A stretch of DNA of 64,000 nt, taken from contig NC_052156.1 in NCBI RefSeq assembly GCF_902713615.1, positions 59,177,631 through 59,241,630 of the forward strand, given 5' to 3'. This DNA is from Scyliorhinus canicula (Eukaryota). A program made the position numbers and the translations under genes. Under the pieces are notes generated by a model, which worked only from the letters and a program-made list of their open reading frames with translations, was not told the origin of the DNA and ran no database searches. Shown in pieces: positions 1-64,000 of this stretch. The stretch's first letter is position 1; the number at the start of each line of letters is the position of its first letter.

Positions 1-355
1 AGGAAACAGGCTTCCGACACACGAGATGGTCCAACACTGTTTTATTGAACCTGTTGATTGCTGTACATAATCTGCTGTGGGTTGACACTCTATTAACCTA
101 ACTGATAACCTCCTACTGGCTTGACCAGACTAGCTCTCTATCACATGGTGATGATGTTCATTGGCCTGTGCACTGCGACGATCTCCCTGGCCGTGTCCTG
201 TGAGAGAGGGAGAGCCTTAATGCCCTTTCAGCTTTATAGTGGTGGTGTCCTGTCTGGTGATTGGTTGTTCTGTGTAGTGTGTGTTCATTGGTTATCCTGT
301 GTGTCAATCACTGCCTGTCTGCATCTCATGATATACATGAGTGGATATTATGACA
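1..355 (-). repeat. 3' LTR of element 1 (partial)
   Basis: Matches 4784-5138; abuts the polypurine tract. Confidence 0.93.
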
Positions 356-469
356 TCTCCCCCTTTTAAAATAAATTTTGGAACGTGGCTGTATATGCAT
401 GTATATCTATATACAAGTGGGGAATGAATGAACATATGTACATGGGAAGGTGTCTATCGTGCAGATACA

Positions 470-3400
470 GAGCAAACTGAACAGAATTTACAAGATTTAA
501 GTCTCTAGATTCAGTCTTTGTGGTGGGTGACGAATTCTCATCGATCGCTGCAGAGGTGGAAGGTGGGGACGGCGGCACCTGGACAGGCTGCCATCTCGGT
601 GGCCTTGTGGACAGGTGGCATCGCTGCCAGATCGGTGGCCTCATGGTGCAAGATGTCCGGAGGAGGCATGATGACATGCGGAGAAGTGTGGTCGGGTAAT
701 GGGCAGGGAACTTTACGCAGCGCCCTCCTGTTGTGCCGTAAAATGGAGCCATCAGCCATTTGGACAATGAAAGACCTAGGAGCAGCCTGTCTGATGACAA
801 CAGCTGGGGCTGATCAACTTCCCTCAGGCAGCTGAACGCGAACAACATCATCTGGAGCCAGCGCAGGCAGATCCGTGGCATGAACATCATCCGTGATCTT
901 CTGCTGGTCCCTGGATCGCTGCACCTTCTGCAGCACCGTGAAGTGGTCAAGGTCTGGAACATGGATGGCTGGAACAGTCGTCCTCAGGTTGCGGTTCATG
1001 AGCAACTGCGCCGGAGACAAACCAGTCGACAGAGGGGTTGCCCTGTATGCCAATAGCGCAAGGTTGAAATGCGAGGCTGAGTCTGCAGCCTTGCACAGCA
1101 ACCGCTTGACAATATAGACCCCTTTCTCGGCCTTCCCGTTTGCGGGTAATGGGGACTGGATGTGATGTGACTAAAGTGGTAGTATCGTGCAAAGTCGGAC
1201 CACTCTTGGCTGTAGAAACATGGACCATTGTCACTCATTACTGTGAGTGGTATCCCATGCCTGGCAAACGTCTCTTTGCAGGCTTTGATGACGGACTTGG
1301 ACGTGAGGTCCGACAGTTTCACCACTTCCGGGTAGCTGGAGAAGTAGTTGACCAGGAGCACGTAATCACGCCCATTGGCGCGAAAGAGATCTATCCCCAC
1401 CTTGGACCACGGAGAGGTTGCAGCGTTTCCTTGGGCTGAGCTGGTTGAAACTTCTGGCATGTTGTGCAGTTGATGACTGTGTTGGCAATGTCCTGGCTGA
1501 TGCCAGGCCAGTAAACTGCCTGCCGAGCTCTGCGTCGACATTTCTCGACCCCCAGGTGACCCTCGGATCTGTCTGAGCACCAGGCTTTGCATGTTTTGGG
1601 GAATGACAATTCTATATAGTTTAAGAAGGAACCCCTCAACAACCATCAGCACATCCTTAACGTTGAAGAACTGGGGGCACTGCCCCTTTTGCCAGCCATG
1701 GGCGAGGTGCTTCATCACGCCCTGTAGTAGGGGATCTTTGGCAGTTTCTTCGCGTATTTGTATAACTCGTTCATCAGTGGCGGGGTAGTTGCTGGCACAC
1801 AGCTGCACCTGTGCTTCAATGTGGCGAATGAAGTCGCCCTGTTCACATGGCATGGTGACGGATCGGGATAGGGTATCCGCGACGATCAGCTCTTTACCCG
1901 GTGTGTAGACCAAAGTCATATCGGCGGAGATGAAGAAGAATCCGCTGCAGCCGAGGTGTCATATCATTTAAATCCTTCTGGATTATGTGGACTAAAGGCC
2001 TGTGGTCTGTTCCCACCGTGAACTTTGGCAGGCCGTAGACGTAGTCATGAAATTTGACTATTCCTGTCAGGAGACCCAAGCACTCTTTTTCGATCTGGGC
2101 ATACCGTTGTTCGGTCGGAGCCATGGCCCTGAAGGCGTATGCCACTGGAGCCCAGGACGAGGAGTCGTCTCGCTGGAGGAGCACCGCCCCAATGCCGTCC
2201 TGGCTTGTGTCTGTGGGTATCTTGGTATCCTTGGTTGGGTCAAAGAACGCCAGTACTGGGGCTGTGGTGAACTTCACCTTCAGCTCAAGCCACTCCGCTT
2301 GATGTGCGGGAAGCCACTGGAACTCTGTCGACTTTTTTACGAGATGCCGAGGGCTGTGGTGTGGGATGCCATGTTGGGAATGAATTTCCTGAGAAAATTC
2401 ACCATCCTGAGGAAACGGAGGACCGCCTTTCTGTCCTCTGGGGCCTTCATGGTATTGATTGCCAGCACCTTGTCAGTGTCAGGTTGCACACCCTGCTGTG
2501 AAATGTGGTCACCCAGAAACTTGATAGCGGACCTACCAAATGAGCATTTGGCCCTGTTCGAGCTGGAGGCCGTTTTCATGTATCCTCTGGAAAACTTGTT
2601 TGAGGCGAGCGATGCGATCCTCGGGTGTCGTGGACCAGATGATCACGTCGTCCACATAGACTCGGACCCCCTCGATGCTCTCCATCATTTGCTCTATTAT
2701 GCGATGAAATACTTCGGAAGCTGATACGAAATCAAAAGGCATGGGGTTGTAGCAATACCTGCCGAACGGAGTGTTAAACGTGCACAGCTACCGACTGGAC
2801 TCGTCCAGCTGTATCTGCCAGAACCCACGGGAGGCGTCCAGCTTGGTAAAGAATTTGGCATGAGCCATCTTACAGGTTAACTCTTCACGCTTCGGGATCG
2901 GGTAGTGCTCGCGCATGATGTTGCGATTCAGGTTTTTGGGATCAATGCAAATGCGGAGTTCACCAGAGGGCTTCTTGACGCAGATCATGGAGCTGACCCA
3001 GTCTGTTGGTTCCGTGACCTTTGAGATGATTCCCTGGTGTTGGAGCTCTCGTAGCTGCGTTTTCAGACTTGAGAGGAGTTGGAACCCGGCGTGGTGCATG
3101 GATTACTGGGATGGCATTCGGTTTGAGCAATATCTTGTAACGATATGGGAGCATGCCCATTCCGTCAAAGACGTTGTGCCATTGCGTGAGAATGTCGTCT
3201 ATCTCAGCCTGGAGATTTACATTGGGCGAGGCAGTCGCTGGTGTCGAGGACATGGCATGGACCCGCTGGACCAGATTAAGGAGTTTGCATGCGCGAGCAT
3301 CGAGGAGGGATGCCCCAGGCCGGACGATCTCGAATAGTAATGTTGCTTTGATTGCCTTGTGAGATACACCTAGCTGACACGATCCACTGGCAGCTATGGC

Positions 3401-3517
3401 ATTGCCATTGTAGTCAAGGAGCTGGCAGGCTGGTGGAAGAATGCTAGGTTGGTCTTGGATGCTGTCGAGGTCTGACTGTGATATGAGGTTTGCAGATGCG
3501 CCAGTGTCCAATTTAAA
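470..3517 (-). pseudogene. pol: Pol of element 1 (protease, RT, RNase H, integrase), frameshifted
   Basis: LDTGA protease; KLDASRGFWQ and YVDD RT; YAQIEKE and TDHRPL RNase H; HLG...CTTC, VGIDLF, SDNGP integrase across several ORF fragments. Confidence 0.92.
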
Positions 3518-4654
3518 TCAGATGTGAGACTGGTTAACCGTGACGACAGCACACCACTCGTCAGGATCCACAGGGAGGATTGAAAGGCGGTTTGCAGGCA
3601 CGGTGGAGGCCAGCTCGCGCGTGGTGATTATGCCCACCCGATATGGAGACTCGAGGCAGTCAGCATCGGGGTCCGTTGGGCTGTCGGGATCAGAATCCTG
3701 CATGTCTTGTTGTACGCAGCGGACACGTCTGCACTGCAGCTGGGATCGCTGGCTGTTGGTCGGTGGAGTGGACCTGCATACGGCTGCGTAATGCCCAGGC
3801 TTTCCACACTGTAGACATCGCCTTCCTTTGGCTGGACATTGCCGCTTTAAATGGGCGGAGCCACAATTTGGGCACGTCATAACGCTGACGTCAGCGCATT
3901 CCATGCGCCATCGCGCATGCGCAGTATGGTCGGCTGACTTTTGCACATGCGCATCAGGGTCTTCGGCCTCATCGTCCACCCGGCCATGGAGCGCATGCGT
4001 AGGGACCCGGGAAAAGCACGCAAAACGGCCACTCTCCTCACTGCTCAGGCCTTGCATTTTTGCGATGGCCTGCACTCTTTCTGCCTCGTGGGAGACTAGT
4101 TTTGCATTTTCTGCCACCCTGATGCGGGAGTAAAGATTCCTGGCATGCTCATGGTCAACGCACATTTCGATGGCGATGGAGAGGGTCAACTGTTTGACTT
4201 TGAGGAGCTGCTCCCGCAGGGAGTCGGACTGGACCCCGAAAATGATCTGATCCCGGATCATAGAATCAGCCATCGAGTCATAATTACGTGACTGTGCTTG
4301 GATGCGGAGATGGGTCAAGAAGGACTGAAAAGGTTCATCCTTACCCTGAAGCCTCTGTTGGAAGATGTACCGTTCAAAGCTCTCATTGACCTCAACGTCG
4401 CAGTGGTTGTCTAATTTCAGCAGAACCGTCTTGAACTTTGTCTCGTCTTCGCCATCGGCAAACGTGAGCGAGTTATAGATGTGGATGGCGTGGTCCCCCG
4501 CAGTCAACAGAAACAGCGCGATCTTTCGGGCATCCGATACTGCCTCGAGGTCGGAGGCCTCTATATACAGGAGGAACTTCTGTTTGAAGACTTTCCAGTT
4601 GGCGCCGAGGTTGCCGGAGATCTGGAGTAACGGAGGATGTTGGATCTTTTCCGT
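3518..4654 (-). pseudogene. gag: Gag of element 1 with two zinc knuckles
   Basis: ORF 3518-4507 extends in frame to ACG at 4654 (likely mutated ATG); CPNCGSAHLKRQC and CLQCGKPGHYAAVC knuckles. Confidence 0.88.
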
Positions 4655-4732
4655 GCCGCTGGATGGCTGCGTGCTAGTCTTTGCAGATTCACTCGAGGTA
4701 GGTTTGTTAGACTTAATAGCTCTCTGGTACCA

Positions 4733-5138
4733 TGATGTGTTATCTGTGTTGGTCTAACATCGACTGCAACTGGATGCAGTAAAACGAGAAACAGGCTTCC
4801 GACACACGAGATGGTCCAACACTGTTTTATTGAACCTGTTGATTGCTGTACATAATCTGCTGTGGGTTGACACTCTATTAACCTAACTGATAACCTCCTA
4901 CTGGCTTGACCAGACTAGCTCTCTATCACATGGTGATGATGTTCATTGGCCTGTGCACTGCGACGATCTCCCTGGCCGTGTCCTGTGAGAGAGGGAGTCT
5001 TAATGCCCTGTGGGCTTTATAGTGATGGTGTCCTGTCTGGTGATTGGTTGTTCTGTGTCGTGTGTGTTCATTGGTTATCCTGTGTGTCAATCACTGCCTG
5101 TCTGCATCTCATGATATACATGAGTGGATATTATGACA
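4733..5138 (-). repeat. 5' LTR of element 1 (406 bp)
   Basis: On minus strand starts TGTCATAAT, ends ACATCA, followed directly by TGGTACCAG. Confidence 0.93.
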
Positions 5139-5149
5139 ACATGGACTTC

Positions 5150-5260
5150 AGTGGTTTAAGAAGGTGGCTTACCATCACCTTCTCAAGGGGCAATTGGGGA
5201 TGGGCAATAAATTCTGGCCCAGCCAGTGATGCCCACATCCCATGGAAACATTTTTAAAAA
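5150..5260 (+). mobile_element. 3' end fragment of CR1/L2-type LINE
   Basis: caccttctcaagggg...gggcaataaa...gatgcccacatccc terminal motif recalled from shark LINE 3' ends. Confidence 0.55.
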
Positions 5261-6199
5261 GAGCGAGTTCACAGGAGAACCAATCTCACTTGAGGTTTGA
5301 CATTGCAGTGGGATATGGTATCAAATCAGTTTAAAGTATTCAGTGGTTTTTTAAACATGACCAGAGTTAATTTAAATCTATTGATGGTTTAGATATTCCC
5401 ATTCTCTGTACTGATCAGGAGAATTAAATTCAGACTCTGGGAGCAGAGGGAAGAGATCAGATGGTATGCAGAAGGTTGAAACCTCTTTGAACACCGGTTT
5501 CAGGCTCTGAACGTCCTCACGGCTTGTGTTGGGTCGCTACCATTTCCTGTTTGTCTTTTCGCAGACTATGGTAACCGTATAAATGCACAGTGAACTGTTG
5601 TTCAGCTGACATGAGCTTGTATGCTGTGAAGTTGTCAAAAGCAGCTTGACAAAACTACTGACTATTATGAATTCCTTAATCTTGAAAGAAAAGTCTTTGT
5701 GCAGAAACCCGACTGACTTTTGTTGATCCTATATCTAGTATTTGTTCAATAACAGAGAAACGGAAAGCTGGTACTTGCATGAGAGAGAACATTATTCTAC
5801 CTGATTAAAATATCATTAATTTTACCATCATTTTATAAAAGTCACCTTGAAACTCATCTTTTCCAATCGGGACCTCGGAGTTAAAATCTGAAAATATTCA
5901 ACATGAACCTGAGAAAAACATACAGGAATTCTCCAGCTTTGAAGATTCACTCTTCCAGTTGGCAGTGCACCCCCGTCCGCGGGTTTCCAACGGCATAGGA
6001 TGGCTTCCATGGAAAATTCCATTGACAAACGGTGGGAGCAGAGAATCCCGCTGCCAGTGAATGACACGCTGCCGAGAAACATGCAGCCGGAGAATCGGGG
6101 AATCCCACTCACTGCCTCCAAAATTCTTTGGCTATCACTGGATCTCTGTTCATTCCAAAAGTTTTCTGTTTGCCTTCTAAGGGAAAGGACCTCCATTTG

Positions 6200-6530
6200 T
6201 ACTTTGCAAAGGTAGCAGATTCAGGTCTTCATACTTCAGGAGTTCCTGCTTCTTGCACGATAGAGGTGATCTAATTGAGTTATTTATGATCAGAGTTGAT
6301 AAGATAGTTAGAGAGAAACTATTTCCTCTGGTGTGAGAATTCAGAACAATAAAACTACTTTGCTCAGGATGTACTTCTTCACATATAAGGGAGGGGAAAT
6401 CTGGAAATCCCTCCCTGAAAAAAGCTGTTGAAGCCAACGCTAATGAAAATTTCAAAACCATGTGGGTGTTTTTTGTCAGGCAAGGGCATTAATGAATCTG
6501 GGAACAGGAACGAGCAGCTGAATGGCCCAT
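6200..6530 (+). mobile_element. Degenerate CR1 LINE 3' fragment
   Basis: agaggtgatctaattgag, aaactatttcctctggtg and related CR1 3' motifs. Confidence 0.55.
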
Positions 6531-7453
6531 TCCTGTTTGTGAGTTCTTTAGACACAATTGGGTACCGGTTTCCACCCAATTCCTGATCCAAACTCGGCCA
6601 TTCAGAGACAACAAACACCCAGATCAAGAGTCCCGAGGATCACCAAGATTTGGCACTTTCAGTCTTATCAACATCGTCGGGATGATCTGCCAGTACCTGT
6701 TGTTCCTCCTCAAGCAGTGCAGCGGACAGGGGAAGTCAATATTGGGCTGCCTGCTTTCTTGACAGCAGCCCACAGGGTAAGTTTGCGAGTGGATTTGGAG
6801 TAGGCTATGGGGCTGGTGAGGCACCCCTACTCTTCCTGGCTCCACGTGAACCTTTTTTTCAAAAAAACATTTGATGTACCATTAGTTGGCGACTGCATGG
6901 GTCACGGCAGATTTCTGAGCTGGGCTCTCCTGCCAGCCAATGCTCATTCTAAACTCATTTCAGCACACCTTTCAACAGTGTATGTCAGGAGTTTTTGTTA
7001 ATCTTTTTCATGCTCATCTGAGCAATAATCCTTTCTGATTATAAAATTAACAGTAAAATGGCAGATATAAAATTAAATAACTATCAAGTATCACTAAACA
7101 TTTAAGCAAAACACAGGTAAAGGAAATAAGAAATGAAACTGAACTGTTGGAAATGCATGTGGCGAAGGATGAGGTCAGAAAATGCAAATATAATTTTCTC
7201 TGTTAGAGGTTGACTGATCTGTTATGCATTTCCAGCAGGTACTGAGTTCACTTGGATAAAACTAGAAACATATCCTTCCTGTGCTGTGCTGCTTTAAAGC
7301 GTATGCAAATTTGGCCAGTAAGCCTCTTTTCAGGCTTGTGCTCAGACTCAAGTATTGTCAAAATTCTCCATGTGAACATCGAAAAAGTGACAGGAGTCGG
7401 CCATTCAGCCCTTCGAGTCTGCTCTGCCATTCAATATGATTGTGGCTGGCACT

Positions 7454-7850
7454 TGTCATAATATACGCACCAGTATATCATGGTGCAGACACACACTGAT
7501 TGACACACAGCAAGACCAATCAACACACACAACACCGCAGCCAATCACCAGTTAGAGCACACCCACTATAAAGACAGAGGGCATCAGTTTTCCCGCTCAT
7601 TCGGGATGCAGCCTCTCAAAAGGTCAAAGCTCACAGCCTGCAGCACAGATCTTCCCCATGTTCTGAGTGCATAGAGCGGTTAGGATAGGCATAGGTCTTT
7701 AGTTTAATCTAACATAGTGTCGATCCACAGTGAAAGTATGTTCAACAGTTTCTAGCTTAATAAAATAGTGTTGTACTATTTCAAGTGTTGGTAGCCTGTA
7801 TGTGTTACTGCTGAGGTAAACGCAGTCTCCACGGAGTACCCAACACATCA
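7454..7850 (+). mobile_element. Solo LTR related to element 1 LTR
   Basis: TGTCATAAT...AACACATCA; perfect 5-bp TSD GCACT (7449-7453, 7851-7855); TATA and AATAAA inside. Confidence 0.9.
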
Positions 7851-8394
7851 GCACTCTAACTCAATACCACACTCTTGTGTTCTACACATACCCTGCTATG
7901 CCTTTAGAGTCTAGACATCTATCTATTTCCTTTTAAAATATATTCAGTAACTTGGTCTCCGTAGCCCTCTGTGGAGATAATTCCACTGATTCATCACCGT
8001 CTGAGTGAAGAAGCTTCTCTTCATCTCAGTCCTAAATGGTCCACCCCGTATTCAGTGACTGTGACCCTTTGTTCTAGCCCCAACCCTCAGCCAAAGGAAA
8101 CAACATCCCTCCACCCAGTCTGTCCAGCCCTGTTAGAACATTATACTTTTCAATTTGATTCTTCTAAATTCCATCCTTCTAAATTCCAGTAAATACAGGC
8201 TCAGACAACCCAATCTCTTCGTATAAGACAATCCTGTCACCCCTGGAATGAATCTGCTAAACCTCTCTTAGATAAGGAAACCAAAACTGCGCACAATATT
8301 CCAAGCATGGTCTCATTGAGGCTCCGTACAGCTGCTGTAAGATATCCTTGTTCCTGTACTAACGTTTTCTTTTAATGAATGCCAACTTCCGAAC

Positions 8395-8987
8395 TGATGC
8401 ACTATCAATTACGACAAGACGAGAGTAGAATGTAATCGAGGCCTTATTACGCAGAGATTTCATAGAATTTACAGTGCAGAAGGAGGCCATTCAGCCCATC
8501 GAGTCTGCACCAGCTCTTGGAAAGAGCACCCTACCCAACCCCATACCTCCACCCTATACCCATAACCCAGTAACCCCACCTAACACTAAGGGCAATTTGG
8601 ACCTTAAGGGCAATTTAGCCTGGCCAATCCACCTAACCTGCACATCTTTGGACTGTGGGAGGAAACCGGAGCACCCGGAGGAAACCCACGCACACACGGG
8701 GAGAACATGCAGACTCCACACAGACAGTGACCCAAGCCGGGAATCGAACCTGGGACCCTGGAGCTGTGAAGCATTTGTGCTAACCACTATGCTACCGTGC
8801 TGCCCCGAATGTGGAGCCTCCCGCAGCTGCTGCCGAAATGGCTGCAGTTCGGAGAGCCCACACATTTATACTCCGCTGACTGGGCGGAGTCAGCAGGCAG
8901 GGATCTACCCCTGTACCTGCAGTACAGGGGCCTTACTGTAATACCCTTGTATGTAGTATACACAATACAACAGTGGTGACTACCACA
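8395..8987 (-). mobile_element. Solo LTR of family A (see 53806), split by a SINE
   Basis: Reverse complement of TGTGGTAGTCACC...GATAGTGCATCA; flanks CGAAC/CTAAC (TSD with 1 mismatch). Confidence 0.88.
8458..8806 (-). mobile_element. tRNA-derived SINE (HE1/V-SINE-like)
   Basis: A/B boxes (GGTTCGATTCC), core GGTTTCCTCCGGGTGCTCCGGTTTCCTCCCAC, CR1-like tail. Confidence 0.9.
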
Positions 8988-11900
8988 CTAACTGCTTGCT
9001 GTACCTGCATGCTTGCTTTCAGTGACAGGTGTACTAGAAAACCCTTTATATATTAAACATTTCACAATCTATCATCATTTAAATAATACTCCCCCAATCT
9101 GTTTCTCCAACCGAAATGGATAACTTCACACTTATCCACATTATACTGCATCAGCAGTGTATTTTCCCATTAACCCAAACTTGTCGAAATCACCTTGAGC
9201 CTAGCAAGTAATCTACAGAACGGCTGGTGACTTGTCCAGACCAGGATTTTTAGTAATGTACATGTGGTAAGGTCACGATCATATACAGAGCAACTTATCA
9301 CAGTTTCTTTCTACCCCCCTGGAACTACCACTATGCACGATCATCCTCATGTACATCTTACAACCTTCCGAGGATAGCAGGATGTGCCCTGACTTATATC
9401 TGATGCCACCTTCTGGTGGAAAGTCACACTGCTGAGTACATGCAATGTTATCTACAGGCATATCACCACAGCTAATTGTTGGGGCTTGACGCATAAAGAC
9501 TACAAAGTGAGTTCAACTAAACTCGAGCCTGAAATATGTTTCTCTAATTTATCGTACTGAGCAACCAACATAATGGTTGCTGGGATATACATAATCCCAG
9601 ATTACCCAAGGCCATGTGACATAACCTAACTAATTTATGACTGAAAAGTAATCGCCTACACATGGGAACCATGGCTATTTACAACTGGGTTTTCTGCCAA
9701 AAAAAAACTTTTATTATACTCTAAGTGCACCAGAAGTTTATTTGTTGTGTTTTTATATGGTACACCATCCCCCTTCCCCATCTTTTAACTGAAAGCAATT
9801 GAAAAAATCTACAAAGCTAATGAAAAACATGTTTCAGGGTTTATATCTGTTGTATAATTCTTATTTGCATGTTATTTGTGAAGGACAGATTGAGAAAATA
9901 ATTTCTCCATTTATTTGATGTTGCTTGTTCATTGCTCAAAGTTAAAATATCTCCCATATAGGAGACCAATTAATGCCCCTTGCTGTTTGCTTTTAAGTAA
10001 CATTAGCATCAATCACAGGAGATTGTGTACGGGATAGCTTTGCTGTGGTTCATGGCAGCTCATTAGAAATATTTTTAATGCTTTTTATCTTCTATCAAAA
10101 AACACCCTTTCTTCCTCTGTAATGAAATTGAGCAGAATTCTCTCCAGACAGCTTCCCCTCCCTGCAATTAAAATTATTTAATCAAAATCATTTAATGAAG
10201 CCAGTTTGTTAATTTGGTCGATGCAACAGTTACAGCTGTCAATCTTAGTTTTCTTAAACAAAAACACTGGGTGGAATTTTGCGATTTATTCATTTATTTA
10301 TTTTTTGTTGGCTAAGTGTCAATTCAGGTGGGTAAAGCCGGCTGTAGCTCATCGGCGGCGATGGCGGGTTTCCCCTCCGTATCTTTAGCCACTTAGAGAA
10401 AAGATTTTTTGCACGGGTTTCAAGTTGCCTCCGTAGCAGGCAGCCTCTCATTCGCCCACCCTGCCATCAGCTGAGTGCTTTGATCAGCGGGGCACTCAAT
10501 TTAAACACCACACCAATACTCCCCAGCACTTGTTCAAGGTCCACCCAGGGAGTATCCATCCCGTCTGACTACCCTCTTCTGGTGACCCAAACAGCTCCAG
10601 CCCCATAGGCTGAGGAGGGTAGCACACCCCACAGCTGCATCCTGAAAGCAGTCAGGCATCTTCCAGGTCTCTGTCACCTAGAGCAATATTGTTCAAACGT
10701 TTTTTCCTGGGACCCACTTTTACAAACTGGCTGACCTTCAGGATCCACGTTGGCTGACCTTCGGGACTAATGCCGGTCAACCTTCGTGACACACCATTTT
10801 TGCTTACCTTTAATGTGACAAATGAGCCGGTTTGGTCCTCAGGTATACATACGCTAGCGTAGAGTTTATTATTTAACCATAAAGTGGTGTACAGTTTTAA
10901 AAATCAGTAGTCATTGTGATGGAATCTATGCTAACTGAAAACAGAAACTGAAAAAAGGAATTAGAAAAAGGGAAATTGACCCTTCCAGTTTCTAAGAAAG
11001 CAAACACTGAATCTGAGTAACCTCTGCACTGATTAAAGCAGGTTGAGGTATATAAAGGGAGACAAAGCCATCCAAGCTCAAGCAGTTGATGAGTCCAATG
11101 GTGCAGTACAGGGAGGCTGAAGAAAACAGAGTCTGGATCCAGAAGCTGTGAATACATTGTTATGGCTGTTTCTGTTATTTAAAGATGATTTGGTAGATCT
11201 ACATTATCCAGACAGAGTTGCGGAGGTTCTGCAGACATGTGCCATATGTGGTAAATGCCATGTCTAGCCTGTTAAACTCATGTTAGTTGTGCATTGTTAT
11301 CAGCTGGGGATCAGTTTGCATCCAAAACGGGAAGGGACTGAATCTCTTTATGAGGAACACAGACCTTTGAAAGACTTTGTGACTGAATTTGAGGATCTAT
11401 ATGCTGTGTGGACAGGCCAAACCAATTTGTAAGATCTGCCTTAGTACTATCTAATATTTAATGTGTAACTTACAGTTTGACTGTTATCGCATGTATAACT
11501 TATGTTGATTCTGGATGTTAGAGCACAGGAAATTATAAAAGATAATGGACTGAATTCTCTGGTTCCCACCACCGGCAGCGAGAATTGCACGCAATGGAAA
11601 AATCGCAATTTGCGCCCAGCGCTGATTCCAATGCCAAGCTCCAGTCCCTGGCTGGTGGCGTTATCGAGGTTTGCTCCCCGCACTGGTGGGTCCTTGCAAA
11701 ACTGTGATTTGCATGGATATAAATCTCATTAGCAGGTTGGATACTTCATGCTCCGCCCTTCTGCGATGCTCCATTCCTTTTCGGTGGAAGTTGCGCAGGG
11801 GCGAATTTGTGCAAGTATTCACAAGACGGGCCTGGGCGCATTATGGGAAGCGAGAAAGTAAGAAAATTCCCAGGAACTCTCAAATATTGTCGGACGTGCT

Positions 11901-13289
11901 GGGGCAGTGGCTGCCGAGGCCAGGTGGAATAGTGGGGAACAACTTGGTGTCGAGTCCATGAACTCTGGGTGTGCCCCTCAGGATCGGGGCAGCCTGGCTC
12001 AGGCCACCATTGCTGTAGTTTGTGGATTTAAATGCACCCCTTTGGTGCTACTTACAGACTCCTGGCTGCTCATACTGCTGACTGCTCACTGTGTCCTGTA
12101 AATCTTCAGAGAGCCTCTGGTCATCTGGAAACCCAACCAGGCTGACCCTCTAGAAACCCTCAAACCCCAGCTGGCCCATCAGCAGGATGGGCGTGGCCAA
12201 GCTCAATCAGTGGCACACCAGGTGCTGCCACTCCTCAGTGCACTCACCAGAAAGGCATCTCCACTGCAGGGGAAGTAGGGGAATAGCAGAGCTCACTCCA
12301 AACAAAGGACACCTGAACTGTGGCCTTTGGCACTGTCCCTAGCACACTGTCCCTCTCATAGCAGAGGTCTCATGGCAGAGGCCTCACGTGTGACACTGTC
12401 AGCTGGCCCACTCCGCAGGACAACCTGCTGTCTCCAAGCCCTGCCTCCTCACAGTGACCCTGCTCCCATCCATCCTGCTCCTGGCCAGGAAACCTGACCA
12501 GCTCTCTCTCACAACCTGTGTATTACATCCAGGACCCACATCACACTGCAGCTATGCTCCCAGCAGAAGCATGCTTCCCTTACTCCCCCCCCCCCCCCCC
12601 ACCCCGCCCTCCCACCCCACCCCACACCCGCCCCCCATCAGCAGGACCTGTCCACACACAAGCCTCTAAGTATGGAGGTGATTGGTGGCACACGTTGATC
12701 TTCTCCACTACTCAACAAGCTGCCACCCTACTGGCGGGATAACACACAGCCCACCCAGTGGGGAGACCCACAGTAGAACCCACTGGGGGAAACAGTACAG
12801 GGGCTACAGAGCCTCTTGCTGACACAGGGTATGCAGCCACCGGTACCTCTGTTGACTGGGACGGGTGGTGAGGATGAAGGATCCCCATAGCATCAGCCAG
12901 GTGCCACTCTCTGATGGGGACAGGGATGCAGTCAAGATGACCACATATCAAAGGGGCTGGGTGAGGTGTGGGTGGGTGTGGGGGGGAGATGTGTTGAAGG
13001 TCACGTTGCAGTACAACTTAGGGTCACCATGTAACCTTCTGGCTTTGGATGGTCAGGGGAATACTCATCTTGGTAACATTCTCTGACTCTTCCCCTCCGC
13101 AGAGAGTGAATTTCAGAGTACAACTAGATATGCTCGCTCTCTTTCTAGCTGCTGCTGCCATTATGAATGCATGGAGGCTGGAGGAACAGGGCCAGCTCAT
13201 GGCGGGCCCTGCACAAGAGGAGCCTGCACCAGAAGAGCAGGGTCCAGTTGGTGAGATTCAAGTGCCAGCTGAGAAAGAAGTGCAAAGGA

Positions 13290-14480
13290 GGCCCCACATT
13301 AGGGCATTTAGAGAGGTGGTGGTCCTTCAAGGAGCTGCCGGACCGCCTGTGCCAAGGCCGACTCCAGCTTACCGTGGAGAACATGCACTACCTGTGCCAG
13401 ATGGTGGCGCACTTGGCATCGCGGGGGTTGGAGGAGGACACCTGCTCCCGGTGGCCGTCAAGGTGATGGTCGCCCTGAACATTCAAGGCGAAAAAAAAAA
13501 TTCAAGGCAAAAAAAAAGGGGCCTCACGGTAGCATGGTGGTTAGCATCAATGCTTCACAGCTCCAGGGTCCCAGGTTCGATTCCCGGCTGGGTCACTGTC
13601 TGTGTGGAGTCTGCACGTCCTCCCCGTGTGTGCGTGGGTTTCCTCCGGGTGCTCCGGTTTCCTCCCACAGTCCAAAAAGATGTGCAGGTTAGGTGGATTG
13701 GCCATGCTAAATTGCCCGTAGTGTAAGGTTAATGGGGGGATTGTTGGGTTACGGGTATACGGGTTACGTGGGTTTAAGTGGGGTGATCATTGCTCGGCAC
13801 AACATCGAGGGCCGAAGGGCCTGTTCTGTGCTGTACTGTTCTATGTTCTATGTTCTAACATTCATGCCTCTGGATCATTACAAGGTTCAAGCGGGCACCT
13901 GTGTGAAATTTCGCAACGTCCACGCAACGGTGCACCCGCGCTGTAACAGATGCCCTCTGTGCCCGGACATCAGTCTATATCATCTTTAATCTGGACCAGG
14001 CCCACCAGGATGCTTGGGCAGCATGATTTGCTGCCATCACTAGAATGCAACAGATCTAGGGGGGGGATTGGTGGTGCGCATGTCCCTCTCTGAGCACCGG
14101 TTCATCCGCGGGTGTCCTTCACCAATAGGAAGGGATTCCACTCCCGAATGTGCAGTTATGGTGTGACCATCAGCTGCATATCATACATGTCTGCGCCTGA
14201 TACCCAGGTAGTTTGCATGCTGCTTACATCCTGACGCACTCTGAGGCTCCTGACGCCTCTGAGACGCTCCCTCAGGTGAGCGGTGGGCTCTTGGGTGACA
14301 AGAGTTACCTGCTGAGGTCATGGCTGATGACACCCAGATTGAGTGGGCCCCAGATTGACGCGGACACCCATTATAACTACACCCATGCAGCAACCAGGAG
14401 CATCATTGAGCGGTGCATTGGCATCCTAAAGATGCACTTCTGATGCCTGGACCACTCTGGTTGACCTTTCCAATATAGCC
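13290..14480 (+). pseudogene. Harbinger DDE transposase remnant (HARBI1-like family)
   Basis: GGHLLPVAVKVMVALN|HASGSLQG across the SINE; LLGDKSYLLRSWLMTP...YNYTHAATRSIIERCIGILKMHF. Confidence 0.88.
13518..13857 (+). mobile_element. tRNA-derived SINE inserted in the Harbinger transposase
   Basis: Full head, core and (TTCTATG)n tail; flanking AACATTCA duplication. Confidence 0.9.
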
Positions 14481-15799
14481 CCAGGAGGACCTTTTTTATT
14501 TTTTAATAAACAATTTTATTGAGGTATTTTTGGCATAAAGAACAATGACATTGTATAGTACCATACAAAAAGAAAAGCCAATAACGCATAGTACAAACCA
14601 CAACTCCATCCTGCACAACATCACACAGCAGGAGGAGGAAGACTAGGTGGATGAGGAAGGTGTCCAAGATAATCCAGGCTTGGAGCCCAAGCTGGAGGTC
14701 AGGCCGCCAAACATGTGATCCTGGGCCGCTGCACACAGGACAACCTCATCACCTCCCTATTTTCTCACTAAATGGCCTGGTCACCAACAGCAGCGCCGCC
14801 CTGTCTCACCTCTCCTGTACCCACCCTCCCCTCCCTTACTTTAAAGTGAAACCCTCTTCACCATAACTGCTCATCCCTTCCCTCTCTCTCACTCTTTCAT
14901 TCCATCTTCCCTTTGCCTCAATCCCTCAATACCCCTAGCCATCCACTCCCTACTACCAGAGCAACCAGCATCACCATGGGGCCCTGGGCAGGCAATACCA
15001 GTGGTTCTTGTCAGTGGGATCGAGGATCATGGCTCACTGTGAGATGATCTCTAGTAGTTCTTCATCGTTTGACAAAGTCTGATTTCAGCCTTCAGCATCA
15101 CATTCCACTGTCTGCCCGGATGATCCTGCATGTGTGCTGGCCATTCCTTCTCACGGGCCCAAAGATGCTTGCGGGGGGGGGGGGGGGGCAGTGATGAAGT
15201 TGGTGTACAGTTAGGGCCCACTCATTGGGGATGCTGTCATACAAGGTGGCCTCACACTTCCAGCCCCATGCCCTGCCACGTTTTGCTGAGGGTGGCACCA
15301 TGTGGGACGTTCAAGTACCATAGGGGCCCTGCTCCACCCCACCTCCAGCATCCCCACACCCACACGACACATTCTCTACACCCATCCCATCCCTAACACC
15401 CATCAGATAGAGGTTAGAGGCAGGTCAGAGTGTTGGTGTAAAAGTGTTTAATGGTGAGTGCAATATCCCGCAAGGGATCTACGGGGTGAGAATGCTTGTC
15501 TTTCCTGTGGTCCTTGCAGAGTACAAGCTCCCCCGGCAGGGTATCTCATTAATCACTATATAAAAGGTCAGCCAGTAAGGCAGCAATCAGAGGACAATCC
15601 TATAGGGATTTACCGGTTAATGTATATATCGTTCTTGTAAATAAACTTTGTTTCTTATCGTACTCGGTGTAGACATCCTGTGTTCTTATTAAACTAGCGA
15701 CAAGGAGTAAACTGGTATTCTGTCGGCGCGGCAACCTGCTTAGCTGTGCCACCTCCCCAATTTTCTGGACCCAGGTTTCCATTTATTTGATTCGCCAAG

Positions 15800-16010
15800 T
15801 CGCTGATTTAGCATTGCTGCCTACGGAGCTGAGGACCCGGGTTCGAATCCTGGCCCTGGGTCACTGTCCGTGTGGAGTTTGCACATTCTCCCCGTGTGTG
15901 TGTGGGTTTCGCCCCCACAACCCAAAAGATGTGCAGGGTAGGTGGATTGGCCATGCTAAATTGCCCCTTAATTGGAAAAAATAATTGGGTACTCTAAATT
16001 TATTTTTAAA
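15800..16010 (+). mobile_element. Short tRNA-derived SINE
   Basis: GGTTCGAATCC B box and SINE core. Confidence 0.85.
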
Positions 16011-16785
16011 AAGTCTCTGGTTGGTTGGTAAGATACATTTGACGCCGGTGTTGAAGACAACAACCAATATGGTGAATGAATGCGTTATTTCTTCTTGGCC
16101 AACAATATCACTGAGTATGAATGCCAGACGGTCAAACTATTGACGGCCTGTGGACCGCATACATTCAGGGTGATCCGGAATCTCATGTATCCAGCGGCAC
16201 TGGATATGCGGGCATTTGACCAGCTCGTGATTCTTGTGGCGCAACACTTTAACACAACCCCGTTGTTAATCGTTCAAAAATATTGGGTTAATACGGCGAA
16301 AAGGTCCACAGGTGAGTTTGTCACCGAGTTCAAGCTCCTCGACCATTCAGTCTGCAGTATTAATAACATGGAGACTTTTGGGCAAAGACTCCCTGACTTT
16401 TCAGCAGATGCTACAGATCACTCTGTCCCAGGAAAGTGTGGAACGTGGTGCCTAAGCGGTTTAGGGTATGGGGATGAACGTTTTGGGATATCATCTCTCA
16501 TGTGGTACCTCCGCGACCTGGACTGACCACCACTGCATCTCTGGCCTCTGGACGCCGTTGGCCCCAGTTTCGGCTGAAGGTGACTACAGCCCGTGTGTGA
16601 CGTGTGGACACTGGTCTAGGCATCTCTGCAGACAGCAGTTAGGCCAGCGCTCCTGGTGCAGCCCTGATCAAGGTAGACATCCCAGGGCCGGGCCTTGCAT
16701 CTGGATGTGCCAGAATAGGCTGAGGATGAGGCTGAGATGCAGCTGAACTGTTTGGCAGCACCCTGGGTGTCCTGTTTTCATGTTC

Positions 16786-17101
16786 CAATACAATAATAGT
16801 AATCTTTATTAGTGTCTCAAGTAGGCTTACATTAACACTGCAATGAAGTTACTGTGAAAAGCCCCTAGTTGTCACACTCCGGCACCTGTTCGGGTAACTG
16901 AGGGAGAATTCAGGATGTCCAACTCACCTAATAAGCACGTCTTTCGGGACTTGTGGGAGGAAACCGGAGCACCCGGAGGAAACACACACAAACATGGAGA
17001 ACGTGCAGACTCTGCACAGACAGTGACGCTAGCCAGGAATCAAACCTGGGACCCTGGTACTGTTTAGCAACAGTGCTAATCACTGTGCTACCATGCCACC
17101 C
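16786..17101 (-). mobile_element. tRNA-derived SINE, second subfamily with (TTA)n tail
   Basis: SINE core plus aagcctactt...aataaagattatta type tail. Confidence 0.85.
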
Positions 17102-17214
17102 TACAAGTGAATGGTCATGACCTCCAAATGGAGCTGGATACGGGAGCGGCCGTTTCTGTGATGGCACAGAGCACTTTTGCTCTTATCAAACAAGATGTGC
17201 ATACACTGTCTTTG

Positions 17215-17376
17215 GCTGACAGCTGCTGCCACTGCCTCCCCCGTGGCATTGGTGTTCCTGCTGCTGGCCCTCGGACACCTTCGGGGGAACAGGGTGCGGC
17301 ATCTCTCATTCACAGTGTCGAGAAGCCTGCCCAGGTCGGTCTCCCCAAAGCGAGGAGCAGGTCTGCATGCTGCCAT
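17215..17376 (-). pseudogene. N-terminus of Harbinger Myb/SANT-like DNA-binding protein
   Basis: MAACRPAPRFGETDLGRLLDTVNERCRTLFP...EAVAAAVS fits the RxxRF...LL..V....LF....W..VA..V pattern apart from the lost Trp. Confidence 0.7.
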
Positions 17377-18059
17377 GCCTGTGTGTTGACTGGAGTGAGT
17401 GGCAAGGAAATGTTTAAAAGCAGCTCCCCCTTGTTAGCAGCAAGATGCTGAGGCGGGAATGAGACGGCGAGACGGCCAATAATGGCTAGATGCTCGTTGG
17501 GGCTCATCTCGCAAATCACGCCCAAAATGACACTCAGAAATGTTTCCGTTAAATCCCACCCTTTGTCTCCCAAATGTATAATATTTAGTGTTTACTTTTG
17601 TTCTGTTTTAAACCGTGGTGTCTTGCGTTTTTTCTGGTAAATTACTGGAATTTTAGATTTTATTAAAAAAGAACAGTTCCTGGTCTCTGTGGTGTTTGTA
17701 TCTCTGTGTAGATGCAATACCACTGAGCAAGCACTAGAGGGAGCACGGGAGAGATATAAATACGCACGAACAGGAAGTCAGGACACACTTCACAGGAACG
17801 GGAACTGGTAGCAAGACATAGGCAAGCAGCATGGATGTAACCTTAAGTTAAGCACTGAAGAGAGAACAAACTTACAATAAAGCATCTACTTCAACTTTAA
17901 GACTACGAGCTTAATTAAGACACAAGGAACACCACATGGTACCAAGAGTGGCTTCAGAACCTTTACTATAAGATTGCGCAAACTGCACACATAGAAAGAC
18001 CAAAATGGCAAGGAAAACTCCTACTGGCCATTCGACCATGGGAAGACTTTGCTAATTCG

Positions 18060-20569
18060 ATGATATTGACTGGAACACCACCTCAGCTGAACATAACCGG
18101 TAATTTAAGTAATGCCTGGAAAAGATTTAAACAAATGTTTGATATATATATCATAGCTAATGATTTAGAAGCAGCCTCAGACGAAATGAAAATAGCACTG
18201 CTCATCGGAGGACATGAAGCCAGAGAAACATATAATTGCTTTAAATACTTGAAAGATGAAGACAGCACCAAATTAGAAATAATACCAAAAAAATTTGAAG
18301 AGTACTGTATGGAATTTGTACAGTACTGTATGCTCAAAGACCAAACTGCACAGGGACTGAGTGATGCAAAACTCAAACAATCACTATCAGAACAGAAAGG
18401 GTTCAGTCTAGAAATCGTGAGTGAAAAGTCCAGATCGAAAGGAAAAAGTAACTTGAACTTTTCACAAAGACAAAACGCTGAAATCCAGTCCAGATCGAAA
18501 GGAAAAAGTAACTTGAACTTTTTAGAAAGAAAAAAACGCTGAAATCCACTGTAAAATGGCATCTGAGCACATTTCACAGTCTCTGGGGAACAAAAGACGA
18601 AAATCTGTTTCTGTGCATGCGCAGGAAACAGAAGCCGCGCATGCACAGTTAAAATCAGCTGTTTTGCGTTCTGCGCATGCCCAAGCCACGCATGCCCAGT
18701 TGAAAGGAACGAGTGCACCATTCGAAGATGGTTCTGCGCATGCGCAAGCCGCGCATGCGCAGTGGACACAAAACCGCACAGTAAAGGAAGACCGATTTGC
18801 GCATGTGCAATCGATTCCTACACATGACGTCATGAGCGTCATGACGTCTGAGGACCCGGACCACGCCCATTTAAAAGGGAAACGCCCGAAAATTAAAAAG
18901 AAGATACTTAAAGCTGTAAAACCCAATTTTCTTACCTCAAAATATTGAAAAACGCCTGAATTTACACCAGCAGTTCAAAATAACTCTCACAACACCTTGG
19001 AACAAGCAGTCTGCACCACCCAAAGTGAAGAGAACAAAAACAATTCCAAAACAAAAAAAGATGAAGAAAACGATACCAAATCCGAAGCAAAAAAAGATGA
19101 TATGTTTTTCGAACAATACTACTCAGGCATGGCTGAGTTATTCGGATATGCTGATCACAGCATCAGCAACACGGTCGCAAAGCTCAACACGACTCTACTC
19201 ATGGTAGCTGAATCCAACACCATGGTGCCATGGCAGATCGTCGATACATTGGATGACAGCAATACCCAAGACGAAGACGACGCCACACAGAGAGCACAGA
19301 AAGACTCCACAGAGAGAGTGATGAAAGACTCCACAAAGAGAGTGACGCGAGCCTCCACAGACAGCTTGTTGAAAGACTGAAATGGAAGCAAGCAAACACT
19401 CTCTAGCGAACACCATGCATAAACAAGACCATGAAGGTCAACCCACCATATCTGAGCAACCACAAGCAGACTATGAAAGTCTACCAAGCTCACATAATCA
19501 AGAAGAAGATAATGTAAATCTACCCACTGCATGCGAAAACAGTGACAATGTGATCACACTCGACATACAGGAGGTGCAGGATCACAGTGAGACTGACAGA
19601 TCTAAGTTTGTCTGTACAGAAGCACAGAGTAGGGCTACCCAAGAGTCCAGAGAGACCACGTCAATAGAAATCATGAAGATTTTGACTCCAGAAGAGGAGC
19701 ACCAAGAGTCCAGAGAGACCATGTCAATAGAAATCGTGAAGATTTTGACTCCAGAAGGGGAGCACCAAGACCAACAAGAAAATTAAGTTGTGAAGAATTT
19801 GAACCCAGAAGAGGAGCACCAAGAAAGCAAAGAAGAGGAATTAAATCCACCACAAATGACTCCAGAAGAGGAGTACAAAGGAAGCAAAGAAGAGGAATCA
19901 AATCCACCACAAATGACTGATGTCACCAGCATCAATGCAACATCGGATCATTCTCACCATTCTCTAGATGAAACGTTCAATGTAACAGATACCACAAGGG
20001 ACACTCGCACCAATAACTGTGACAATGACTCAAATTATCCACACTGGACACTCATTGAGCACAACAAGAAAAACAAAAACCACAAGAAGCACAGCAGAAA
20101 CAAGAACAACAACAGCAAGAACAAAAGCAACATGAAATGCAACAAGAACAACAAAAATCGCAAGAAGCGCTGCAGAAACAAGAACAACAGCAACAACAAA
20201 AACTACAAGAAGAACAACAAAAACAACAAGAAGCATAACAAAAACAACAAGAACGACAACGAAAACAAAAAAGACAGAAACGACAGAAACAACAACAATG
20301 AAACGACGACTTGTACACAATGGTACAACTCTGCACATGAAGGACAATGCCACAGCACACTGCAAAACAATGACAAGACTACAAACATGCCATGGGATGA
20401 CAACGAATCTCACAAACTCACATCTGCTCCAGAACAAGCAAACACACCAGCTTTCAAGGCAGATGACACACTAAATCAATACCACAAGCACAGAAAAAAA
20501 AAGTCCATGTCAGTCAACATCAGTGGTTCAACCATTCTAACACCTTGGGATGACGTATTGGTTACTTAA
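18060..20569 (+). pseudogene. Disrupted long ORF: Gag N-terminus fused to AHAQ repeats, acidic repeats and an N/K-rich tract
   Basis: Five consecutive plus ORFs joined by about 2 frameshifts and 2 stops; N-terminus PPQLNITGNLSNAWKRFKQ...EAASDEMKIALL aligns with element 1 Gag. Confidence 0.7.
20060..20300 (+). repeat. Imperfect (AAC/AAG)n microsatellite encoding the N/K-rich tract
   Basis: Visible trinucleotide repeats. Confidence 0.9.
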
Positions 20570-22469
20570 AAAAACAAGAACACCGACAACATTCAAAACG
20601 GAGTTGCAATATCAATATCACCACGTCAACAACGAAAAAGAAAAAACTCATAGAACAAATTCATCAAGTTTGGACTCATAAATATAAATTCGCTTTGTAA
20701 AATATCCAATATCACCATCACTTGTATAGATACACATATCATAGGTAATCTAACGGTTTTGTACAATTTTCTTTAACAATGTACAGAAAATATGTAAAGA
20801 AAAAAGGGGGATGTGGTGATTGTATATCTGTGTAGATGCAATACAACTGAGCAAGCACTAGAGGGAGCACGGGAGAGATATAAATACACACGAACAGGAA
20901 GTTAGGACACACTTCACAGGAACGGGAACTGGTAGCAAGACATAGACAAGCAGCATGGATGTAACCTTAAGTTAAGCACTGAAGAGAGAACAAACTTACA
21001 ATAAAGCATCTACTTCAACTTTAAGACTACGAGCTTTATTAAGACACAAGGAACAACACAGTCTCCACCAAGATCATAACATTATGGTAACATTCTAACC
21101 TAAGGTTACTAGCCTGAAATTCCACCCACCGAAGTCCATGGACGTTTGAATGTGTTTGCCACATTTTACTGACCGCCCCTCTAGCAACAGGATCCCAAAA
21201 TTCTGGTTGCAGAGTCAACAAAGGAATGGGTTTATAATTAGTGGGGTAGATTTAGAAAGCAAATCAATCTAAGCACATAAAATCTTTACTATGCTAAAGT
21301 GTGATATACTTCAAAGTAACTTAACATATTTAACCATACATTAATGATTGTCACTCCTTTTAAGTGACACTTGTCTTTGCAACACTGAATCAATACCACT
21401 TTACTGTGCTTCTAGCGACCTTGCATAAGGTAACATTAAAACAGAAGATCAGGCCATATTCCATACAACACTCTGAAATATCAGTAATCCATGAGGAATA
21501 TATAAACCAACAGGATTGAGCATCGCTAAAATGGTTTGATATGCAAATTTGTTCATTTAGAAGTCCAATTCTCCTTTTAACCTTGTATGGCCTGAACTCA
21601 GAATTCTTGTATAATCTTTATAAAATGTCTAAGGCTTTTAAAATGCCTTTTTTAACTTGTTACACTGATGTATAAAATTACTGTTGTCAGAAGAGATTAA
21701 AATATAATAGCTATATAAAATGAGATTTTCACAGAATTCTGAATCACATGATGTAATTCAAGTCACTAACGGGGCCGAGCAAGTAGTTTTAAAGAGAGGT
21801 TTGTAACCAAATATTTGATTGCGAATTAATTCACAGAATGGTGAGAATGCAAATATATTTTGGTATTTGTTTAAAAAAATATTATTTCTGCATTACTGTA
21901 AGATAAGGACGGTTTTGCTGGAACTACTAATCCAACTTCAGGGACTATCTATTGTGTCAGGCTTTACTTGTGTCCCATTCAGAATATAAATTGGGTCAAG
22001 TTAGCCGTCACCCTCTACCAGATGCTCAGTAATCTATTCATAAAACCCCAGGTAATTTCATTAACCTGCTGCCCAGGGGAGGATATTGTGATGGATTGGG
22101 TGGTTTGTTTTGTCACTATCTACGTTTTGAGTTTGGTCACCTTACTGGGAGAAGTTTGACGCGGACTGCAGACTCTGTGGATAAAGACAAACTAATTAAA
22201 GTTCCATTGCAAACAGGCAGGGTGATTGTTGGTCCATTTAGTTCAAAACAGTATTTTAATCAGTAATAAAATTGATGAATACTACAGTTGGAATTTGTGG
22301 TTGTGTTTTTCACCAACAAAGGTAACTAAGGTAACAAATCTAAACTATGCTTCTATTTCACTGTTGTCTTTCAGTAATCATATTGAAATTAATATTCAGG
22401 ATAGCATTCTTTTGTATGGGTGAGGAGAGTGGGCCTGTACCAGGGAAGCGATGAGGTATTGTATTTGAT

Positions 22470-25400
22470 TCAATTGCCCAGATTAGATAAATGAAGCGTG
22501 CCTCTCTTATCAGCTTTGTTTCTGTCTCTTGTGTATTTCTTGACTTCTTGGGTTGTCCAAAACCAAGATGCCATGGATACTGTACGACAGCCGGAGTTTT
22601 TTGATCGCTGCTTTAGAAGTCGCCAACGGCATGCACTGGACGTCCAGCCACTTTGAGTGGGCGACTGGAAGGAGATGAAGCATTCGCCCCTGCAAAGTCG
22701 ATGTGGGGCCTTGCTCATGGGTGACCCAGCCACTTCCTGGGGTGCCATGGCTCCACAGGGGAAAAGTTTCTGTTGCTCCTGACATATTCCAATCTGCTGG
22801 GCAAGCTGCACCATTTCTGCGTCCATGCCGGGCCACCAGGTGTAATTGCAGGCTACTATCTTCATCTTCGACACCCCAGGGTGCCCGTTGTGGAGGTCTG
22901 CCAGGATGGGGCCTTGCTATATTTTAGGAACACCACGCGTGCCCCCGACAGGAGGACCCCATCTCCGATGCTGAATTCTGCGTTCTTGGACGCAAATGCC
23001 TTCAGCTCATAGGGAAGAGCGTGATGCTGAGCCCCATACAAAATGATGTGGCGAACCTGGGAAAGTGGGGAATCGGTTTTAGTCCATTCACGTATCTGGG
23101 TTGCTGTGACCTGGCAATGTGTCCATGAAGGACATGTAGGCGACGGCTTCATCGGTGCTCGAGGGCGTTGGAAGTGGGACCCTACTTAAGGCATCCACGT
23201 GTGCGATCTGCATCCTGAGGTGGTGCTCCAGCATGTACTCATACGCAGCCAAAATGAGGGCCCATTGCTGAATCTTAGCCACGCAATGGGGGAACGGCTC
23301 TGTCCTCTGTAAACAACGGTTTGTGATCGGTGAGCACCGTGAGCCCATAGATGTACTGATGCAATTTCTTGACAGTAAACACCTTGGCCAAATCCTCCTT
23401 TTCGAATTGGGCGTAGTTTCACTCCGCCGCGGCGTGCGTCCGTGAGACAAATGAGATTGGATGCTTCATTCCGCCATCCATTCGGTGGGACAAAAGCACC
23501 CCAATGCTGTAAGGCAAGGCATCTCAATTGACCACGAATGGCCTGGTGGGTCGAAATGGGTGAGCAGCTGGAAAGACGAGAGCTGTTTCTTCACCACTGC
23601 AAATGCCATCTCCTGAGGCAGAACCCGTGTCCACATCTGGCTCTTCTTGGGCGGTTGTACAGGGGGACCAACATTGTCACCAATCTCAGGACAAATTTGC
23701 CGTAATAATTAATGAGTCCCAGAAATGAACTGAGTTCCATATCCTGCTAAGGTACGGGGGCCTGCCCGATGGCCCAAACTTTTTCTTCGACCGGGTGAAG
23801 GCCATCCCGGTACACGCGGTAACCCAAGTAAGTCATCTCACGGATGTACTTCTCCCTACGGAGGCAAACACCAGAGGCCGCAAAGCGACGGAGCCCCTCG
23901 TCAAGGTTATCCAAATGTTCTTCTTCCATCATCCTGGTGACCAGTACGTGGGAGAAATAAACTGCCACACGTGATAAGTCCCGCAATATGTTCTCCATTA
24001 CATGCTGGAATATGGCACAGGCCGGCGAGACCCCAAATGGCAACATGGTGTATTTGTACAATCCCCGGTGAGTATTTACCTTCACATTCTTAAGGGATTT
24101 TGGATCGAGCACTAACTGGAGATACACATGGCTTATGCCATGCTCAGTGAATGAATCTCCTCCACTGAGCTTTGTGCAACGGTCCTTGATCCTCGGCATG
24201 GGGCAATGGTCTAGCTTGGATCTCTGGTTAACGGTCATTTATAGTCACCAAAAAGGCGCACGGGTTCATCGTGCTTCAAGACGGGGATGACCGGCACTGC
24301 CCAATCTGCGAACTTCTCAGGCGGTCGAGCTCTGTGTCCACTTTAGGCCCTTGTACCAACGGAGCCCAGTGTGCACAGAAGTACCTCAGCTGCGCCTCAG
24401 GGTCCACATAAATTATCGTCGAGGCCCCACGGATACTGTCCACTCAGGCTTTGAAAACCACAGGATATTTTCCCAGCACTGCGTATGGGCCTCTGGAATT
24501 CATCCGAAACATGTGCTGCCAATCGAGGCAGAGGCACTGCAACCAATATCAGCTGTTGCCCCATACCACGACCAGGGGTAGGCAAATAGACTGCTACCTG
24601 TAGCCAACTTGGACCACCGTAGTCCCTATAATCGCCAGTGGCTCCCCAGTATAGTGGCCAACTGGGCCTCTGTGTTCTGCAATGATAGAGGCTGAACACC
24701 TGTCCGGATTCTGTCGATAGTACCTTTGTCGACAACCGAGGCGGCAGCACCCGTGTCTAATTCCATGTGGATTGGATGATCATTGACACAAACCGTGATC
24801 CTAATGGGCCTAACTTTGGTTGAGGAATCGCAGTTCAGCTGCTGGCAATCATCTTCTGTTTCATCCACGAAGAAGGTGAACAGCTGGAAAGGGTGGCCAG
24901 GCCTAGCAGGGTGGTGGGTGGGTGGGTGGGCCGTCCCATGAACATCACTTTCTGTAACCATGCCAACCACATGCCCTGCAATAACCGGGGTGTACCTCAT
25001 CAGGATCAGGGGATGGGTCCTATCCAGCTCCCTGGGTCCGAGGTGGAAGTTCTGATGCTCAGCGGGCAGTTGTCCAGGGCCAGTGGCCGGGATTGCCTGG
25101 TCAAGAGGGTGCCACATAGCCTAGACTGAGGACATCAACCCCCTGAAATGCTTGCATGCCCTGATTTCTCTTTGGCATTTTTGAGATCCAGCTGGGACTC
25201 AGCAAGCAGTTCTCTTTGGGACGCCGCATTGCAGATACCACAGGCCAATCTGTCCCGTGGCATCTCCAAAGGGACAGCCCCATATTTGCAAACTCTGCAA
25301 ATTCCAGTGATGCACTAAATATTCCAACATGGACTCACCAGGGATTTGTTCAGCCATATTAAAACGGTAGCACTGGCCAATGACTGACGGTCTGGGTTTG

Positions 25401-26158
25401 AAGTGCTCCACTACCAGGACGACTAAGTCTGCGAACAACCCTTGACTCTGGGCAGCAAGATACGTTAAGCTTTCAATTCTGCTGAAGGTGGGCACTCCAC
25501 AGGCCATCGACAAAATACCGGTCTGGCATTCATTCCCAATGGTGGCATTCGTTTGAAAAAAAATTGCGCATGCGATCAATGTACTGCAACCAGTTGTCAG
25601 TACCTGCATCGAACGCCTCAAACTTCCCAAATTATGGCATGTCAGCGGCCATTGAAACTTCCAGAGGCTTACGGAAAGGCAGTCAAGTACTGGGGAAATG
25701 GCACCTTCTGCATAGAACATAGAACATAGAACACTACAGCGCAGTACGGGCCCTTCGGCCCTCGATGTTGCGCCGACCTGTGAAACCATCTGAAGCCTAT
25801 CTGACCTACACTATTCCATTTTCATCCATATGTCCATCCAGTGACCACTTAAATGCCCTTAAAGTTGGCGAGTCTACTACTCCACTTGATCCTCGTCGCC
25901 AGTGTTGAATCCAAGGAAGCGACCACAGAGGGGCATAAAGGATACAATGGTTTATTTGAAGGTTAAATGAAGACTCCATATACCACCACTCCCTAACAGA
26001 ACTCCCGTGACCAGCCCACACCCGGGCCAGGGTTTTAATGTACAGGTTTGTTCCCTACTAATGAGGGAGATCCACCCCCTCAGCAGGATAACTAGTATTC
26101 CTCGTGAATCTCGGGGAACCTAATCGGTCCGGTCCGGTGACTCTCATCTACGTTTACA
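22470..26158 (-). mobile_element. Old degenerate Gypsy element (5' LTR, tRNA-Ser PBS, gag-PR-RT-RH-IN remnants); 3' LTR not found
   Basis: LTR 25903-26158; PBS TGGCGACGAGGAT 25901-25889; MELDTGAA; LPFGVSPACAIFQ; IQQWALILAAYEY...HVDALSR; WWPGMD. Confidence 0.88.
25711..25885 (-). mobile_element. Short CR1 3' end inserted in the Gypsy leader
   Basis: (CATAGAA)n tail and ggcccttcggccc motif. Confidence 0.75.
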
Positions 26159-26767
26159 GCATGTATTTAAAAGCATGATAATGATTTCATGACTCAGAAT
26201 TCACTGCAATGCACTGATGTTTGTAAAAAAAAAAGTATTGCCTTCACCAATGGCCTCCAAATAATTCCTGGCTATTATCTTTACATTTCCACTGCTGGTG
26301 CAGAAACTGAGCTGACAGGTAACTGCTGTACAGCTTTTTTAAATGTACAGCGCAGCCTGCGATATCCTGCTAAACACTGTGGTCAAGGAGGTAAGGCACA
26401 AATACAGCTTCTGATGAAGGTTGAACTATTGGCGGGAGTTTTAACATGATAAGCCAGGTAGGGATTCTGTGCAGAAATAGCTAAACCTGCCCAAGGTGTC
26501 CAGATGCTGGTAAAAAGCTGCTCCACCTTTAGCCTGAGCATGTTCTGCAGCGCACACAAAATCCCGATGAGACAGGTTCAATATGTGAAATGCTCCTCAG
26601 CATTTGTTTCATAGGCTTCCCAGAACTCACCAGTTAAAACAAGGTGAGAGGACAGCTGGAGTTAATAGGGTGAAACAATTGACAGACAAGAAGACTTTAA
26701 ATACTGAGATCTCGCATAAGTGAGTCTTTTACTCACAGGATTTGTTCTGAGAGTGTGTCGTCACTGC

Positions 26768-26838
26768 TTTGGATGTAATTTCCAATATTTTGGAGGTAAT
26801 TTCCAATATTTTGGAGGTAGTTTCCAATATTTTGGAGG
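26768..26838. repeat. 21-bp tandem repeat, about 3 copies
   Basis: GTAATTTCCAATATTTTGGAG repeated. Confidence 0.9.
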
Positions 26839-27277
26839 CTATGTTTTTTACCAGCTTGAGTTTTTTGCCTTTGATCTGTGTTGGTCAATGGTTTAATTGT
26901 TCTAGGTTTGATTGGTTAGTCTGTTTCACTGATCTTTGTTCACTTACTTTATTGCTTATGCCTGTGAACACAGGAGGAGAGTTGTACTGACACCAGACTG
27001 GAAAGGATCACAGATATAGCAAAGTCACTGGCCCAGATCTTCTGTCACTGGATCACCAAAGAAAAAGGGAACAAAGAAAAGTACAGCACAGGAACAGGCC
27101 CTTCGGCCCTCCAAGCCTGTGCCGACAATGCTGCCCATCTAAACTAAAATCTTCTAAACTTCTGGGGTCCGTATCCCTCTATTCCCATCTTATTCATGTA
27201 TTTGTCAAGATGCCCCTTAAATGTCACTATCGTCCCTGCTTCCACTACCTCCTCCGGAAGCGAGTTCTAGGCACCCA

Positions 27278-29900
27278 CTACCCTCTGTGTAAAAACTTAC
27301 CTCGTACATCTCCTCTAAACCTTGCTCCTCGCACCTTAAACCTATGCCCCCTAGTAATTGACCCCTCTACCCTGGGGAAACGCCTCTGACTATCCACTCT
27401 GTCTATGCCCCTCATAATTTTATAGACCTCTATCAGGTTGCCCCTCAACCTCCGTCGTTCTAGTGAGAAAAAACCAAGTTTATTTAACCTCCCCTCATAG
27501 CTAATGCCCTCCATACCAGGCAACATCCTGGTAAATATCTTCTGCACCCTCTCTAAAGCCTCCACATCCTTCTGGCAATGTGGCGACCAGAATTGAACAC
27601 TATACTCCAAGTGTGGCCTAACTAAGGTTCTACACAGCTGCAACATGACTTGCCAATTTTTATACTCAATGCCCCGGCAAATGAAGGGAAGCATGCTGTA
27701 TGCCTTCTTGACTACCTTCTCCACCTGTGTTGCCGCTTTCAATGATCTGTGGACCTGTACAGCTAGATCTCTCTGACTGTCAATACTCTTGAGGGTTCTA
27801 CCATTCACTGTATATTCCCTACCTGCAATAGACCTTGCAAAATGCATTACCTCACATTTGTCCGGATTAAGCTCCATCTGCCATCACTCCGCCCAAGTCT
27901 CCAAACAATCTAAATCTTGCTGTATCCTCTGATAGTCCTCATCGCTATTCGCAATTCCACCAACTTTTGTGTCGTCTGCAAACTTACTAATCAGACCAGT
28001 TACATTTTCTTCCAAATCATTTATATATACTACGAACAGCAAGGATCCCAGCACTGATCCCTGCGGAACACCACTAGTCACAGCCCTCCAATCAGAAAAG
28101 CGTTGTTCCATTGCTGCTCTCTGCCTTCTGACCTAGCCAGTTCTATATCCACCTTACCAGCTCACCCCTGAACCCGTGTGACTTCATCTTTTGTACCAGT
28201 CTGCCATGAGGGACCTTGTCAAAGGCCTTACTGAAGTCCATATAGACAACACCACTGCCCTACTTACATCAATCATCTTTGTGACCTCCTCGAAAACCTC
28301 TGTCAAGTTAATGAGACACGACCTCCCCTTCACAAAACTGTGCTGCCTCTCGCTAAAACATCTATTTGCTTACAAATGGGAGTAGTTCCTGTCTCGAAGA
28401 ATTCTCTCCAGTAATTTCCCTACCACTAACGTAGTTCCCTGGATTAATCTTGCTACCCTTCTTAAACAAAGGAACAACATTGGCTATTCTCCAGTCCTCC
28501 GGAACATCACCTGATGACAGTGAGGATCCAAAGATTTCTGTTAAGGCGTCAACAATTTCCCCTCTAGCCTCCTTCAGTATTCAGGGGTAGATCCCATCAG
28601 GCACTGGGGACTTACCTATCTTCATATTTTTCAAGACGCCCAACACCTCATCTTTTTGGATCTCAATGTGACCCAGGCTATCTACACACCCTTCTCCAGA
28701 CTCAACATCCACCAATTCCTTCTCTGTGGTGAAAACTGATGCAAAGTATTCATTTAGTACCTCGCCCACTTCCTCTGGCTCCACACATAGATTCCCTCGC
28801 TTGTCCTTCATTGGGCCCACCCTTTCACTGGCTACCCTCTTGCTTTTTATGTACGTGTAAAAAGCCTTGGGATTTTCCTTAACCCTATTTGGCAATGACT
28901 TTTTATGACCCCTTTTAGCCCTCCTGACTCCTTGCTTAAGTTCCTTCCTACTTTCCTTATATTCCGCACAGGCTTCGTCCGTTTCCAGCCTTCTAGCCCT
29001 GACAAATGCCTCCTTTTTCTTTTTGACAAGGCCTACAATATCTCTCGTTATCCAAGGTTCCCGAAATTTGCCGTATTTATCCTTCTTCCGCACAGGAACA
29101 TGCCGGTCCTGAATTCCTTTCAACTGACATTTGAAAGCCTCGCACATGTCAGATGTTGATTTACCCTCAAACATCCGCCCCCAATCTCGGTTCTTCAGTT
29201 CCTGCCTAATATTGTTATAATTAACCTTCCCCCAATTTAGCACATTCACCCTAGGACCACTCTTCTTCTTGTCCACCAGCACTTTAAAACTTACTGAATT
29301 GTGGTCACTGTTCCCGAAATGCTCCCCTACTGAAACTTCTACCACCTGGCCGGGCTCATTCCCCAAAAACAGGTCCAGTATAGCCCCTTCCCTAGTTGGA
29401 CTATCTACATATTGTTTTAATAAGCCCTCCTGGATGCTCCTTACAAACTCTGCCCCATCCAATCCCCTAGCACTAAGTGAGTCCCAGTCAATATTGGAGA
29501 AGTTAAAGTCTCCCATCACAACAACTCTGTTGCTTTTACTCCTTTCCAAAATCTGTCTACCTATCTGCTTCTCTATTTCCCGCTGGCTGTTGGGTGGCTT
29601 GTAGTAAACCCCCAATATTGTGACTGCACTCTTCTTATTCCTGATCTCTGCCCTCTGAGGTGTCCTCCCGCAATACAGCTGTGATATTCTCCCTAACCAG
29701 TAGCACAACTCCTCCACCCCTTTTACATCCCCCTCTATCCTGCTTGAAACATCTAAATCCTGGAACGTTTAGCTGCCAATCCTGTCCTTCCCTCAACCAG
29801 GCAACAACATCATAGTTCCAAGTACTAATCCAAGCTCTAAGTTCATCTGCCTTACCTGTTATACTTCTTGCATTAAAACATATGCACTTCAGGCCACCAG
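27278..29900 (-). pseudogene. CR1 ORF2 (APE endonuclease and reverse transcriptase), frameshifted
   Basis: CFNARSI, GVYYKPP, MGDFNF, ILDL, SDHN; SGVPQGSVLG, KFADDTK; LVRPHLEY..QFWSP. Confidence 0.93.
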
Positions 29901-30026
29901 ACCCATTGTTTTCAGCAACATCTCCCTGTCTGCTCTTCCTCAGAGCCATACCTTTCCTATTCCCTAGTTCTCCCTCAATTTTTTCACCTTCTGACCTATT
30001 GCTCCGGTACCCACCCCCCTGCCACA

Positions 30027-30820
30027 CTAGTTTAAACCCTCCCGTGTGACACTAGCAAACCTCACGGCCAGGATATTTATGCCTCTCCAGTTTAGATGCA
30101 ACCCTTCCTTCTTACACAGGTCACACCTGCCCCTGAAGAGCTCCCAGTGGTCCAGATAATGGAAACCCTCCCTCCTACACCAGCTGTTTAGCCACGTGTT
30201 TAACTGCTTTATTTTCCTATTTCTAGCCTCACTGGCACGTGACACAGGGAGTAATCCCGAGATTACAACCCCAGAGGTCCTGTCTTTTAACTTACTGCCT
30301 AGCTCCCTGAACTCCTGCTGCAGTAACTCATGCCCCTTCCTGCCTATGTCGTTAGTTCCAATATGTATAACAACCTCTGCTTGTTTGCCCTCCCCCTTCA
30401 GGATGCCCGCTACCCATTCGGAGACATCCTGGATCCTGGCTTGGGAGGCAAAATACCATCCTGGAGTCTCTTTCACGTCCACAGAAGTGCCTATCTATGC
30501 CCCTGACTATAGTGTCCCCTGTGACTATTGCTCTTCTGCGCTTTGACCCTCCCTGCTGAACATCAGAGGTAGCCATAGTGCCACCACTCTGGCTGCTGCT
30601 GTTTTCCCCTGATAGGCTATTCCCCCCCCCAACAGTATCCAAAGTTTAAGAGGGGGACAATCGCAGGTGATTTCTGCACTGATTGCCTGCCCCTTCTGGT
30701 GGTCAACCATCTCTCTGCCTGCACCTTGGGTGTGACCACATCTCTATAACTGCTGTCTATAACTCTTTCCGCCACCTGCATGCTCCTAAGTGCATCCAAT
30801 TGCTGCTCCAACCGAACCAC
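30027..30820 (-). pseudogene. CR1 ORF1 with SGNH/GDSL esterase domain
   Basis: AIVTGDTIVRG, VIHIGTNDI, GLHLN motifs and an upstream coiled coil. Confidence 0.88.
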
Positions 30821-30924
30821 GCGGTCTGTGAGGAGCTGCTATTGGTTACATTTGCTGCAGATGTAGTTGACCGGAACGCTGGTCGACTACAGCACTGGGG
30901 ACTAGATGTACTCCACAAAATGTT

Positions 30925-31110
30925 CTTCAGGTCCAAAGATGTGCTGATTAGGTGGATTGGCCATGCTAAATTGTCCTTTAGTGTCCCTGGATGTACAGGT
31001 TAGGTTACAGGGATAGCGCGGGGGAGTGGGCCTAGGTGGGGTGTTCTTTCAGAGGATTGATGCAGACTCGATGGGCTAAGTGGCCTCCATCTGCATTGTA
31101 AGAATTCTAT
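30925..31110 (+). mobile_element. Partial SINE (3' half)
   Basis: gtccaaagatgtg...ggattggccatgctaaattg core. Confidence 0.75.
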
Positions 31111-32289
31111 TCCAGGACTCTGCAGGAGCCCCAATGCAGTGACTCTGTGAATTGCCCGGGAATTTCCAACTTCCAAAGGGAAATTCCCCAAGCCCCCATG
31201 GACCGGCCAAGAAAAAGTCTCTGACTTGGAGTTAGTAAATTCCTACTTGAACTCCTGCATACAACTGAACAGTTCAACCCCTCCCCCTTAATTCTGACTA
31301 TCCCCCTTAACCCCTGACTCATCTAGCCCAACCACCTGACTTCCCCCAACCACATATCAATCCACCTCAATCAGACAAGCACCAACTACCCAACTTATTC
31401 CCTCATGCCCAAACCTAATTGGTCTCCCCCATCCAACTCTCCCATCAATTGGCCGCAAGTGCCCCCAGGACCGATCTGACTAGCCCATGACACGACTACC
31501 TCTGACCCACCTATCCATTCGCCCATCCTAATCACCTCACTTACCTGCCACCTCACCCACCTGTCATGCTGCCCATCGACCACTCTACCCAGCTGCTGCA
31601 CTGCCACTTATCTCACCCACTTACCTCATCCACTCTACCCACTTACACAGCCACTCATTCATTTATCCTTTCACCCATACACGTTATTTAATGCTATCTC
31701 AAAGCTTTTCAGAATAACATTTTAGTGCGCTAATGAACATTTAAAAAAACACCGCTGCTAGTGCAGTAAATGGGGAATGTGGCTCCTCTCCCCCCGACAA
31801 TCCAACGTTACAAGGACGCAGTTTAATTGAAGACCACTCTGCATTTCTGAAGTAGTTGAGAGCGAGGACCAGCCAGAAATGGAGTGTTCCATCAAGATGC
31901 ACATAAGTAGAAGTGGAGAAGTAATTTGATAGTGATAGGCATTCTTTTGAAGATTTTGGCTTGTGTTTTGAGAATCTTGTAAGTTCTGAGATGTTTTGAA
32001 GTATTTTAAATAAATATTTGGAGCTAGAGTCATCTCTGAGATAAATGAGATATGCAGCAAACCGATGAGTACATAAAAAGCTGCATTTTTCTGCTGTCAA
32101 CCATCAGATCAGACTGGATGCCACTTACGCAGCTATACCTTGGACTCAGATGAAGCATAAAAGGAGAAGCAGTAGGATCAACAACAGCAAAACCAGCGTG
32201 AACAGCACCAGCCTCCTTCTCAATCACATGTCACCCTGCAGGTCAGAAGGGATAAGCATGGGTCTCCAGCTCACAGGTGACAATGCCCC

Positions 32290-33060
32290 CAAAACAGGGT
32301 ATAGAGGTAGAGGATAAACTTCCTGGACTTGACTGAGCATTATTAACCCTGCAGACCCTCAGATGGTCACTGACATTTTCAGCCTCCTGGAAGAAGACCT
32401 TTTTCCCCAAATGGACCAGGTGGCTATGCATTGTCAGTGCTGGCCAAGGTCCCCAAAATCTATAATTTCTTCACCTCCAGTTTTGTTCAAGGATCTTCAT
32501 AGAACAGTACAGCACAGAACAGGCCCTTCGGCCCTCGATGTTGTGCCGAGCAATGATCACCCTACTCAAACCCATGTATCCACCCTATACCCGTAACCCA
32601 ACAACCCCCCCCCCCCCAACCTTACTTTTTTAGGACAATACGGGCAATTTAGCATGGCCAATCCACCTAACCCGCACATCTTTGGACTGTGGGAGGAAAC
32701 CGGAGCACCCGGAGGAAACCCACGCACACACGGGGAGGACGTGCAGACTCCGCACAGACAGTGACCCAGCCGGGAACCGAACCTGGGACCCTGGAGCTGT
32801 GAAGCATTTATGCTAACCACCATGCTACCGTGCTGCCCTAAAAGACCTGGTAAAAGTCGTAGAATCTCACATTCAACTGGCCAAAGGTACAATTTATAGG
32901 TGATGGATGCCCTGTTTGTTAGGGTCAGCACGAAAGTGCACTTTGCTCCTCATGAGGCCAGTCAAAATGAACAGGTGCTTAGCTTTGCTACTCTAGCTGG
33001 CTACCCAGCAGTCCAGGGAGTCACAGATTTCACAGATATGGCAATTAAGGCACCTCATAA
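32290..33060 (+). pseudogene. Harbinger transposase N-terminal remnant split by a SINE
   Basis: INFLDLTE...VTDIFSLLEEDLFP; later FATLAGYPAVQG...MAIKAP. Confidence 0.65.
32497..32838 (-). mobile_element. tRNA-derived SINE
   Basis: Full head, core and tail. Confidence 0.9.
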
Positions 33061-33639
33061 TATCACACAAGAACCTTCATCATCAGAAATGGACTCCTCT
33101 CCTTAAGTGTTCACTTGGTCCAGAAACATAGATTCACAGAATTATTACAGCACAGAAGGGAAGCCCAAGGGAAAGTAAGAAGAGAACACCCCCCCCCCCC
33201 CCCCCCCCCCCCCCACCACCCCCACCCTCCCCGCACCTGAACAAGGGTGTCTGGATGGAAATATGAAGGAAGGTCAGCAGCCATGTGGTCAATCCCCCCA
33301 ATCCTTGATGCAACTGCAAGCAGCTGCATGACCTCCATTCAGCCAGAGTGAGTCCTAGATATCGGTATCAGCGTTGAGGCCTGCATATGGTAATGCAGGT
33401 GGTGCATGAGATGGAGAGACAGGGAGCAGACAGGTGATGGCAGTGGGGAATAGCAGCACCAGCTAGTTTTTGATGTATGGCACCACCTTGACAACAGTCA
33501 CATGCCTGTCTTCACATACCCACTCCATGTCCTGGAGTTTTCACATATGAAGGAGGTATTCAGGAGCCTCCATCACAGGGAAAAAGATACCACCAACATA
33601 TGTGCCATCTTTGTCTTTATGTGGAAACTCAAAGTCCCT

Positions 33640-33800
33640 TGTTCTACCTGCAGGAGAAAGCGGCCGGCAATAGTAAGGAGAGATCAAAACCCAGTGGAGG
33701 AATCTCAGACTCACATTACTGACACCAGCAGAGAAGACGACTCTGGGAGTGACTGGATCAGAGGGCAGGCAGCCAATTGTAGATGGCAAAACTGAACTGA
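33640..33800 (+). pseudogene. Harbinger Myb/SANT partner gene fragment
   Basis: EKAAGNSKERSKPSGG resembles the conserved ...RER.KTGGG motif. Confidence 0.5.
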
Positions 33801-34069
33801 GACCAGCATGATTGGGAGGAGGAGGAGATATGCATCCCAGTTTGTGTTCGCCCATGCAGATTTCCACACTCTAGGACAGCCAGTCACAGAGACTGGGACA
33901 CTGCTGTCTACCTCTGAGAAGGCTAACAAGAGGAATCGTTAGAGGGTGCTGCATCACATCATTCTCCCCACACCCTCCACATGCGCAGACTCACATTTAA
34001 TCAGATCTGGGTTTACAATTAAATTCAAGCTCACCAGCTGGTGAGCACAGCACGCACACCGGGATGTCA

Positions 34070-34350
34070 TAGTTGGCACAAAGGAAGATGGCTATGGTGG
34101 TTGGAGGTCAATCCACTCAGCTCCATGACATCACTGCAGGTGTTCCTTGGGGTAGTGTCCTAGGCCCAACATTTTCAGTTGCTTCATCAATGACCTTCCT
34201 TCCATCATAAGGTCAAAAGTGGGGATGTTCGCAGATGACTGCACAATGGTCAGCACCATTCACAACTGCTCAGATACTGAAGCAGTCCATGTCCAAATGC
34301 AACAGGACCTGGACAATATCCAGGTTTGGGCTGACAGGTGGCAAGTAATC
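34070..34350 (+). mobile_element. LINE RT fragment (CR1/L2 clade)
   Basis: GVPWGSVLGP...FINDL...MFADD. Confidence 0.8.
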
Positions 34351-36399
34351 ACCAACTGCATCATGTAAATAAAACTAAATTACCTTGTTGATGATCTCGA
34401 TTGGCTTTCTGCCGTGTCTTTGTGGCAACGCCGTCTTTGATCTTCCGCTATTGTGAACTGACATCACAATAACGGGGTTCTGGCCTAGGGTGTTTCCTCC
34501 TCCAGCCTCTGAACCCACTCCCAACGATCCATTAAATTTCAACCAATGGCTTCCAACTTCCCAATATTTAATTGGAGGAAATTTCTGCTCATCCAGTGCT
34601 GGGTGTCTGGTAAACTGTCTGATAAATCAGCAACAGTGGAGGAGCCAGGAGAGGTGGTGGTGAGGTAAAGCTGATTGTGTATGTGTGAAAATTAACAGTG
34701 TACTTTCTGAGGATGTGACCAAGGTCCACCCTGTGGATGAGAAATAGGAGAGAAGCAGAAACCAATCAATATCTGGATGCTGCGGTGGAACTCAGACTGT
34801 TTTCATGCAGCCTCTGCTTATTTAGAGTAATAGGGCTGGATTTTATGAGTTGCTGTGTTCTCCACCCTCCCCCCATGAATAAACATCAATTGGCTGCCCC
34901 CCCCCCCCCCCCCCACATGGAAAGCCAGCTGCCCCACAGCCAGTTTTCTCCTGGCGGGGGGTGGGGATATGGGGGTTAATTAGCTCACAGCGAAACTTTT
35001 GCATCCATATGGTGAGAAAGTGCCCCCCCCCCTCTCCCCCCCCCCCCCCCCCCCCCGGACAATTCAAATGGTGATGGGGGCCAGACTGAAGGTAAGTCCT
35101 GGCTATTGGTGGCCTTTGAAAGAGGTTAGATAGGGAGGTTTAGAGGACATGACCTTGGGGAATGGGGACAGGGGTGGTCGTGCCTTTGATGGACTAAAGG
35201 AAGATTCCCCCACGTCTTGCTTGACAACGTGCCTGTCCAGTAATAGCTGCTGAGCTACCCATTAGGCTCGGCCTCCCCCTGCTGCTGGTAAAATAGCGGC
35301 AGGGACAAGATGGCGCACTGAAGTTTCCATTTAAGGGCCTCAATTGGCCAGAGAGTGGGCAGGCTGTTGTCACCTTCATTGCCACCTGTAAAATGGGGGA
35401 CCGGTAGGGGACAGGCAGGAAGGCAGCCACACACTGTATTTTATGAGCACCCCCACATCTTCAAACATGTTGGCGGGGGAGTGTAACCTTAAGGCATTAA
35501 CATTGAGCATATTGAGTCTATGCTGGCTCTCTGCCGAGCAATCCAATCAGTCCCATTCCACTTCTCTATCCTTCTATCGCTGCAAGTTTATTTCCCTCAA
35601 GTGTCAAACCAATTTATTTTGAAATCATTCATAATCTCCACTTCCAGCACTCTCGTAGGCATTGAGCTGCCATATCATCTCAGAATGCTGTCATCGTGGC
35701 TGTAGATGCCAGTGTTCAAAGTGGTTTTCAAGCTGTCACAACAGTCCAGCAACATTTGCTGCAACAGATTACTCGAATTACTGATCAATGTATGTGTGAA
35801 AAATAACATTATGCTTTCTGAGGATGTGACCAAGGGATACCCTGTAGATGAGAAATAGGAGAGAATTACTGAGGTGCCACCGCAGGGGAATAGTAGTGTT
35901 TGCGTGGAGCATGAACCTGCTGTCATCTCTCAGGATGATAGCCTTCACACTCCCACTTCTGCCAAGTCACCAGTACCCTTTCTATTGCCTGTCAGCTCGC
36001 CAGCCCAGACAGCTGCTGTCAACCATGCTGAGATGGTGCAGTCCAAAGGAGGGCCTTCTAGACCCAGAGTTATTTGAGGTTATCCTTTAAGGCAACCTGC
36101 AGTCTCTCATACTCAAAGTCAGTATCCTTCTACAGCCAAGACAGAAAAGGCACATGGATGTTAGGCGCAAAAGGATTGCACAACGGTTATTAGGTAGTAT
36201 GCAATGTGTCAATTTATCAAGTTAATTTGAAATTTTTATTTTGTGATGACTTTGTTTTTACATTCTCGCTAAATTGCCACTGTGATGGTCAATGACAGGA
36301 AAGTTAAAGTGTGGGACTATTGGTGAATGAGGAATTTGAGTTGAGGTTACTCATATCACATTCATAGAAACATAGAACGCGAGTTAATCAGAAAACATT

Positions 36400-37285
36400 C
36401 TAGGCGGGATTAATGGGGTCATTCCTGGCACCTGTAGCACTGGGAACGATCCCACTATCTAATGGCACTTTGTTGATATTTCGGCCCCATGTAGGGAATG
36501 CCCCCCTGTGGCTGCACTTAACTTCATTTCCTGCACTGAGGAGGTTGGACGAGCGGACCTCTTCAGCGCCGGAAGAGATTGGGGCACCATTTTCAAATGG
36601 TGTCCCGATCACTTGGCCTCCCCCCACCCCCCGATGCAGTCTCCGGAACCCCCAATGCACCAACTCACCTGTAAGGGGGTCCTCGGCCCCGTGCACCCAC
36701 CTCATATGGGCAGGGCACCTCCGGACCCAATTCCTGGCGCAAGCAAAATGCCGGCCTGGCACCATGGCACTGCAAGTTTGGAATCCTGGAAGTGCCCCTG
36801 CCAATGTGTTAGTGCTACCTGGGCATCATGGCAGTGTCAGGGTTCCACCCAGGTGGCACTGCCAGGGTGGCACTGCCATAGTGACAAGCTGGCAGTGCCA
36901 AGAAGTCTGGGTGGCCCGGTAGGGCCAAGATACCAGCCTGGTCAGAGGTTGACAACCCGGTGCCATTCAATTGCCTGGGAGACTGCCCCCCCACTACTGT
37001 TCCACCTGCACCCCATTTGAGGGGACAAGTGCCACACGGTGCCCAGCTGGGGTCTCCTCAGCAGAGCCAGTGGATGCCGGGTGGCTAGCGTAGACATAGT
37101 TAAGTGGGCATTTAAACTCACTTAACTATGCAAGTCTGGGTCCTGCCCATTGTGGACAGGATCCAAATCGCAACATCGATATCGCGAGGCGTAACAACCA
37201 TTGGAACCCCGGGCGAGCCATCTCTCTGGATCTACAAGTTGCATCATGCCGGAATCAGGATGGGATGCGCCAGTATATCGCTCCC
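36400..37285. mobile_element. GC-rich non-autonomous DNA transposon (MITE-like)
   Basis: GGCGGGATT start; repeated tggca/tgcca motifs shared with 62990-63850. Confidence 0.55.
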
Positions 37286-37745
37286 ATAGAAAATAGAAAC
37301 AGGAGTAGACCATTTGGCTCTTCTAGCCTGCTCCACCGTTTCTAATGATCATGGCTGATGCTCCCACATTCCCCCTATATCCTTTGATCCCTTTAGTCCC
37401 AAAAACGACATCTAACTTCTTGAAAACATAATATTTTGGCCTCAACTGTTTTCTGTGGTATAGAATTCCACAGGCTTCCCACTCTCTGGGTGAAGAAATT
37501 TCTCTTCACCTCAGTCCTAAATGGTTGACCCCGTATCCTCAGACTGTGACCCCTGGTTCTGGAGCCCTCCCCCCGCTGCCATTGGGAACATCCTTTCTGC
37601 ATCTGCCCTGTCTAGTCCTGTTAGAATTTTATAGGTTTCTGTGAGATTCTCCCCTCATTCTTCTAAACTCCAGTGAATATAAACCTATCCGACTCAATCT
37701 CTCCTCATACGACTGTCCCGTCATCCCAGGAATCAGTCTGGTCTA
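37286..37745 (-). mobile_element. CR1 3' fragment
   Basis: catagaaa tail; SRTRGHSLRIRGQPFRTEVKRNFFTQRV. Confidence 0.8.
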
Positions 37746-37849
37746 TTTCTTCATACATAGCCAGGTTAGAAATGGGCTGTCCAGGTTACCACTTTTCTTC
37801 TTTCCCCTCTCCATCTTCTTCCTCCCATTCATCTTCTATTTGCTTAGCT

Positions 37850-38450
37850 GCTCACAGTGTAGTTTGTGGAAAGGGCTACCTTTTCATGCTGGTGAGGTTC
37901 CACAACATTCAGCAGACCACCACACACCTTGACAGCTGCTCTGCCACGTAAATAATGTTCCACCAGCTGGTGGAAACACTGTTTCAGCAAGACAATGGTT
38001 TGTGCTCTCATATTTCACTTGGGCAGCATGCTTTTTTTGTGTGCTGCCCCCCCCCCCCCCCCCCCCCCCCCCCACACCACCATGTGTGTGGACTCTACAC
38101 TGGTGAAATCAGCCATGTCATTAATGAATAGTCCTTTTTTGCCCAGTAACCACTGTTTGCTTCCCAGCGATGGCACAAATACAGCTGGCACGCTGGGCTG
38201 CCACAGATTGAAGACACTGCTGCCAGAGTACCAGGCATTTATCTGCACAATTCATTGCCCATGGTCAAACACCAGATGGATGTTGAGGGAGTGGAAACTC
38301 TTTCAGTTCCAGTATAGGGATTCCATTGCCCACAAAGTGATGTGTATTCAGTCACTGGCATCCTGCAACACGGGGAGGCCTGTAGTACTCGTAAATCCAT
38401 GTGTTCATTCTGGCTGCTGGCCTCCGGCTTGAAAGAATGAAATGTAGTTT
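37850..38450 (-). pseudogene. Harbinger transposase C-terminal remnant
   Basis: QINAWYSGSS..NLWQPSVPAVF...WLLGKKG, a degenerate ARYPGS.HD...WLLGDKGY. Confidence 0.7.
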
Positions 38451-39210
38451 TTGTCGTAACTGAGTGCCTTATTAACACCCTTATGCAACGTTAAGGGCTA
38501 TTCAGAGTCATTTTACCAGGTTGTCAGCATTTTGCTGATGGCAGACTGACACCCCACTGTATGGGAAAGCCGCCAAGCTAAATAGAGGCAGCCACCCAGC
38601 CTAGGGTGGGTAGTTATTTTCAAATCAATGATGCGTTCCTGGGCAATGAAGGCAGTCCCCTGAGCCATAGAGATTTACCTGAAGGAGTTTCCCCTCCTGC
38701 AATGGGCATTTCAAATGTTTCAAGTTTTTATTTCCTCACCTGCTGGATAAAACAGGTCTCCACCATCCATGGGTGCATGCCCACAACCCACTTTTCTGAC
38801 TAATGGTGGGCCATCCATAAGATCGGAAAGAAATTCAGCCCAATGACTCTGTCTTGGAAAATGATCCACACACAGAATTGGCGAGTGAAGTTCACAAATG
38901 GTACTGTTGTGAATCTTTGAATTTATAGATGATGTTGAATTGAGTCTTGTTCCAGACGGTTGCCTTTAAGCACACTTTCCTTCAAGGCTTTCAGTTTGAG
39001 ATTTCTGTTTTAGTCTGCAATGTTTTTTCCTAATTCCCACCTGTCCTGTCATTAGTATCTCATGCACTCCCCGCAGTACTTCCCTCAGACTCTCTGTAAT
39101 TATGGATGAAGCTCCTGCCAAAACATTCTCCAAAATTAAATCTACTCTGTCCACTTATAATGCCTTAACCGCTCCGACTATTGCTGGATTTGACGCTAAG
39201 TCATACAACA

Positions 39211-39913
39211 GGGTCGGGGAATCGCCTGGGGCCGCCGAAAATCCTGCCCCCGCCGTGGCAGAGATTCTCCGCCACCCGGGAAGTGGCGGGGGCGGGAATC
39301 TCGCCACTCTGATCGGCGAGGCCCCTGCGGCGATTCTCCAGCCCGCGATGGGCCGAAGTCCCGCCGCTGGGAGGCCTCTCCTGCCGCCGAGGTTTGAACC
39401 ACCTCTGGTGGCGGCGGGATCGGCAGCGGGACCGGGCCCCCCGGGGTCCTGGGGGGAGGGGGGGCGCGGGGCGATCGGACCCCGAGGGGTGCCCCCACGG
39501 TGGCCAGGCCCGCATTTGGGGCCCCCCTATCAGGACCTGGGCCAGTGCCCTGGGGGCACTCTTTCTCTTCCGCCGCCGCCACGACCACCGCCATGGCGGA
39601 GGCAGAAGAGAAACCCACAGCACGCATGCGCCGGTGGTGACGTCAACGACAGCTGGCCGCTGATGTCACCGCCGGCGTATGCGCAAACTGGCAAAAGCCT
39701 TTTGGCCAGCCCCGCTGCAGGGCGGCGGGCCTGAAAGGCCGCTGGCGCCGGTTTTTGCGCCAGTCGGTGTGGTGCCAACCTCTCTGGCGCGGGCCTAGCC
39801 CCCAAAGGTGCGGAGAATTCCGCACCTTTGGGGAGGCCCGACCCAGGAGTGGTTGGCGCCATTCCCCTACGCCGGGACCCCCCGTCCCGCTGGGTAGGGG
39901 AGAATCCCGCCCC
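39211..39913. mobile_element. GC-rich MITE (GGGCGGGATTCTCC TIR family, probably PIF/Harbinger)
   Basis: Ends GGAGAATCCCGCCC; inverted relative of 44593-45313. Confidence 0.8.
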
Positions 39914-41944
39914 AGATCTCCGACTATCTACTTCACTTAAACCTTAGGTTTCATTGAACTCTCTGGAGGGAAAAACAAATCATTCTCCAGTAAGAGAGTT
40001 TCCGTAGCAGCTATGTCCCTTAAATTAGTTATGGGTTTTTCTACCTCAGTTAAGGAAAATGGGGTAACATTCCACTTGGATTCATGATACCTGGTCCGAC
40101 AGCAGTGTCTACCTAGGGGCTCCTCAGTCCAGTTAAAGCTACAGTCTGCCTTGTAGTATTCTCCACTTTTGTTTCCTTTTGAGAATCCTCTTTATGAACT
40201 CCAAAGAGTTCCATGGGCTTTCCTTGCAACTACCAACATGCTGAACAAACGTGCCCCACCTTATTACAATGGTAACACCTAGGCTTTCAAGCCTTGCTCT
40301 GCACCCTCAGTACCTTCCTTCCTGATATGAGAAGGAGGTCTCAGCTATCCAATCCTTACCGTGGCTACCTGCCTTCCTTTCACCCTCCTACTTCCTATCC
40401 TTTTTAAAAATTGTGAGGTTGATGGAACAAGGGTTTTAAATTTATGGACCAGCTCATAATCATCAGTTATTAATGCTGTTTGTCTGGTAGTCATCACCAT
40501 TTGGTCTTCAACATGGGTTCTTATCACAGAAGTTACGGAATTCTTAAATTCTTCTAAGAGTACGACCTCTCACAGAGCCTCATAGGTAATTGCAACTCCC
40601 AATGCTCATACCCATGTATCAAAACTGTTCTGCTTAATCCTTTCAAATTCGGCATCTGTCTGTCCTGGCTGAAACTTTTGCCTCTATGCTTTGGGAAACA
40701 ATTCATATGCACCCAGAATAGTCTTTTTTACCTCCTCCTAATTATTAGACACTCGCTCTGACAGGGAAGCATACATTTCCTGTGACTACCCTGTCAATTT
40801 CCTTTGCATGGGTAATGTCAACATTTCTTTTGGCCATTCCAATTGGGTTGCTATTTTTTTAAATGCCCGAAAGAAGATTCCTACCTCCTTCTCTTCAAAT
40901 TTTGGGAGGGCCTTTAAACGCATCGTCACTGGGTTCCGTTTTAGAATTATGCTCCCCTCTAATTCCTGTGCCTTAAACAGAAACTCTTTCTCTTTTGCTA
41001 TTTCCTTTTTCTCGAATACTTTTTCCTCTCTCTCTCTTTTACTTTTTCCTCTCTCTCTAATTCCAACCTCCTCACTTCAATTTCCATTTCAAAAATATTT
41101 TTTCTTTTTGCTGCATTTCCATTTATTTTTCCTACATCTCTAGTTGTTTCATTTGTTACTGGATTTAGCTAATTCTACTGATGGTTCCATGATCCAGGCT
41201 GTGCTTTTGGTGTTTCTTTTAACTTTAAATGCTGAGCAATTGCTTCAGTTATCTCTACCTTCCGAGCTTTATCAGATACCTCTATTTTTAATTCACCTGC
41301 TAATTTGATTAGCTTGTCTTTTCGAAACCTTTGAAATAAAGCAAAGACAAGTCATCCACCTGAAGAAAAATCTTAGCAACTTCCAGAGCCATCCTTGTAT
41401 ATTTCTACAAACTTGGTGTCTCTTTTTAATTTATACTGTACCCAAACATCACCATTTACTATTCCAAAAATCCTGGACCCGAGTCCCCAAATAATGTTAT
41501 AGCACCCGGGCTAGTCCGCAGTCAATCGCAGCCCCACTTGACCTGGAGTCACAACACAATTGAATTAACCAATAATTCTTAGAAAAATACCCAAAGGTTT
41601 TGGCCTTTGGCTTCCCGATAATTACAGTTACCAGTTGGTAAATTTCAACACAATTACTTTTTATTTAGAACAGGAATTATAGTGCAATATGCAGCAAATA
41701 CAACTGGTTAAGTATTTAATTCCTAACCCTCTCACTTTAACTTGCTCCCACCCTCTATATACACACACATACACACATGATAAACAAACACAGAGGGGAA
41801 GAGAGGTGTGAAAATAATAAATAAAAGGATAGAATATTTGCTCCAGATGGTTGTCTTTCAGAACAATGTCCTTCAAGGCTTTCAGTTTTCTGTTTCCAGC
41901 CTGTAATGGTTTTCACTGTAAATTGATTCATTCAGGTTCTTTTC

Positions 41945-42142
41945 TTAAAAGTTTCCAATTAAGGGGCAATTTTAGCTTGACCAACCACCTACTTTGCACA
42001 TCTTTGGGTTGTGAGAGTGAGACCCATGCAGACACAGGGAGAATGTGAAAACTCCACATTGACAGTGACCCGGGACTGAGATCGAACCCATGTCCTCGAA
42101 GCCATGAGGCAGCAGTGCTAATCACTGCGCCGCCATGCCGCC
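41945..42142 (-). mobile_element. Short SINE inside the LTR
   Basis: SINE core and head. Confidence 0.8.
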
Positions 42143-43676
42143 ATTCATTCAGCTTCTCTGTAGGTTCAGAAATATTGCAGCGCACAGCATTTCTGGAGAG
42201 GGAGAGGAGAGAAAGAACAGGTCCTCGTCTCTCAGCATCCAGATCTCCAACTTTGCTTCCTTTGAGTCTCTGGAAATCATCCCACTCAGATAGGATTTGA
42301 TCACCAGCTGTTACCAGGCAGAATATGGCCTTTTGACCAATTTATGGACCACCAGCCAACCTATCAAGCCGAGTCCCAACCCATCTCTCGGGCGCCACAA
42401 AGTCTGAGTTCTGTTGCTCGAAAACTAGCACCATATACTATGTTGCAACTTTCTGAATTCCTCATTCTCTCTGCTGCTTGACTTAAAGACACATGCCCAT
42501 TAAGCATCCATGGATTAAAATGATAACGGCAAAAAAGGATAAAGAAAGGGGAAATAAAGGGAATCATCAGGAAGGGCCCTTACAATATATTCTATAAGTA
42601 TAGTCAAACATCAAGCTAAATTTCAAGTGGCTTTGCAACATAAAGTAATACATCCACCACGTGGTTACTTGTGTGTCCAATGTTGTACTTTCGAAACAAC
42701 AGTACTTATATAACTGGGCTACTCCAAGTCAAAAACACACAGCACTGTCAATCAACAGCAATCTACATCAGTATCCCTGATGATAGACTCTTTAAGACAA
42801 CTAGCTCAAACTGAATAAAAAGAATGTTTGATAAAATGATGCTGCCAATTACAATATCAAATATGCACAATGATTTTGTGTAATGTATATCAGCAGCATA
42901 AAGAAGGTAGATTTGTTGAATGCACCCTTTGTTGAATTGATTAAGGCACATTTAATATACTATAAACAGTGTTTAGTGAAATGTATGTTCAAATAAAGAC
43001 TGAAGATTGAATTTCATAATCTTTGATAGAACGGGGAAGTCGGGGAAAACATTCTTTGCTTGGCTCCATCATCACTGTTGTCGAATGAATCAACACTGAA
43101 AAGTGATCTGCAAAACATGATTGTTTTTTACAGATTTAAAATGAAAACACGTGGACTAATATTCAATAACATTCTATTACACTTACACATTATGGATACC
43201 TCATCATTGTCTTTGTTTTTTTTTTACATAAAACACTGTGTATGATGTTATCCAACTTCTCCCCAACCTCTTCAAATTAACTTGACATCAGACTAGACCT
43301 TCCTAGTGTTGCTGAATATTCCTAATTGTTTTCTGATGTGCAACAAGTCAGCTTGGATTTACACTGACAGCTCTTAGCTGATGCTGTACTGCATTCCATG
43401 GTTCAGGACAGGAATGACATCACTGGTATACTTTGTCTGGTTTTATCACAATGTAATACAACTCACTGAAGCATTTCTGAAGAAGTGAAATTTACTGCCC
43501 TCTTGTCTGAGATGAAATCAGAACTTCAAATTTAAGGCCTAAGGCCTTCTTTTTTCTTTGCTTAACCTTTTCGCATCACTTTCAAAGAAATAGAAAGTTC
43601 CATTTCAGAAGCAACTCCAAATAATACAGGATTATGTACTTTTCTCACAAGGTCTCAACTATTTTAGGGATTGCAA

Positions 43677-44013
43677 TCATAGAATCATAGACTTTACAGT
43701 GCAGAAGGAGGCCATTCGGCCCATCGAGTCAGCAACAGCCCTTGGAAAGAGCAGCCTACCCAAGCCCACACCTGTACCCTATCCCCGTAACCCCACCTGA
43801 CCTTCTTGGACACTAAGGGCAATTGAGCATGGCCAATCCACCGAACCTGCACATCTTTGGAAGGTGGGAGGAAACCGGAGCACCCGGAGGAAACCCATGC
43901 AGACACGGGGAGAATGTGCAGACTCCGCACAGACAGTGACCCAAGCCGGGAATCGAACCTGGACTCTGGCACTGTGAAGCAACAGTGCTAACCACTGTGC
44001 TACCGTGCCGTCC
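43677..44013 (-). mobile_element. tRNA-derived SINE
   Basis: Full head, core and tail. Confidence 0.9.
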
Positions 44014-44592
44014 TAATCAAAGAACTAAGCTGGAAGCACCAGTCAAACTATTATTCCCTGATCTATAAAATCTGTAACCAGAAGATGCATTTTTTAAAAA
44101 TGCTAACGATGCACTTGGAATATTTAAAGCATTAATTCTATTTTCACCCCCAAATGTTGTGCTCATCAACCAAAGGATGTTAGTGCAGGCAATGGAACTC
44201 CTTTTTTAATTTAGGAGCCCAACATTAGCATTAAGTAGTTCCAGCCCAGGTGTAACCATTACATGCACGTTGAAGCTTCCTCAAATCTGTTCCAACAATT
44301 TGACTCAGTCCCAGCCGCAGAAGAGCTGCCCGGGGGTCCCAACAGCTGTCTCCAGCTTGCTGTTCTGATGTTAGTTAGGCCTAAGGCCTAGTAATGGGTG
44401 TGCCTGGGGCCTACATGTTCCAGCACAGAGTCCATGGTGGAATATTTCTAGACCGCCAAATTTTGTTTGACATTCTCAGGTTTCTTTTTTGACAATAGAA
44501 TTCCGCCCGTGTATAAGATGTAGGACAGTACTCAGATACGTTAAACAAAGATATTTTACTGAGAAAGAAATCACTGAACAACCAAAGATATA

Positions 44593-45313
44593 GGGCGGAA
44601 TTCTCCCCTACCCAGCGGAGCGGGGCGTCCCAGCAGGACGGAGTTGCGTGAACCACTCCGGCGCCGGGCCGCCCCAAAGGTGCGGAATCCTCCGCACCTT
44701 CAGGGGCTAGACCCCCCCCGGAGTGGTTGGCACCCTGCCGGCTGGCGGGAAAGGGGCTTGACGCCGCGCCAACCAGCACCGAATGGCCTCTGCCGGCCAG
44801 CGCAAGTCAGCGCATGCACGGGAGCGCCAGCGCGCACTGGCGTCACCCCTGCACATGCACAGGGGGATTCGCTTCCACACCATGGAGGACCATGCACCAT
44901 TCTGGTGCAGAATAATAGAGTGCCCCCACAGCACAGGCCGCCTGCAGATCGGTGGGCCCCGACCATGGGCCAGGCCACCGTGGGGGAACCTACTAGGGCC
45001 AGATCCCTCATGACCCCCCCCCCCCAGGAACCCCAGAGCCCTGCCCCGCCGCCAGGTTCTCCGGTAAGGGACCTACTCTAATTTACACCGGCGGGACTGG
45101 CAAAGAACGGGCGGGACTTTGGCCCATCGCGGGCCGGAGAATTCGGTCAGCCCCGGGGCTCATTGAGTCACGCCGGACCCCGCCATTCTCCAAGGCGGGT
45201 GCCGCGACTCACGCCGGGGCAATTTTTGGGCGGCAGGAGAATTAGGAGGACGGTGGGGACGTGATTCACGCTAACCCCCGGCGATTCTCCAACCCGACGA
45301 TTCTCTCCCGCCC
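44593..45313. mobile_element. GC-rich MITE (same family as 39211 and 52643)
   Basis: GGGCGGAATTCTCC...CCCGCCC ends; shared internal motifs. Confidence 0.8.
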
Positions 45314-46423
45314 AAAAAGCCTATATGTTTGAGGGCGAACAGGCAATGTAATTCCACCTCACAGTTTATTTTGAAAGAGTTCTTATCACCAGAATGTTAC
45401 GCAGCCCACTCCGCAACCCCGCCCCTCACCCTCCTCACAGCTATGTTTTGAGGCGAGGGTTGAGTGTAAGATTTCATGGATGGAACTCGCCCAGGTCATG
45501 ATTTTATGCTGGGGTGGGCAGGAAATAGGTCGATAAGCCCGCCTTGCCCCAATTAAGGCCAAGCCTCAATCTTTAGGCTCGCAGGTGGATGATAAATCCG
45601 GAGTGGGAATGAACTGAAATTGAACAAAAGCTCAGTCTAAGATGGGAGGAGAGGGGAGATGTGCTTCCATCAGAAGCCTCCTTCTGACTAAGGGCACCCT
45701 CCCCTCAGGACCTGGTGACCTAGGACCTCCCTTCCCAGGTCCCGAGGTCTGGAATTCCACCTTCCCAATCCCCAGACCTTCCCTACCTTCTGCTCTCCTC
45801 CCCCCGCCCCTGCCCCAGTCGATCCTTGCCATTTACATTTCCTCTGGTTCCCGGCACTTAGTTCCAGACAGCTAGCTGCAGTGGCTCTTCTGGCCACTGC
45901 AGCACTGTTCCTGGCATAGCTTGGAGAACTGTTGGTCAATCGGATTGGCCAGCAGCTGTCCAAAGCAGGACTTCCTCCCAGGTGGGACTTCCTCCCAATG
46001 GTGGACAGAGGTCAAACAATACTCATTCGAGGCTTCTGGCCTCCTGGAGGTGGCAAAGATGTGTACCCCGCCGACATTATCGATGAAAATTCTGGTTTAT
46101 ATCTTTTTTGACGACGTGCCCATGATTCAATTCTCATTCACATTTTGCACCTGCATAGCAGTGAAGAAAGAATCAACCTGCATGTTCCCACATTCCTCTC
46201 AGCAGCCTGTTGTACAGCATCATTTCCAGAGTTCTAGAAATTATTGACTTGACAGTTGAGTTACCCATGGAATGTGCATGCTGAGGAAATGAGTCTACGA
46301 AAGCAAAAAAAAAAGTTCAAAATGGGTATATATACATATACACAAACAGAAATATTTGCTGCCACAAGTCCCAAAGGACGTGCTGTTCGGTGAACTGGCC
46401 ATTCTGAAATCTCCCAAGGTGTA

Positions 46424-46727
46424 TAATAATAATAATAATCTTTAGTGTCACAAGTAGGCTTATCGTAACACTGCAATGAAGTGAAAATCCCCGAGTCGCC
46501 ACATTCCGGCGCCTGTTCGGGTACACTAAGGGAGAATTCAGAATGTCCAATTCACCTAACAGCACGTCTTTTGGGACTTGTGGGAGGAAACTAGAGCACC
46601 CGGAGGAAACCCACGTAGACACGGAGGGAACGTGCAGACTCCACACAGACAGTGACCCAAGCTGGAAATTGAATCTGGGACCCTGGTGCTATGAAGCAAC
46701 TGTGCTAACCACTGTGCTACCGTGCTG
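46424..46727 (-). mobile_element. SINE inserted into an oppositely oriented copy of the same family (46360-47203)
   Basis: Host SINE sequence resumes after 46727. Confidence 0.8.
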
Positions 46728-46756
46728 TACTCAAACAGGTGCCGGAGTGTGGCGAC

Positions 46757-47120
46757 CAGCGCCGGCCCTAGGGTTGCTGGCGCCCCGGGCAAGCTGATCT
46801 TCGGCGCCCTTCGGGGGGGGGGGGGGGGGCAGGGGGATGGAGGTGGGTGGGGGCCGGAGGGGGATGGGGGCCGGAGGGGGGGGGGGCCGGAGGGGGGCGG
46901 GAGGGGGCCCGAGGGGGGGGTGGGCGGAGTGACCACCGGCAAGCCTGGATCCATCCGCCATGTTTGTGCGGGGCGGCCTGAGGGAGGGCGGCCACCGCGC
47001 ATGCGCTGGTTGGCACCGGCCCAACTGCGCATGCGCAGTACCCGAGTCTTTTACGCGGCGCCCCTAGCACATGGCGCCCCGGGCGACTGCCCGAGTTGCC
47101 GGTACCTTGAGCCGGCCCTG
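46757..47120. mobile_element. hAT-type MITE
   Basis: TIR CAGCGCCGGC / GCCGGCCCTG; perfect 8-bp TSD GTGGCGAC. Confidence 0.9.
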
Positions 47121-47249
47121 GTGGCGACTGAGGGATTTTCACAGGAACTTCATTGCAGTGTTAATGTAAGCCTACTTGTGACACTAATAAAGATTATTAT
47201 TACTAAATATTTTCTTTGTAGGGCAATGGAAAGGAACCTGACCTTCAAG

Positions 47250-47480
47250 GACACAGGTGATTCTACAGTACATCTCCAGTGCCCAAACCCATATGAATGG
47301 AAAAACCAAAGCTTTGGTCACCAAGGGAGGCCACTGACAATTGTGTGCCCAACTACTCCATTAGGAAGGAGGTCTTGTTCCAGGAGTCTGCAGGTGTCAT
47401 CAATGACCTGTTGTGAGAGTCAGGATCTCCTGAGGTACTGGTGTTCAGGCTTGCCTAGGAGCCCACAGATACTGTGATGG
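47250..47480 (-). pseudogene. Harbinger transposase N-terminal remnant
   Basis: EHQYLRR..LSQQVIDDTCRLLEQDLLP..GH. Confidence 0.6.
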
Positions 47481-49264
47481 ATCTTCTTCCAGCTGAATTT
47501 CACTGTCGTGTGGAGTGGTATACAACTGAGGTGAAGGAGGCTGCTGCTGCTGCTCTAGCTTTTGCCCCTTTTCAGTGGTGGAAAGGGGAGCTGTGTGAGC
47601 TGCTTCTCTGCTGTGCAGGCTGACAGCAAGGACGCCAGCTGAAGGTGAGTGAAGTGCCTACCAAGCAGTTGGTAATTGCCTGTCAGTCAGTGAAAACACA
47701 CTGAGAGAGAAGATGCTTCCAACAGCAGCCTTTCAATGGCCACAGTTGGGGCACTTCAGTGTGACCCATCAAAGGCTTCACACCTTGTCAGTTTCACTGG
47801 TGACGCTCTTCCCACTGTGCGTGTGCCTCCACAGGACTGCCATTTTGGAAGCATAGTGCGGGACATCTGCGCCATTGGAAAAGAGGGTCTCCTCAAGAAA
47901 ATTCTCCCCTAAGTACTTTTGTAAGTATTTCAAATGGCTTAGGGATATCCTGCAGCATCCCAACCTACCTGCGGGAAAGCCAGAATGGGATGCAATTACT
48001 TTGGGGAGGTGGTTGCACAGTGGTAAGGTCACTTGCCGAGGAAGCCAAAGGCCTGAGCTGGTGCCCTCAAAACATTTTCTTCTATTTTCCCTCCATCACA
48101 ACCCCACAACCAACCTGGGGAAATTCCGACCTCCGTCCCTGACTGTGCTCCCTGATGATGTTTGTGTGGCTTGTTGTTCCACCTCCCGCAAGACAAGTTA
48201 GATACTTCTGTAATCTGTGGAGACCCAGAACATTCCGGACTTCACTCTTTTCTGAGGGATTCTATCAGTTTCCCCTCAATATGAATGAGAAAGCAGCAGG
48301 ACTTCGATGGAATTTATACCCCTACCAAGAGTGAACTTACAGCACCTGTCTTACAGATGCCCATAGAACTAAATTATTATGGTATGATTTCTAATAACAA
48401 CAATATAATAATACACTGTACCTGTAAAGGAATAGAAGTTAGAGGAACACCTTGCCTTTGGCTCTTACCTCGACCTCTCCATCTGAATTGAATTGCACTG
48501 ACCCAGTTATAACCAGTTGATGTCAGTACCAGTCAGGGAATCAGTGAATCAGCATTTACTGTAATATTAGGTGTAGAGTACTATTCCTCATAACTATATA
48601 AAGGATGCTGCAACTTAATCCTCTCCTATATGTTGTATATCAATGCACATCTACTCAATAAATGTAATTATTTTTATTTACAGTGTACGGTAAAAGCATT
48701 GAATGCCAACATTGTCACCATCCAAGGAAATCTTTATAAAGTCTTGAGAGTTTTTAAGTCAAACCATTTCAGTACAGAGTAAAATGCCTGCAGAGCAATG
48801 TCAGGTTATCACACTGCTGTTTTGTGTTGTCTGGGGACATATCAAAGGCTGGCTCAAATGTCACACCATTTAGATTGTGCTTTTACTAGAATTACCGTAA
48901 TATAAACTGTGCACTCAGGGTGAACATTTGCAGATGTACAACACCAGTACGAATGGTTTCTATTACAAGGACTTGATGTACAGAGGATTCCTTAATATAG
49001 GTTCACTGTGCCCTAAACTTTCGTGTGAATTTACATGTTTAATCACTGGGTGTACACGGACCCCATTGATAATGCCGGCAATCGTTAGCATGCTAGATTT
49101 GAAAAATAGTGTGGGTGTTCCACTGACAGATTGTGAACTTTTGTTCATGTTGCCATTGGTGACTTCATGCTTCGATTAGCTGCAGTTTATTTTGATATTC
49201 TTTGACTTATTGTGGCTTCCATCACTAATTTGATCAGTGAACATTCATTCTGTATTATGTCTGT

Positions 49265-49266
<2 letters not shown>

Positions 49267-49296
<30 letters not shown>
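49267..49296. repeat. Poly(C) tract, about 30 nt
   Basis: Homopolymer run. Confidence 0.9.
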
Positions 49297-49297
<1 letters not shown>

Positions 49298-50647
49298 TTT
49301 TAAGAGCTGGCCAAGAATGTGATTTTTCTCTCTTATTTTTCTGGTAGCCTTGTTTTGATAGCTGCCCTCAGTATTTACTGTGGGTTTTTATTTCTTCATT
49401 ATGTTTATGTCTCCTGATACAAAATGGCTACATCCAAAGCCTAACACATCCATAAAAGGAGAGATTAAGGAGGATGTGTGATACTTTTTCATTGGATCAA
49501 TACAGGATATTTTCCTGGACCAATATGGCTGTACTAAATCTTTTCACCCCTATAAAATCAGAACCTTGACTATGGAGTGACATTGATTTCCTGTTGCTTT
49601 GTAAGTACCCATTTGTGCTACTTCAAATTGATTAAAGTTATGAGCTATGAGAGATATGGAATTTATGATCAGCAATAACTTTCCTCAAACACACACTGGG
49701 GGAGAAGTTCAACTCACAGCCATCCAGTTTGTGCCTGGCAAATGGGTAGCCAGCAGTTGAAAATCGGAATTGACATTTTGGCTGCCCCTTTGATGCCTCA
49801 TCGGTACACGAGGTGCGCAAGGCCTCTAAATGGCTAAGCAGCCTGCTTGCCTCACACAAACACAAGGTTGCTTCAAGTAGAAAATCATGTCCCTACACTG
49901 GTTGTATAAGGTCCTGATGAAAAATTCATGTGTGAAAGGAGGGAGAGACACCGAGCTATAATGGGTGTTGACCAGTCAGTCTAACCAGATGTCCTTAAGG
50001 AAATGCTTGTTGCTGCTCAAATAATAATCCAGGAAATTTGTTTATGGGATGTGTGCTTTGCTGGCAAAGCCAGCATTTATTGCCCTTGAGAAAAGTGATG
50101 AGCTGTCTATATGAACCGCTTGGAATTACAGGGAGGTAATTGCTGTTTGCATTCGCAAGATACGTGGTCATTATAACATGGGTGCAACAGGAGTTTGGTT
50201 AGCTTTACGAAGGAAGTATTTATTTCAACCAGAGATCAGTCTAGTCTTCTCTTGAAGCATCAACATTGTAATTGTCTCTTACTATTTGTGGTCATGTGAC
50301 AAATTGGATACCTGAGTAACAAGCACGATTGTAAAGTGCATAAACATAGGCAGCAAACTTCATTTGTCAAATAGTCTCTCTTGCGCAGTATCCCTGTAAG
50401 CATACTGGCAGAAAAAAGTCTTTGGGCACAATTTTCCGTGCCTCCTGCGGAATGGTTCACAGTGGCCGAGGTGGCCTGCTATTTATCGACAGCAGGATCT
50501 CCTGATTCCACCACTGTCGATGGGGTTTCCTGTTCTATGTACCCATAATGCCGGGAAATGCACAGCAGGATTCACTGTTTGCCTGACCGGAAGATCCCGC
50601 TGCCAAGAATGGTCGGAAAATTCATTCCTTTGTCATGTTTGGACTTT

Positions 50648-50775
50648 TAAAAAATAAATTTAGAGTAGGCAATTATTTTTTTCCAATTGTGGGGCAATTT
50701 AGCGTGGCCAATCCACCTAATCTGCACATCTTTGGGTTATGGGGGTGAAACCCACACAGACACGGAGTGAATGTG
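50648..50775 (-). mobile_element. Partial SINE
   Basis: SINE core fragment. Confidence 0.75.
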
Positions 50776-51442
50776 CGTTTGGACTTTTAACATCCCAGTG
50801 TCGAGTGTTGCCTGTTTCGTACCAACATATACTGAAGCAAAATACAAGGCTGTTATTTCACAGCTACATGTAGGGGGGATTGGACATAGGTTGTTTCAGG
50901 AGTCTAACGGTGTGAAGTCTGCAATGTTGTCAGGCACACGGTGGGGAGCCATGATGGGATGGTTCCCCATACATCCTCACTGCCAGGGAACTTTCCCAGG
51001 GCTGGACGAGGAAGCTAATCGACTGCTTGCACATGGAGGTGGTCAGCTGATTAACATTATTGAGGCTTCAATTTTGAATTCACCGTGTGCCTATAAGCTG
51101 ACAATTCAGTGGAGTCAGCCTCCCTGAGGTCTACCAGTGCTTAAAACCCGATGCCACAGGAGGGGCTGCATTCATAAAAAGCCATAATTGCTGCTGACAG
51201 TGACACACTATAGGGGTTTCTGCCCTTTCACCCTAAATCAGTGACTGGTCTAGATCAGTCATTTGCAAACTCAGGGTGGCGACATGCAGGTGGATCGCAG
51301 GTCGCGAGGATCACGGAGCGGTTGGTGTCCCCCATCATGGGAAGCATTGCCCAATTGCCACGACCAGCTTTATGCCGGCCGCAATCAGCTTTCAAGAATG
51401 CCAGCTGACCCGTGCATGCGTGCACTCTCAGACAGATATAAC

Positions 51443-51760
51443 TGGGGCTGGTTTAGCTCACTGGGCTAAATCGCTGGCTTTTAAAGCAGGCAAAGGCAGG
51501 CCAGCAGCACGGTTCGATTCCCGTACCAGCCTCCCCGGACAGGCGCCGGAATGTGGCGACTAGGGGCTTTTCACAGTAACTTCATTGAAGCCTACTCGTG
51601 ACAATAAGCGATTTTCATTTTCATTTCATTCATTGTAAGGTGAATTCTCCCTCAGAGTGCCCGAACATGTGCCGACTAGGGAATTTTCACAGTAACCTAA
51701 TTGCAGTGTTATTTCATTGGTACTTGTGACACTAATAAATATTATTATTATTATTATTAA
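51443..51760 (+). mobile_element. SINE with (TTTCA)n tail followed by the 3' part of another SINE
   Basis: GGGCTGGTTTAGC...GGTTCGATTCCC; same family as 63428. Confidence 0.85.
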
Positions 51761-52642
51761 CAGCCAGCTCCTGGAGCCCATGGGAAAATTCAGCCCAGTG
51801 TGTCTGCCACTTCTGCAACTCGATTATTGCTTTCCTTTTTTTAAACTTTGTGTCGCTTGTAAGAGAGGATAAGGGTTGAATCAGCCAAGGAGTGACAATC
51901 ACCAATGGATTGCCACTTCACTCCTGCTTTTTTTAATACAGCACCAGAGCTCTGCATTTCTCACCCAGACTTCCAAACCAGGCCTCTCCCCAAATGCAGA
52001 GCTACTTATATTGCGAGTCCTTCCTCATAGTGCAGGATTGTCAGGGATGCCAACCACATTTCCTTTTTTTACGGCATTAGCTGCTTTTGGTAGCTCTTCA
52101 ATCTCAAACACACGGAAAAGTTCTGGGACATTTAAATAGTTTTTCAATGTGTCAGTGAATGAGTGTGAGTAAGGCGGTATGGTTGTAGGTGGCAGGGTGG
52201 GTCGGCTGCCAAACAACTGGGGTGAAAGGGTGGTTAGGTCAAACTGAGATGGGTGGGAGGGGGTGCATAGTTACATAGTAATTAAATACGTTTTGTATCC
52301 TGTAAAACATTTTGTCGATCGCTGTTCTGACAAATGAGTCAAAACCTGTTGCATATTCATGTGTCTTCCTAGTTGAAACAAGATCACATTAAGAGTCCGA
52401 TCATATGGTGCATTGATTATGTCATTGGCCTTTTTCATGGGCAAATGGGCAGTCTACCCTAATACCCTGAAGAGTAAATCCGTTTCCAATAAAGCTTTTG
52501 TTTGTTTGCACCTTCATGGTCTGCAGCCTATCCTTTAAAAATACCACAAAGTAAACTGGCGATGAGGAGGTTGGAAACACCCTTGCAGACTCCTGGAGAA
52601 GTAAAAAAAGAAAGAAAAATCATTGATCCATGCTCAGATATC

Positions 52643-53283
52643 TGGGGCGGAATTCTCCAACCAGGATCGTCGGGGGCGGCGTGAATCCCATTGCGCCAGT
52701 CGGCGGCCGCTGGTAGTGGCCTCCCCGGCGATTCTTTGGCTCATGATGGGCCGAGAGGCCGTCTGTTTTTGGCCGGTCCCGCCAGCATAAATTAAATTAG
52801 GTACTTACCGGCGGGACCTGGCGGCGCAGGCAGCCTCCGGGATCCTCGGGGGTGCGCGGGGGGGATATGGCCCCAGTAGATGCCCCCACGGTGACCTGGC
52901 CCGCGATTAGGGCCTGCCGATCCGCGGGCGGACCTGTGCAGTGGGGGCACTCTATTCCTCCGCGTCGGCTGCTGTGGTCCTCCGCGATGGGCGACGCGGA
53001 GAAGATCCCCCCTGCGCATGCGCTGAGATGACGCCAGCACACGCTGGCGCTCCCGCGCATGCGCCAACTCGCGCTGGCCGGTGGAGGCCCTTCGGCGCTG
53101 GTTGGCATGGTGCCAAGCCCTTTCCCTGCTGGCCGGCGCGGTCCAAGCCACTCCGGCGCCGGCATAGCCTCTGAAGGAGCGGAGGATTCCGCACCTTTGG
53201 GGCGGCCGAATGCCGGAGTGGTTCATGCCACTCCTTCCCGCCGGAGTTGCCCGCCCTGCCGATTCCCTCAGAATCCCGACCCT
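52643..53283. mobile_element. GC-rich MITE
   Basis: GGGCGGAATTCTCC...GAATCCCGACCC. Confidence 0.78.
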
Positions 53284-54057
53284 GAAAAGGATAAGAACGC
53301 AAAATCTTTGCTACACCAATGCTGCTGACAGAGGGGTGCCAAATATCGGTAGCAGCCATCGAAGGAACCAAAATGTAAATGTAGATTTCAGAGGAAACAA
53401 CATCGAAAAGAAGCTTGCCATGTTCTGCCCAGAAAGATCTGGAACAGTACAGGGAGCAGAGTGAGTAACAAGTACCTTTCAACAATAGTTTCGAGCCAGG
53501 GGAGAGGGAGTTCAAAACTCGGAAGAAAACAGGCTGAGCCCGGGGTACCTTGTTTGAAAAATGAAGAAAGGTGGTGCTAAATATTTTGTGATCTATCGTG
53601 CTTACACGAACCCTTTCCATAGTAAAAATGGTGGGAATCTCTGGCGCCATCGGATTGTATGCTGAGGATACAAGCAGTGGAGTTTATATACTGAAAGATT
53701 TGATCATTTTGTTCAAGCGAATCAAATTGCGGCAGATAGCCCCAACTTTCCTGAGTATAAGGGGGAGGAAAATATTTAAACTCCTGTGAAATTGGGTGCA
53801 GCCAGTGTGGTAGTCACCACTGATGTGCAGACTGTATACATATTTGTTTTACAGTAAGGCCCCTGTACTACAGGTACAGGGGTAGATCCCTGCCTGCTGG
53901 CTCCGCCCAGTAGGCAGAGTATAAATATGTGTGCTCCCAATTCATCAGCTGCTGTAGGAGGCCACACATCTCTGTGTAATAAATCCTCGATTACATTCTA
54001 CTCTCGTCTTGTCGTAATTGATAGTGCATCAATTTATTACACAGAAGATTTTCAGAG

Positions 54058-54840
54058 ATGGACCTCCGCGTCAAGCCGGATCACCTGCAGCTGAATCCTG
54101 AAGCAGACAACGCCAAAAAGGACTTAGAACATTGGCTAGCCTGTTTTGAAGCGTACATCGGGTCAGCGCCAGACGCAATCCCAGAAGCACAGAAGCTCCA
54201 GATTCTGTACACACGGCTGAGCTACAACGTTTTTCCCCTCGTCCATGATGCACCGACCTACGCAGAGGCCATGGCACTACTGAAGGAAAATTACGCTCAG
54301 CGGACTAACAAAATCTACGCCAGGCATCTCCTCTCAACTTGGCGCCAACTTCCCGGTGAGTCTGTGGAAGATTTCTGGCGTGCCCTGCTCACCCTAATTA
54401 GAGACTGTGACTGCCAGGCCGTTTCCGCCACTGAACATTCGAACCTGCTGATGAGAGACGCATTCGTTACGGGCATAGGGTCTGACTACATTCGCCAGCA
54501 CCTCTTAGAAGGCTTGACCTCGCGGCGACCATAAAACTACTGCTCTCACTTACGGTCGCTTCACGCAATGTTCAGATCTATGCCCTCGACCGCGTGGCCC
54601 ACCCCCCCCCCTGTGCATCATGGACCCTGCAGACGGCCACCCCATCGTGGATCCCATCAGCGACCGCCCTCAGCCAACCCCACGCCTGAGCCGCGCAGCA
54701 GCCAACCAACCCTGGGAGACCCAAATGCTACTTCTGTGGACAGTCAAAACATCCCCGACAGCGCTGCCCGGCCCGGAGCGCCCACTGCAAGGCCTGTGGC
54801 AAGAAGAGACATTTTGCTGCAGTGTGCCAGGCCCGCTCAA
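54058..54840 (+). pseudogene. gag: Gag of element A with two zinc knuckles
   Basis: MDLRVKPDHL...RDAFVTG; CYFCGQSKHPRQRC and CKACGKKRHFAAVC after a frameshift. Confidence 0.85.
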
Positions 54841-56192
54841 TCCCTGCACCCTCCATGCCTCCGAAAATCGGCACTCCTCCATCGAAAAGGAGGCCCAAGC
54901 CATCGTTGACCTGCGCGGCATTGGAGGCATTACCTGGCCGGCAGGAGATTCACTCTCCTCACTGACCAACGGTCGGTTGCCTTCATGTTTAATAACACAC
55001 AGCGGGGCAAGATCAAAAACGATAAAATGTTGAGGTGGAGGATCGAGCTCTCCACCTACAATTACAAGATTTTGTATCTCCCCAGTAAGGTCAACGAGCC
55101 CCCCGATGCCCTATCCTGAGGTACATGTGCCTGCGCACAAGTGGACCAACTTCGGACGCTGCACGACAATCTGTCACCCAAGGGTCACCCGTTTTTACCA
55201 CTTCATCAAGGCCCGCAACCTGCCCTACTCCGTCGAGGAAGCCAGGGAGATCACCAGAGACTGCAAGGTCTGCACGAAGTGTAAACCGCACTTCTACCGA
55301 CCAGACCATGCGCGCCTGGTGGAGGCCTCCCGCCCCTTTGAACGCCTCAGCGTGGACTTCAAAGGGCCCCTCCCCTCCACCGACCGTAACACGTACTTCC
55401 TCAGTTTGGTCGATGAATATTCCCGATTCCCCTTTGCTGTCCCATGCCCCGACATGACGCCTGCCACCGTCATCAACACCATCTTCGATCTGTTCAGCTT
55501 CTTCAACTACATCCACAGCGACCGGGGATCCTCATTCATGAGCAATGAACAGGGGCTTTGCCTCGAGCAGGACGACCAGCTACAACCCCAGGGGAAGCGG
55601 GCAGGTGGAGCGGGAGAATGGGACGGTGTGGAGGGCCATCCAGCTGGCCCTACTGTCCAAACATTTCCCGGCCTCCTGCTGGCCAAGAGGTCCTCCCCGA
55701 CGCACTCCACTCCATTCAGTCGCTCCTGTGCACCGCGACTGACGTAACCCCCCATGAACGTCTCTTTGCCTTCCCCAGGATGTCCACCTCTGGGATTTCG
55801 CTCCCAACGTGGCTGGCAGCTCCAGGACCCGTTCTCCTCCGAGACACGCGCGGCTCCACAAGGCGGACCTGCTAGTTGAGAGGGTACAGCTACTCCACGC
55901 CAACCCGCAGTACGCTTACGTAGTGTACCCCGACGGCCACCAAGACATATTCTCCCTCAGGGACCAGGCACCAGCTGATTCCACACCCCACTCTGGCCCG
56001 ACGTCACCCTCCCTCCCCCCCGCACACCCCACCGCAGCCACTGCTCCAGGACAATCTGTCCTCCCCTTGCTCCCACCCGAGGATGAAGAGGACTTTGACA
56101 CACTCCCGGAGTCACCGAAGACCAAGCCGCGCCTGAGGCGCCACCAGCACTGCGGCGCTCTCGACGGCAGATCAAAGCACCGGACCACCTGA
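54841..56192 (+). pseudogene. pol: RNase H C-terminus and integrase of element A
   Basis: RHSSIEKEAQAIV; CHP...CKVC; VDFKGP, HSDRG, GQVERENG. Confidence 0.88.
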
Positions 56193-56567
56193 ATTTGTAA
56201 TATTCCCAGTGATTCTAAATGCAACTTGTCTGTATATAGTTCTCCACCACCCCCGCTGGACTCATTTTTTAACAGGGGGTGAATGTGGTAGTCACCACTG
56301 ATGTACATACTGTATATATATGGGTTTTACGGTAAGGCCCCTGTACTACAGGTACAGGGGTAGATCCCTGCCTGCTCCACCCAGTAGGTGGAGTATAAAT
56401 ATGAGTGCTCCCCGTAGAGTAGCCATTTTGTCAGCCGCTGTAGGAGGCAACACAGCTCAGTGTAATAAAGCCTCGATGACATTCTACTCTCGTCTCATCA
56501 TAATTGATAGTGCATCAGCCAGAAAAAACAGACTTGAAAACCTATCATGAGATTGTGGAGATAAACC

Positions 56568-56848
56568 TGTGGTGATATGAGTGGGAGCACTGCCGTTGGT
56601 GCAGAGCATTGGTTTCCCATTGGCTCTGGCTGGTCATGTGCCTCTCGCCTGATTGGCTGGGACTAGTCATGTGACTGCTCACCAATTGGTCGAGAGGCAA
56701 GTAGACCCCGCCTCCGAGGCCGGGTATAAGTACCCAGGTTTCCCGGCGATCGGCCTTTCTCTGTAGTCGACCACCGGGCTAACAACTAGCTGATTAAAGC
56801 CACAGTTTGGATCTTCATCGTGTCTCGCATCCAATTGATGGTACATCA
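56568..56848 (+). mobile_element. Solo LTR of family B (281 bp)
   Basis: Similar to 58291-58571; TSD AAACC. Confidence 0.93.
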
Positions 56849-57302
56849 AAACCTTTGCTCATCGGCAAAAGGTTCAGGTTTCATAAACGTAACCAACACA
56901 AAGGTGAATAAATTACATAGTTGGTAGCTACTTTGAAGTCATTAGCGGAATGCTATAAATTTGTGCATGTCTTGAACGCCAACATTAGGGACAGACTAGT
57001 GTGTGAATTAAGAAACAAAGCTATCCAAAAAAAGGCTGTTAACAGAAAGCAACGGAAACCAAAATAAGTCTTTAGAAGCTGCGATCTCAATGGAATTTGC
57101 AGCTAAGGATGCCCAACAATTGTGTTCAATCTCTAGAATCTATAAAATGTTGGCTGAGTCCCGAATAGACACAGGTTTGAAATTGCTACCGATGTCCAAA
57201 AAACTGGACACGCAGTAGCTGACAGTTGGTGCAAAGATACAAAATGCAGGAATTGTGGTAAAAAGGGGCACATCAAATATGCATATTGGGGAAAGAAACA
57301 AT

Positions 57303-57953
57303 GGGCTGGATTTCCGGCTGCCCAATGCCGAAATCAGAGCTGGCGCCGGGGCAGAGAATCCAGTTTGATGCCGTAATCGGGCCAGGTGCTGGTTCGGTGA
57401 TTCTCCAGGCACTAAAAATCGGCATCACCAGGGAGTACGGCGCGCCGCCGGGGGACCATAGCCAGAGACCCGCTCAACAATCCTCCGCTCCCGACCAGCA
57501 AGGTTCCCGACAGCGTGAAACTAACCTGCTATTGCTGGTCAGGATTCTCGCATGGTGGCTGCAGACTCAGTCCGTGGCCGTGCTGGTCGGGGGCAGGCGG
57601 ATCGGAGACCAGATGGGCCTCAGAGGCGGCCGGGGCATTAATGTGCGGGGTTTGAGGGTCAGCCGCGCGGTGGATTTGGGTGAGGGGGAGGGATCTCTTT
57701 CTTCGGTCTGACTCCGCTGTCCAAGTCTGTCATGGAGCACGGTACGGCTGCCAGCATGCACCTGAGCAGCCTTTGACCCGGACATGCGGAGGCCTGTATC
57801 TGCAGCAAAAGCTGCGAGATTCACTCCGGGTCGCTGCTAACCCCCTGCAGGGCTGAGAATTTGTTTCAATTTTTTTCAGGAATTTCAGGAGTAAAACTCC
57901 ACCATTTTGACACCGACGTAGGAACATAGCCTTAATAATGGAGAATCCAGTCC
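57303..57953. mobile_element. PIF/Harbinger-type MITE
   Basis: TIR GGGCTGGATT / AATCCAGTCC; 3-bp TSD AAT. Confidence 0.85.
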
Positions 57954-58594
57954 AATAATGTTCCAAACAAGAACTATAAAAGCAAGAACCAAGTGTATCA
58001 AATGGAAAACTGAATAAAGGGAAAAGAATCCCAACGTGACAGAAAATGGTGTGAAAAAAGAACAGAGTAATAGTCAGATAACAAACTGTCATTGAACGTA
58101 TTGGCCATGCGGGCACAGCAGACCATTACTGCATCACTCCTTTTACTGGACGGACAACTGATGAAAATGAAGGTAGACACTTAAGCAGCAGTTCTGTTGG
58201 TACCAGAACCTGTTTACCAAGAGAAAACATGATAATACTTATACTGGGGAAGTGGTTCCTTTGAGGGACTGCATCAATGCAAACGTGCAGTGTGGTGGTA
58301 TGGATAGGAGCACTGCCATTGGTGTAGAGCACTGGCTTCCCATTGGCTCTGGCTGGTCATGTGCCTCTTGTCCGATTGGCTGGGACTAGTCATGTGACTG
58401 CTTTCCAATTGGTCGAGAGGCAATTAGGCCCCGCCTCCGAGGTGGGGTATAAGTACCCAGAGTTCCCGGCGGTCGGCCATTCTCTGTAGTCGACCACCGG
58501 GCTAACAACTAGCTGATTAAAGCCACAGTTCGGATCCTAAATGTGTCTTGAGTCGAATTGATGGTACATCAATTTAATCAGCTAGAATTTTGGA

Positions 58595-59240
58595 ATGGAG
58601 CTTCGCATCAAGCCTGACTGCCTCCGCACCAGCCCGCATGCTGCAAATGCGCCTGCAATTTTTAAACACTGGCAGGCGTGTTTTAACAGTTACCTGACGA
58701 CTGCAGCCGGCAAGCCCACCAAGGAGCAGAAACTCCATATCCTCCACTCATGCGTGGGCACATCGGTCCACACAATGATCGAGGACGAAGGCGACTTTGA
58801 TTCTCAAAGGACACTTTCTCCGGCCGGTCAACGAAGTATACGCACGGCATCTCCTGACGACCAGACAACAGTTCCCTGGTGAGTCCCTCGACGGGTTTTA
58901 CCAGGCCCTCGCAGCTCTAGGGAGAACGTGCGCATGTCTCCAAGTTTCGGCGACTGAGCACGTGGAACTTCTAATCAGAGACGCTTACGTTGCTGGCATG
59001 CAGTCCCCTTCTATCCGCCAACGATTGCTGGAGAAGAACACCCTCAGCCTAGCTGAGGCACGGACTCTTGCAACCTATAGGTTGCTGACCTGAACGCCCG
59101 CGCATACGCCCCTGGCCGCGCAGCAACCCCCTGGACTTCATGGCACGCGCTACCCCCATCCTTCGTGGACCCCGACCCCCCCCCCCCAAGCCTGCGCTGC
59201 GGGTCGCTCCGACAAACTAGCAGGGCCCTGTTTGTATTTC
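58595..59240 (+). pseudogene. gag: Gag of element B, truncated at the first knuckle
   Basis: MELRIKPDCL...FKHWQACF; IRDAYVAG..IRQRLLE. Confidence 0.85.
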
Positions 59241-60669
59241 CGTGGCCTTCTTTTCACGAACCCTCCACGCTTCCAAAATCCGCCATTCCTCGGTGGAAAA
59301 GGAGGTACAGGCCATAGTCGAAGCTGTGCGATACTGGAGGCACTATCTGGCTGGCAGAAGGTTTACCCTCCTCACAGACCAACGGTCAGTAGCTTTCATG
59401 TTCGACAATGCACAGAGGGACAAGATTAAGAACGACAAGATCTTGCGGTGGCGGATCGAGTTGTCCACGTACAACTACGATATCTTGTATCGTCCTGGGA
59501 AGCTCAACTTGCCTTCCGATGCCCTATCCCGCGGTACCTGCGCCAGCGCGCAGATTGACCGCCTCTGCTCCCTCCGCACAGACCTCTGCCATCCAGGGGT
59601 CACCCATTTCTACCATTTTATTAAGACCCGCAACCTGTCCTACTCCGTCGAGGAAGTCAGGACCGTCACTAGGGACTGCCACATTGCGCCGAGTGCAAAC
59701 CACACTTCTACCGCCCCGAACGAGCGCATCTGATCAAGGCATCCCGCCCCTTTGAACGTCTAAGTATAGACTTCAAGGGTCCCCTCCCCTCCAACAATCG
59801 TAACACTTATTTCTTGAGTGTTATTGACGAATACTCTCGATTCCCTTTCGCCATTCCCTATCCCGACATGACCACAACAACCGTCATAAAGGCCCTCCTA
59901 TCCATCTTCTCCCTGTTCGGTACATCCACAGGACCGGGGGTCCTCTTTTATGAGTGACAAACTGCGTCAGTTCCTGCTCAGCAGGGGCATAGCCTCTAGC
60001 AGGACGACCAGTTATAACCCCCGGGGTAATGGTCAGGTCGAGCGGGAGAATGGCACCATTTGGGAGACCATCCTGCTGGCCCTACGGTCCAGAGATCTCC
60101 CTATTCCCCTTTGGCAAGAAGTCATTCCCGACGCCCTGCATTCAATCCGGTTTCTCCTCTGTACAACCATTAATCAAACACCTCATGAACGTCTTCTTGT
60201 TTTCCCCAGGAAGTCGTCCTCAGGATCCCCTCTCCCGACCTGGCTGGCCACCCCCCGGCCCATCTTGCTTCGGAAGCATGTGCGGGTGCACAAGTCCGAC
60301 CCGTTGGTTGAGCGAGTCCAGTTACTCCACGCCATCCCGCAATATGCGTACGTGGAGTATCCCGACGGTCGTCAGGATACGGTCTCGCTTCGGGACCTGG
60401 CACCCGCCGGCGTGCGGCCTTCTCCCCCTACACCAATACCTCCCCCCCCAACCCCAATTCCTCCCAGTGCCCCCCGCGCCCCCACGACCCAGCACACATG
60501 CCCCCTCTTCCCTGATTACATCGTCTCCACAACCGGCCGGGGTACGGAGACACATCTACAACCAACGCTCCCGGAGGCAAGGACGACCATCGGCCCGACA
60601 TCACCGGCTCCACTGCGACGGTCCTCTAGAACATCACGGGCACCCGACAGGCTGATCGTCTCCATCTGA
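59241..60669 (+). pseudogene. pol: RNase H C-terminus and integrase of element B
   Basis: VAFFSRTL..RHSSVEKE; TDQRSV; DFKGP; GNGQVERENG; PLRRSSR tail. Confidence 0.9.
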
Positions 60670-61473
60670 TGCGGCCATGGGACTTTTTTGGACATTTTTG
60701 TGTTATTCTGTTGTTATTAGTAGTAGTAGTATTGTTTTGCCACGAGCCAGTGGGCAGCTCACCCCTATCGATTTTCGCTGCTCATACCACCAGTCCTCGG
60801 ACCCCCCCCTCTCTAGCTCCCACTTACAACCCCCCACCTTCATTCTCCACAAGGGGTGAATGTGGTGGTATGGATATGAGCACTGCCATTGGTGCAGAGC
60901 ACTGGCTTCCCATTGGCTCTGGCTGGTCATGTGCCTCTCGTCCGATTGGTTGTGACTAGTCATGTGACTGGTCTCCAATTGGTCGAGAGGCAAGTAGGCC
61001 CCGCCTCTGAGGCAGGGTACAAGTACCCAGAGTTCCCGGCGGCCGGCCAATCTCTGTAGTCGATCACCGGGCTAACAACTAGCTGTTTAAAGCCACAGTT
61101 CAGGTCCTAAATGTGTCTTGAGTCGAATTGATGGTACATCATGCAGCTAAACACACAGACTGCAGATGTTCCCATGCACGCTATTCACATCATTAAAGGT
61201 AACTATCCAGCCCTAATGGGGAGAAGCTGGCTGGAGGGAATCATGCCAAACTGAATCGAGTTGAATCTCGTGTCAGGGTCTGAAGAAGGTCTACCAAAGA
61301 GTCCAAAGAAGCATGCCATGTAGAGCTGGGAAGCCTGAAAGAGGTTATAGTCAAGATAAAGATTAAGAACGAAAGCCAAGCAAGATGTTTAAAGGCTTAG
61401 GTCAGTGCCATACGCCATCAGGCCTAAGGTCAATACAGAGTTGAAGAGGCTAGTCAAAATGGGGGTCCTTGAA

Positions 61474-62079
61474 CTGAAGCACACCCGTCCCACTGATGGG
61501 TCAGCTGGGCCCAGAGGGCACTTAGTGGGGTGCCCTGGGGGGACACCCATACAACCTGTGGCCCTACATTCACAGTGGGCAATCGGCGGCATGCGTAGCT
61601 GCATGGCTGCCTTGCAGGCCACGGCAATGGTGTTCTGTGCCCGTCCACCCCGATCCCCCAGCACACTTCCTGCCCACCCCCCGCTACTCTCCCCGGCCCT
61701 GGCAAAAGCCCCCCAGCCAGTGACATGACTGTCAGCAAACTATGGTGATGTTGGACACTTTCCGTACCCTCTCTCTCTCTCCCTCATCAGCCACAACACC
61801 AGTTTCACGATTTTTAAAAGCACAAGTGAACCTTGCCATTGGGAATTTGCTCCAGTGGATTGAGGAGGCACTGGAGAATACCGGGTCGGGCCCCCTAATG
61901 ATATGCCTGTACGTACGTTACTGTACGTGTGTTCTGGAACACATTGCCGCCGTTGTTGAGGCACCGGAGAATTGCAATTTGGCGTGAAACCCGTGCCCGC
62001 CACTGTTTCGGCGTCAAAACCGATTCTCTGCCCAATCGACTTTCCCAATTCGGGCATCGAAGGACAGAAAATCCTGCCC
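61474..62079. mobile_element. MITE (partial) inserted in the host Gypsy RT
   Basis: Ends GAAAATCCTGCCC; RT frame resumes afterwards. Confidence 0.7.
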
Positions 62080-63427
62080 ACTAATCCGGTGCAGTCTGCC
62101 ATTCAGTACCCTCTGCCGTTTATTGATTATTTATTTGCTGGCTTTGCTGGAGGCCAGCATTTCAGTAAGTTGACCTGAGTCAAGCTTATCTCTAAATAAA
62201 AGTGGATCCAGATTCACAACAATATTTGGCAATCATGAGGCACAAAAGGCTATTCAGATATAAAAGACTCCAATTTGACATCACGACTGCACCTGCATTG
62301 TTCCAACTTGGCATGGATCAAATTCTAAGTGGGTGAGAAGGAGTCCAGTGCTACTTAGATGATATCTTAGTTAATGGAAAGAGTGACCTTCAACGTTTAG
62401 GTGCTACACTCTAGAAACAAGAAGATTAGGGACAACAGTATGGAAGGATTAATGTGAATTCTTCTTTTGAATACCTGCGCCATGTCATAAATCTGCAAAA
62501 ATAAAAGCCATAACTGAGGCACCTGCACCTCAAAATCATTACTGGGCTTATTAAAATATTATGAAAGGTTTGTCCCTAAACAAACAACTATTCTCGAAGC
62601 CTTTACACAACTTATTGGGCACAATTGTTCCACCCCTTTGCGCCGGCGCGGATCCCATTATGCCGGGAGCAAAGCGGGGGAGTCTCAAAACGGGCTCCTC
62701 ACCAGGCGCCAAGCCACACTGGGCGTGATCCAGATAATCATATTTAACAAGCTTAGTACACACCTGGAGAGTTCAGGTTGTCAGATATTACCCCACTACA
62801 TTATCCTGAGCTACCAATAATGGATAGACTGTTTGCCTCAGCAATTTGTTGGCTTAGTTGGTTGCATCTGTTTCACTTTGGTATTATTTTTGCCAAGTAT
62901 CACAGTATCCTCCCACATCCCTATTTCACTTGAGTATTTCAGATTGTAGATTTTATTAGTCACAATTTTGGCCTCTTTTGGTTCGCAGACTTACATAAAA
63001 TGTTCCACCCGAACCTCCTTCCATCTTACTTCAGCCCAGTGCAGGAAGAGATCAGGACGCCAATTTTAAATGCCACCCCAATCTCTCGACCCACACATAG
63101 ACTCCCCACTGCAGCCTCCAGACCCCTATCCAATGCCCCAACATACCTGCTAGGGGGTCCTCAAGCCCCACTCACCCCAGGACACCCCGGGACGGATCCC
63201 TGGCATGGACAACCTAGCACCTGGATACCTTGGCACTGCCAGCCTGGCACCTTGGCAGTGCCCCAGCCAGCCTGGCAGTGCCAAGGTGCCAGCCGAGCAG
63301 TGCCAAGGTACGCAGGTGGCAGCAGGAGTTCCAGGGTACCACCCTGCCCAGAGCCCGACCAGCCGGGACCTCTGATTGCCTGGGAAAATCCCCCCCTCCT
63401 CCAGGTGTCATTACACCAGGTATAACA

Positions 63428-63637
63428 AGGGCTGGTTTAGCACACTGTGCTAAATTGCTGGCTTTTAAAGCAGTCAAGGCAGGCCAGCAGCATGGTTCAA
63501 TTCCAGTACCAGCCTCCCCAAACAGGCGCCGGAATGTGGCGACTAGGGGCTTTTCACAGTAACTTCTTTTGAAGCCTACTTGTGACAATAAGTGATTTTC
63601 ATTTCATTTCATTTCATTTTCATTTCATTTAATTTCA
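63428..63637 (+). mobile_element. SINE with (TTTCA)n tail, inside a MITE-like repeat
   Basis: Same family as 51443. Confidence 0.88.
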
Positions 63638-64000
63638 TGTTGACCAATGCTAAACGGTGCCATGGAGAAGTCTCTCAGGTGCGGGCGTAACAGCTCACTT
63701 AAATATGTAAGCCTGGATCTCACCCAGCGAGGGCAATATCCAGATCGAGCCATCTCACAAGACCTTATTAGATCTTGCGAGGTGTTCCAAGCATTGCAAA
63801 TCAATGGCCTTCTCGCATCACCGATTCAGGTGCGATAAAACCGTTTGGTCGTGCCCATTATGTGGAATTAGCACATGTAATGAAATCTGATCATGTCGCC
63901 TCAGATCCAGCAATGTTCCACCATAAATCTGCATATTCCTGATTCATTAAGACGACGAGAGTCACAGATGCTGCCAGGATAAATGACAATAAACATTATA

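Follow-up and report, generated by a model that had tools for sequence, protein, structure and literature searches.

The leader that follows the 5' LTR in the Ty3/gypsy elements described here is read, with a probability of roughly 0.7, as a 13-nt site for tRNA-independent self-priming from the element's own LTR. At the level of sequence, the 13-bp match between leader and LTR, its fixed register (LTR end, 1-nt spacer, 13 pairs), the covariation of the two strands and the strict length of the duplex are shown directly, and the pairing feature spans, as judged from the relatives collected, a large non-chromoviral animal lineage of Ty3/gypsy elements. Element A and the related element B are both located in a stretch of 64,000 nt of Scyliorhinus canicula contig NC_052156.1 (the window). 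Their features, in positions of the window, are as follows:

53806-56517, plus strand: element A, a Ty3/gypsy copy with LTRs at both ends and a 5-bp target duplication
53801-53805, plus strand: left copy of the target-site duplication GCCAG of element A; the right one is at 56518-56522
53806-54031, plus strand: 5' LTR of element A, with TG...CA ends
53920-53926, plus strand: TATA box in the 5' LTR of element A
53937-53943, plus strand: initiator-like motif of element A, with transcription start predicted at A53939 from homology with relatives
53971-53983, plus strand: 13-nt LTR arm of element A, the predicted self-primer, with AATAAA at its 3' end (53978-53983)
between 53983 and 53984, plus strand: predicted cut in element A
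53984-54031, plus strand: U5 segment of element A, with an inner stem-loop that begins directly 3' of the arm (RCC in relatives) and an unpaired LTR end
54032, plus strand: 1-nt spacer between LTR end and primer-binding site of element A
54033-54045, plus strand: putative 13-nt primer-binding site (PBS) of element A, complementary to the LTR arm and without TGG
54058-54534, plus strand: 5' part of gag of element A, open for 158 codons and broken after that
54848-56048, plus strand: broken remains of the RNase H end and integrase of element A
56272-56283, plus strand: polypurine tract region of element A, preceding the 3' LTR
56284-56517, plus strand: 3' LTR of element A
58291-58571, plus strand: 5' LTR of element B, with TATA at 58448 and predicted start at 58479
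58509-58521, plus strand: 13-nt LTR arm of element B, differing in its letters from that of A and ending in ATTAAA
58573-58585, plus strand: putative 13-nt primer-binding site of element B, complementary to its LTR arm at 58509-58521
60861-61141: 3' LTR of element B, with target duplication TGCAG

Element A is internally deleted: protease and RT are gone, gag is broken, and remnants of integrase are left. Its two LTRs are identical in 200 of 222 aligned columns (~90%). The preliminary description of this DNA had reported that 54032-54045 and 53971-53984 are exact reverse complements of each other, AATAAA included, that the fold extends to 17 bp with one bulge, and that the gag ATG comes 26 nt after the LTR; all of this was reproduced, with the ATG at 54058. 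Among 3000 dinucleotide-shuffled LTRs, none matched the leader over 12 nt or more (best 11). The exact length of 14 bp holds for element A and not for its family. Among 62 distinct copies of family A, three were dropped (segment missing or match below 9/12), and of the 59 scored copies, 55 have G directly behind the hexamer and one has T. The element's own 3' LTR also carries G, and T53984 is private to the 5' LTR, so the duplex of the family comprises 13 bp, from leader nt 2 to the last A of the hexamer.

Folded alone, element A is no more stable than its shuffles (z -0.53), while element B reaches z -2.47; the case is a positional and comparative one, not energetic. An Rfam search of 53700-54300 gave no match at E 1. 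Reads from four raw-read RNA runs, compared with 53700-58950, cover leader and gag at low depth; most are 90-95% alike and thus derive from copies other than element A. Among the loose read ends listed for the four runs, there was no poly(A)-tailed end and no informative start or end.

Element B shows the same register as A with a different arm and leader sequence, and 30 loci of its family are alike, as judged by eye. Both A (54848) and B (59060-59242) are without protease and RT, keeping gag, integrase remains and all cis signals. About 50 nt past the 3' LTR of element A, a solo LTR related to element B (251/281 identical) occupies 56568-56848; inside it, repeated read starts at 56733 occur in two RNA runs, with the strand inferred as antisense.

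To sample the Scyliorhinus canicula genome (4.2 Gb), a pattern consisting of the LTR end, the first five leader bases and the gag start was used. It returned 18,252 matches versus 71 for the reversed control, and since it fixed the first five leader bases, most of the hexamer was built into that search. The sample examined comprises 70 of these loci, the first 30 listed and 40 picked from the next 70 for leader variety, with their LTRs unseen. It contains 45 different leader 12-mers. In 59/70 loci, leader and own LTR match at 11-12 of 12 positions, and in 63/70 the match lies 47-53 nt upstream of the LTR end, whereas a foreign LTR is matched this well in about 1/3886 cross pairs with leaders differing at 3 or more positions.

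Covariation had been proposed as a check on the duplex, and compensatory changes were indeed found. The consensus fold of 29 family representatives (27 clusters plus A and B) contains a 13-bp helix in which 8 of 13 pairs show two-sided changes, with a covariation score of 0.42 against 0.14 for shuffled and at most 0.11 for slid partners; these counts are inflated by relatedness, yet all four pair types are present at several positions. In family A, a T-A/A-T pair swap appears as 29 and 21 matched copies with 9 unmatched, and is counted as one inherited event, not 50. The outer helix contains 6 G-U and 9 A-C oppositions in 377 cells of the own-genome alignment, the inner U5 helix 42 and 5, respectively, in 232. 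The outer helix thus seems to behave like an enzyme substrate or a copied sequence, and the inner one like a helix that needs only stability. Linkage of the LTR arm with U3/U5 in family A offered too few markers (49 copies aligned, 13 dropped, LTR start missing), and partial correlations on which LTR copy supplies the arm were mixed over 58 loci.

Distant relatives were collected from metagenomes by pol motifs and not by leader: 79 loci, 47 with a gag start and 46 of these with enough upstream DNA. The leader matches the own LTR at 11-12 of 12 positions at 40/46 gag starts and, scoring the best member, in 22 of the 26 clusters formed at 75% gag identity. The remaining clusters are L115 and L159 at 8 and L148 and L156 at 10. 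In L159 and L115 the upstream DNA is short (92 and 118 nt) and the ORF of L159 is intact; either truncation or a real exception would account for their lack of match. Where both LTRs are present, the LTR ends with CA, followed by one base and the start of the duplex. Target duplications are of 5 bp in elements A, B and relatives. A loss of complementarity in intact autonomous copies had been named as an outcome that would count against the duplex; 10/12 intact elements with a full-length ORF keep matches of 11-12/12.

The length of the duplex is sharply defined. In 41 metagenome loci, leader nt 2-14 are Watson-Crick paired in 523/533 cells with 0 G-U; pairing then drops from 40/41 at leader nt 14 to 24/40 at nt 15. 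The strictness count is partly circular, as loci were chosen at 10/12 or more Watson-Crick pairs over nt 2-13; no such selection applied to nt 14 or to the drop at nt 15. Pairing in the own-genome set falls at the same place, from 0.85 to 0.52. Whole leaders measure only 15-47 nt, with free variation in the first 14 nt.

The preliminary description had seen no tRNA primer-binding site, which agrees with all leaders compared. TGG is present within the first 6 nt after the LTR in 0/72 own-genome and 0/46 metagenome leaders, and the best match to a tRNA 3' end was 7/12 among 41 distinct predicted tRNA genes (11 anticodon types), so these elements fall outside the tRNA-primed class. The best match to an internal tRNA segment was 10/12 in a scan of the same 11 anticodon types only. 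With 45 different leaders among 70 loci, no single host RNA can match them all, and this diversity would argue against priming by tRNA fragments. Elsewhere in the window, an unrelated Gypsy element with LTRs at both ends (3-5138, minus strand) has a leader which begins with TGG and matches its own LTR at just 7/12, representing an internal control for a tRNA-type site, with no matching tRNA in the small set scanned.

Motifs in the LTR suggest where the transcript begins. In 38 of the 40 own-genome loci that have an exact TATA, this box lies 72-87 nt upstream of the arm end, and its distance to the cut falls into two classes, ~75 and ~85 nt (L183-L252). In the same 40 loci, the initiator YYANWYY lies at TATA+30 to +33 in 23 of 25 matches. 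Over 63 loci, 23 initiator matches are placed 43-46 nt before the cut, 8 at 54 nt and 7 at 11-18 nt. Transcription start is accordingly predicted 43-45 or ~54 nt before the arm end, and with this start the arm would begin 30-40 nt inside the RNA. This accords with the earlier suggestion that the LTR partner is probably not at the cap. The distance of about 50 nt from TATA to partner given there becomes ~60 nt in typical copies, since the 5' LTR of element A lacks 12 nt between TATA and initiator when compared with its own 3' LTR. Among distant clusters, TATA at the same ~75-nt distance was observed in just one (L130, L147).

Around the predicted start, between TATA and arm, lies a GC-rich inverted repeat whose loop contains the initiator (L183-L252). 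As RNA it could form in the 3' LTR alone, immediately upstream of the arm, and might there be a 3'-specific poly(A) enhancer or an RT pause. A palindromic dimer signal between start and arm is present in a minority of the 63 loci. Extra pairing of the 5' extension with gag codons was considered and rejected, being not family-specific (own -19.2, cross -18.6 kcal/mol).

On the other side of the predicted cut, the motif RCC follows the arm directly in 20/22 metagenome clusters and is missing in L152 and L154. Its CC is predicted to be paired inside U5 with a probability of 0.81, versus 0.35 in shuffled sequences, and exceeds the shuffles in 20/21 families. The inner helix RCC/GGY opens at the base right after the arm, with C-G in 29/29 own-genome representatives. 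A second helix is therefore predicted to adjoin the strict one of 13 bp at precisely the point where a primer must have its 3' end. The earlier proposal that the duplex supplies the primer is strengthened by the strict Watson-Crick length of 13 bp and by this helix at the next base, and it is the probable reading of them.

The arm ends with AATAAA or ATTAAA in 13/22 distant clusters, and 9/22 are without the hexamer there; other arm ends are TTTAAA, GTTAAA, TTAAAA, TGAAAA, GATTAA, TCAAAA, ATTAAC, ACAAAT and TGAAGA. In three loci (L101, L104, L153), AATAAA/ATTAAA is located in U5 outside the duplex. Over 23 families, the mean predicted unpaired probability of the hexamer is 0.18 at the 5' LTR versus 0.70 in the 3'-LTR context. 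The idea, put forward previously, that the duplex hides the poly(A) signal is thus plausible in S. canicula but not general, and with the hexamer in only 13/22 distant clusters masking is a plausible side role and not the core one. We consider it close to an even bet that it is a side benefit and not the defining function. Some retroviruses suppress the 5' poly(A) site by RNA structure, such as the HIV-1 poly(A) hairpin, and are still primed by tRNA. Common to both is a hexamer held in a helix at the 5' LTR; unlike in retroviruses, the partner here is the primer-binding site outside the LTR, and the helix therefore cannot form locally at the 3' LTR.

The proposed self-priming would proceed as follows. 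Transcription would start at the initiator ~31 nt after TATA, and the RNA would fold so that the arm pairs with the leader, abutting the U5 helix. The element's own RNase H might then cut at the junction of arm and U5 helix, and the freed A-rich 3' end would prime minus-strand DNA through spacer and U5. The short minus-strand copy could jump to the 3' end of the RNA by means of a short R, the stretch from the cut to the poly(A) site. Where the arm ends in AATAAA/ATTAAA, the duplex would also mask the 5' poly(A) signal up to the time of packaging.

A broader version, which we find rather doubtful, would see here a separate animal origin of self-priming, in which one 13-nt segment is both poly(A) mask and primer, is cut from inside the transcript at a helix junction measured by RT through its 13-bp polymerase-RNase H spacing, and is copied back by RT into the primer-binding site in each cycle. 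Copying of this kind would keep LTR arm and primer-binding site matched automatically, which is a speculative explanation of their agreement. If true, the primer sequence could drift freely (45 variants in 70 loci), leaving no fixed primer-binding site for host tRNA fragments to target. Copying back is favoured by Tf1, in which about half of the cDNA is described to carry the copied site (PMC11042837). According to PMC5371799, the primer-binding sites of Ty1 and Ty3 are not inherited from a primer copy, and copying is thus not the default explanation of strict pairing; the same source gives a polymerase-RNase H spacing of ~13 bp for Ty3 RT and a stop of Ty3 plus-strand synthesis 12 nt into its primer.

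Other explanations of the duplex have to be compared with internal self-priming. The genomic RNA could start at or just before the arm, with the capped first 13-19 nt as primer, if TATA and initiator drive another transcript or do not set the start of the packaged RNA. Such plain Tf1 geometry would agree with Tf1 and Tj1, which use the mRNA 5' end (PMC7175516, PMC4600332). A primer ending at 13 nt would be the simplest explanation of the sharp limit, and most distant families are without TATA at a fixed distance. It is nevertheless unlikely in view of the positions of TATA and initiator reported above, in which matches suitable for such a start are the 7 at 11-18 nt, against 23 and 8 farther upstream. 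In addition, a pyrimidine, which is a poor Pol II start, occupies the 13th position in 0.90 of weighted families.

The primer could also originate from the arm copy in the 3' LTR or from a dimer partner RNA, if the RNA circularises and the 3' arm, cut or ending at the hexamer, pairs with the leader. In accordance with this, a family-specific hairpin is predicted across the start site in RNA of the 3' LTR only, ending where the arm begins and leaving the arm single-stranded; its own pairs reach -19.5 kcal/mol, versus -14.2 across families and -11.7 when shuffled, with a median rank of 4/23 for the own partner, and Ty3 priming uses a 3' element (PMC5371799). The helix next to the cut speaks against it: in the S. 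canicula genome this helix pairs with bases just before the LTR end (the C-G found in 29/29), reaches past the expected poly(A) site and is consequently formable only in the 5' copy. Moreover, the local arm, only 25-70 nt from the leader, should win kinetically, which makes a 3' source quite improbable. Still more improbable is a duplex that is only a poly(A) occluder, with priming by a host RNA or tRNA fragment at an unrecognised site. The arm ends of the S. canicula genome and of the 13 distant clusters, the predicted pairing of the hexamer in the 5' LTR and its largely open state in the 3' LTR, and a tRNA scan of 11 anticodon types would fit an occluder. They have to be set against the 9/22 clusters that keep the duplex without the hexamer, the three loci with the signal in U5 outside it, and the fixed 1-nt spacer, 13-bp limit and G-U absence, for which an occluder has no need. 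The shortness of the leader and the freedom of its first 14 nt to vary also oppose this explanation.

Ty3/gypsy features of the elements include TG...CA LTRs, the target duplication and a polypurine tract, together with the order PR-RT-RH-IN, taken from full-length relatives. The latter encode a single-ORF polyprotein of ~1,200 residues with two CCHC knuckles and no env, and the closest solved structure to their RT is that of Ty3. A chromodomain family was found in none of four full-length polyproteins at E 0.001, and in this marker the lineage differs from the Tf1/sushi group. Named hosts of protein relatives span sharks (catsharks), rays, a sea anemone (Actinostola), a sea cucumber (Apostichopus) and parasitic nematodes (Trichuris, Trichinella); most matches carry no species name. 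Protein searches of the S. canicula genome gave 0 matches at a strict cut-off in one case and 5 loci in another, the Atlas search returned generic Gag clusters only, and no relative was found in the viral contigs searched. A search for a sushi-type comparator returned instead a large family of integrase-before-RT Gypsy elements in the same genome (L303-L322), a Gmr1-like arrangement.

Cigr-1 has a single ORF of ~1,200 codons and short LTRs. By marker row only, the present lineage is similar to the Cigr-1 clade (Ciona intestinalis, also molluscs), for which PMC2774666 gives two CCHC knuckles, integrase after RNase H, loss of GPY/F, no chromodomain and no env; GPY/F absence in the present lineage was judged by eye. 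Among flatworm elements, the LTR start TGTGGYG of CsRN1 (PMC3601003) resembles elements A and B, but CsRN1 has one knuckle, where the present lineage has two, and a GPY/F module (PMC2774666). Saci2/lennie elements are similar as well, Saci2 having a gag-pol fusion and a primer-binding site that varies between families; unlike the present elements, with 5 bp and no TGG, Saci2 has a 4-bp target duplication and is read as tRNA-primed (PMC12471100). The RT motif of the relatives had no match in full-text literature or in the searched supplement text (PMC6238403, PMC8556966, PMC12471100, PMC2774666, PMC2577118).

As described in PMC7175516, PMC4600332 and PMC6317226, Tf1/Tf2 of Schizosaccharomyces pombe, Tj1, Tf1/sushi elements and plant Tcn1 likewise have a primer-binding site by the LTR end which is complementary to their own LTR, without tRNA match and with a cut predicted at the duplex end. 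In Tf1, RNase H cuts the folded 5' RNA between bases 11 and 12, and the first 11 bases are the primer (PMC7175516). The extent and position by which PMC6317226 recognises a self-primer, at least 10 bp starting 0-5 bp after the LTR, are also found in the present elements. The best reading is that these elements would work like Tf1 self-priming, differing in where the primer lies, how long it is and how it overlaps the poly(A) signal. Here, 13 strict pairs stand against 11 in Tf1, a 1-nt spacer is present, the arm often ends in a poly(A) hexamer and, as predicted from motifs only, lies 30-40 nt inside the transcript, whereas the Tf1 primer is at the cap. According to PMC6317226, yeast Tf1-type chromoviruses are the only elements in which self-priming has been demonstrated; for a few plant groups, Tcn1 and TAR included, it is a prediction. 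In the TAR lineage (Houba, Osr-1) of plant Ty1/copia the prediction is likewise from LTR-PBS complementarity (PMC6317226); TAR belongs to another superfamily and kingdom and is an independent case. A literature survey by titles and abstract beginnings, with Repbase, GyDB and most subscription papers outside its scope, disclosed no report of self-priming in the present lineage or tied to a poly(A) signal, and it may have been noted before.

Annotation that requires a tRNA primer-binding site would likely miss or mislabel elements of this type. The fixed length of 13 bp, the adjoining helix and the location inside the transcript lead to exact predictions on an RT cutting its own primer, and on whether priming and the choice of poly(A) site are coupled. 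Apart from the transposable elements described, the window contains a CAA-rich tandem stretch (19856-20569) with an open frame of 237 codons rich in glutamine and glutamate, flanked by direct repeats at 17688-17936 and 20812-21060.
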